Of a DNA stretch of 64,000 bases, positions 1 through 64,000 are shown one piece after another. This DNA comes from Phoronis australis. Taxonomy: Eukaryota > Animalia > Phoronida. The stretch covers positions 124,001 to 188,000 of the forward strand of contig NMRA01000579.1 in the NCBI GenBank assembly GCA_002633005.1. Reading direction: 5' to 3'. The notes below the pieces were generated by a model. The model was given only the letters and a program-made list of their open reading frames with translations, was not told where the DNA came from and did not search any database. Position 1 is the stretch's first letter; every line of letters starts with the position of its first letter. The translations under genes were made by a program, and so were the position numbers.

Positions 1-380
1 CTCCACTGTCGATATGGTTAAATCATCATCCTATAAGGATTTACTTTAAAGAAGTTGAATTAGAGGTGATTCTTTCTTTCCTGTAGCCTGGTCGTTTTCA
101 CTATTCCAACAAAGCTTTTGTTGTATCGGTCTCGACCTCTGAAACATCTGAGCGTCTGTCGGTGATGTCATATATGGTTTGACCATTACACAACGTTTGA
201 GCCATGGATTGCATAATTAGTAAGCCTAATAAATTTTGGCTGTCTGTTGCTAGAGTTACCTGACTGTCCATTGTGTTTTGTTCACCACATATGTGACCAG
301 GCCTTGTCAGAGTCTGTTAATTTGATTACATAAACCATCCATTGTAGTCTGTGTATTGTAATGACCTATTTTTATTCCAG

Positions 381-3300
381 CCCAGATGAGCTGGTTATAC
401 AGCCTCCACAGGTGGTCCACAAACAGCAGCTGCATACAGCCAACACTGTGAAGACTAAATCTCTCTCTACTCACTTGGGTGGGACCAATGGTTTGAGTGA
501 TGGCCAGACACACCCTTACACATCCGTCAATGGGTACATGGGTGAGGCCAAGGTAATGAGACATTGGCGAGATGACATGAGATTAATAAGTGTTTCTAAG
601 GAGACCAAACATTTGTTTGGATAAATTATTGAAGCTGGAACATTTGCGGAGCTATGAAAAAAAAGCGAAAATGGAAGCCGCATGGCTTTTTTGTTCCTAT
701 GAGGATGTATACCTTTGAGCGATTTTCAGTAGATGACTTATTCAGAGGGGAGATAATTCAGCCTATACAACTACAATGGTGTGCTGCTCGTGAGTGCATT
801 GAAACTTAGGCTGAATACTGATGCCTTGAATTGCACTGATTCATGGTCCCTTTAAATCTTTATATGGTGTGGAAATAGTCGAGTCACTTTTGGTGCAGTT
901 GTTGAAATCATAATCAGGATAGTTTTGTTAATCAAATGCGTTTATTTTTCTCGGCTAAATGTGTTTTTTTTCTATCTATTTCAGCAATTTTTAGTTGTTT
1001 TATTTCACTAATGAGTTCAAATTGCATGCACTAAATTTAAAGCATGTGTTCATTTAAAACTAACTGCCATCGTGGCTATTATTTTATTTGTATTTGTCAA
1101 AACCAAATGTTTATAAATGTCAAGGGAACTGCCCCTTGTATGATAATAATGGTACTTCATGTTTTAGATTTACTGTAGTTATTTTAAAATAACTTGCGCT
1201 GTATTGCACAGGCTCAACATGGCGGCAGTAGCAATACTGTCCCGAGGTACATGAAATGCTGTGATGTGATTGGTTCATAGACGTGGTGTTGTCTGCTGCA
1301 GGTTTTGTGACATCATGGCAGAAGCACCAATATCTGTTGCTTTGTGTTAACACAGTGGAAATGTAGAACATGTTTTTCAAAATGAATGCAACTTCATGTT
1401 TTAAGTTTTGAGTTTTCTAAATGTGTCCTTTATTAAACTCTTCTGGTTGTTTGTGCACTTTGTGGAGATTTTTCTATTAAATATTTTGTTTTATTTAAAA
1501 AATAATGTTGACAGTGACCTGGCATCTTTACTGACCTTATGACCTTCGCACTTCCAGAACCATGTCACAGCCAGCCCTCTACCTGTTCGAACATAACAAC
1601 AATGTCATACCATGGTAAGTAAATCTTGTTTTATCATGTCCATCATTTATAACTGACAGTTGAAGCTCCACCCCCTACCCATCTTGATGCAATTGCTTGG
1701 TGTACTTAAGAAGAAAGTCCAGATATTTATAACTAGAGTAAAATTTGACCGAACTTACCCAAAAACTATTTTCAAAATTTACCTGTTATCTGTTTTATAA
1801 GGCTTCAAACATTGTTACAATTGCTCATCACTTCTCCAAACATTTATCTAATGGCAGCTATGATATATTACTTGGAAATGATAAAGCATTTATTCCGTTC
1901 TTCTTATTTTAATGAAAACGCAGGGAAACAACAAAATTTCACTCATCCGCCATGTTGTGTCCTAAAATAGTGAGATTTTACTGTATTCTTCATATTGTTT
2001 ACGTCTTGTTTTGAAAAAGAGATTTAGAATGAATTTTAAACTGCTTTCCTCAGTACTATCCAGTTGTTTTAATGTCATTTACGAGACAATTTTTGTAAAC
2101 TGTTTGTTACAACTGAATGTTTTCATCCTTTGTAGGTATGACAACAATACTCACTCTAGTGCCATGTCTGTTACCCATAGTTATTCACATTTGAACAAAT
2201 ATGCAGTATACTCCAACAATGTCAGTCGACCACACGTGAGGGGACGAAGACCACGGAAGTCCCACGTAGATGGCACCGAAAAGCCACAGCCAGAGAAAGT
2301 CAAGCGCTCTGTGTCGTTTAATGCGGAGAATAAACCTGCGAGTCACGCACACCGCCGGACATCGTTATTCACCAAAGTGAGAAGCAAGTGTCAGATGACC
2401 GTTCAGAGATCCATTTCCTGCAGTCCAGCTACAACTGGTGGCATTACTCGAAGCTCATCCAGACTAACCCAGAGTAGTTCCGATGCGCGTCTGTCGTCCC
2501 ACAGATCATCATCGCTTACCAAAAATGCACGAAACAAACACCATAGGATGATACAGAGATCCGTTTCATATGACCCTACTGTCACCAATGGTGCTGGTCG
2601 AAGTCCATATATTACTTCTCCATTGATATTTGGGCACAATCGAGGTTACGGACCAAACAACAACAAAAACACCATCATCCACAACAACAACAACAAAAAC
2701 AACATCAGCAACAACAACAACAAATATCGACTTCACAACGGATGTTTCACTCCTCTCTCTGCACAAGCCAATCACCGATCGGACTTGGATATCTATTCTC
2801 TTCAAAATTGTGTGCCATACGGACCTTTGACCCGAGCCTCGATCTCTGGTCATGAGGTTGTGACCTCATCAACGAAGAAGCCAAGTCGTCAGAGCTCGTT
2901 CTCGGGATTTAGCAGTGCCAGGGCATGGATCCATGACCGGCCGCCCACATACATCCAGAGCAAAAAGTTGACTGGTCCAGTGAGCAGTTACAAGGTTATC
3001 AGTACACTGCCCAATGTCACTACGGTGAGTACACTAGAGATATGAGTGTGGTATGAGGTGATGTAGGCCAAGAGAGAGCAATGTTGCTCAAGGCTCATAT
3101 GTCTGGACCTGATAGGCCTGAGAGATCAGTCTACATTTGTTTCCTTATACGACCACTGACCTTTTCGTCTCTTATTAAATTTGCATGTTTTTGTCTTCTT
3201 TGATAAACTACTTTGTTCACAAGGTCAGGGTTTATGGCGTCTGTTGTCTGTGATTGGTCAGATTACCAATAGCGCCATCTGGCAGCATGAATGAAAAGGG

Positions 3301-4644
3301 ATATTGCATGGCTAACTGCTCCACATCACCTCATAAAGGAAGTTGTCATACAGCATTTTAGCCAATCAGAGGAGAGCTGAATCAGTGGTTGTGTAAATGT
3401 TACCGTGTGCTGGCCGTCTTTTCTTCATCTTCCAGTCAATGTCCAGAATATCGTATATTTGGCATTTGTTCACGTGGAGTGGATTAAAATGAACTATGTT
3501 GCATCTTGTTAGTGAGTTGCATTGTAACTTTTGATGCTAGTGGCTTAGTTTTGTTGTTGATTTGTTGATGTGTAAACGTGATGGCAGAGTGCACATTCTT
3601 AATGCCCCATGCAGCGCAATCTAAGGTTCATGTTTTTTGTAGAAGCCATTGTTTCGGTTTTTTTTACGGTCAGTTAGCGTTCTTTTTAAGTATAGTGCAA
3701 TCCGAAAGTATTCAGACAAAATGGCTCAGAATTCCCCTTCACGACGGCTGGGTGGAAGCCAAATTCACAATTCACAATAGTCTCCCCTGATGACTGAGAG
3801 TTAAGGGGAATTAACTGGTTGAATGAATAAATGAACATCTTTATTGCGGACTTTACAGTTTTCCGTATAGAGAACAATTATTATTTTTCCATTATCAAGA
3901 AAACAGCATTTTGTCAGATTCCTTTTGTCTTGCACTGATAAAGGCATGGACTGAATGGAGTTCACCGAATGATAATGACCAATGACAAATTTAAACTTAT
4001 TCCAGTTTGAAGTATGCGATTTTGGCTTGACCCAACTTAAGCTGCATGAGACATTAAGAATAAATAACCCACTTTAGATACAACATTGTGGTTTAACTCG
4101 TGTTGTTTTCATTTCCCCGTTCACGAAATTCATGCTTTGCATATCATTACGTGTTATTTTACAGGTATCCTCTGTCGCAATACCTGAGATCACAGTCAGT
4201 TCACCATCGCCATGCGTTAAACAGAATTCTTGTTTAGTTCAGCCTAAAGTGCGACAGGATCTTGAGTGTGTTTACGAGACAACTGATACCGACGGTCCTC
4301 CAGAAGCGAATCTTTCTGCCGACGAAAATGACTTGGAAATCTCGAATATTATGTCGTCTTGTCTTGATTTGAATGGGTCTGAAATTGTGGCAGAGACTTT
4401 TCTTGATGTTCAATCTTGTGCCACACATGAGACATCTGCTGTCATGTCGAAAGATGAAGATAACACTGCGATGCCACCGAAGGCCGGCGTCACGTGGAGT
4501 AATACGACTTTCTCTTTGAGGGAGCCGTGCACTCTGATAACATCGAACGGAAAATCAGTCAACCGTGACCTGACTCAGACTGAGCTGCTCTACCTGATGG
4601 CTCAAACAGAAAGCAAACACCACGAGATCCTGACGGAGCTTTGA
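381..4644 (+). CDS. 3' portion of an unidentified spliced gene; low-complexity Ser/Arg/Asn-rich region ending in class I PDZ-binding-like ...HHEILTEL*
   Basis: Phase-consistent GT-AG exon chain: 381-552 (PDELVIQPP...GEAK), 1212-1246 (AQHGGSSNTVPR), 1558-1614 (TMSQPALYLFEHNNNVIPW), 2136-3024 (YDNN...PNVTT, donor ACG|GTGAGT), 4165-4644 (VSSVAIPE...ILTEL*). About 543 aa. A possible further exon at 87-161 is uncertain. The 5' end is probably outside the window. Confidence 0.65.
2136..3024 (+). CDS. Large internal exon of the left gene (Ser/Arg-rich, poly-Asn)
   Basis: Lies within ORF 2011-3045. Acceptor tttgtag|G in phase 2 completes the TGG codon from exon 1558-1614. Donor ACG|GTGAGT is in phase 0. 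Confidence 0.7.
2655..2724 (+). repeat. (AAC)n-rich coding microsatellite (poly-Asn)
   Basis: aacaacaac runs encoding NNNKNTIIHNNNNKNNISNNNNK. Confidence 0.85.
4165..4644 (+). CDS. Terminal coding exon of the left gene, ends ...ILTEL*
   Basis: Lies within ORF 4132-4644. Acceptor ttttacag|GTA in phase 0 matches the donor at 3024. Confidence 0.7.
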   Translation, partial: VSSVAIPEITVSSPSPCVKQNSCLVQPKVRQDLECVYETTDTDGPPEANLSADENDLEISNIMSSCLDLNGSEIVAETFLDVQSCATHETSAVMSKDEDNTAMPPKAGVTWSNTTFSLREPCTLITSNGKSVNRDLTQTELLYLMAQTESKHHEILTEL

Positions 4645-6802
4645 AACGTTTGTCAAGCAAATGCTATAAGAGATGCTTTCTATGAACAAATAATGTGTAG
4701 AAGTTCAGAATCATTCTTAAGTTTTCAGAATGTGCGGATATCCAGCTGCTTTGTTATAGATAAGGTTTACGACCAAACGTTTTTGCATTACGGTGTAATC
4801 CATGTGAGTTGTCACTGGGATCGAAGGATTATTATTATTATTACTGTTCAGTCATTTTGTACTGTCATTGGATAAGGTGGTAGTTTGCAAACCAAAGGTT
4901 GATAAATTCCTTTTAATTGAAAATGGCCAAAATTTTGAAGCACGTTCTGGGTTATTTTCATATGATGTGTTATTTTTGTCTCGTTTCCTTCAGGATTTTC
5001 ATCATAACTTTGATGAAAACCGACAACTTTCGACAAAATTTGTCTTCTTTTGTGAAACTACTGTACCTTCTACTGACCGAATGTATCAAGCAAGCTAGAT
5101 GCAAATGCTTGAATACCCTCTTAAGTTCCCCGACCCTGTACAGCTGCGTACTGTTCAACAGTCATGCTCATGGGTCCGACGCAAACTTGGGAGTCCCACT
5201 GCAGGGCATTTCAACTACGTGGTGTTTGGGGAGACCATTCGCAGTGAGGAGCAAAGATATTCTCTTCCTCCCCAGTTGTATCGCTATCATGTTTGGTCTG
5301 TGAATCAGTGTTGTGTTGGCAGTCTCAAATACAGCAAAAGTGCGTGCCTGTGTTATTCCCATGTTGTTTTCACTGTACAGCGGTTTTCAAAATGAACTAG
5401 CTTCTTGGACAGGACTCTGCCAAACACTATAATCTGTGGCAGTTAAGTTGAAATTTTGTCACCAACAATAAAATGTCAATTTTGTTGAAAACTCTAGTCA
5501 GAGTTTAATGTGACTTTATTGCTGCTCATTTGTTTGTTTACATGCTGTCATGATTTTGACAAAGTACACGGAGCAACACCTGTGGGGATTTTGTTGAGAT
5601 TTAGCCAGAATTAAATCGTGTTATAGTGGAAAAGGAATGGATGTTTAGTCAGTTATGTTTGCCAAAACTTGTTGAATTTCGATGTTGCCCAGTTTGTTTT
5701 GAAAACAATTCTGTACATGCATATTGTTTTGGTATAACAATAATTAAACCTCCAATTGTTTTGAAAGTCAATTTCCAAAAGATATCTACAGTATATGTGA
5801 AAATTAATTGAGTATAAAATGATGAGGAATTACATGTCGTCCACGACAGGAATGACAACAGAATGTTCACATGGTGGCAACCATCGTAGTTAGGATTTTG
5901 TTGGCATGAACCGTCATAACCTATTATTTTCGTTGTTGGTGACATTGACTGACATGATGTGGACGGCTGTATTTCGTGCACAGGTCTGGTGGAAAAGCTC
6001 AAAATGTGCTTTTTTAAATTTCTGAGCATTTGTTTTTATTGCCGCCTTCCAAAGCAATTTCTGTACTAGTGAGCATGTGCGGATATGCAAGTTTGCCTGG
6101 GAGCACTTCTGAGTCGAATGTTTTGGCTAAATTAGATCATGGCTGGTGTTAAATTCTACTGGTCTGGGAGTGAAATGCCTTGTTTTATGTTAATCAGTTA
6201 TTGTTTACTCAATACACTAAATTACAGGGATTGGAATAACCAATGACAAAAATAAAGATGAAAATTTTCCAGGTGATGTCCTATTGTTCCACAAAATAGG
6301 CTTTAGTATAAGAAATTCTTTTTGTGTTGTAAAATTTAACTGAAAACGTTTGTGCATGAATAAAGTACAAATAATGATAAAAAAGATGAGAAAAGAGGAA
6401 CTGGAAATCAAATAAGAGGAAATCCTTAGGAAAATTCCAAGCCCTGAAATAAACAGGTTGTACATCATTATATCGATCGCAGCTATTTTTCAGATAATTG
6501 TAAATTTGTATTTTCAAATGGCGACTATGTTTCTACAAATAAATCTTCACTTATTGTTAAGTGAAAGCTGCGACAGAAATCATGATGCAAGATTAGATAT
6601 CCGTCTTGAGAAATTCAACACAATGGTCTAGTTTACCATACTTTGTGCTGAGTAGAGTGGGAGACTTGAAGAAGCAATGGGGGCTGATCACATGGGAACA
6701 GTGACTATTAACGCCACCTGGCTGTACTACGCGGTACACCTCTGTGGAGACATGTTGAGTTTATGGAGACCTTTTCACGGTGTAGGTGAAGTGAGCCCTC
6801 GT

Positions 6803-6816
6803 CCACTAGAGGGCAG
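6803..6816 (+). promoter_or_regulatory. CTCF consensus motif
   Basis: CCACTAGAGGGCAG matches the core CCASYAGRKGGCRS. Binding is not demonstrated. Confidence 0.5.
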
Positions 6817-7580
6817 TAGATATCGGCCCCTCGCGATCAGTCGCCATGTTGATACATTTAAGTCTCTCATTTACCGTTCAAATTATTGTTGTACAATATG
6901 TATAATTGTAAATGTGCTATGTTTCATTTGATATTTGGTCATACATTAAACCATCACATATCATTTTTGAGCTTACGTCAGTATTTAGTATTTATAATAA
7001 AATATAAATTTAGGCGGGGTGTTGATTTTGTGACTGTTGGCAAAACATTTTAACACCTTCATTGTAAACAGTCGACTTCTCAGTTTTGGGTGCCATTTTA
7101 GCTAACTAAAATTTCTAGAAATTCAAAAGAGAAAATTTTCCAGAATTTGTCATTTTCCAATGTTCCCTAGATTGCTGAAAATGGCCAGATAATTTCGACA
7201 AATGCCCGACAAACTGCATACAGTTTTGTTTAGAAATTGAATTTCACTCTTTCTCCGGATTACTCATTCCAAAAACTGAAAACTAATTAAAGGCTTGACG
7301 TGGGTTGTATCAGGACAGGCGATGAAAAATGGGGGAGGGGGATAAAAAGTGGAAAATAATGCGACGACATGCTCGTCTCATGCAGCCACAGCATATTCGC
7401 GTTTCCTTTCTAGTTACAAGTTCAAAGATGTGACACTTGGCATGCAGAATGGCTTGATTAACACTTGACAAAACAGCAAAGGATTTGGTGAAAACATTTA
7501 CTGAACAAAGTAACAAACATAACATATATTACAAACTTATAACTTAAAATGGCAATGGAATGTTGTATAATTTTACAATG

Positions 7581-7860
7581 CGAGGGTTCTGTTTAAAGAA
7601 AAGTGACAAGACTTGAATAAGAAATTTGGTCTTGCGCCCCACACATTTCTGAAAATAATCTTCACTTGAGCTAAAGTGCAGCCTGAAAATATACACATAA
7701 ATGCTATTTACCAAGACAAGTTGTATATTATAAAATTAATTATAAAATTATTTTAGAGCGATACTCTTATCATTACTTGAATTTATTCATAAATACTGTG
7801 GAATGGGAACACAAGACCAAATTTCTGTCTTAAGTCACTTTTCATTAAACAGACTCCGGG
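7581..7860. mobile_element. Foldback/MITE-like element with ~55-60 bp imperfect terminal inverted repeats
   Basis: Left arm tctgtttaaagaaaagtgac...agaaatttggtcttg versus right arm caagaccaaatttct...gtcacttttcattaaacaga (reverse complement). Confidence 0.6.
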
Positions 7861-8878
7861 TATAACAATTCAAGAATGGCACGTCAACTATACTCACACC
7901 TCCAGATGGTCGGCAATCAGCAGCAACTGATTCCTACTAAATTCCAACGCAGAAATAATACATGGTAGGAGTAGACATTAAATGAAGAAGACAGTCTTAA
8001 AAATAGCTTGTACCTTTTTCATGCCAGGCGTGTTAAAAAGCATGGATGACGTGCTCAAATCTAGATTTAAAAATTACCAGTAGTAAGTGTAGTGCACATG
8101 TACTAAACATCGTGGAGGAAATGACGAGTTCGTTGACGTGCTTAGTTGACTGGTGAATTACTGTAATGATGCTCCGGTGTGAGACGGTGAAAAATTCATA
8201 ATCTCTGCTCAAGCTTGGAGTTTGCACAACATTTTAGAAATGGACAAGTCACCGTCCTCGCCCCAATTCACAAATAACAAAAAACATAAAGATTACCCGT
8301 GAATGAAATTTTGGGATTAATGTACTACGGGTTTCAATTTTGCGGCTATACTTTGTAACTACCAATCAGACGCATCGCCCAGACAAGTTTGTGTATCAAG
8401 TCCCTGGCTTGTTGAATAAATGTAGCGTCTGATATTTGAGAGGTATGATGAACAGCAAAATTGCACATATGTCCAGAATCACTTTTAACTTGAATTTCGG
8501 TATCCCAAATTTTACACTGCCCGAACTGGAGAATTTTACTGTAATATCTAACTCAGTCACAATAGACCATAACATCTGAGTGACCTGTGGCCGTAGAGAC
8601 AAAGCATCCTATCATTAGACTTCAAGGTATGACATGGCCAAGTCAAACGACTTGATTTTTGACTATAAATCTCCTCCACTATGAGACTAGTAGCTGAAAG
8701 AATCAGCCAAGTAAGAACCAATCATATGCTGACCTGGTTAATCAACAGGACAGAAAGGAAACAGATCTTGACCTACGTAGTAAGCAAGATTTAAACACTT
8801 AGTATTGTGACCAAAGCGATCCTTTCTCAAACACCGTTAACTGCTCAGTGTTCGCCATCAATGTAAAACATCGTTGCC

Positions 8879-11800
8879 TTACATGGTTTCCGTCAACAAT
8901 CCCACGTTAGAAACATCCTCGTCATGACTGGCTTTGGAAACGCCCTCACACACCTCAACTTCCTTTTTAACCTTAGTCATTACACCAAAGTTTAAGCTAC
9001 AATCTTCATCAATGTCAGTGTGATCGCCAATCAAATCAGCGTCATTTTTACTTGGTGTTCCATTGAGACTTGTTTCACCAAAACTGTCATGGCCAGAAGC
9101 ATCTTGCCCTCTGCTCTTCTTGCTCTCTGCCAGAGGAGAGTTGTCGTCGACTTCCTTCCTTTCAACAGATACTTCACAAGAAACCGAGTCATCATGACCT
9201 TTGACACAAGACACATGATTTTCACCTTCTGCCAAAGAAGAGTTCTGCCTTCCAACAGTCTCACAATCAATAACACTGTTTTGAATTTTTCCTGACTCAC
9301 CAGATAACTTAGAAGGATTTTGATCAACTGAGGTGGAAGTATTTGTCTTACTTCCAGGGCCTCCAACATCAACAAATTCATCTACATTACATTCTATACT
9401 TTCCTCAGAAGCAGCTCTAAATGTATTCGATGGCTTTCCATCATCGAGATGCGGGATTTTTGAACAACTTGAACCAAGCTTTTCAGTTGCAAGTCGCCTC
9501 TTGGACCGAATGAAAGCAACTCCGTGTGTGCGCATGTGCTGTCTTAACCCTGTTTCATCAGTGAACGAACGATAACACACCTGACATTCATAAGGGTTAT
9601 CACTGTCAATCTGTTTCGGCCTCTTGCTAGCAGCTGCAACTCCAGGTAGCAAAACGTTCGTTTCCACGACAACATCATAGTTTACGCCCACCTCTTGGTA
9701 GTATTTGTCAAGGTTCTTCACTTTGTGCACAATGAATAGATGTTTCTTCAGTGCAGGTTGAACTCTAAAGCAAGTACCACACTCCAGACATTGTATAGCT
9801 TCCTCTTCTGTCCGATGGATGACAATGTGCTCCTTGAAGCGCGTCCGATTGTCGCAGGTGAAGTCACACTTGGCACAACTAAAGACTGTCTCGCCCTCAA
9901 CTCGCAGCTTTCTCACACTCTGCGGGGGGCTGTCGTTCTTGACGCAACGCTCCAACCCAGACTGCTTCTTGTCCCCGTCGCCAGCGACATCTTTGGGTGA
10001 ACCGAGCGTGACGTTAACTTTTTCTACTTTATCCTCTTCTATATTGAACTTTTGAACCTTGTGTGCGCTGACCATATGGCGTTCTAAGTTGAACCTCCTA
10101 TCAAAAAGCATCGTCTTTCCAGCCTCGTGACATAGATAGCACCGGTATGCCTGACCTTTGCCCTCATGCACACGCTGCGTGTGCTCGCGGAGCTCTTCCG
10201 TGTTGACGTACGTCAGACCGCACAGCTGACACGAGAAATGCGGAGTGATTCCATGATCTGTCTTCAAATGTTGCCGTAGTGAATCCCACGACTCAAACAC
10301 TTGGTCACATTGTTCACAATCGTATGTCTCCACTCTGTACAAGTTCTCATCAGCTAGTTGTTCCCCATCCCCAGCTCTGTCATCGCTTCCTGGCCGCGTA
10401 TCCTCTGTGTCGTCTTTTAATGGCGTCTCGCTGGCAGCACCTGTTGCACTCGAACTACTCAGCCTCTTTTTCATCTGGTTTAGGTTCCTCCTCCGTTGCC
10501 ACTTGCACATAATCTGATGTTCAGCCAAGTCAGAAAATTCGGCAAAGTAAACGATGCAACAGTAACGACACACATAAATCTCATCGTCTTCATGCTTCGA
10601 TAGATGGCGCTTGAACCACTGTTGATTGTTGAACCGACGCAAACAGACTGGGCAGCCATAGCGCTTGTCTTCTTCAGACGGCGATGTCGTGATTGGCCCG
10701 TTAGATTTTGCTGGTGGTGACGATACCTTATCTGGTGATGGCCATGGGCGAATACTAGAAGTTTTAAGCTTTCCTACGGGAGGAGACCCACCTGCTGACA
10801 CAGTCACACCTGTGACTCCTTGACTGCCCAAAGGATGCACAGTCTGTAGGTGGTAGATCACCTCTGGCTTAGTCATAAAGACAAACATACACTTAGGACA
10901 CTTGAAGATCGTCTTCACCTGACTGGATTTTTTCTGCACCGTCAGCGACGACGTCCTGTTGGGATGACTTGCTTCTAGATGTTCTTCTAGATTTTGGCGC
11001 GACGAGTGCTCCGTGCCGCAGAAGGAGCACATTTCTGCAATGGGCGTGACGGAGTGATCCTCCTGTAGGTGTTGCTTCAGCTCTCGTTTCTCGCGGAAGT
11101 GACACGTGTGGCATATTTGACACAGGAACCTGAACTGCGACATCTGGTTCTGAATGTGTGCGGTCACATGCTTTTGATACAGGTCCTTATTTACAAGTAC
11201 AGTGGGCACGGCGCACAGCAGGCACTTGTAAACAATCAGTGGACGCCAGTTCTCATCTATGACACCAGAGTGCATTGAGGAGATGTGCTTAACGCAGCCA
11301 GCTTGGTCACTGGCCTTGAACGCCAACGGGCACATAGGACACTTGTAGAACTTCTCTGTGTGCGACGCCATAACATGGTCCACTAAGGGGCCTTGCTGCT
11401 GTTTGACGATGGAGCAGTGGTTGCAAATGAAGTAGAGCTTACGAGAATGATGTAGACATTTCTTGTGCACATGTTTCATGAAGATCTCAAAGGTGCCAAC
11501 AATCTCCTCGCCGCATTCCGGACAGACGAACGGTGCCTGTTGCGTGTGCAGTATCTTGTGTGCCTTCAGAGCGCACAGTGTTGGTAGCACTTTAAACTGG
11601 CAATACTGGTAGTCGCATACATAATGAGCTGCCACACTACCAGAAGGAGCAAAGTGATTTGCCAGGCTTTTTCTATCAGCAAAATTTGACTTACACATCT
11701 TGCACACAAACCCTTCAGTCAATTTCCCAGACTGCGTCACTGTCTCACATTCAGTTCTTTGCTTTATTGAAGACTGTTCCATTAGTGAGCCTGTGGCTGG

Positions 11801-12996
11801 CACTATCTTATATGTTTTATTTGATGGTTGATTACTGGATACAATCCATCCTGTCAGTGAATTCTTTGAAATCTCTTTTCCTTTTGAATTCTTGCTCGCC
11901 GGAGGTTCTGCTTTGCTGGCAGCAGTTACAGGACTGCTTAACGGAGGCACAGACTCGCAGACGAGGGGATTTGGGTTGTTGGCCGGGGATTTGAGCTTAC
12001 TGTCTCCTGGTCCTAGCTCGCTGGCTGAGGTTTTGGGCTTGATGGTTCGAAGTCCAGAAACCCCAACCAGAGGTACGGACATGCTGATTGGAGGCTTGGG
12101 GTTGCTTATTGGAGATACAGTGTCGCTGCCTGGGGAATTGGAGTTGTTGACTGAAAGAATGAGGTTATTGGTTCCTGGCTTGGTTATGTCAAAGGACATT
12201 AGATTAGACAGTGACTGTTTGAGGACTTCGTCGCTGTTTAAATATGAGGAGTCTTCATCAGGCGGTTTTACGGTAACATTCCACGCGACAAGAGTGTCGA
12301 TGCTCGAGAAGCACTGGAGATGAGACGACAACATGCACTTGTTGTGAACAGTCACGAACGTGCAGCAGCCGCGGCAGTAGAAGCAAATTCTGCACGTTTT
12401 ACGAGACAAGTGCAGCTGGAGGCTGGAAGGGAATACAAACGACTCCCTACAATACGTGCACGAGAATGGCGTCTCAAGCTGATCTGGTGCACCCAAGGAC
12501 GACACGGGCGGCGGCAATTTCACATGGTTGTGACAAGCTAGAAAAGTCTTGGTCATTTTTTGCAAGTCCTTTGGCAATTCTATGTTTGAGTCGGAAGACT
12601 TCAGTTTTACTATCTTCCTTATTTTGGGACGTGGCTTGGGGCGGGCGGCAGCTTTAACCACCTGTGGTGAGGCTGTGAGGCTGTTTGACACAGTTGAGGT
12701 CCTGGGCATGATGCGCCGAGGGGTTGATCCAGTCCTTATGTTAGACAAGCTCGCAGTTGGCACGGTGTTCTTAGACACCACTGTCTGGTGCTGCTTTTGT
12801 TGCTTTTTATTGGAAACCTGAAGATGGCGCTCCGTAACATCCCTCATGTGTCCAATATGATCTTGCTGCTCCAATGTACTGCTGTCACTGGCTGCGCTAG
12901 ATGAAGCAGTGTGAAAGGTCAAGGCCGTGTTATACTCCTCGTCGACTTTCTCGGTCTTTATAACAGGTGGTAGGTTTTGTGCAGAGTCTTCAAAGG
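8879..12996 (-). CDS. ZNF532/ZNF592/ZNF687-family C2H2 zinc-finger protein, main coding exon
   Basis: ORF of 1422 aa with about 19 C2H2/C2HC-type motifs. Family signatures: SLQLHLSRKTCRI...HNKCML (cf. RRSVRI...NKCSLL), FYKCPMCPLAFK, HLFIVHK, HMRTHGVAFIRSKR. The likely acceptor is ctctttcag|CC at 12996 (phase 1), so the first ~50 aa of the listed ORF are probably intronic. Confidence 0.92.
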
Positions 12997-14793
12997 CTGA
13001 AAGAGTTAAATAACAGCTGTTAGTAAAAACAACGACTGATTTCAACCGGCTCGACAAGTTTCGGCATTTATTAAAACACCTTCCTCTGACAGAAGAAAAA
13101 AATGGCCACCTTGCTAGGCCCAACAACAAGTAATAGTACACAGACACACAGTCAGTTACAGGCGAGTTACCGCTTTATGATACGCGTTGCACAGCGGTCT
13201 TAACAACTGAATTTGCATAAACCATGATTCACATTTGTGGCACAGACATTTGTAAGCCACGATGAAACCGAATCCTGAGCAGTTTGGGATTTGAAATAAT
13301 ATGTACACAGGCATTCACAAGTCCGACACATAACTGCAGTTGCACGCTTTATTAGGACAATTGAAAGTCCTGACTTTTATATAACTGGGAAAAGCGTATG
13401 AACCCAGCTCTGCGAAAAATAAACTTTTAGTTTCGACCACTTTCCGTCATAATGGTCTGAAATCTTACTCAAAATGGAAATGCTGAGGATTTCTGGCCTT
13501 TGGGCATAGGTGGTTCAAAATGTTGGATTGACCTGGCAGGTCATTATACTCACAGAATATAGAACATAAGCAATCATGATGAAATGTTTTAGTTCTTCAA
13601 AAACCAAGAAACCTGAGAAAGGAAAATGTTGCGCTTCATATGATTACTGGTCTTGATCATAAGTTTTTAGTCCTTTTGGCACGACATTAAATTGTCGTGA
13701 CGGATCGGCCCAAGTTGGCAGGCAGACAACTCTGGGCAGTCACAAAACCACAAGTTCTTCCACTCAATTAATCTTTATTGTACTTTAATCTGACAGCATT
13801 AGGATCAGAGTTGCCTGAAGAATCAAGAAGTTTGATTTCTTTTTCTTCCCTTTTTGTGGGGACAGAAACCAAGCCAGTGATATTAGTGTATTCAGTGTAT
13901 ACTCCTTCAAGCCCCTATGTTCGCTTCACAGTCAAAATAGCGTTATGAGTTTGTTTTTTCAGCTCAAAGCAATGTTAAAAAACGATGCTTAAATTGACTA
14001 TGAACCGCTTTCCATCACAATAACTAACCTCTCACTCAGACCCCTTACCAATTACGAAATTGTTCCTTAAATTCAAAATACAGTAGGTATGACTCAAGGG
14101 CTTGAAAAGAGCTGACGGCTCGTTATTGCTCTGGACCAGGCTTTGCAAGTCCATTCGCCACGGCGCACCGTGAGATTAGCTGAGCATGATCTCAAGGTAT
14201 AACATGCCGTCAGCTCTTAGCAAGTTCAGAAATCTCTTTCTCTCTTTCATTCAACTGCACAGTGCTTCAGGTGACTGTCTTGTCCTGCAAATCAAAACGT
14301 CATTAAAACCTGCGCTTTCTGTCAAAAAAGCAAGTTTCGATTAAGGAACACGACAAGACCAATTTTGTAACGGTAACTGACCCAAATGAAAACTTGCAAT
14401 CTTGACGTGATTTCTGAAAAGCGGTTTTAATGCCGTTTTAAACATATTTTTCTAATTCTTAACTGGAGAACCAAAACCAACAGCTAGAAAACAATGTACT
14501 CATGTGAAAGGATCAATGTTATGTTGAGTGATGAGACAGACCAATTTTTGAATGAACTCATTGCCATTTTCGAATTTCAAGTGGATTAATCACAACAAAA
14601 TCCACAGCAATCTGACACGTTTATTAACCAGCTGAAGGATTGTTCTTGGTAACACTAAACAAACCTATCACTGTAAGGACATTTTTCAGACCCATTTTGT
14701 AAAAGGAAAGGGCCTACGTCGATCTTCATTTTTTAGCTACCTACACTAGGCAAAGTGCAGCTTCAATAGTACGTCACTACATAACCAACTTAC

Positions 14794-14821
14794 CATTTCC
14801 ACTACTGCTTTTGGTACTCAT
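14794..14821 (-). CDS. Candidate first coding segment of the zinc-finger gene (MSTKSSSGN)
   Basis: Exon 14794-14846 is bounded by ttttacag| and G|gtaagt. ATG at 14821, phase-1 end joins in frame to 12996. Confidence 0.4.
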
Positions 14822-17800
14822 TCTTGTTAAGCTTTTTATCACACGTCTGTAAAATTTAATTAAATTAAATAGAATTACTATAAATACAAATTTCGCCAAG
14901 CACACAAATATATTTGCTCTACCCAGTTCAAAGTCAATCGATCGTAATTTGCTTTACAACTGCACACTGGAAGATCGGAAGTTGTACAGAGTGTGAGTGA
15001 GTGTATATCAGGATGTGCATCAGAAAAATACACTCGATGTGTTTTTTATCAAGGTTATGCAGCAGTGTGTTTTTAGTTGTTGCTAGTGGCTGCTAGTGTC
15101 GACTTGACAGATAGATGCTCAGTTGTTTTGTTTCGAAGTTTGAGTATTGAAACAGGAAACCCAGAATCGGGAGACAAAGGAGCGTTGAGTAGATTAAAAA
15201 TACATTCAAATTTATTACTGATGACGGAACAGAATTTATAGCAAACTATTGAACAACTTATCGACTTTTCGGAAAAACCAGGAGACTTACAATATGTCAC
15301 TCATTGTAATTGCGAGCTTGAGGATGGAGGCGGTTTCAGAACCCAGAGTTAGCCCACCAAATCTACAAGTGCGCAGCTTTTTATAGACCAAGAAAATGTG
15401 CGTGAGGAGTCTAAAACATGGAAGACGTAATAGAACAGCCCTAGAAGTTGAGTCAACTAAGAAAGTGGCACGAAGCTGTAACTCATAATTCAGAAAGGGA
15501 GGGCGCCCCCCGTCACATTTCTAATTTCAATTTAAATTCATTGGGCAATGTACACTAGAAACTGTAATGGCTTCTTTCTCAGTGAAATTTTGTAGTTCTT
15601 GCTGAATCTGTAGTGAGGTGCAACATTCTGCATACACCTCTTTCATGGCTGAGAGCACAAAAGTACCTTTGGCTAGACCTAATTTCTAATTCTGAAGATG
15701 GGCAAGAGTTGATAGAAACGAAACACAGTTTCCCTAATTCAAAGAACATTTTGAGACATTGAGCATTTTTGGAAGTCCCACGCTTCAGTAACAGTTAAGA
15801 TTTGGTCGTGGCTGTTGAACATAGTCCGAAATGTTTTGGGTGCACTTCGCCTCACTAACATGTTATGTAAATTTTTATCAAGATCACACTGTCTTGGAAT
15901 TATTTTTTCTTTAATGACGACAAATTGCCAAATAGTTGCAATATTAATGTGGTGACATCAATTTGAGAAATTAATCTTTGATTATTGGTTAACTGTTTGA
16001 AGGAGAGATAATTGCCAGACTTTAGGTCTCACATGCCTCCATGGTTCAATTCCAATTGACATTTGGAGTACAGTGTACAATTAAAATTTCTTTTTTATGT
16101 CAAATGTACCTCTAATTTTCAAATTCGCCAAATCCCAATATCAAAGTGAAAATTTGACAGCAAACTTGCACGCAAAGATCTACACAACTCCAGTTATTTT
16201 GAAGTGTGCTGTCTCCATCTCAACCTGTCTAGCACATGAATGACTCCCTGTACTCAGTAACACTCTGTAGAATTCCGTTTGATCTCGAGCACGATAAAAT
16301 TAATGGAAGTCAGGTGTCCACTGGGTTTGATGATTTATCATTGCAAAAACGCAAGATCAGTCCTAGTAAGAATTATTATCACCCTTATATAGCAAGCGAA
16401 GAATATGATCACAATAGTTTTCCTTGAGCTAGCGTACACTGAACTTTAACAGCACAGTTCTCCATTACGTTGAATGGATGTACAATAGAATCGCTTCACA
16501 ACAAACCCCATTTCTTACGTTTACGCGCTTCTCCACTTCAGAAATCAAATTTTCTCTTATGAAAAATATCTTTTCGACACTTTAATTTTAATGAACACGG
16601 ATATATAACATTCACATGGTTAACATGTCAGTACCAATTTCGACATCTCAGCAGGTAACCGTACTAGTCATCAACTTACAGTGAACCAGCGTGAGCAAAG
16701 CTAAACATTCATCATGTGCCAGTGCAGACTCTTGCATTTCATATTTGTGCACATTGCGTGTGGTACAAGCTCATTATTCATTGCACATAACGTTACTATG
16801 AAAATAGCAAGTAAACGGTTATGTTTCAGATTTTCTCTAAAATGTTGATTCGAATACAGCAAACCTGGGTTACAAAGAGAACATATACCCTGTAATGTTT
16901 GTTGTAATGAGGTTCGACTGTATCAGAAAGTCTTAGCTAGCCGGGTAAATTGTTCGACTTAAGATGAATTGAAGATGCATCTACGGCCCTTAAAGGTATC
17001 CCTCTGGGTTTGTAAGATGCTTGTACTGACAGGACTTTGATAGTTTAGCCAGAGTGATGATAATTTGAAGAAAAATGTTCAACACACACATGGCATATTA
17101 AAATGAGTGGAGTGTCTATTGCGGCAGTGTGGTCCATAATTATCATGTCAGCCCATTTCAAACTCAACTCGATGATGTCATTTTTCATGAGGCACAGCTT
17201 TACGTCAGCATAGCCATATAGGAATGCATATGTACTAGTACCAGTGCACTCAATATTAAAATCTTAAGTGTATGCTAAGTTAAAGTTATTGACGAATTAT
17301 ACAGATAAAAATGACACGTATATGCTACGACTCAATAAGTTATGTTTATTATGTGAATAAGGGGGGATTCTAAATGATGCAAAAACAAGTATGTCAATTG
17401 TATGAAGATGAGTATATTTTTGTTATCAGCTGAGTGCCAACTATTAATTATAAACGTAAAAGAAGATTATGTCGTTGGCATTAATGTTTGCGGTTCACCT
17501 ACTGCAAAACAACTGTATAAAACAAAATATTAGCAACAGCAATTTAAAACAGTCTCAATCTACAAGAGACATACAAAGCACAGAAGCCATGTTGAAATAT
17601 TGATTCAAAATGGCTACTCAAGAACACATAACCCAAGCAAACATTTACTCATATAACCACTAGTAACAGGTACCCATCTGTCAAACATTCATAACATTTC
17701 CCAGACTTACCAAAGAATAAGTTGCTTTATAAAACTAAATTGCAACAGAATGCTTTTATTTTTCTGTGCACCCAAGCCCTGTGCCTTTGACCAAGCCATG

Positions 17801-17984
17801 CCTGGGACTTACAGATGTGTATCACGTGACATGTTAGTGTACCCACAATGCACCTGGAATACACATGTTAGTTCATGGGTCGGTAGTCGGGCATACATGA
17901 GGAAACGACAACAAAAGAAGTGTGCAGTGAACCCAACACAGCTATAACTGTGTCGGCACCAGCTCTGACTGAGTAGACTGCAAT

Positions 17985-18283
17985 ATGGTGGCTTTTGCGC
18001 TCTGTTTTATTGACGTTTTGTTGTTCATTGCTCCGACGTTGTGCGCCTCGGATGTGGAGTCTCCGGCGGAATACGTTAGCGTTGCCGGAGTTGATGATCC
18101 ACCCGGTCATTTGAAACCACTGGGGTCCCACAGGCCGCCTGAGTCACCAATCGACGTCATCGACTATACCCCTGACCCAGTATGGTTTTATGAAAATTAC
18201 GTTAAACTCGGCAAACCATTGCTAATGAAGGGTCAAGCAACCAAAATCCCCGCGTTTCATCTGTGGACGGACGACTATCTCAG
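17985..18283 (+). CDS. JmjC gene exon 1 (signal peptide, PPGHLKPLGSHRPP, FYENYVKLGKPLLMKG)
   Basis: Hydrophobic N-terminus MVAFALCFIDVLLFIAPTLCA. Donor CAG|gtaggc in phase 2. Confidence 0.9.
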
Positions 18284-21200
18284 GTAGGCCTGTTGTATTT
18301 AATTAACGTTGCAGTTGTGAAGGGGGTTATGTTCATTGGTCATAACCATCTGTTCCATCTGTACGACTTTGAGTATGTTACAGATATGTCTTTGCATGGG
18401 AAATTTTTAGAACACCTGTGTTTTGACGGGCATCAGAGACAGATATCTACTGTAGCGTAACACTATGCAGTCATACTAGACTAGTCATAGACTGGTGCCA
18501 CTGTCTTGAACTGGTCACTGTGTAGACTATGGCCTTCCCACAAGCCATCCATATGCTGAAAATTTTTCGGCGAAATTTCCACCTCACACTGATCAAACCA
18601 TCATCGTCATGTTGCAATAAGTATCTTTTGCACGTAAGCAGTTGGTGTCTTTAAGTCTTCCCAACTTGAACAAAAAATACTCCTGCAATCAAACTTTTTT
18701 GAGTAGTCCTCCATTCAGTCGCAACTGGCCATTTTTGCATTGTTCGCGCCAGAGGATGTGGCGTCATTTTTGTGTTTAAAGACCCTGAAAAAGAGATGGA
18801 GTGGAGTACATGCAACTTAAATGTCAGAACACTTGCACATTTTCGCACTATTCAGATAGACCATGATATAAGAGCTGAACCAGTTTCATCAACTAAGTAA
18901 TGAGGCCGCTATTCGCTATTCAGTGATTGCCTAGTTCTTTAAATCGGGGATTCATTATATGCAACTAGTAGTGCCCACAATTTGTTGTCATGTCCTTAAT
19001 GATAATTGCTGGTTTCATGTTTGTTTTCTCTTGTAAAAAAAAATCAAGATAGTGTTCAAACTGAGATAACTGGACCACATGCCCAAATGTTACATGTTAA
19101 GGTTTTGTTAACTTTCAGGTATCTGGGTCTAATTTTTATACTTTAAATTTTTTTGATATTTGCTATTTTACTGTTTGAGAACTCAATATAAATGTGTATT
19201 ATTGCAAACTTGGACTAGAAACTCATATGCCTAAACCGTAATTGTGCTTGAGCGCAGACTGTTATCGATATACTTATCTTGAGTTCGTTTAAGTCAAACT
19301 TAACTTAGAGTACGGTTTTGACCCTGATGTTAATTGAACAATACAGAAGTTTAGTACGGACGAAAGTAGATAAAATTGACCAAGTTAGTGCTTTCTTATT
19401 TTTCAGTGAAAAGTTTGGCCAAACTAAAATCCAGGTTGAAGTTGGAAAAAAAGAAAATCGTGAAGATGATGTCCTAAATGTCAAACTGGACAGTTTCCTC
19501 AAATACTATGTGAAAAAAAATATTTATATGGTGCAAGATCTCACAGACCCTATGAAAAGTAAGTCAGTGATGTTAAATTTTCAAATTTTTTAGGGATAAC
19601 TTTGGTAAAACTCTAACGACTGTGGAAACCAAGAAAAAAGAAACGCGTGACCCCAATGACGGTCTCTACGTTAAGCTGTCGACTTTTCTCGATTACTATC
19701 GCCACAAAACTATATACATGGTACAGGACCTTACACCCGAGATGATGAGTGAGTACCTGTGGTAAAAGTTCTTCCTTTTTGGGGGACTGAGAAACAATTA
19801 CTTAAGGACCCAGGTGAGCACGAAACCATGGTTGAAAACTTTAAACTAAAATAAATCAAGGTAATGCCCCCTGCTGGAGTAATAGTGAACTACTTTCGGT
19901 TTACGACTTAATGATGTGAATGCTAATAAAAGAAACATTTTGAAACAAACAGTTCCACCCCAAAGCATAAACCAAGACTTCAAATTGCAAAGGTGGTGCC
20001 TGCATGGGACTTTAAACTGCTGTTTACACTTTTAAAAGATTTCGAGCCTGAAGTTTAATTTGTTAAATTTTGTTTGAAGGCAGTTATAACAGTGTGAACC
20101 ATGGTTAAGTAATTAAAAAAGTTTTTGATCAGTTTTGGAGATGTTTCTTAGTCCACAGCATGTTGTGTCCTAAATGAATTTTTCTATGTTTCTGCTGGAG
20201 ATTTATTTATACTTTTTATCATTGACCATACCTAGGCGGGTGTTATTGTAGTTTATCAAATGAACATAACAGTTGGCTGTAAACAGTAATTGCACAGATG
20301 TCGAGTCCTCAGTAACTCAGTGGTGAGAGCACTAGACCGGCAATCCAGAGACCTGTGGTTTGTTTCCCAGTGGGGGTTCCTGATTTTTCTGTGTTTATTT
20401 GACATATTTCACTTCTGGCGAACCTCAGCGTCTTTATATTTGTTATTGATGTTGTTTGACCTAGAATTTTGTAAGACCGCTAAAATTCAAACTAACCCAA
20501 TTTTGTTGACGTCATACATGGAAGCAAGACATGAACTTTGATCCAAGGATGAAATTCCCAAACAAGTGTGTCGTTGTATTCTCTACAATAATCGCAAATC
20601 AATTTTTTTCAGAAACGGTGATTGAATGTCCATGGTTATTGCAAGGAGTTGTGACTTGGGGGAGGTCAAAGGTCATGATATGTTATGATGAAAAAGATTG
20701 GTTTAGAAGCATGCGCGCACCAATTTTTGAGAATGTGTACCTTTTACTAAGATTCACTTGGTGCGTTCAGAGCTATGAATTGCGCATTCGTCGACTTTTG
20801 ATAGTTCTTGCTTTTTGGTGGACTTTTGTCTCGTATTCTACTTTATTTCGTAGTTTTTGGTTTTCTGAGGCAGACCTTTTTGTCTACTTCGCCAAATGGG
20901 GGGGGGGGCTCGTTTGAGCCACCCCTGGCTGTGCACATGAGAAGTGACGAGAATATTGCAAAACGATGTCTCCGTAGTGACATACAACACTATAAGAATA
21001 CTGCCCCACGTTATTGGTGATGGAGGCTCCCGAGAAATTGGGAAACTCAGTTTGGACACCCTATTTTTAAAATCCAGGATGAACCCCTGATCAGGGGTGC
21101 TCACAGCAGTTCTAGTTTCTTGTGAGTTAAGTGAGATCACGCTGACCCCCTTAGATATCCTCATCCGTGGTGTGAATGGTGAACATAATGCTGTGCAGAC

Positions 21201-24200
21201 CTGTGATTGGTTAATTGAATGATTACAGAGGACTTCCACCTGCTGAAGTGTTTGTTGTGTGGTGGCTTCACCGAGTTCCTCAACACTGCTGTCATGTGGT
21301 TCAGTAGCGGGGGAACCAAGTCAGTGCTGCATAATGATAACATCGACAACATAAATTGTATCTTTCAAGGAGCCAAGGACTTTGTATTTATAGACAGGGT
21401 AAGTATTTGGAACACTGTTCAAGTAGTCATGGTCCTTGCTTTCTTGGGTAATTGAATGCATTCACATTATTACACAGCAAAAGTCAAGTCTCTTACTTGT
21501 CCATAAAGTTTTATCTTGAGGAAATAAAATTGCTCTGTTATGTGCGTGCGTGCTTGCTCGTTTGTTTGTACGCATGTCACATGTTGCATCTCTCACCCCT
21601 TCGACACGACATTTACTCAGAACATGAATCTTTTTAATAGCTGAAGACTTATTGTTTGTGGGAACATAATTTCCACATAGCAGAAAACATCTAGAAACAC
21701 CTGCTGTAATTCCATTGCATGAACTTTTCATTAACATTGAATACCCGCATGGGTGGACTTATTAGTCAGGGAGCCCAGACAGCTCATTTCCATGTGTGTG
21801 GGTTATAGCACAAGTTTAATTAGATAAAGACAAATGATTGCGAAGTACTTTGCCTGAGTGACAGTGAATTGATTTTCATGATTCAAACACTGATTTCAGT
21901 TACTTGTTTGTGTTTGGCATACATCAAGAACCATTAGTTTTTGAAAATGTGTAGTTTTTCAAAATGAGCTATTTGATGCTTTGACAGGCGGGATTGTTCA
22001 TTAGATTTTGTGACTCTGCGCATCATGAATGATAATCGTTGGGCGATGTTTAAGTCGTGCCACCTCTTGCAGAAAGTCCCTTGTTCGAGCCTTGGTTGGG
22101 AGACAGAGATCTTTTCAGACTTAGCTATAGGTCACGTGATGTTACCAACATATGATTTGTATTGTTCTCCCTGGACGTCAGCTTTATTGAAAAGTCGTTG
22201 TTAACTGCGCTGGAGCTGAGATTTTTTCCTCTGCAATAAGAGTCGATGGTGATTTTTTCCTACTCCTACCCACTACAAAACAGTTCATCGGATCCTTTTA
22301 TAAGAAAAACACAATTTTGTTAGTTTCTGACTTCTGCAGACAGAGCCTGAAATATGAAGATCAGCTCAGAAATTTATAGGCGTCGTGAGATTTTACCATT
22401 AATCGTCGTGACCAATGGTACACTGTTGCCCAAACCCAGTTGTTGCCGGCTGTGATGAGCTAGATAATGTTGACCTGATATCACTTTGTGTGTTGATTAG
22501 GACATGACAATTCAATCTTCTCTCTGAGCTGGCAAACCCAACTTATTGCACATTAAAAATATCGTGTTATGAGTTCATTAGATAGTTGAGCGGCCCTGGC
22601 CAAGTTAATGTTGCGGAATCCAGGGAGTAGAAATAATTCCATGGACAGGTCTCTTTTGTCACCTAACATCTGCAGTCCTGGACCAGTATATGCAAAACCC
22701 ACGGTACAAATTTCATTAGTGTACCCCTAAACATCGTACGCAAGCCGAAAGTATTCCATACCTGGTGACTAAACTGTAAGCTGGCTGGCACCAAACTGCG
22801 CTCATGCATCCATGGTCCAGGTCTGGAGTTTTGTGCTCAAGTCTTCAGTTGTGTCTTCCTGTATGTGAATGAATGAATTAATTTATAAATGATTACTATG
22901 CTTTTACCAGTAGATGGAGCTGGAGGTGATTCTAACAGACACCGTTCATCATATTTGTCGTCTTATTTTTGTAGAAACACAAAGATGCGATAGAGGGCAC
23001 AAAATTTGTCCATGATAAAGGCTACAGTGAAGTAGACGTGGAGAGCGTCGATATGTACAAGTTCCCTAACCTACGAGACATCCCGTGGTACAAAGCTCGC
23101 ATGGAGAAAGGCGACTGCTTCTTCATACCCATGTAGTGAGTAGGACTGCGTGTTATTGATCTTCACAACATGGATTTGCAATGTCCATTAACTAGACACC
23201 TGTAATATCTTATATTCTGAGCTCTGCTTGTGCATTACAATTTGTATATCGTGTGTAGAAACCCTAGCTTTCCATTTTCAAAAGTAGGGAAACTCATCTG
23301 AGCAGTTCACGGTAAAGTTTTGGGGGTGTTCTGTTTTGTCCTTCGCTGATTTATGCCACATTTCTGTTTCGCCCATATCTTGCTGGACCAAGCAAAAGAT
23401 GGGCGTCACATTCAGACAGTGAACTGCTGCTAGAACATGGCTGCTGCATTAGGATTGTCGATTGATTTGTGGCCAGAATATATCGAACTTGATGGGTTGT
23501 AGTAATTTTTGGTAATTAAACAATTATAATAGAATTATGGTATCTACTGCTGAGATATGAAAATGTTGACTTTTGTGCTCATCTTTACGACAAACCACTC
23601 TTGACTAAGTATTAGGAAAATTGGCATGTGTGTTCCTACTGGGAAGAGCATAGCTTGCGATGATTTTCGGATTTTCTCCAATTGCCCCCTAGAACCAGTA
23701 TTTTTCTTGACGGCTTCTGTATCTCTTAGACCTTTTGCAGAATCTTTGTTAAATTTGACTGGTGTATTTCTAAGAACGTGACTACAGATTAGGAAAACTT
23801 TTGGACAGATCAGATTGCCATTGCTTCTCCAGTTGCAAATATAGTCTCTTGTAATTTACACTATTATTTCAGCTGGTACCATCATGTCCACTCATTTGGT
23901 GACACGAGGCGTAACCTGGCAATCAACATCTGGTTTTCACATCTGTTCTGGTTCAACCATACCGACTGCGACGTGAAAAAACCACTGCCGGAGACACAGG
24001 CTCTATCCGACTTCAAGATGGCTTCTAGGACTGAAATGCAGAGGTATGTGTCTACTGTCACTCAATGTGGTGAACTTCACATGATCTGCCTCGGAAATTT
24101 GTGATCGTGTTGGTTTATAAATTTTCCAATCATTCTTACGCAATGGACAGAAGGGTCCCATATTTTGATAACCGGTTTCATGTTCGTTATTCAATGAAGG

Positions 24201-26239
24201 AATTGTGGTTCTTTAAATGCGGGGATCACTGTGAGCGAGTATTACTCCGATTTCTCGTTCTTACACACTGCCAATATGGTGGCTAAAGTGGGTTAAGTAC
24301 GGTGCGTAATAAAGTCTTGTCAGTTATGAGAATGTGTTAATACAGTAGCCAAATAGTATTGAACAAACAACTAGTAGTTTTGTTGTCCAGTTTGAGTTTT
24401 GCTGTTCATTCTCGGTGACGTGGGAAGACTACGCTGACAAGTTATACGGCTGTCGTCGTAGTGGGGAACTATGGGTCATTTTCTGAATACTTTTAGCTTG
24501 TACTGTAAGTTTATCGTAATTGTTAAAGGGATATTGTTTTTATTATTACTTTTGCTATTTGCATCCACCACTATGAGTACAGTCATTGTTATTAATTTGT
24601 TACCTTTATGTAGAAAATAAATCTGATACTAAATAAGGCGATCCAGATCCTCCCAAGGATACTATTGTTTCACGAAATGTAGAATATAAATAGGTAAATA
24701 AAACAACAAGAATGGATCAACTGAAATTTTCGGATGTAATAACGTCCTTTGTCAACAGAAACAGAAATAAATTTAAGTAAAATCAAACACTATATGACAA
24801 TTGACATTTAAGATAACTTTATGGTATTTTCTCAAGGATGTCTTTCTCCCGGCATCATTTGCCACCACAAAACTAAAAAGCATGCATGCATATTGGCTTC
24901 TTCTTATTGTCCTTACGTGTGTGCAACTGTTAGACGGTGGTGTTTGGTGAGTTGTAAAGAATAAAACGCTGTGCTTTATTCAGGAACATCCTACTGACCA
25001 ACTTTGAGGGCCTACAAGTGGTGACCTTCGAGGAATTCAGAGCCGTTCTGGTCCAGCTGTACCCAAGCCTTGAAGAGGATGATGCTACCCTGGAGGAAGT
25101 AAGTTGTTCGCTCGGATTGCTGGGGTTTATTGTGGGAAAGGGAATACCAACCTGGACGTTTTGTACCTGCGTTCGTATGTTTAGAAGTGCCATAGGCAAA
25201 TTTTCAAAATTTCTCAGAATTTGCACTCGTCTTTTATCCAAGGCCTCGTTTATCTAAACCTGTCTTTGTATCAAATGTTGAAATCAGAGGTCACAACATG
25301 GGATGCAGCTTGCCTCAAGGAAAAATCTTGTTCTTTAAGGTAGCTCATAACCTATTGATAACTATGAATTTAATAAAGCATAATAATGGTTCTAGGTGGT
25401 CAGTGCACTGGGCCCACATGAGCGGCCTGTAATTGTTTTTTTTTTTTGATGAGGTCCTCTTTTTTCGTCTCCCTTGCTTCAGAAAAATTCATTGTAGTTT
25501 CGGAAAAGAGGCCCTGGGCATGATTTTGGTTATTTCCAGTCCTTATTTATCCAGATTTCCACGAAGCTAACCGGGACACAGTTACGGAAGTTGTATGAAT
25601 TGTGTCTGTATTTGATCAGTGGCGTGGAAGTGGGTGTGTTTCTTTGTAATATCCAAATCGAAGATAATTTTAAGATTAAAAACAAAGTGTCATTCAGTTG
25701 CTCACGTCAGCTTTCACTTTTTAAAGGGCCATTATTGGCGAGAAAAGTGATTTTTAAAAATCGGCTTCAGCGTGGACTCAAACCTCGAACTTCTTGGTCG
25801 CCATCTAATATTTCAATTGGTGGAGCTAAATGCCACTCCACAGGTGGCACTGTGTCCTTAAGTGTGTTTAACTGGTGAATATGTAAAGCAGTCAGTGGCG
25901 AGAATTTGCGATTTGTACACAACAATTTTGGGTTGTTTGTTTTATAGCTCTAGTCTATCCCATCCAACAATAATCCAAAAACGTGTTTTTTGTCTGTGAA
26001 ACCGGTTACGTCTCTTTAACTGTGACTCGTCGTCTTCGTTTCAGATGTTTGGTTTCATCGATAACGACAAGGACGGCATCGTGACATGGCCCGAGCTACA
26101 GTACTTTGACATGGAGGCCGCGTTGGACTACTTTCCAGGGTTGTTTGATGATCCTGAACAGGCTGAGGACGATGACAGGGATGATGGGAAGTTAGACGAG
26201 GCACGTGAGACTGAGGAAACTGTGAAAGATGAGCTGTAA
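17985..26239 (+). CDS. Signal peptide + JmjC (cupin-like, JMJD5/JMJD7/TYW5-related) 2OG-Fe(II) oxygenase + EF-hand + KDEL; predicted ER-luminal
   Basis: Exons 17985-18283, 19407-19558 (or 19594-19748), 21229-21398, 22975-23135, 23873-24043, 24984-25098, 26045-26239. All are GT-AG and phase-consistent, totalling 1263 nt = 420 aa with exon 2A. Motifs: WFSSGGTKSVLHND, G-x-K, GDCFFIPMYWYHHV, EF loop DNDKDGIVTWPE, terminal KDEL. Confidence 0.92.
19407..19558 (+). CDS. JmjC gene exon 2A (mutually exclusive candidate)
   Basis: tttcag|T GAA...AAA A|gtaagt, encoding EKFGQTKIQVEVGKKENREDDVLNVKLDSFLKYYVKKNIYMVQDLTDPMK. 152 nt, phase 2 to 1. Confidence 0.9.
19594..19748 (+). CDS. JmjC gene exon 2B (tandem paralogous, mutually exclusive candidate)
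   Basis: tttttag|G GAT...ATG A|gtgagt, encoding DNFGKTLTTVETKKKETRDPNDGLYVKLSTFLDYYRHKTIYMVQDLTPEMM. 155 nt, phase 2 to 1, no stop codon. Confidence 0.85.
20305..20377 (+). mobile_element. tRNA-derived SINE head or tRNA pseudogene (intronic)
   Basis: A-box-like taactcagtggtgagagc, anticodon-arm-like ctagaccggcaatccag, degenerate B-box ggtttgtttccc, acceptor-like gtcctca/tgggggt. Confidence 0.55.
21229..21398 (+). CDS. JmjC gene exon 3 (HxD iron ligands, 2OG-binding Lys)
   Basis: DFHLLKCLLCGGFTEFLNTAVMWFSSGGTKSVLHNDNIDNINCIFQGAKDFVFIDR. Donor AGG|gtaagt. Confidence 0.92.
22975..23135 (+). CDS. JmjC gene exon 4
   Basis: ttttgtag|KHKDAIEGTKFVHDKGYSEVDVESVDMYKFPNLRDIPWYKARMEKGDCFFIPM|gtgagt. 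Confidence 0.92.
23873..24043 (+). CDS. JmjC gene exon 5 (distal His)
   Basis: ttttcag|WYHHVHSFGDTRRNLAINIWFSHLFWFNHTDC...EMQR|gtatgt. Confidence 0.92.
24984..25098 (+). CDS. JmjC gene exon 6 (degenerate EF-hand-like segment VTFEEF)
   Basis: attcag|NILLTNFEGLQVVTFEEFRAVLVQLYPSLEEDDATLEE|gtaagt. Confidence 0.88.
25761..25834 (-). mobile_element. Degenerate tRNA-derived SINE head
   Basis: Reverse strand reads tagctcc...gaggtttgagtccacgctgaagcc (A/B-box-like). Confidence 0.3.
26045..26239 (+). CDS. JmjC gene last exon (canonical EF-hand, acidic tail, KDEL)
   Basis: tttcag|MFGFIDNDKDGIVTWPELQY...EETVKDEL*. Confidence 0.92.
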   Translation: MFGFIDNDKDGIVTWPELQYFDMEAALDYFPGLFDDPEQAEDDDRDDGKLDEARETEETVKDEL

Positions 26240-29200
26240 TCTTGCTGACAATTTTTTTAAAGAATCTGATCCCTGTGGCTTGATCATGATCACTCGACTT
26301 ACAATAGATTTCCTCGAAAGTATTAACGTCATCCCACATTTGTCTTGTTAAGTGCCGTGGCCAAGACAGCTCAAGACAATTTAAGAGCGAATTCATTGTA
26401 CGTCTTCGTGTTTTGGCTAAAAATGTTGTAAAAATTTTGCCAAACTTCTGACGATAAGATAGTTGCGGACTTTTTTAAAGTGTTGTGAATTAGGTTAATT
26501 TAAAGTAGAAAAGTGAGGAATTAACTTTTGTGGCATAAACAACTTAAGTTGTATGACGTTAGGCTCAATTTGTTCCTCATGGTAGTCTTGCCAATTTGGG
26601 ACACGATGCGGCTCACAAGCGAATTTTTATGTCTTCATTTTTTTATTACAAATAAGAAACGAAAGGCTTTATGAATCTAAAGTTCTATATCGGTGCTATC
26701 ACTGGACAATGTTTTACAAAATTGTGGGCATTAACAATAATTTTAGAAGTGTTTGAAAAATAAAAACAAAATAATTCTATCAATTTGTGAGATTTTACCT
26801 TGTTCAAATTAGAGTCGGTTGGTGAGTTTGGAAATATTAGGAGACCATTATTGGTCAAGACCATGGTCAGCAAGTCGACGTGTGAGGGTGGGTCCTGTTA
26901 AGTGTGGTCTCAAGTAGTAATGAACTGTCAATTGTTCACAAAGTTGAAACCAGTGTTATTGTGACAGGTGATTTAAATATGAAACACGTCTATGTACAGT
27001 GTGACAGCTTTAACATTCAGTATTTGAAACGATGCATTCCAGATTAATTTAAATCATCTTACATATCACGAATCATGATATAGTAACCCTCTGTTCTCAT
27101 CACGTACACTGTGTAGCATATTTATCTCACGTGGGCAAGGGACTTTTTAAAATCAAACTTGTTCTATGCTGTGTTTAACTATGTTTTGAGAAGCTGTGAG
27201 ATTCACAATGTTAGTAGCCCTTGGAAATGAAAAAAGATGGTTTTTAACGATTTTGTTTTGCCTGAAGCTGCTCAGAGTTCACCATATTGGTGCCTTGTTT
27301 GGCTATGTAGGGTTGTTAGTTTTCTTTTGCATTGTAACATCAGTCCAGAAATGTAGGTAAGACTAGGCACTGTTCTATAAGCCTCCTTTTCAAGTCTTTC
27401 AGTAGAGTTGGTGATGGGTTTGAATTTTGGTGTTTTGATGAGTTATTCTAATTAGTGTACTCAATCAGTTTTGTGCTGTAAGTTGAAAAAAGTGATGAAA
27501 TTCCAGATTTAATGAATATCTGAAATTTCGATGCAAAAATTCTCAGATAATTCTCAAATGATTTTCATCTGGTTTAATCTGTTTTTTTCCCGAATTTCAT
27601 TGAAAGTCGATAAATTTTTTGAAAACTACTGTTAGTCGTGATGGATTGTACACTTATGAAATAGAAACCGCAATTGGGTCAGTAAAAATATGTTGGATCA
27701 AATTCCCAGGGGATTCAGGCGTAGGCCTACCTGACTTTCTTCAGTCAGTGGTACGTTGCTTTGAAAGTTGGCTGCACTCCGAACGTCTGGTTATTTTATT
27801 CTGTTCGTTTTTACACACAAAATCCGATTTCTATTTCTTCTACTTCTTTTGACATTGATTGTTATTAATAAAATATTCATATTGTGTGTTTTTACGCAGA
27901 CACTCACACACAGAGGGTTATTTTTGATACAAGTGTCTGAAGTTTACATGTCAGATTTGAAACAAATGATTTACATGAAACGAACTGAACAAATATAAGT
28001 ACTTATCTGACAGAGAGTGATATGCAGTATATCAAGGGTTCGGGATCTCTGCCAGTATTTGAGATTATAATGTTGTTTTTGTGGAAAATACTCCAGGTTT
28101 GTTTATTTTGGTGACTTTTTAATGGTATTTAATAATGTAGTTAAAGTTTTGATCACTTTGTTATTTCAACTTGCAGATGAAAATCTCAACTTCATCATTT
28201 CATTTCACGCCAAATGCCAAGGTACTTACCAACAGAGGGCATTGTTCTGGCATGGTAAACTTAAAAGCTCTCTTCATGCATGTGCACGGCAGTGGAAATT
28301 AAAATTGCACTCGTAAATAATAGTGATTGAGATAGCAATCGTATAAACATTGCTTGTGTTAACAATTTCATAGTTTATGAATATCGTTATTTATGAGAAG
28401 TTGGGATATTGAAAATATCTAGTCTCGTTTGAATTGTTCAGTCATTGATAGTTCGACTGGTAATGTTATTTTTGATGTGGTAATCATAATACTCAGTCTA
28501 TATGGACATAGGTGATGATTGATAATAAAGGTTTGGTGATGGTTATCGTATTTGTATTTAGTTTTGTGTACCTCTGTTTTCAACTGTCATACAGGTGTTA
28601 CAGCGAATTCGTCTGTGCTGTTGCAGTCGATCTACGTTTCAACAGACCCTCCTAGGGCCTTTCTTATACATTTGTAGTAACTGAAGTTCGCTACATTGTT
28701 GGCTTGGCCAATTGTTGCGTTGAATGTTACAAGCCAGAAAACATTTCAAACCAGGTTTGTTGGAATGCAGTTTGATTGTAAGCGCACGTAGCAGTCACCA
28801 AGCTGTGGCTATATGCAGGAAGTTTTCCTTTAGGGGCCTGGAATACAAAAGCTCATATAAATTACCTTTTAAACGGTTTGTGGATCTACTTCTTGGGGAT
28901 GCTAAAGTGACAGTTGTGCACTTTAATTTGCTATTGCAAGAATTTCTAAAAAAGTCGTCACATTCACTATATTTGAAACACAAGACGAAGTATAAATTTT
29001 TATCCCCACCCAGGTTTCAAATTCTCTGCAGCCCCTAATATATAATGCACTCAAGTCGGGCTGGCTGCTGCTTGAAATCCCCATTGTATTATTTACGTCA
29101 AAGGTCACATTTTCCACATGAGGGTAATTTATTGCCTCACTAAATAAGGAGACATACTTTGTCTTATGGGAAAAAAATCGACAAAGTGACAAGAAATTGG

Positions 29201-30470
29201 GAAAATGATTTTGAAATTTGAAACTAAAGTAAAAAATGCTATGCTTTGACAGAAATTCAAAATCTTTACGAAAAAACGTAAATAAATACTTGGTGAACAA
29301 TTCACCTCCGTTTCAGAGGCAAAAAGCCACTTAGAATAAGGCAATTTAATCGTTTTTTCATGTATTCCACTTTAAATTCAGAACAAAATGGTGCAACGTG
29401 TTGACCTCACCGCTATATCTAGTTAAGTTTTTCCCAAATCCCTTCCAGGAAGAGACGCATCATAAAAGGTTTTTGTTCATCAATCAGTAAATGTTATAAG
29501 CCCAAGACAGGGTGATCTCCAAGTATAATTTATTTTAATTATGTGAAAGCACCGGCACGAGAGACAATTGAATTCTACCAGACGGGTCGCGTTATCACAA
29601 CAGCGAAGTAGTACACAACTTAATCTAAGCACAGATTTACACCACCCTAAAAGTCGAGTCACTCAAACTTTCACATCGCACACAAAAACAAAGCAGGCTC
29701 TGCAGAGTGGAAAGTAAAACAAGTTTTGCATCTGCACCCAGAGTTCAAGCGTACCTATTACTGTTGGCAGAAAACACTCCGCAAATCTTTGTTCGTAACA
29801 CTAAATTATTTTTTGCATTTTTTAAAATTGCCACTGGCTGACCTCACACTTTGGCCGCAAACCATCGCACCATTAATAAACCACAGTCGATGCTCTTTTC
29901 ACTCGCATGGAACCAAACAAAAGGAATGTTCATGTAAAAGAATTTGTCCATCGTTTCGTTTAAGAGAACAGTTGTCAGTTAAAAACAGCCTATTTAGGAA
30001 CTGCTTTGCAATCGTGGCAATACAAAGTTCAAAGTTAGCACTTTTAAACCTTTTGGTCCCTGTATATATAAATAAAACCCACCGTATAACAATCACATAA
30101 TGAAAACGCAATAATGACAACAACAAACCTAAAACAATACAATGATATACATAATCCTGTGTTCACTTGACTGTAAAATCAATAGGGAAGTATTAGAAGC
30201 GTGATAATTATACAACTTTGGCAATCTGAAATAAATTCTAATACCTTTCACACATAAAATCAAGGCCGAGTAAAACAATGAGCTATCAAAATACATACAT
30301 GGAAGGAGACTTGATATTCGTAAAAACTTCACCAAATGGGCAACTCATAATTCACTAGGTGTATCACAATAAAGCAAGAAACCTTCTCATAGACATGTCT
30401 GCATTCAGGTAAACCCCGTGGGCCTCTGATGTTTGCTCTCAATCAGATGTCAGAAGAAAGACATTTAATA

Positions 30471-30484
30471 GCGCCATCTAGTGG
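30471..30484 (-). promoter_or_regulatory. CTCF consensus motif
   Basis: Reverse complement CCACTAGATGGCGC matches CCASYAGRKGGCRS. Confidence 0.5.
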
Positions 30485-31515
30485 AGATCGAGTCACCCAT
30501 TGCTGTTTAGGCTGAAGTTTTCATTGCTACAGTAATGGGAAAAGTTTAAAATGCCATAAAACAAGACTGGAATTCAGGAAGTACTCAAACAAGATTAAGT
30601 ATTCAATGTGGTGCTGAAAGTTCAGAAACGGAATCTTCACAAACTACAAATTTAAATATAAACTACGATGAACACCATCAACTGCTTTAAACAAATCAAC
30701 AAACTACAACCATGTAAACAACAATTACGAACACTGTCACAAAAGCATTCAGCTTTTTGGAAACAATTATCAGATGAATTTCTACTCTAGACTTGAAAAC
30801 CTCTAAAATAAGAGTCACAACAAATCCAATAAAATCCAGACTCGCAAACTTCACAAAGCGCTAAAACCGCAAGATAACTATTCACAAATACCTGAAATAC
30901 CTCAAATATTCCACATACATGTGCAGCAGAAAACATTTGCCTTGGCTGGACACATGACCTCTGCTGTCAATCGGTTAATGGACACGCCCAAATCAAAAAC
31001 ACAGCTGAGGATACATGGTGACATTTGAAATAGTGAAATCATCTTACTAAACTCCAAAACCAAGGACTTGGGGGACTTTTGCTAGAAATTGACCTTTTCC
31101 GTCTGCAACTAGAGGACAACCAGGTCACCCATACCATACATCTGCCGTTTTACCAAAGTTTACCATTCCACACGCCAGTCCACTGGTAGAAAATTCTTCC
31201 TAAATAGTACGAAATTCCAAAAATGTTAACAAGAAAGTTCAAAACAAACGGAACTCTTGAACATTTTGGGGAACGAAAATGAAGCTCACCTCTTAAAGGG
31301 CTTGTCAACTAAAAGGAAGAGAAACACAACGCAACTCAAATTTTCACACGCTGGTGTGCAAATGTCGAAAACATCAGCGCCCGCAGTCTAATCTCTGACT
31401 CAAAATTGCCAATTGTTTTTGACAAATCCCACTCTACTGTTGTGTAAATTCAAGATAAGTGTCTATCATCCTGTGCTCGACCACGCTATGGTTTAGGTGG
31501 ATGACTGTCTAATGC

Positions 31516-31646
31516 TAGCCTGCACTTTATGTATGTCACCACCATGAATACTACAAGTTCGAGTTTGAACTCGAAATTTCAAGTTTTCATCCAAATCTTG
31601 AGTTTTTAGCTCAAATCTAGGGGTCAACAAGTATGAATGTAGGCTA
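31516..31646. mobile_element. Short MITE-like element with TAGCCT...AGGCTA ends
   Basis: tagcctgcactttat ... atgaatgtaggcta form imperfect inverted termini. Confidence 0.4.
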
Positions 31647-32180
31647 GACACTCATCAGCATATATCCCACCATACCCAAGCACAGAATAGAAGCACACTT
31701 ATCTTGTATTTGCACAAAAGTAGAAAGAAAAAAAAATTTGGGATTAATGTCCAGTACAAAGATTAGATCCTCAGGACCAAATACGGTTCATTCACACTCC
31801 CTTCACTGACACAGAGGGAGTGTGTGTGCGTCTGTATGTACAACTGTGTCCTATCAGGCACTCTGAAACTTTATATTTCAACACAAATAGGACATACTGT
31901 CAATCAAATAAAAAGCCAATCAACGGAATAGTTGTTATTCATGCAGCCAACCAAAGTGCATTAACTTTGGTTCGAAAGTCGTATGAAACAGCGAAACATC
32001 ATTAATCATGTACCCATAAATTTGTTTTTGATCAATATCAAAGAAAAATAATTGAGGTAATGCTCGAGCATGTATAATTATTAAACAATGCAAAGAATTT
32101 CTGTCCAGTAAAATTAAAACTCGTGGGAAATTTCTCCACTGGCATGCCTATTCCCAAATCACAACCAACTTCTAGCAGTC

Positions 32181-32732
32181 TTAACTGCTCATCAATGATT
32201 CCACTCTGTTATTCACGTATTCTCGCGCCGGGTTGTAGTACTGATCGCGCATGCTGGTCACAGCCGAGGTCTTCCTCACAGCGTCCAGCATCGGAAGAGC
32301 GATACGATCATCCAGCAGTACGACTATTGCCACCACCAACAGGAGCACTGCAAACACGATGGCCACCAGAGGAATGCCCCGCATCTCCTCTGTCCTCTCT
32401 GGCGTCTTTGTTGTAGAAATGTCCACTTTGTTCTCCATCTTGTTATCCACGCCATTGTCACCAGATGGACCCGGTGCAGCTTGCAAGTCGTCCACGACGA
32501 CGGGCGGCTCAATGACATCTGGGATCTCTAGCGTTTTCAAGTCTCCTTCTTGTTCGCCAGATGTTGACTCTGCGACTTCTCCAACATGATTACTAGTGAC
32601 ATCTAGTGATGGTTCAATGTCGTCGACTTCTTTTACCTCCTCATCGGCTAGTTTGCCATCAACAGCATCTTCGGGCTCAGTCTCAACAGCATTATTAACA
32701 GCTTCAACCACAATCTCCTCTGTATGTTGCTC
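32181..32732 (-). CDS. FRMD5: FRMD5-like last exon (acidic linker, transmembrane helix)
   Basis: ORF 32181-32711 extended to the acceptor at 32732. TM segment [22 protein letters not shown]. Confidence 0.9.
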   Translation of the reverse strand, partial: EQHTEEIVVEAVNNAVETEPEDAVDGKLADEEVKEVDDIEPSLDVTSNHVGEVAESTSGEQEGDLKTLEIPDVIEPPVVVDDLQAAPGPSGDNGVDNKMENKVDISTTKTPERTEEMRGIPLVAIVFAVLLLVVAIVVLLDDRIALPMLDAVRKTSAVTSMRDQYYNPAREYVNNRVESLMSS

Positions 32733-35700
32733 CTGTAAGAATGATGTAAATAAGTTTTACAAGGACTCCAAGTGATTTATCTTAAAACCACTCACATACG
32801 TAGCTATCTTTAGCAATTGTTAAACAGGCGTCTAAACTGATGGGAAAGAATATCCATAGTACGTGTCAGGATTCCTAACTTTACATGATTACACTACGGA
32901 CCGCCTGGCCTTTAATGACAGCTTTCTACACCCATATTAGAACTTAAAGTGGCTATAGATGCATCGTCCTGAATTTAGACCTTGAACTAATTCTAAAACT
33001 GGGGCCCTTTCCAAGAAATTGTCTTCAACTCATTTTTTACTGAAGTCTAAGATTTGTCTAAGTTTTATCTTAAAATTGACTGAAATTTAAGATTTGTCTT
33101 AGCTAAGTCAGTTTTCTTGGAACGAGCAAAAATCAAACTTTTTAAAAATTTTCGAGCTCTGTTAGCATTGCTGTAAATGCCCACAATTAAAGAAAATATT
33201 TCTGATGGTTGCTACAGTAAAGAACTTGAACGTGGTGAACAAATGAGAAATAACAATTTCACTTGCCTGCCACATTGTGTCCTAATTAGTTGCATTTCAT
33301 CTCACGTTATAACGAGCTGTTAATTGTCAATACCTACCTGAGGGGATTCCACTCTTTCATCGGTCACCTCTCTCTCCGACAAGTTTTCAACGGACACATC
33401 GGCCTGACTATCGGAATCGGTGGCTGAAAAAGTGAAGTTTAAAAACATCAAGGATATTAAATTCAAATATAATACATTAAGAGCACAAATTCGTAAAATG
33501 AGCGAAGTTGTATTTTTTTTCTGGCCATATTCTATTACCTTCTAGTTTAATTTTAATCTATTAAACTTTCATCTGGCAATAATAGTAATCTCTTGCAGAA
33601 AATGCAAAATGGAATTCTGCTACGAAACGGGCACGCATTTTTTTACATGGCAAAAATATTGTGTTATAATACAGGGAGATTTTTGTGTACAAGTAAACTG
33701 AAATTTTCTTTTTACAGCAAACTATGGCATAAAAAGACGACCATATCAACTTTACTATAACCACATTAGGTATACCAAAGTTGCGACGACGAATCGAATC
33801 GCAATGTAGGAGCAACAAATGTCGATATCCATACACCACGACCTGTTTCAACTTGTTAGTTCCAATTTTCGCCATAAGATGTCTTACGAAGTAACGAGTT
33901 ACTTGCACATTTTGAAGAGTTTTATTGAGATATTGGACAAACAAACAGCGCAGGATCATTCACTGGTTGGAATCTTATCATTTTCAACATTTTTTTCCTG
34001 CAATTGGTACGAGTGATAAGTTAGCTATTTATATTTGAGAAAAAATGTATTAATTTGACAAACAAGAATGAAACCAATCAAATTCCTCCTAAAGAGGATG
34101 AAATAGAATTGAAGTCCTAAAAATGTGTATCAACCCACCCCTAGTCAATATCGTTATAAAACACGTACATGCAATTTTGCCAAAACTCCCTCGGCTGTGT
34201 TCTGTCAAACTGTCCCTACATATTAAGCGTGTCCACTCTTAAGATGCAGCTCACATTTCACTCACCTCTGGTGATCTCGATGCGAGGTTTCACAGGACGT
34301 TTCTGACTGAATCTCCTTTGAAGAGTAGACGATGGTGACCTGACAGAAGTAACACAACACACGGTTACATCGAGTTTGAACGTTCACATTACACCACATT
34401 GTCACTTAGCGTAAGTGATTTTACATCATGAGTGTCACTTAGCGTAAGTGATTTTACATCATGAGTGTCACTTAGTGTAAGTGATTTTACTTCACGAGTG
34501 TCATCCAATATGAATAAGATGGCGTGTGATAACAACGGTTGAAACTGAAACGAGTGACTAAGCATTCTATGTACGTGTTAGTAAAATTACTGCAAGGAAG
34601 GAAATATTAAACTGTTACATACAAACGACACATTTATTAAGCATTTCCTATAACTTAAGAGGCGATGTTAATACCTAAGTTATGAAACCGTAGTGGCACA
34701 TGAATTAAATATACAAAAATTGAACCAATTGTTCAATAACTGTCAATTAAAATTAGCTTTTAACCTACATCTACAGAAATTATGTATAGCTCATCTAACA
34801 TTAATAATGGCTGCACTTGATTTACTTTGTTGGTTGAGGAGGGTCAACTGGCTAAGGCACCTGATTGGTTGTTAAACCACAAAGCATCATCGAGTACCAA
34901 TCAGATGTGTTAGCCAAATGACCCGTATGAACCGGAGAGAATCAAGAGCACCCAATATGTATATAAAATTCGGTATCTTTTGATACAAATAATGCCCACT
35001 ACTTGTGCAAAGTGATATCGTCAGCAGCAATTCCAGCTTAAAAAGTGTACACTGTACAAATGAATATTTTACGCCAAGCTAAACTACAGAACCCAAATTG
35101 TTGATAAATGATTGGATATGGCACCCAACCTTGACCTTTTAAACTTTAGTCTTTTTTCTTAAAGTGGCAAAACGTCATTGAACTCAAGAATAAGTAAACT
35201 GACTTTTGTTTGTCAAGGACTCCAGATCATAATATTTGCTCATCAGACTCAGCTGTATGTAAAACCCAAAACAAGAATGATAAACTCAAAAAAGTGAAAC
35301 AGACTCTGAGATGTATAGAGTCAGTACTTTTATGAACTTGTTTGAAAAATGGTATCCATTTATCTTTAATATTAAGTTCACACACTCTAGTGAAAAAATA
35401 TTAAGCAGTCATTTTCAGCTTAAAGTTCCAATGCATTAATCCAAATTTTAATATTCCGTAAAGCTGAAATCGTAGAGAGCCATTGCCTGCGAAACCAAGA
35501 CCACCCCAAAAATGGTTCACAGTTTAGACACCACGCAGAAGAGAGGTCAAGATGACCCCCCATCAGGCAGACCATTGGACAATATGACCCACAACTGACC
35601 TGGTGAAGTCTACGCTGCTTCTCTTGTGAGACGCGCTATATGAACACACCTCATTCTGACTGCGGCCACTGAAAATTGGACAAGGATATGGCTTGAAAAA

Positions 35701-38700
35701 TCCAGGAAATTCAACGCAAAAAATAAATACACATTACGGTTACGTAGGAACCTCGAAAAATGTCCAAATTTGACTAACTCCACATCATACCTAAGAAGAT
35801 TTAGATCAAATAAAAATTGCTCATATTTTCGATATCGTTGTTTTGCTACGAACCTACATCCCTTTTCTATTAAATTGCACTACAGAGAAACGGTCATGAG
35901 ATCTGATTAATGGCAAGAAATCTAAAATCAAATTCTAAGTGCTTTCTACCTTCAGAAAATATATACTTTAACTGGTCCAAAATCTATAGTTTTGTAGAAA
36001 TTTGGCTACATAGACAGACCTGTCAGTAAGTTTTCTTTAGACAAAGAGGCGCAGACATGCTTTTTGGTCTAACCCAGGAACCAATCGTATGTCGCTTCTA
36101 AATCAAGTAAAGTGGTTACACCACCATATTGGAATTTCCATTTGCGGCACATCAGCTTTAGAAAATACTGTTGAAAAAATAAACAGCCAAGGATGATAAA
36201 GAATGAGGGTGAATTATGACTCACCTGAACCGGAATGATGTAGACCGCCTAAAGGGACCTCCTCCTGAAACTATCTTCTTAGCTTCTGATGACCTGTCCA
36301 AGCTAGAGTAGTAAATAACAGAAAATTAATATTGAGTGGTAGAGTAATTATACGATTGCACAATAGAGGACAGCTACAGCGAGGTCTGTATGGGAGAGGG
36401 GAAGGTACTTACAAGTTGTGCTTGAAAGAAATAAAATACTACCAGCTGTTGGTGTTTCTGATCCATGAATCTGTTGCTTTTACGATATCTTCACGCAGCT
36501 AACTACGTGTATACCAAACCAAGTTTCTAAGCTTTATCTATGATGGATTCGTCAATGGATTTACGATGCGCTACTGACAATCCATTCCGTAATTAGTAAT
36601 TCCAAATGATCAACACAGGATGGGATCTGAATAACACAATCCACAAGCATGTTAATTGCTTTAAATATGTGACCAGCTTCTTGCCTTTAGGACTGGGGAA
36701 CAGGGACGACTGATGGTGATAGCAATATTTAAACACACAGTGTTACTGTACTATAGGTCGACTTGGCTTATCTAGAGACTTTATGTTCTCGCTAACACTT
36801 CTGTAGCCAGACCGCTTAGAGATTCGACAGCGTTCAGCCATCATTTTGGGAAATTCTGGGTCATTTTGTCTTCGTATTTTTGGCGTTTACTGTAATAAGA
36901 GCTATCTCATCAAAGTGCGTGAAACTTCATTATGCATAACATTGGCTAGCGCATCTCATTCCATACATACGTAAAGAAGGCTTGCTGCTCCACCGCACAC
37001 TTCCACAGATGTTTACAAGCGCTGTATGTGGGACAACGGTAGCCGACCAGCATCTTTTTCTGTAAACAACAAATAAAATGTCTTCATGAAAATACAAATT
37101 TCATTGGGTAGTAAAGTCAGTATCAAGGAATACCATAATATGAAACATGCACTTCAGATAGCTATAATATACAGCCATCAGTTTCACATACCTATATTCC
37201 TTTAGATGGAAAAAGAATGATGTTAAAGTTAATAACACGGCACATGATATCATAGATCAGTAAGACCCACCCATCCTCCATGTGAATTATGAACCCTTTG
37301 ATGTCGAAGGCCACTGTTATCACTATACAGGTCATAGATCAATGCAATCAGATATCAGTTTCACATACCCGTTTTCCTCTACGCCCATAACGAACATCTT
37401 GTTGGTGAAGAGCAATGTTGCCATTGCCCAGCTCAAAGGTTCAATGCATACAGAGATCAGTTTCACATACCTCATCATCGTCTGTGCCATAAAAACATCT
37501 CATTGGTGAAGGACAATGTTGTCATGACACAGAGATCAGTTTCACATACCTCATCATCGTCTGTGCCCATAAAAACATCTCACTGGTGAAGGACAGTGTT
37601 GTCATGACACAGAGATCAGTTTCACATACCTCATCATCGTCTGTGCCCATAAAAACATCTCACTGGTGAAGGACAATGTTGTCATGGCACAGAGATCAGT
37701 TTCACTTACCCCATCCTCCTCTGTGTGTATAACGAATGTCTTGCTGTTGAAGGCCAGCTTGGTGATAGCGTCCCATCGGAAAAGGTTGCTCCTCTTGTTG
37801 GAGTGGAATGTGACCACACCCAGGTGGGTGATCCCCAGGTACATGGACAGGCCCTTAGTGTCTTGGACCTGGTGCGGGTCGACACCATATGTGTCCAGGG
37901 CACATGCACGTTTCAGGAATTGTTCCTCAGCTTCAGACGGGACCAGGCCGCTGAAGACAGAAAGATAAAAGGTCAACGGACATGGCAACGAGACCATGAG
38001 AAAGTTCCAGTGACCTAGTTTCTAGTGCTGAAAGCACAATCTCGCTAGTTCTCGCAAAATCATGCGAGTGAAAAGGTGAGTGTTTTGCAGGTATGCTCCG
38101 GAGCTTGTTAGTCTATCCTAGCAAAATCGTAGACACCAAAGAATGCACCCTTGGTCAAAAGCAAGACAGACATGGCAACATGTCAAGTTCCCAAGGGAAA
38201 AGCCTACAGAAGAACAACTAAATGGTAGGATTTAAGTTACAAGCAAGTGTCAAAGGTGAAGTCGCATCTCAAGGTCCCATGTCGAGGTCAAAAGTGAAAA
38301 AGCTATATCAACAAGAGCAAGAGAATGGTAGAACTGCAGTAAAGACAGGGTCAAAGGTTAAAGGTTGCGACCACACATCAAGGTAAAAAAATTAAAAAGT
38401 TGTTGCAACAAAGCAAAGTAAATCAAGAGAAGATAGCGGCAACAAAACAACATGAGGTGACAGGTCAGGCTATGTTAAGAATACTGTGCCTAAAGTATGG
38501 TGGTCATTGGAAAACCATGGCCGCTTTAAAGTGGAACTTGCAGGCTATCTCATTATCTCTGTGGTTGCTAGGCCAAATTAATTAGAAACACAACATATAG
38601 CGATGATGTGAATATGAAGTAGGTTGAAAATTGCCAAATGTTTCTAAGGACGTGTTTTGTGGCGAAACTGATCTGCCGCAAATCACTGAACTGTGTCCAG

Positions 38701-41700
38701 TAAGTATCATGATGTGGTACTGGGGAATAACGCTGCATGATGCTGGCTATCTGAGCCCGCGAGGTACGTCATTAGGGCAAAGGTCCCCTTTATGCAAATT
38801 TTTTTGCTTTCACATTTACAAGTTGTCAGTGAAAACAACTGTACTTTGTTTAACGTAAATGATGCTTAAATAGCATTGTTGTTCAGTTCCTGCTTTATAT
38901 GAGCATAGTTAGGAGCATGCAAATACATCTTTAATCGAAAAGAGAAAAGGAATGTTTATCAAATTGGAATTACCATTAAATGATGCATTGTCTGACCTTT
39001 GTGGCAAGTGACAAGTGAAGAGCTCCAATTAACACAGTGGAAACTTTTTTGGTTCTCTTGTGCTATTTCCCAACAAGAACACACCATTAAACTTTTACAA
39101 GATTTCCCAATAAACTTCGTATATCCGCGTTTTAATACCAACTAAAAATAGTTGACATTTACACTAGCGCATAACAAGTCTTAGCCAGGAGTGCAATATG
39201 ATGCCAAATATTAATCAAGACAATATGATCACAAGTCTGAACAGGGTGGGTTTTAAATACATCAAAAGCCACTTAACTTGATGTAAGGATCATTGAACGG
39301 CAACATGTGTATCGATTTCAGAGACAGGATGAGCTAGTAAGAGGCTGATGTCATCAACCTGGGTAATAAATATTTCTTCAAAATACGTGTTCGTTGCAAC
39401 TATGAAAAACAAATTTTAAACGTTAGGTTATAGTGCAGAAATAAGCATTTGAAAAATAAAAAGGAAATTTTGGCCATTCTATTACTGCAAAAAATTAAAA
39501 AGATTCATAATCTCGATTTTTTCCTTAGGACAATAGTGGGTTTGATCAAACTAACACCCGTGTGTGTTTGTAGAGTGTTTATTTTTACAAAAAGGGTACG
39601 GTGTCCTAATTACAAACCATTGATCATTGAAAGAAGTTCACTCACTTCCAGGAAAATGTAGTCACATTTGTATTTTTGAAATTTTATGACATTTGATTAA
39701 AGTCTTGTTGAATTGGTTAGCGTGTGCCCACACATGTGTGTTTGTGTGCGTGTGTGTGTTTGTGTGTGTGCATATTTGACTAAAACCCTCTTACATTGGG
39801 TGAAACAGAAAGTTATTTAAACAAGGCGAGCTCCCAATGAATTTACAAATAACTAACCTCAGTGTTTTGTGGATCTCCATAATCTTATCTTCGTCCGTGA
39901 TCGTCTGACGAGGTAACATCTTGAACTTAGTTACATAACCTGCGGGACAGTCCTCTTCATGGTAGTCACCAACCTCCGCTGAAAAGAAATGAGGAAATGA
40001 CATCAACCAACTTTTCTCCAAAAATCTATGAAGGCAGTAGGAAATACTTCCGTCAGCAGAAGATTCATCACTCAGATGAGCCAAATGAAGAGAATCGTCA
40101 ACGACATAACTAGCAATACACGACATTTTTCCTTCCTTCCTACCGACATACAGGTTTTCTCAATTTACGAAATACTATTTGCGTATTTATTCACTGCGTA
40201 ATTAAAAGCGTGTATAATTGTATGTAAAAGTTTATGTGTGTGTGTGTATATTTCCTAGTATGTAGATACACGTAACATATTGAATAATGTAGGTGTATTT
40301 ATTTATACTAACGAAATAAAGTATAAAAAACTGGATGTCAAACGAGCCATTACAACTTCTGGATGAGATAAAACAAGTAATAATAAAAAACCTTAGGCCA
40401 AAAAAGAGCACAATTGGTTCTGGTCTGCACTACTCATTTTGAAACCTGCATATCACAGCTGACATCACGTGGCACTGGGGAAAAAAAGAATCCTGACCCA
40501 TTTCAGTAAGCATCGTCTGAAGCTGCGGGTAAAAACAGAAAGAAGGGCCCTGACCCACTTCAGCAGGCTTTAGGTGACCTTGGGTAGAAAAAAAGATGGA
40601 TTCTGACCCACTTCGGCTGACACCACGTGAATTTTTCTTTTTTAAAATCTGAACAACTAAAATACCACAGCAATTCTGATTAAAACAACATGAACCAAAC
40701 CTGTGCTACTTTTTGGATTAAGTTGAGAAACGAACTTTGACAATTTTTTATTTCTTAGTTTATAATCTGTCTTTTAGACAGTGAGCGAGGAGAAATGACT
40801 CCTTAACAAATATGCCCCCAGCACACTAATACAACCACAAAAAGCAACGAAACTAGCCTCACTTTAGTCTCTGCTTGTGAGAGACTAAAGAAATCACCAC
40901 GGGTTGTTACAAGGATAAAAGTGACGTTACCAGAGAGATAAGTCTCAGAGCGGAATCAAAGTTGCAACGCCACGGCTGTATTCTAATGGTCTGCCAGAGG
41001 AGCTAAACCGACTCATTAAATGGCAGAATAATTTAAGCGTATATAACAGGTAAGTCATCACACAAGATGTCAGCAAATTTCTGGCATTATAATATAATCA
41101 TATATTAAACTTAAATGCATATTGATGTTTTATAGCTCTGGTCAAAGCTAACAAGTCAATCCCCTCTGACAATAAGCCCAAATAATGCTTTTGGCCCAAA
41201 AACTGAGCCTGTCCCCTTAAACAGTTACACATAAGTGCAAACAGGGTATCCAAGGAGCCTCGTTTATATTCTGACTGACAGCACTTGAGAGGGCGCCACT
41301 TACACTGAATGATGTAGGCAGCCAGCGTGTTGGCCTCGGTACTTGAACACAGCAGACGACCGTGGTGAAGGTCGCGGCGTAGCTGGAGAAACAGCGAGTA
41401 CCTGAAATAAATATGTCAATATGATGCATGGCAGTAACGTAGGACCCTAAAAAAATTCCAATTTCGGCCAAATTCTGAACATCGTATTTCAGAAATGGCT
41501 GATCACATTCACAAGAAACTCTCAGATACTGTGCTATAAACTGTTCTTGAAAATCTTGTTGGTGTTGGATTTGAAATGTTCCACTTTTGCATGAGGGGAT
41601 ATGAAAAACTCTGACTTATATGCAGTCACTGCAACTTTTTTAATCTCGCCGACTTCCTCACCGACGTAGTGCAGCCTCCAGCACACTATTTAATTCCTTG

Positions 41701-44700
41701 CTTGCGTAAGGACGCATTAACGTAACAAGAAAACAGAGACTTGCGTAACTGCAACAAGAAAAAAACCCCGAAAACGGAACCTCCTGGTGTGAACCCCTAT
41801 GGGAGTATAATATAGTGTTTTTAAACGACACAAATGGACTGAATGCAGCTGCTCCAACAGGGCAATAGTCGGATATAATGTGCCCACACTTTGAGAACCA
41901 TTTTGATGCATGGTAATTGAGTGGAGAAAACTGGTTCTCAAAATGTGAGCACGTTATGTATGACTATTACATTCCAACAGTTCAGTCTCAAACAGTCACA
42001 CTTTTTCTGTTCTTCCACGATCCATAAATTGCTTCTAGTCTGGGTAAGGAACTATTAGATCTGAACTCGCAGTTTTGGACATCGAAGTATCATTAGAAAT
42101 TTGTTAAAATCTCCGGTTTTTCATTCTACATGGATATTGTCTCATGTTGCAAAAGACAGATCATCTATTAATAGACGTTTCTTACGTTAATTGTCATAAT
42201 AACAATCATAAAACTAATTACCACGTTAATTTATTAACGCTCATTAGATGCATTGAATCGCATTGATATTCTTATTCAAATTGTCATTCGTACACACAGA
42301 TTGCGTGCACTCTCTACACCAATCAGCTGCAATTAAACGACATTGATCAGACTTGCAATTAGATTAGATATTGCAATTGTGCGTACTGGTGCAGATCACT
42401 TGAAAATGGCCAAACAGAAACTATGGGCTCATAATACGTCATTATTGATTTGTTCTTAAGCAAAGACACCACCAAGCTGCAACTAGCATAATTACAAGAA
42501 TCTGGTGATTTATCTGCAAACCACTCTCATGGATTGAAGACACAGTCATCTGCAGTCACTCACCACAATTTTCGCAAAAAATGTACCAGGGTCCGGTTTT
42601 CACAAAAATATGCATACAAGAGAAAGTGGTTTCTACGGTGACCGTACCTATTGCCACAGGAGTAAAATAAAAACTCTGCCACGCAAGTCCAAAAATTTTC
42701 AAAATTCAATATTTACGGTAGAATCTCACCAATTTAGGACACCATGAATGTTTTATTTTTTTCAATTTTTCATCAAAAGCAAGTAGCACTAAATCAGTGC
42801 TTCATAATTTTTACTTCTCTTTACCATGGTAACTAGCAGACAATGTTTTTCAGAAACTGTGGGGATTTGAAAACCATGCTATAACCTTTTGAAAAAATAA
42901 AAACATCAATTTCGTCAATTGGTTTTGTCCAAAATTAGTGCTATTTAACCATACCAACAGTAATGCAAAAAAAATTGTTAAAAGCCATACAAATTAGCAA
43001 AAGATGCTATACATGAAATGCGCTCACCTTGTGACCTCTTCCTGTAATTTCATTGGGTCGTCGGGGTAGAACTTGACACGGAAACACACCACTAAAGGCG
43101 ACACATCTGCAATGAACACGGAGATTAGCCTAGTTCCCACCTCAGTCAGCTTTGTGCAAGTCAGAAATACAGTCTACAATGACGCGAGGTGACCAGCCTG
43201 ATAGGAGTCGCTACTTTCACATTTAAAAAGTGCTACATAGAATACTTGTTGGCTAGTCTCTAGGAACTAGTCTACACCAATTGGTAAGTATGCAGTTGAT
43301 CTTTGTGTGGATAATGAAAGCTGATGTGGGCCGTCACTACAGCCTAATTTGTAGAAACCCAGTCATTCAATACAGAATCAATGTCAGGCAGACGATCATC
43401 TGCTCAATAAACTGGAGGATGATTTTGACTACCTCCTTAACTGGATACAATATGAGGCCAAAAAAAGCAAAGTTGTTCCTGGCCTGTTTTTTGAATCTGT
43501 ATAAGCCAAAAAGCCATAGTTGGTCCTGGTCTGTTTTTCTGAAATCAAGTCGGAGGTGAAATGATTTTTCAGTTGCTCAATTTTTCAATAAAAGAACATC
43601 CACCTGAGATGAACAAACAAGATGCGGGATTTGCTGTTTTTCGTTCATCGATTGGTAAATTGTGGTTTTCCAAACCCTGCTTACCCTTTGTTATATGACT
43701 TTGTGCAGCTTTTCAAAAAAAACCCTGCAACGCTTCATTAGAATTTGATGCGTGTTGTTTTATTCTATTTTCTTTTTTTCTTTTTAGTCATTGAGCACAG
43801 GTCTCGGGATAGCAGGCAAAGTGGAAACTGATGAAAAATTGACGACTAGACCCTGGCTCCAGACAAAGCCTGACAGCATACGCACGTATACATCTCAAGC
43901 TCATTATTTGCAGTATCAGATATCCTTCTGCCAACATGCTAAGACCAAACAACACAGTCATATTCTGCAAAAAAGCCAAGATGCACAAGTCAATATTCAT
44001 TGATGTTAATTTGACATTTTGCTTTCATCTGCATTTAATAGATACAATATTGTGAAGCCTGGTATACAAAGCCATGGCTTTTACATAGAGTAGGGTCATA
44101 TAATGAAATCGAATACAAAACCTCCAAATGGGGTCGCTCGAATTCTGGCATTCGTGGAAATCAGAATTCATTCAAATATGAAATTTGAAAGACATGTTAC
44201 ACTGTTTTTCTAATATTTTCAAGAAATGGTTTTAGCCTACTAATGTAGAAATCTGGCAGAGAACAGCAGCAGAAAGAATGTACCAACAAGTAATGTCAGC
44301 CGCGAAGAGACGGTAAATCCGCCAGGGTCTAAAGTCGGTCATAATTAATAAATTTGACAGATTATCAACAGTATTTATTTTCGGTACTCACAAAATCCAA
44401 TTAAAATTCCAGTATCTATTACTAAAATATGTAAATTCCTTTAGATACTACCAATTTCTCGAAAGAGTCTATTCAGTTTATTTCGTTTGTTTCTTTGTCA
44501 TGGTAGAAAACCGTGCACTCCGCTACGTATGGCAGAGGGGGCTTGGGTTGTGTATTCCTTACGTGCGTGTACTTACATTTCATTTGCCTGTGTACAGTCT
44601 TCAGGGGGTCTAACCAGTGCTGTGGAGACGAGAGAAAATAAAGTGGCAAATCAAATCACATCAGTCCACGGAGCACTAAAGTACGCTAAAATCTCACCAA

Positions 44701-47700
44701 TTTCGGACAAAAAAAATTTGCCAAACTTAATCTTTTATCATTTCTCAAAGGCTTTTTAACATGGCTGCGAATACCCATAAGTATGGCTACTTTTCACCTA
44801 TTTAGTACATACTATGGCGGCGGAGCCAAATTTAATTTTGTTAAATTTTTCAACAAAAATACGAAATTAAGAAAATGTCAGCTGATATTACAATCATGTG
44901 TACTGTGCAGATGTCAAAAAACAACATCTGGTTTAAGGTTTATCTATTATTTACAGCATGGTACATCTGCCTTTAGAAAAATAGCAAAAATTACAATTTT
45001 CGAAATTTACTTTTTGCTTAACATAAGCATAAAATTACCGCACTCAAAACCTGATGTCAATTAATGGAATAAACTGGAAATTGATAAATCATATTGATTT
45101 GATGCTGTGAGTCTTATACGAAAAATTGGGAAGATACAATATTACCTATCCACCACATCGTATCCAAAATTGGTGAGAGTGTTCTGTATCTGAGTTTGCA
45201 AAGAATTTCAAGGCAAGTTAAATATCTGCTTCACACAAAGAATTGTGTCATATAGGTCATGAATTAGACACTGACAAATGGACAACCAGTTAAAATGAAA
45301 ATCTTTAATGGCTTTCACTGTAAGCTGCACAGTTGGATATTTACAACAAAACATTGAAATTGATTTTTCCGCTCCATATACGGTGCACAATCTACCATCA
45401 CTTGTAGCCATCACTGGTGATAGCATGCTGTGCTGGTCAGTGGTCCCTGGATGTCCAGGCGATGTCAGTGACCAGCCTGACAGCATAATGACTGAAACAA
45501 GGCTGTAATCCTATAAGGGTTCAGTTTAGAACTATAAAAGTCAACAGCTTGATTAGGCAACAGTTCTGGCTGTTTCATAATTCTCTAGTAGCCTTCAGGT
45601 AGAAACACTCGTAGTATGATTGATCTAGTTTTCAAAATGAAGGGTGGCACACAAACTTCTGAGCCGAGTAAGACAAGCGAGGAATGATTGATCAGGACTC
45701 ATTAATGACTTTTCATTGTTTACTACATCTGCAATGCATCTCACAAAGCAACAGTAAAACTTTATTGCAGAATAACAAATGTCAAACTGATCTTGGCAAC
45801 AGCCACTGTGTTGTTAGCAGACAATACCCCGCGGCCTTGAAAACTAAGTCAATCATACGGCGCATTTTTACCTCCGCAAAAGAGGAGAGTTGAATTCGAG
45901 TAGTTGGAATTGCTCAACTTCATAAATGTCCCTTGTTCCAGAAAACAGAACAAACTAAACATAAGCGCAGGAAAACAACACATTATGCCAATCGGGGTTA
46001 GGCTGAGCTAAATACCAAACTGTAGGTGCCCGGTTGTCAACAAGTCTTTTTAGGGATTAAGGAAGTTGTTATGCGTCCAAAGTCCGATTGGACTGTGGGA
46101 CATTGTCCCACCACAGCAGACTACCCACACGGGTACAGGTATACCGTAGCCATGTGGGTTGATGCCCATGATCAAGTAAGTGCCCACCTATACTTTTTGA
46201 AAATCAGGCTTGACAATTGGCCTGCATGCATCGAAGCCACGCCCATCTCAGTGACAGCACCCATCAATCAATTCAAGGGGAGTGATTTTATTGTCGGATG
46301 AAATTGTCAAGATTGAAGACAACTTAATGATTTTCAGTTAAGAGCCTATGACTCTAGCTGGCGCTCACGCGTCATTTACTGCACCAAATTCATTTTCAAA
46401 ATACAGTAATGCGCACTTTCAGATGCAGAATCTGAATCAATGGTCAGGTTATCGAAATTGAATTTTAAGTAGCACATAGTCAGCCACAGTCAAATCCCAG
46501 TTTTGTTTACCTTCTTAGGCACAGTGACATTAGTGACATGCAGCAGGTAGTCACTGCCTTGGTAGCTAACTCAAATCAACTGATAATGGATATCTGCTCA
46601 AAGTCACAGTGATTTAAAGTATTTAATCTCCATGCAAAATTGATTATTAAAAGATAAACACCACAAGTCAGAAGATTTTTTACTAGTGAATTTCGCAATG
46701 CATCGTTCAAACGCCTTAATCCGTCATTTGAACAGGGCATACGCCTCGAGAAAGTTTTTGACAAGACGATTTTCTATCATTCGAGTTGCAAAATTTTAAC
46801 AGGACATCTATCTACCTAATTTTGCATCTACAACGACCTTGATGACAATTGTAGGAGAGGTCAGTCTAGAATTTTGGTGAGTAATCGTTTTTAATGTACA
46901 TTTTCTCCTTCCTCAAAATGCATCTTCAAATATTCGAATACATTTGTTGGTTAGAGAGTGCCAATTCACTTTTCACCTCGGCGACTACTGCAACAAGCCT
47001 CACATCAAATTCTCTAACCTTTGGATCTGTGGACTTCAACTTCATAGATCATCAGTGGTCAAGGTAACTGACTGTCTGACTCAGGTTAAGTGCCCATGTT
47101 TGGGTATAGCGCCCGCCCCCAATTTACGCCCATGCCTGGGTTAAGTGACCCCTCCCCCATTTCCAGGCTCACCAATTCAAGTGTGGAGGATATTAACCCA
47201 AATGTTTACGGTACATTGCCAATCACCAGGTGGCCAGCAGGAACAATATCCCACAAACCTCTGCTTTGGGATGCGCATGCATCAGCTATCGTCTATGCGT
47301 GAAAAGGTCAGAGTCATAGACATAAAAGCGCAGGAATTGCAGCCAATTAGATTAAGCAGTGCACACATGTGACTCTGTCTATTCACCACACACACAGTGC
47401 TCTCTACAAAAGGTACAAGACTGCACAGCTCTACAACAGGTAATTACAGTCAAACCAAGGCAGGTGAAGGTGTGCAGTATAACTGAATACAATTAGTCTA
47501 ATGAACTTGATACCTACTCTGCGCCATGACAGCTCCTAACAGAGGTGTAAAGCATGAACAAGAAGGCAAACTGAAGGCGCAGGCTTGATGATTGGCCTGC
47601 AGGCATCAAAGCCACACCCATCTCAGTGACAGCACCCATCAATCAATTCAAGGGGAGCGGTTTCATTTTTGGATGAAATTGTCAAGACTGAAGACAATGT

Positions 47701-50700
47701 ATGTAATTTGCATGTTACGGAGAATGGTGGCCGTAACTGGGATGTTGAACACATGAACACACAAGCATTGATAGACACCGTGATTTTCATTATCCAAAAA
47801 CAAAGAAATTCGTTGAAGCAAATACTAAAGTTTGCTTTTTAATTGTGTACATAGGCAAAGTTTGTTTTACCGCTTCAAAGAAGTAGACAACATAATAAAA
47901 ATGTTCTGGGAATAACCTTCCGCTGAATTTATGGCACAACTCCATTTAACCGATAACTTGCGGCACGCCATACTCATCATTTCTCAAAGCAAAAAAACAA
48001 TAGCGACAACTTCACAAAGAGTAAACAACAACTTGAATGAAAAGGTCAGTTTGCTGCAGCTATCTCGCATCACCAATTTGATGAACTATATTAACTTTTG
48101 GTTATTAAAATAAAACAGAAAAATTGGAGTTCCACTAAAAACTACTAACTCCGCGGAAAAATGTCCAATTCTGTGAATTCCGTTGGTTTCCATTGTCGCT
48201 GAAAATCAGGGTATCTACATTACAGGAACATCACAAAAAACAAGACAAAACATCTTCAAGCTCAAAAACTCTCACAAATCGTGCTTCAATGTATAATTCC
48301 AAACTGAATATCTAACTGTCCATAGCAAACCCAAGTTTGACTGTTGTAGCCTAATCTCAAAAATGCAACACACAGGCACCAAAATGCACCAACCAATCTA
48401 AAATGTAAGGAAGCTGTCTCTAGAGGCATAAATATAAGTATGTTAAGCGGCAAACGGCAAAGCAACAAGTAGCGCCACCAACCCTTTGTTTCTCAGCATC
48501 AACATAGCGAAGTCCGAAGTAATCCTTCTCGACCAAGTTGAGTTCATCGCACACTTTGTCCAGCAACCACTCCCCAGTGTGATGTTTCTGTAAGTAAAAG
48601 AAGACACTCAATATCTCCGTATCATGCAACAACAGTGGCGATCGGAGAGACCAGAATTCAAGCAATTCTTTGCTTTTCAAGCGGGCCCAGTAGGAAATAA
48701 GTACTTGAACAAAAATACAGAGAGCTATGTACAATTAGATTGAAAAGATTAATGGATAAAATAAATTAGTATAAAAATTAGTTAATATGTACAGTTAGAT
48801 GAATAAATAAGATAAAATAGAGTAAAATAATGATGAGCTGAGGCCTACAGACCCGAACCACGCACAAAGTCCCAGTAATTCTGTTTGAAGACGTGGACAT
48901 TGGGCGCATTTGCAACAGCAGTCCCCAGCCCGTTGTAAGTCACAGCACCTCTGTAGGCAAAAGTTCTTTTGCCACAATTATTTTTAGGTTTTGCACCACT
49001 GGAATTTCTCATGTTATTTGATTAATTCGCATTAACTGCATGTATTTGACCTCCCAATGTCAACAAAGTTTCACTGGTGTACTGTGGGCTACAAGTTGGA
49101 CAACAGAAAGTTGGGTAAAATTGGTATCTGTAAAACAAGTCCACAATAACAACACGTTTTCCTACCTCCAGGACAAAGATTTCCATTTGGGCCCGTCCTA
49201 TCAATAATGTGACACCAATTGCATCGGTGGCAATAAAAGGAGCAGGTAATTGTTATTAGCAACTAAGGTTTTTCACTTGTTATCCTCTGTCGCATCCATT
49301 TGTGGGATTTCCCATATACTAGTATTTTGTTCGCCTGGATTTTGAATGTGAACCGGCACTCCCCCCCACCCTAAACGGCAGATTAACAGATCTACATTCC
49401 TGAGTGATAGCAACGAAAGTGTATGAAGATGGAGTTCAGGTGTAGATATTTACTTCCATTCAGAAAGCGCATGAGTCATCTAATCCAAAGGGTGAAAAGC
49501 ATTTCACATTTGAATGCTCGCAAGACCTTTGACCTGCCCGTTACCCTTCGACCCCAAGTCAGCCGACAGATCTGCCTAATCTTAGGGTGAAAAGCCCACA
49601 TTCCAATGACATGATTAGTGGTTAGGCTCTCCTTGCTCATGGTGATCACATGTGATTGGTCATAATATTGACACAATATCACATGTTAACCACAACAGCT
49701 AGAAATTATGTCTGTGAAACAGGACACTCACTTCAAGCATACTGCATGATCAGAAGTCCTATTTATGACAGTCCTCCAAATCGAACAGACTCACCACAAA
49801 ACAGGACCTAGGGAGTCAAATGGGACTAAAGACCAGAAAATGGGACCAATACACCTAAAAACATGACCACCACGCCACAAAACAGGACCGCTGGGGACGG
49901 AACATGAGCGTCTGACAAAATGTGTGTGATACAGGTTATGACAATACTATACCCCCAAGAACCAGTTATCCTCGAACACGTTTTGACTTGTCTAAAACAT
50001 CAAATTGGACAAATTGAGTCGCTATTTTGTTCTAAAACTAACACAAAAGTCTTATTTCTGTCATTTAAAACAATTCCAGACGTGAATGAGGCAAGTTCAA
50101 TTACAAAAGCTGCTCATAACACTACAGTAGAGTAAAATTGCACAAATGTACGATATAATTTTGACAAATGAATCTCATATTCACAACTTTTATAAAACTT
50201 TGTGTAGCAAGCAGTTTGCTTCATTCACCCCCAAATGAGATGCTGGGCTGCGTAACACAATGTAAGCACTACCAACAACGTTTTGAAAAATTATTGCCAT
50301 TCACACCAGGTATTATAGGAGCTTTAATAAACGATTGATACCAGCACTTATTTTTGTAAGAAATTGGTGAATTTTACCACACATGCAAGTTGGCATTCCT
50401 AATTTGACATGATGGTAACTTGGGTTTCATGATGTTTTGTTCCCACCAATCCACCTAAATACTACAGAATGGAAGTTTTGTCAAGTAGTTGTTAACACAT
50501 CGCAGCTTAGAAATAAATAATTTATACCATGAAGTGTCTTTGTAACTAACAATTAAGTAAATATTCTCAGTAAGGGCCTTTCATACTAACGTCGACACGT
50601 CAACGGTTTGGGAGTTGCGGCCAGTATGAACGCTTAACTCCGGTCCTGGATCGCAGTTAACAGCTCCAGTTAACATCGCAGTTAACAGGTGGATTTAATA

Positions 50701-53700
50701 GCGCAGCGTCGACGCTGCGATGCAGTATGAACGCTTAACTTCGGTCCAATCGAAGTTATCGCCAGGTGCCACTGTTATCGTCAACAGTTACAGGGTAGTG
50801 CCGTCACTAATAGCTGCTTATATTTTGCTCTAATAATAACCAATCGATTTAAAAATAAGTTTATTGTCACTTAGCACATGTAAATGTTTCCAAATTGAAA
50901 CATTGAAAAACATCGATGAGGACAGCGACACCAACCGCTTACTTCAATGTTCATTAACTACCGAAGCCAGTATGAACGGTCCAGTTAACTGCGCTGTTTA
51001 TGTCGACACTCCACACAGACTGGAGTTAAGTCAATATGAAAGGGCCTAGTGACATCATAATTTTGCTGAAGTATTTTAATTACGTTTCAGAAAGACCAAA
51101 TGTCTGGTTGAAGCTGTTTAAGACACTTTTCAGGAAACAAACATGCATGTACTTTAAAGTCCGGATGATTTTGGACTTTGGCTCAATAATTTACATAAGC
51201 ACTGTTGTTTGTTCAAAGGTTTGTCAACAAATACCAGGCTCTTTCAACCACTTTACCTGTGGCAACTACAATGAGATGAGTAGTTACTTGATGAGAATAT
51301 CATTCACACTGCCATACACTTTAATTAGCATGGTCAAATCCAAGTACATCAGGTTATTACAAGGCCCAAGGGAATACATGCAAAACATCTCTGTCGACAA
51401 GGCTAAATCAGATCAGAACCCTAATCTGAATTGAGCAAATACTACTGACCTTGACAGACAGACTCCTCAAATATTCATAATTTATCCTAGTGTAAAACAC
51501 ATCTCTCAGGAGACATAGCTTTATCAACCAGCCTGTACTCACAGTCTGAGGTATTTCACACCAACGCACATTGAACTAGGCATATCCCACAATGCTCAAC
51601 AAAATCCTGCTAGATCTAGACAATTAACGTTTGAATCCCATGCAGCATAAAAGTCAAAATTGCCAACTAAAACTGCAATACACTTGCGTAGAAACAACTT
51701 TTGATTTTGACCACTCACCGCTATAAAGTTGGACTAAACGGGAAGTGATTTTGGGTTTTCCAAAGATCTCACAAATCGTTATCGCTCAAGACCAAGCTTG
51801 GCCAATAAAACGACACATCATGACGAGTCAGCATGTAGAGACTTGTCTCAAACAGTTCTCTGTCACCTCCTTCCCAACTAAGAAATCGCAACTATTTTGT
51901 TTAATGGACAATTCGGAAACCATTCTATAACATTAAGTGGTCTACATTGAAATTGTTTACGATGGAAGACTACTATTAGTCCCTTTTGATCAAGGTGGTT
52001 TTCGAGACTGGTGGTTTCTTTCTACAGCTAACGAGCTGTTGCTCTCAAGACCATGAGCAAAGTTTCTTCTCAGTTCGTTGTGAAAGCACCGCTTCTTCAT
52101 AGAGACCAAGCATAAACCTAAGCAGGGAGGGGAACCTATAACCAGCCACCAGGCACTGTAGATTTTCAATTCATTTCTACATGGTTTTGAAATCTAATCA
52201 TGTAAATGCTAAGATTACGGTATTAATATTTCCATTCAACTTCATGTAAAGCTGCTGAAATCAGGAGATTGTCCAGCTGTGTCAACAGTAGAGAAGAACT
52301 TCTTTAAACATAGTTCGGCTACAGTTACACATTACTGAAAAATTGATGGAGAAAATATAACAAACTCAGGTTGAAAAACGAGCAATAAGTTCATTTTCAA
52401 CATGCCATAGTAAAACAGACTTGAGGGAGAGTAGGGAGGGGAGGATGGAGGAGAAAGGGCAAGGAGAGGGATGGACGGATGGATGGAGGGGGGAAGGGAC
52501 GGAAGGAGGTAGGTAGGGACGGATGGATGAAGGGGGGAGGGACGGATGGATGGAGAGGGGGAGGGAAGATGGATGGAGAGGGAAGGGACAGGTGGAAGGG
52601 CGAGAGAGTGATGGAGGGAGTGATGGAAGGAGTGATGGGGGTAACAGAAAGGATAGAGGAAGGCAGGAAGGGAGGGACCGGAGGTAAAAAAGAAGGATTC
52701 AGCAACATTAAAAAATATCCTGACCAATACCTCGTCAATGAAAAATCCCATGAACACACCTATCCTCTTTCTGAATACCAGACTTATTTTAACAGTCCAA
52801 CTTCAAGACTTCCTACTTTCCATTCAACATCGATCTCTATTATACAATATTATTTTTCTGTACTGTACACAAAAGCTTTCTAATAACCGTGTTTCAACGT
52901 ACACTGTAATACTCATTGTATATCAGTCATGAACAAAAACAAAAGGTAAAAGCATTCATGTAAGCAAGCCTGTAGCCAGCTTATTACGTGACGTGACGTG
53001 CCGTGCCGTGCCGAGTGTTTGTCATAAAATCTAAAGATACACTGTGCAAATGTCACCCTACTGAACTACTGTGTACAATCAATCACTCCATTCCAGAGGC
53101 AACGTCCCTTATTACATTATCCACCAATATTTTTTTCGACTCTTGCGTGCGATGTCCAACCTCAATGTAGAACCCTGGGCTTTAACCCAAGCAGTTGTTC
53201 AGCTTAAGCAACACCCCCACCCCAATCCTGGGTTTCTCAATTCCATAGCCATGGACAGGCAATAGACCTCAGTCCAGTACAGAACCTATAAGTATCCATT
53301 ATTATGTCTACCAAACTATATATTTTGCTTGTGGGTTGAATAAATATACTCCATCTCCTCTCTGTTGGTGATGTACAAGTATACACCAGATGGCAAAGTC
53401 AATTCCTACTCTCAAATGAATTCTGATGAACACCAGAAGAGGGATCTGAGATAAATAAACAATTTCTCCAACCATTCACAATAAATAATGCAAAGCTTAT
53501 CAGTGTTTTTTTGTCCTCAGAATCTTTTCCTTTGTTCTTTTACATGCATCTGCTGAGAGCTGATGTGGATGCCAGAGATCTAGGCAGACTTTTTTGCGGA
53601 CTCGTTACCAGCAGTCATACTTGGGGAGGATTGTCTTGCAGAACTAGCACAAATTTTGTGAAGAAGCAAGGGTTCTTCGTAGGTCAGGGATCACCTGGCT

Positions 53701-56700
53701 TTATTTCCAATGTAAGCTGTGGTGCACACTGTCCTCCGGCTATCCACTAGTCAACAATAATAGTGAACACTACATTTTATATAGTTAATTTGTAGCTAAG
53801 CTACAACGCAGGGTAAAAACCTTGATTCTTTTGAACAAGATAAGGAACAGTAATCTCGTTCTACTCATCAATGAAGAACGGTTTGACGAAGCACCCAAGT
53901 GCTGTTTTTAAAACCTTTCATCTCACTGGCAGAGCTCAGATAGGTACCCAACCACAATTTTCGAAGGAAAATATCTGCGTTCCAAAAGCCCCTTTACTAT
54001 GGTATGCTGATGATGTTTTCAGGTTGTGTCTGTCAGGGGGGGGGTGGCCCTGGATCCCCTTAAATCATCCTGTGTCCCTAAATCTAAACAGGAACCCTTC
54101 GATTACATTTAATCACACGTTAAATCTAATCCATGGCTGATATGCTAGCTGTCTATTTGCTCCAAACCTGAGATTCAGAAGACAAAGTTCAACCTTTGAC
54201 ACTTCCAAGAACTGTTTGGCCATCGGCTTGAGCAGTGAACAGACAGAACGTCACTGTCAATATGAGGAATTAATAAACGTCTGACTGGATATTTGCCTTT
54301 CTCGTTAACAAAAATGTGCAAACGAAGAATCAAAGTAGGATTTACTGTGCTGATTAGATAAAACCCAGGGTGCCTGAACGGAAAAACTACAAAAATGCTG
54401 TTAGAGCACGTCAACGGTGTAAAAACGATAATGACGTGGTGTGGTTTGACTTCCATTTTTTAATATTTGGATGGTTTATTGTCACAGACAATACGAAGTA
54501 AATGTTTGATGATCAAATCTGGAGGTGATCCAGTAATTTTGTAATTACATTCTATGAATGACATATTCCATGTGAAATATTTCATGAAAATACCACAACA
54601 ACTAATTGTAATTCTTTTACGCATGAAAATGGCACTATAAATTCAGAAATCCTACATAAATCTGATGAAAAGTCATTCTTAATAGGTTGTAAAAGATTGA
54701 TTGGGTGTTTTATGTCAATTCCGTGATGTTGGGCAGAAAATCATGTTATCTGGCGTATCAGAAGATTGGACCAGAATAAGGACGCACAATGAGGGAGCAA
54801 ATTGGCCACAAAAATACCGAAGTGATGTATCCCCAAAATGCAGTTCATAAAATAAGTACGTAACTGTAATTTATCAAGCTTCCTTCTTGTTGCTTTTACT
54901 CGTACTCCCTCGGCCAATTTCATCAAGTCCGTAGGCGACACCATGTAAATTCTGTTGAATCTTCAATTAATCCAGAGTTGAATTACAGGCCCTGTCAGAC
55001 TGACTAAACTCTGGTGTGAGCGGAGCGTCAACTTAAATTGCAAAGTTAACCGAACTGTTCATATCGGCTTCGGTAGTTACTGGACATCGAAGTGAATGGC
55101 ACGTGACGCTGTTGTCATTGAAGTAATCGCAACGTAGCGCTGATGCATCGCGTGCATGCTAAGACTTTTTAATGTGACAATTTGGTGACATTTATATGTG
55201 CTAAATGACATAAAACTTATTTCTAATTCCATCCACCATCCAGGACCAAAGTTAACCTCCATGTTAACACGAAAGGGCCTTATGATACACTAACTCTCTG
55301 CAAGATAAACCAATGAGACATTAATGAAGAACATGTGCAAGACATCAGACTGCATATGCCAATTAAAACTGAACATCCCGGTGCTGCCGCCAGTGACCCC
55401 AATACCACCTCAGATTGTTTGGTGAAATGGGAAAAGATCCCAAGTTGCCAGAAGTTACCACAACGAATATCAAAGTCAAACAACAATTTCCCAAAAATTT
55501 GTTTCAAAGTCCAAACTTTAAATCAGTAACAGTTTTTGTAAATTTAATACTTTTGGTCCATGATTGTTCTGTTTATTTCGTGAAATCAGTGTGTTTGCCA
55601 CTCTCAGCAGTCAGCAAGCACCAAACACACTAATTACAAAAGTAAGTAAACACACGGAAGTTGGAATTGGTCGGAAAAAATTGGGCAAGATTGGGCCATG
55701 AAACATGAACTACCAGTGTATGCGATCACCTGCATTTTTCCTTATCAGGAATTGATTTCGAAATTGACGGGTGCATATTTTTACGGGGAGAAATTGATTG
55801 GTGCATATTTTTACGGGGAGAAATTGACGGGTGCATATTTTTTCGGGGAGAAATTGAACAGGTGTATGCGTAATTTTCAGAGAACATCGTACGGCATGAC
55901 ACCTTTTTTAGTAAACCAGTTCAACATCAGTTTTTGCGACCTCACATTTTGTTTCGTCAACTGGGATTTTCCTCAAATTGCTAAATGTAACTTAAGTGCC
56001 AAGTCAGGTGGTGAGCACTGGACCTGAAAACACAAGACGCACCTCAAGAGCAAGCAAAAGTCGGTGTTGAATTTCCCAAGTGCAACTTACTTTCAAGTCT
56101 ATTTATAGCATGGGGGATTTCCAAAGGGATTCCCTCAATCAGACCTTCATCTAGTAGGCATCCAAATGGACACCCTGACTCAAATTTTGACACCCTGATT
56201 AGCCTTTGACACTCAAGTAATGTAAGCCTGAGACAGCCAGTGCCTCTTTTAACTTGCTTTTCAGAATATCTCGACTTCATTGGCTTATCCATAATAAAAC
56301 AGATTTAAGACAGGACAGTGTTTATTGCAGACTAGTGTCACCACAGAAACACAACACTTTCAACTTTAACACCATCAGATACCCCGAGAAATTGGGATTA
56401 TGCTAATTTTGGACGCCGATGCCCCATTTTTCAACTCCTGCATGAACCTCTGCCCTTACTACATAGGCATGCATATAGTGACCCAGGGGGGGGGGGACAT
56501 GGCTAGTATTAAACTCCAAACTCAACGGGAATTTTGCTTCTACTTAAAGCAAAACCAAGAATTTAAAGGCATTCACTAGTTTGAAACAAACTTGAAAAAA
56601 GTTACGAGCATTCATGTGCTTCTTGTTTCAAAGTCTACAAGCACCACACACATTCTCTCTTAACACTGGATTAAATTTGATTCTTGCAAACAGGAAAGTA

Positions 56701-59700
56701 TTAGTTTATACATTTGTGAAAACAGTATAAAAACACCTATGAATGCTATGACAATCAGTGATGAATTAGACTTCTTAATGACGAGAAACACATGAAATGC
56801 TTAACACAAGAATAAGCCGAATAAGCCAAAGAAGGGGATACGATGATGAACCAAGGTGCTGACAAGTGACAACACTCTTAAAGGATGGCAATTTACAAGC
56901 ATTTTCGTTTCCAAGCACTTGGCGTGCCTTCTCGTTAATTGATTTTCCAGTGAAAGCACCATCATGTAAGTGTTGTCATGGTAAACACACAGAAGAACAC
57001 AGACAATGACATCAATCAACACTGGTATTGGTTCTGAGGTGTTGGATGTTTACAAACTGTTCTCACAACTGTCAAAACATTGAGTTATATGAACACTGCA
57101 CACTATAGAGCTCTTCACACAACACCGGGGACAAGTAAAATTTTGCTCAGTCAAAATTCGCAACCAAAATAAGGATCACAAAAAGCTCAGTTTGTACAGT
57201 GTAGATGTCATAAAATAGCATATGTAGAACTCTTCATTATTTACAGAATCGGCATTTGCAAAACAGGAATTAAGCAGTTGTTTTTTTTTTGTTATCAAAG
57301 CTCACTGTATTCCTCCCTTGTGGACAAAAATGCAATATTATTATCACGCACCGCGATTCTGTTCTCCCCATCACATTCCTCAAAAGTTATACCTACAGTC
57401 CACTTTGAAACCAAAACCGGTATATTTTGTGAATTTTTAGAAACAAGTAGATATATCCGTTACATTGCCAGCTCAAAGCAAGAAATGGCATTGTTACAGG
57501 CAAAATAGGTCGCATCTGGGCACCCTATTAAAATAACAAGTGGAATGTGTATACAGAGTGTGGCACAGCACACTTATGAAAGACGATGGCTAGTTAATAT
57601 TACCAAACAAATTCAAACATCAGCCAATACAAGAACCAACCAATGACAAAAGCAAACATTAGGCAGAAAACCTGGCCAACTCATAAACCAACTCAATTGT
57701 CTACACTACAAAAGCGCCTCATTGACCTAAGGTGGGAAGCTGGTTGATGGGATATTGTGAACATTAAATCATTCCAATACATTAACCAGGGGTCTCAATA
57801 CGTGTAATAAATTACATTTGAATGGCACCACATATGTAACGGAACACTCGATCAGCACACAAGGACTTGGGAACAGATCGGTGTGATTGTTGTACCTTTT
57901 CCATTGCAAGATTATTTCCATTATTAATTAGCTTTTGCTGTTATTTTCTTTCTTTTGAGAAATAAAATATTTACCTTAAAAAATACAGAAATAAATATTT
58001 GGTTTTCTTACTTAGCCGATGGTGGTAAAAAAACCCCAACAGCTTCCAACAGGCATATAACATCTTCTTGAAAGTAACTGTCAATCTGTCATCACATTCC
58101 TAGGCTTTGTTTTAGTTTACAACGAACACCTGAACACCGGTATCCCTGCCTCCCCTCCCGCGGACAACTCTACTTCCCCAAGAGTTACAACTGACCCTCT
58201 GTGACAAATACCTTACACGAAATTGTCAGTTGTTTTCATGCCTAGAGTACAAACCATTTCTAATAAGAATCCTATACAAACCATTTCAAATAATAATCCT
58301 CTAGTACAAACCATTTCTAATAAGAATCCTAGAATACAAACCATTTCTAATAAGAAATCTAGAGTACAAACCAGTTTGAATGAGAATCCTAGAGTACAAA
58401 CAACAAACCATTTCTAATATGAATAAAAACAGGAAGAAATCAGTGCCACCAAGCAAAAGCAGCTTTTCGAGAAAAGGCACGGGTATATTGCCCCATTTAA
58501 TCTTGCACACTATGAGTTGAAGTGAGAAATGAAGCAGTACACAAGCACAACGCAACACTTAGCTGCTGTTAAATTGCAGCCTACGTAAATAACCCCTGCA
58601 TCAACATTGATTTTTAAACACATCCAATCAATAAACCATCTTTGAGATTTAAAAGTCTTAATTAAGATTGGTTTTATATTAATACCTCACAAATTTAAGA
58701 CGCAAAATATGTGACAAACGAAAATTTGTTTTCAATTTTAATAAATTATAGGTTGCACCAAATAAGGACTACGCCACAACTATGTTTTGAAACAGTGAAA
58801 AACATCCTGCAAATGTTATCCGGAGTAAGATATAAGGTGCCCCTATTTTGAGAACCTATTTTATCTAGCTGGTTCTCAAATTACATGCATAGGTACGTTA
58901 GGAATATCAGACTATTGCTGTCAACTGGTCCCAGTAAGCAAAGTTATCTCACTTTTTAGAACTGAACTACCTGTCTGTCAAATGGTCCAGACCAGATGCC
59001 TGCAACTTTCAGTTCCAGCCCAGTTAGGTAATTTCCCAGTGACTAGAGTAATGATCTAAAGGTAATGGTCAGAGAAACCACAATAGTGATTCAGCTGATC
59101 AAACAAACAGCGTTTGCATTGACTGACATGATCACAGCTTACACTCACAGTTTGAAGAAATGTTAACACAAAAAAGATTCAAAGCACATTTCAAAGTACA
59201 TAAAATATGCCAAATTCACTAAAAGAATTTCAAAAAAGTGTCAACACCCTTAAAATTCTTCTTCAGTTAGATTCGCTGCAAGAGCCAGATTCATTCTGTT
59301 GCGAATCTGACTTGATCTAAGAGTAAGCTTTTCAAAAGGTTTCAGATATTGCTGCAACTGATAAAGCAGTATTTCGCCTTATTCACCTGGCTAAAAACAA
59401 AAATCAAATTAAGCCTTTGGCCCCATTAAATCTGTACCATGTTCTTACCGTGATAGGGTTCTATTTTCATTACCAACTCAAGCCACAGGGAATATGCTGG
59501 TGCACGTGTCACATTCGAATTCGCAAATAATTGAGGGTTGGCCAGTGCCAATAAATTCTGAATAGTTTTCTAGTTGCTGATTGTTTTAATGTTTTTGATG
59601 ATAATGGAAATGTAATGCTGTTATGGTAAGGAATATTATGCGACCGACTTTATGAGAGTGAATGGTGCAATTCGATTTTTATCTTTAGCCACCAAAATAG

Positions 59701-62420
59701 GCTTAAAGGAAATTTTTAACTCCACAGATAGAGATCGGATTATATACTCTTAAATCTGCACTTCAAAACCACAGTAAACATTCCCTGGTTTATTCTTATC
59801 TTGTAAAATACTTGTGTGCAAGTGTTGCTGGCTGCATATTTTGCTCTTGTCAACTGTAGACTCATTATATGCTGATACGAACTTTGACCCTAGACTCATG
59901 AGACAGACAGCTGGCCAACAATGCAAACTTGGCCAGCACACATTGCTCAGCTAGACAACAAGTGAAGGGAATGCTGCCAAAGAAAACCATATGGTGCAAG
60001 TCCACTTTTAAGAGCACAAAACTGTAAGCAACAACACTCAAACTTTGGGTGCTCAGCATGTGGAACAACAGACAGCTACACACAGATCCATGTTTAGGGC
60101 CCAGGACCTGATCTCTAGACTCATCTAAGGCTTGAAACTAAACTAATGGTGTGCCATACAATGGGACAATTAATGAGACAAGTTCAGAGTACAGTGATTA
60201 GACACCAGAGCCAGGGTTCAAAACCTCTCTTCTAGAAGTATTTGTTCAGATTCCAAAACAACACCATCATGTTCTCTTATCCTTCATTGTTTTCAAGAAC
60301 TGAAATTGCTTTAAACAGTCCAGAATTCCATAAACAGCCATAGTGGATGGTGGCTGATGTAAACCATCATGACTTGACCAGCAAGATTAAAACACTCAGT
60401 CTAAAGCAAAAACAAACTGTAGTGGAGAAAACTGGTTCTCAAAATTCAGGCATGTTATATCCGACCATCACCATTTTACAACATATAGTAAATAGAACAT
60501 TTTTTACCAGGAAGGGACATCTTATGGACCATTTAGATAATCTTTCGCTCCTTTAAAATTAAAAACTCCATGAAATGAATTTCACTACAAATCAATCTGG
60601 TTTGAATCTTTTTACAAATAATGAACAATCTTTCTACATAAAATCAAATGTTCTCAATATAAGCAAAGTCAAATACACATTATTTTCAAAAAATAATTGT
60701 TTAATTCGTGGTGGCACACCGAGAAAATGGCCGCCACAATTGAACTGCATGAAACGTCACTCTTTATGAATCGCCACTATAAGAGGCAAATGCATGCATG
60801 GCTATAATAGGAACACAAAGTTCATGAGGTAGCGCATGTGCAGCAAGTGTCCTACCAATAGAAATGGCTGTATTCGGGTAGTCACGGAGTACTCTTCATC
60901 ATTTGGAAGTGCGTTCTGTTATATAAATCTATTCAGATGTTAATAAGGGGTCTTTCTTCATTTGCACCACTAAGTGAATATTAAGAGACCCCCAATTACA
61001 AACTCTTCCATTTTAGCGATGCGTATTTACGAGTTTCAACTACGGAAATAAAGGAAAATGCTGACACGTGATTTTAGCTCATTTGAAGCGTATAAAGATG
61101 GAGCATTCATTTGAAACCATGGAGACACCAGCCTGCATCTATGAGCAAAACACTTAGCAAAAACGTGCTAAAAAGTACATTATTTTGAATATAGGTACAT
61201 GAGCCTTGAAATGTGCAATAACACTAAAGTATTTTTCACTGTATTATTAATTAGAACTGTTAATGCTATTCAAACTTGGACATCATGACCATCTTCCAAA
61301 GTCAAGTACGTGCTTATTTGTTGACCATAGCAGCTCTGCGCCATCTTGACTGATGAAAGAACACTACTGCAAGGGCAATTGTGTGTCCAGTCTTTGATGC
61401 CTCATGAAAGTAAATTGAAGGCAATTGACAATATTTTCATTAACCTTAAGCACAACTGAAATTACCTGCATCATGAATCATCACCTACATTAAGCTTTTC
61501 GCATTATAAAGATATCATTTTGTAGACAAAATAGACCTTAAATATTGGTTATGGAGGTGAGAACTATCAAAGAGAAGTCATAAATTACGTCCAAAATTCA
61601 AGAGTCTTTAGGCCAATGATAGAGAGTAGTAGCTCAGCTAATGTGTAAGTTGCTCCTACCACTTGTTTTGTGGACGATTCACTCGAATCCGGGAACAACC
61701 GAGGGCGAGGAGTTCCCATATAGTCCCACAGTACAAGCTATCAAACATGAGGGTCAGAGGGGTTGGCCATAACACAAGACTAGGCAAAAATAACAGGGTC
61801 TGAAATATTGCACCCATTCATTCCCGACTACACAAATATCTTAGACTACTAGTAATCTAATTCAACTACAATGGAGGAAAGGTTACATTAAATTTGACAT
61901 TTTTTTTATTCACAGCAACCTAAATTTGTATACATATTTACTATTACATATTTTTGTATGCATTAACCAAAGTCCATGAAACCAAGCCGAAGGCGTAGTC
62001 GTCACTCCCCCCTCTGACAGTGCACTACTGCTACTGCTAGGCCATGGCCTTGGTTGGGCTTGGTCCTTGCTTACCTGTGACCGGCTTTGTCTAAATGCAT
62101 CCTGCAGTTACAATGCCAGTCTATTATGTATAATATCAAATTTAAGTAATATGTGTCATCAGATTTAAATCTATACAAAATAAATTTAATCCAAATTACC
62201 GCAAGCGAATGAATTTTGAATCATGTCGTTGCTTGTCGCGACTGAATGAATCGCGAATGCGACAGACGACAATCGGCTTTTTTCCACAATATGTTTACGT
62301 CCACTTTCATGTACTGCTTACCTCATATTTTATATGCAGTGGGTCGGAATCATCCAGAAACCTGATTGTCACCGTGTGTTCGTGACTTGCGTCGCTTTTA
62401 GGACTTGATTTTTTAAACAT
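32181..62420 (-). CDS. FRMD5: FERM domain-containing protein 5/3-like (FERM, FERM-adjacent, C-terminal TM)
   Basis: 13 phase-consistent exons: 62322-62420, 48483-48587, 44577-44619, 43028-43106, 41304-41401, 39858-39978, 37710-37950, 36971-37059, 36225-36302, 35600-35668, 34266-34339, 33338-33423, 32181-32732 (1734 nt, 577 aa). Motifs: [73 protein letters not shown], and a TM followed by a FRMD3/5-type tail ([19 protein letters not shown]). May be co-orthologous to FRMD3 and FRMD5. Confidence 0.92.
32999..33127. mobile_element. Small foldback MITE-like element
   Basis: ttccaagaaattgtctt ... aagtcagttttcttggaa inverted arms with internal taagatttgtct repeats. Confidence 0.45.
33338..33423 (-). 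CDS. FRMD5: FRMD5-like exon 12
   Basis: [32 protein letters not shown] bounded and phase-consistent. Confidence 0.8.
34266..34339 (-). CDS. FRMD5: FRMD5-like exon 11
   Basis: [28 protein letters not shown] bounded and phase-consistent. Confidence 0.8.
34400..34503. repeat. 33-bp tandem repeat x3
   Basis: Unit tgtcacttagcgtaagtgattttacatcatgag. Confidence 0.9.
34805..34957. repeat. ~150-bp imperfect inverted repeat (foldback)
   Basis: gggtcaactggctaaggcacctgattggt pairs with accaatcagatgtgttagccaaatgaccc. Outer arms taatggctgcacttgatt / aatcaagagcacccaata. Confidence 0.75.
35600..35668 (-). CDS. FRMD5: FRMD5-like exon 10 (FERM-adjacent)
   Basis: [22 protein letters not shown]. Confidence 0.85.
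36225..36302 (-). CDS. FRMD5: FRMD5-like exon 9 (FERM-adjacent)
   Basis: [25 protein letters not shown]. Confidence 0.88.
36971..37059 (-). CDS. FRMD5: FRMD5-like exon 8
   Basis: [29 protein letters not shown]. Confidence 0.92.
37170..37709 (-). repeat. ~80-bp tandem array derived from the FRMD5 exon 7 3' end and donor
   Basis: Recurrent cagagatcagtttcacatacc units at ~37450, ~37530 and ~37610, with older copies at ~37350, ~37260 and ~37175. Confidence 0.85.
37710..37950 (-). CDS. FRMD5: FRMD5-like exon 7
   Basis: [26 protein letters not shown]...[22 protein letters not shown]|gtaagt. Confidence 0.92.
39730..39772. repeat. (GT)n-rich microsatellite
   Basis: gtgtgtttgtgtgcgtgtgtgtgtttgtgtgtgtg. 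Confidence 0.8.
39858..39978 (-). CDS. FRMD5: FRMD5-like exon 6
   Basis: [39 protein letters not shown]. Confidence 0.92.
41304..41401 (-). CDS. FRMD5: FRMD5-like exon 5
   Basis: [32 protein letters not shown]. Confidence 0.92.
43028..43106 (-). CDS. FRMD5: FRMD5-like exon 4
   Basis: [26 protein letters not shown]. Confidence 0.92.
43126..43274. mobile_element. Short MITE-like element with TAG(C/A)CTAGTTCC inverted termini
   Basis: tagcctagttcc ... ggaactagtcta. Confidence 0.5.
44577..44619 (-). CDS. FRMD5: FRMD5-like exon 3
   Basis: cacag|[14 protein letters not shown]|gtaagt. Confidence 0.9.
46206..46322 (+). repeat. 117-bp dispersed direct repeat, copy 1
   Basis: Near-identical to 47581-47697 (shared core cccatctcagtgacagcacccatcaatcaattcaaggggag). 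Confidence 0.85.
47581..47697 (+). repeat. 117-bp dispersed direct repeat, copy 2
   Basis: Near-identical to 46206-46322. Confidence 0.85.
48483..48587 (-). CDS. FRMD5: FRMD5-like exon 2
   Basis: [35 protein letters not shown]. Confidence 0.92.
50574..51046. mobile_element. Non-autonomous DNA transposon, PIF/Harbinger-like MITE
   Basis: TIRs gggcctttcata / tatgaaagggcc, flanked by TAA and TAG (TWA-like target site). Internal cagtatgaac and gttaac repeats. Confidence 0.65.
52424..52683 (+). repeat. Purine-rich GGA/GGAT/GGGA low-complexity tract
   Basis: About 260 bp that is mostly G/A. It explains the spurious ORFs at 52332-52883. Confidence 0.9.
54988..55279. mobile_element. Second, shorter, inverted copy of the same MITE family
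   Basis: 54988-55120 aligns with the reverse complement of ~50915-51046 (gttcata..ggcttcggtagtta). Ends gaaagggcc then TTA. Confidence 0.6.
55761..55857. repeat. 30-bp tandem repeat x3
   Basis: Unit aaattgacgggtgcatatttttacggggag. Confidence 0.9.
58241..58417. repeat. ~30-bp tandem repeat x5-6
   Basis: Unit cctagagtacaaaccatttctaataagaat. Confidence 0.9.
62322..62420 (-). CDS. FRMD5: FRMD5-like exon 1
   Basis: [33 protein letters not shown]|gtaagc. Confidence 0.85.
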
Positions 62421-64000
62421 TTTTTAACATTATCTTGCTAACCGACTCCGGCTTTCAAGCGGACCTTTATAGTCTCGAACCTAAATGTTATGCCGTTACG
62501 TTTAAAACTAACAATAACTTTTTCATGCGTTAGATGTGGTAAATTGTTGCAATTAAATCTTTAAAAACATTTAAAAGTCACAATTTTATCACAATTTTTG
62601 TTTGTGTTTTCTCTACCAAATTGGTAATTATTGAGAGTATCACTACTCAATCAATAGATGGCGCACACGTCTTATAGCAAAGATTTTATAGTTACAGTTT
62701 TTCTTTCGGGTGAGCATCATTGCCCACCCGTGACACCACGACGTATGTTTTATCATTGAAAATTAAACGACACTTTTTCACAGGGTCTAAATTTAACGTC
62801 TGTAATTGTTAAACCGCGAAAAATTGCCTAGCCGTTGGAAAACTTTCTGGCTAGTTGAAGAGCACTTTTTTACACTTTCCATGATGGTAGACTACACTTT
62901 TTAACTTCTCATAGTCAGAGTCGCGGGCACTTTTGTAGTAAGAAAACTGAAAAAAGTTAGACATGGTCAACCTAAGGATAAATATCTCTCTCTATCTCCC
63001 TTTCAAACTCGCGCCAATGCGCCAAAATAATGGTACGTCCGCGAGGTTTTTAACTATTTGAAACAGGCCAATGCACCTCACTGACATGGTAAAACCGGAG
63101 GTATGCTTTTAGGTATCGAGACCCGTTGGAGACCCCTGTTGTCAACAATGTTCGCTGTAGCAAAAGAAACTTCATCTAAGGGGCGGCCAGAGTTTGGAAT
63201 AGGCTTTCCTTCTGCGGTCAGTTCATTAGCTAGATCATCAAGATCTGCAGACTGCTATTAAAATCCTGGGACGAGGTCCGATGTAAATTTGTTACGTAGA
63301 AAAGTTTTATAAAATTGTAAACATTTTGTCAATTAATTAATTATTCATTGTTTCGTCTCTATCATGGTCCGTGAGACCAAGATGTGGGTTTGTACCTTAT
63401 TATGCTAATCGTGTAAACTGTGCCATTTGTAAAGTTTTTGTAACTTATTTCTTATTATTTACTTTATGTATTGTCTGTAATTTTACAACTAAGTTGGTCA
63501 GCGGAAAATCTTGTCTAAATTTTATGTTTTCGTTTCATTGTGTACTGACAAATAAAGATTATATTCTATATAATTGTATTCCACAGTTCTATCCTGAGAA
63601 GGTTGTTTTTTTTTCAAAAAACACGACTAAATTTCGGCGCATCTGAGCGTGCGAGCGGCGTCCCAAGGGGTAATAGGCACATCCGCGGGCCGTCTTCCAT
63701 GGAGGGGCAGGGGTCCTTGTCATCCGTAATGTGATGCCGCGGACGTGAAAGTAAGTTCATAAAAACTTAAAAAAGACAACTCATTTTCATAGTAGGTCTC
63801 TCCAATAGGGACCTTTTAAAGGGACCTCTACAGCCATGCGCGCACCCAGCCTTCAATATGGGGGGGCTCGAATTCCTGACTTTGTGGACCTTTTGATAAC
63901 AAAAAAGAGGGCGGACTAAAAAAAGGAGAAAAAAAAAACGGGAGCACCATTGTGAATTACGCGTTTGCGCATGTTTAATGGACTTATGCCTCATTTTCAC

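Follow-up and report, generated by a model that had tools for sequence, protein, structure and literature searches.

A candidate pair of mutually exclusive twin exons in a predicted ER-luminal JmjC oxygenase gene of Phoronis australis

We analyzed a window of 64,000 nucleotides from the phoronid Phoronis australis (contig NMRA01000579.1, positions 124,001 to 188,000); positions given below are those of the window. Its plus strand carries a seven-exon gene, whose junctions are all defined by RNA reads, taken from three runs (X2, X3, and X4) of a single study, with ~18–19% of each run read. Exon 2 is present in two copies, 2A and 2B. The spliced frame runs open from the hydrophobic N-terminus through to KDEL at the C-terminus, for 420 residues with 2A and 421 with 2B. 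The features of the gene are as follows.

17985..18283, plus strand: coding portion of exon 1, with the ATG; N-terminus hydrophobic and signal-like; start of Cupin_8; donor joined to 2A by 22 reads
19407..19558, plus strand: exon 2A, 152 nt, the dominant copy; residues 101–151 of the 420-aa form
19559..19593, plus strand: spacer of 35 nt; the donor of 2A (GTAAGT, matching the consensus) precedes a candidate branch motif and the acceptor of 2B; read-through meets a stop in frame
19594..19748, plus strand: exon 2B, 155 nt, the derived, rarely used copy, with one additional codon
19749..21228, plus strand: remainder of intron 2, with sense-strand read-through in X3 and X4
21229..21398, plus strand: exon 3; W174, S182, H185, D187, and K200 are metal and 2OG sites by alignment; Cupin_8 at E 2e-06; junction reads
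22975..23135, plus strand: exon 4; DSBH core; Cupin_8 at E 1.6e-04; junction reads at both ends
23873..24043, plus strand: exon 5; distal metal histidine H264; junction reads
24984..25098, plus strand: exon 6; beginning of the helical C-terminal domain; junction reads; open spliced frame
26045..26239, plus strand: coding portion of exon 7; an EF-hand-like loop is followed by an acidic tail, KDEL at the C-terminus, and the stop; junction reads

The predicted protein contains a Cupin_8 (PF13621) domain with an intact HxD...H triad. Exon 1 has a hydropathy of 2.4–2.8 across its first windows, from which we infer a putative signal peptide; it matches Cupin_8 weakly (E 0.089), and a search of it against longer proteins returned a single match. 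The EF-hand-like loop of exon 7 gave an EF-hand_5 match at E 0.012, under the curated cut-off. Location in the ER lumen is a prediction with family support, as KDEL-type C-terminal ends are found in 94 of 158 relatives. An earlier note, made from the sequence alone, had described the product as an ER-luminal JmjC oxygenase, and the signal-like N-terminus, the KDEL end, and the intact HxD...H back this as a predicted assignment. Elsewhere in the window, an open frame of 1431 aa at 8879–13174 on the minus strand encodes many C2H2 zinc fingers, while open frames of 359, 188, and 191 aa at 1966–3045 (plus), 4078–4644 (plus), and 32181–32756 (minus), respectively, had no Pfam match at E 0.001.

Relatives of the protein were found in sponges, placozoans, cnidarians, molluscs, annelids, arthropods, echinoderms, amphioxus, and tunicates, the closest at full length being two Lingula proteins that are 48–49% identical. 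A protein-atlas search matched only automatically named Cupin_8 clusters, and no characterized member of this oxygenase family was found.

The two copies of exon 2 have the anatomy of an exchangeable pair. Each is preceded by AG and followed by GT, is entered in phase 2 and left in phase 1, and is free of internal stops; both donors match the consensus, as does the 2B acceptor. Aligned, 2A and 2B share 28 of 51 residues, with a score of 120; shuffled sequences average -16 and score 33 at most, so that 0 of 10,000 shuffles reach the observed value. Within the block encoding IYMVQDLT, six of eight codons differ and every change is synonymous. Neither length (152 or 155 nt) is a multiple of three, and a transcript with both copies is frameshifted, with a stop at codon 158; omission of both leads to a stop at codon 126 and retention of the spacer after 2A to a stop at codon 162. 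On recomputation, the coordinates, splice sites, phases, identity, and synonymous codons of the earlier note all proved exact, and the frameshift that it expected with both or neither exon was borne out by the stops at codons 158 and 126. The 35-nt spacer (19559–19593), visible in the sequence, had not featured there. 2A and 2B thus show the vicinity, homology, similar length, and compatible splice sites and phases by which mutually exclusive exons (MXE) are recognized in the available part of PMC5740500. Neither a third copy of exon 2 nor a duplicate of exon 1, 3, 4, or 5 was found within the window by tblastn and family profiles.

We then examined exon choice in the RNA, where depth was low and a junction was listed from a threshold of 3 reads at 2 starts. 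Exon 1 is joined to 2A (18283–19407) by 10, 2, and 10 reads over the three runs, 22 in all, and 2A is joined to exon 3 (19558–21229), bridging over 2B, by 3, 1, and 26, or 30 in all. Against the 22 reads for exon 1–2A, the junction that would bridge over 2A (exon 1–2B, 18283–19594) is not among the best 15 of 17 joints in the three runs, and 2B–exon 3 (19748–21229) did not reach the listing threshold in any of them. Within 19330–20229, loose read ends were observed only at the two 2A sites and not at the 2B acceptor, and no 2A–2B joint is listed there in the three runs at this low depth and threshold of 3 reads. In X2, 15 of 20 reads lie only partly on 19330–20229, with 13 listed at 2A sites; depth on 2B amounts to 34, 60, and 58 letters in three bins (152 in total), ends at ~19748, and is zero on either side. 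By arithmetic, these letters appear to be two reads of ~76 nt clipped at the 2B donor, their far ends not displayed and maybe from one molecule; another source could be a transcript in which 2A and the spacer are retained ahead of splicing from the 2B donor, with an early stop. X3 and X4 each leave at most about one partly aligned read unexplained. In a further run, X1 (contigs, share 0.05), nothing aligned to 19330–20229, which speaks neither for nor against 2B. Taking 2 to 4 reads against ~54, the 2B share is ~4–7%, with an upper bound of 11–16%.

According to the available part of PMC5740500, a validated MXE pair requires a bridging read over each exon. A bridge over 2B is present and one over 2A was not seen, which leaves 2A and 2B as candidate mutually exclusive exons short of validation, with exon 1–2B as the decisive junction. 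The swap of two isoforms proposed in the earlier note stands as to its anatomy and is so far unsupported as to routine use of both copies, with 52 junction reads for 2A and no 2B junction listed. 2B-spliced reads, whose absence the note had named as half of what would count against its proposal, are nearly lacking in the sampled conditions.

Divergence between the copies points to an old event. Nucleotide identity is 94/150, with 37, 36, and 21 of 50 identities at first, second, and third codon positions, and dN is 0.37 with a dS of 1.5–2.2, third positions being near saturation. Estimates of dN/dS are 0.23 (our own NG86), 0.17 (library NG86), and 0.24 (LWL85), and pN/pS is 0.44 (bootstrap 0.27–0.69); a maximum-likelihood dS of 11.9 was saturated and was left out of the selection estimate. 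Nine columns are conserved in at least 90% of the 158 relatives, and both copies keep every one of them; the 2A/2B differences are concentrated in columns that vary across the family (permutation p 0.00045). These values support purifying selection on both copies after an old tandem duplication, as the earlier note had proposed. In simulations of neutral drift, a divergence of 0.05 substitutions per site left the invariant residues, frame, and splice dinucleotides all intact in 15% of cases; the share fell to 2% at 0.1, with none intact (0 of 4,000) at 0.2. Set against the observed dS of at least 1.5, these rates indicate that 2B was translated and constrained for nearly its whole history.

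The duplication also appears specific to the lineage, given that 2A and 2B share residues rare in the family (T106, V125, Y133, and T146, each at ≤5%) and are each other's best match, with 28 identities versus 26 and 23 for the best outside rows. In a tree of exon 2 (47 rows, 50 columns), they group at 71/91, under the starred threshold. Polarized against relatives, the differences show 2A agreeing with them at 13 positions and 2B at 4, with 5 unclear, and the branch to 2B is longer (0.98 vs 0.17 for 2A), making 2B, on sequence comparison, the derived and faster-evolving copy. The family profile scores 2A at 66.7 bits and 2B at 55.2 bits, the latter exceeding only 4% of the 158 family members, a biased comparison in that those members trained the profile. 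The 2B peptide alone, used as a query, had 0 matches among 1.84 billion representative sequences.

Among relatives, no exon-2 isoform pair was found in the 30 clusters examined, and no relative protein examined contains the exon-2 motif twice. Amphioxus offers a parallel at the neighboring exon. Branchiostoma floridae isoforms X1/X2, in the pairs P0010/P0126 and P0125/P0127, are of equal length and differ at 13 and 12 residues, respectively, within one block (residues 149–199) that matches exon 3 here, not exon 2, and includes residues beside the HxD motif. As in 2A/2B, the swap is confined to one exon-sized pre-catalytic/catalytic block, and these protein isoforms suggest an independent mutually exclusive duplicate of the neighboring exon.

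To place the swapped segment in a structure, we used a relative's predicted model (49% identical; pLDDT 91.8) that stands in for both spliced isoforms. JMJD5 was its best match (E 1.5e-19, rmsd 2.5 Å, 27% identity), aligning over the whole JmjC domain. By alignment, E111 is equivalent to JMJD5 E238 and Y140 to Y272, and residues 113–121 correspond to the beta3-beta4 loop bearing Y243; in JMJD5, per the accessible text of PMC5862942, the target arginine is bound by E238 and Y243 and 2OG by Y272. E111 and Y140 are kept in both 2A and 2B. From 2A to 2B, the loop changes by V112T, G113K, N117T, E119D, and one inserted proline, and within the model's core confidence is lowest there (pLDDT 78, residues 91–100 of the relative). 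Among the 40 nearest relatives, 39 share G113 with 2A; across the family it is replaced in 48 of 158, which places the 2B loop within natural variation. By homology, exon 2 would thus carry the substrate glutamate and the 2OG tyrosine, both kept, together with the substrate loop, which is changed. The earlier note had set this segment before the DSBH core and supposed that it shapes the substrate cleft, and the alignment with JMJD5 does place substrate- and 2OG-binding positions there, again by homology. A difference in substrate specificity between the isoforms is possible, with the key glutamate and tyrosine identical and only the loop and flanks changing.

The predicted protein has the features of a JmjC 2OG/Fe(II) hydroxylase: a DSBH fold (from the relative's model), the HxD/E...H triad, and the 2OG-binding Lys/Tyr. 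In common with JMJD5, JMJD7, TYW5, and FIH, it has Cupin_8, HxD...H, and equivalents of JMJD5 E238, Y272, W310, S318, and K336, to which it adds the signal-like N-terminus, a helical EF-hand-like C-domain, and a KDEL-type end. Unlike JMJD5, it has a basic KKE-R loop, and no Tyr, at the position of Y243; regarding orthology to JMJD5, identity is 26–27% (for a relative), and the "JMJD5-like" names in databases are automatic. JMJD8 likewise combines a signal peptide with a JmjC domain of the same clade, and its location in the ER lumen, predicted here, is shown in the part of PMC5684140 available to us. By the same source, His replaces the metal-binding Asp in JMJD8, which has no domain beyond JmjC, whereas the predicted protein keeps D187 and has a C-terminal domain and KDEL. 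D187 and the extra C-terminal domain speak against an assignment as JMJD8 orthologue.

Among ER-luminal 2OG oxygenases, the collagen prolyl 4-hydroxylase alpha subunits P4HA1 and P4HA2 would be a parallel, through mutually exclusive homologous exons. They belong to another oxygenase family than the predicted Cupin_8 protein. The available portions of PMC9098426 and PMC8106077 treat P4HA1 splicing or expression and do not mention mutually exclusive exons. Exons 4a/4b of OGDH (PMC7969005, as available) are closer in arrangement, being likewise paralogous and adjacent, with a donor-to-branch distance of <50 nt and a frameshift on joint inclusion; OGDH differs in a longer intron with distant branch points 25–41 nt from the donor, where the entire spacer here is 35 nt, and in that the upstream junction of the second exon is not yet observed in the Phoronis gene.

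U1 and U2 assembly and NMD form the general background of splicing and decay for such an arrangement. A donor-to-branch distance below ~50 nt is the proposed limit for joint assembly of U1 and U2 in the available text of PMC7969005, and that of PMC5740500 reports donor-branch proximity in 57 (9%) of 629 human MXE clusters. With an entire spacer of 35 nt, the Phoronis pair falls within this limit; the best branch motif places the A ~12 nt past the 2A donor, a motif guess and not a mapped site. A spacer of 35 nt would leave no room for U1 at the strong donor of 2A to assemble alongside U2/U2AF at the branch point and acceptor of 2B; such a steric block would keep 2A and 2B from ever being joined, and 2A would win by default. 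The lack of listed 2A–2B joints and the dominance of 2A would fit, because occupancy of the 2A donor would block the 2B acceptor. Any product with both or neither exon would meet an early stop, and its removal by NMD would be a second layer. Some unsampled tissue, stage, or cell type may skip 2A and use 2B, yielding a 421-aa enzyme with an unchanged catalytic core, the same E238 and Y272 equivalents, and an altered loop, so that activity would be tuned rather than replaced. Long-range RNA pairing as the exclusion mechanism was also considered and is not above chance: for docking-site/selector pairing around 2A/2B, seven of eight duplex tests fell within the shuffled range, and the local fold was weaker than shuffles. 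The remaining duplex pairs 19740–19765 with ~21070–21130 (the 2B donor region and distal intron 2) at -24.2 kcal/mol, with 1 of 60 shuffles as low; as one of eight tests, it is not significant overall.

Intron 2 is also read through, on the sense strand only. Sense-strand depth over the spacer, 2B, and intron 2 is 4–13 in X4 and 1–5 in X3, and mean depth over 19750–20229 is 8.9 in X4, 1.5 in X3, and 0 in X2. Depth is 0 at 19330–19389, before the 2A acceptor, and in X3 and X4 the read-through begins exactly past the 2A donor, with the spacer read through unspliced at a depth of ~3.5–3.9. The unique parts of the other introns are near zero in X4 (0.11, 0, 0, 0, and 0 in five bins). All X4 reads in intron 2 share a single haplotype that departs from the reference at 8 substitutions and 1 indel, with none listed in 2B (P 0.08, weak), and retention in X4 may be allele-specific rather than regulated. 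Two AATAAA motifs lie at 19850 and 19925 in intron 2, near where X3 coverage fades (~20019), making intronic polyadenylation a possible source of the same picture. Depth over 20232–21143 of intron 2 is obscured by repeat reads: this stretch, 24488–24791, and 19203–19236 are intronic stretches that draw many both-strand reads with loose ends, from interspersed repeats transcribed elsewhere. The read-through would follow if competition between two donors delayed the splicing of intron 2; a decoy effect, intronic polyadenylation, or an allele effect could account for it as well, and the data do not separate these.

Taken together, we favor, at somewhat better than even odds, the reading that 2B is an old tandem duplicate of 2A, still functional as a mutually exclusive exon of minor use, restricted to certain conditions and kept apart from 2A by steric exclusion. 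Confidence in it rests on the dN/dS of 0.17–0.24, the kept invariant residues, the neutral simulations, the consensus donors, the absence of a listed 2A–2B joint, the X2 letters that fit two reads clipped at the 2B donor, the accepted exclusion by short donor-to-branch distance, and, weakly, the lack of listed X4 variants in 2B; against it stand the unlisted exon 1–2B junction, the ambiguous origin of the two X2 reads, the faster evolution of 2B, the loss of G113, the absence of matches to the 2B peptide alone, and the lack of an exon-2 isoform pair in the 30 relative clusters examined. The same observations bear on an unlikely alternative, in which 2B was long functional as an alternative exon, went out of use recently, and is in early decay, with the current reads being splicing noise and pre-mRNA. 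No 2B junction is listed in three runs, 2B is the derived, faster copy, and the simulations are compatible with constraint having lapsed over the most recent 0.05 substitutions per site (15% intact). That interval is, however, about one tenth at most of the age of the duplication, the donor and acceptor of 2B are still consensus, X4 lists no variant in 2B versus nine in the adjoining intron, and samples of one study only were read.

The read-through bears on another reading, which we regard as rather improbable: that 2B is mainly a decoy or poison element whose sites engage the spliceosome and detain intron 2 or extend 2A to an early stop, tuning the amount of 2A enzyme with little 2B protein made. 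The exact start of sense-strand read-through past the 2A donor in X4 and X3, with other introns at ~0 in X4, speaks for it, as does the intron between 2A and exon 3, which at 1670 nt and with read-through in X3 and X4, not X2, resembles the retained introns of >1 kb with decoy exons described in the available part of PMC6097662. The decoys described in that portion are non-coding cassettes, though, whereas 2B is conserved as protein; X2 shows no read-through, the X4 intron reads share one non-reference haplotype so that retention may be allele-specific, and intronic polyadenylation (AATAAA at 19850 and 19925) would look alike. A minor mutually exclusive exon, recent decay, and a decoy are not fully exclusive of each other. 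That the duplicate is an assembly artefact or chance look-alike is refuted and vanishingly improbable: only 94/150 nucleotides are identical with third positions near saturation, RNA depth is continuous over 2A, spacer, and 2B in two runs, and 0 of 10,000 shuffles match.

Twin exons kept apart by steric exclusion are a known arrangement, and the mechanism is not new. In the open-access literature, we found no report of mutually exclusive duplicated exons in JmjC genes, nor of an invertebrate ER JmjC protein with a signal peptide and EF-hand, and none of the best 10 of 1,856 open-access literature matches for a Cupin_8 protein with KDEL and a signal peptide contained Cupin_8. As a speculation to which we give a low probability, a pan-invertebrate family of ER-luminal JmjC proteins may have used exon duplication repeatedly to diversify the substrate pocket, at exon 2 in Phoronis and independently at exon 3 in amphioxus; the non-glycine loop of 2B, as in separate paralogues, might then let one gene switch between two substrate preferences, while the twin exon, as a decoy, would also hold back intron splicing and set the enzyme level.

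The twin exons of Phoronis probably encode an unannotated isoform in a widespread invertebrate oxygenase family, and the swap of a loop on a fixed catalytic core would allow a clean two-protein test of specificity. The compact 35-nt spacer offers a case for dissecting default exon choice and intron read-through. Finally, B. floridae gives a hint of parallel exon duplication within the same family.
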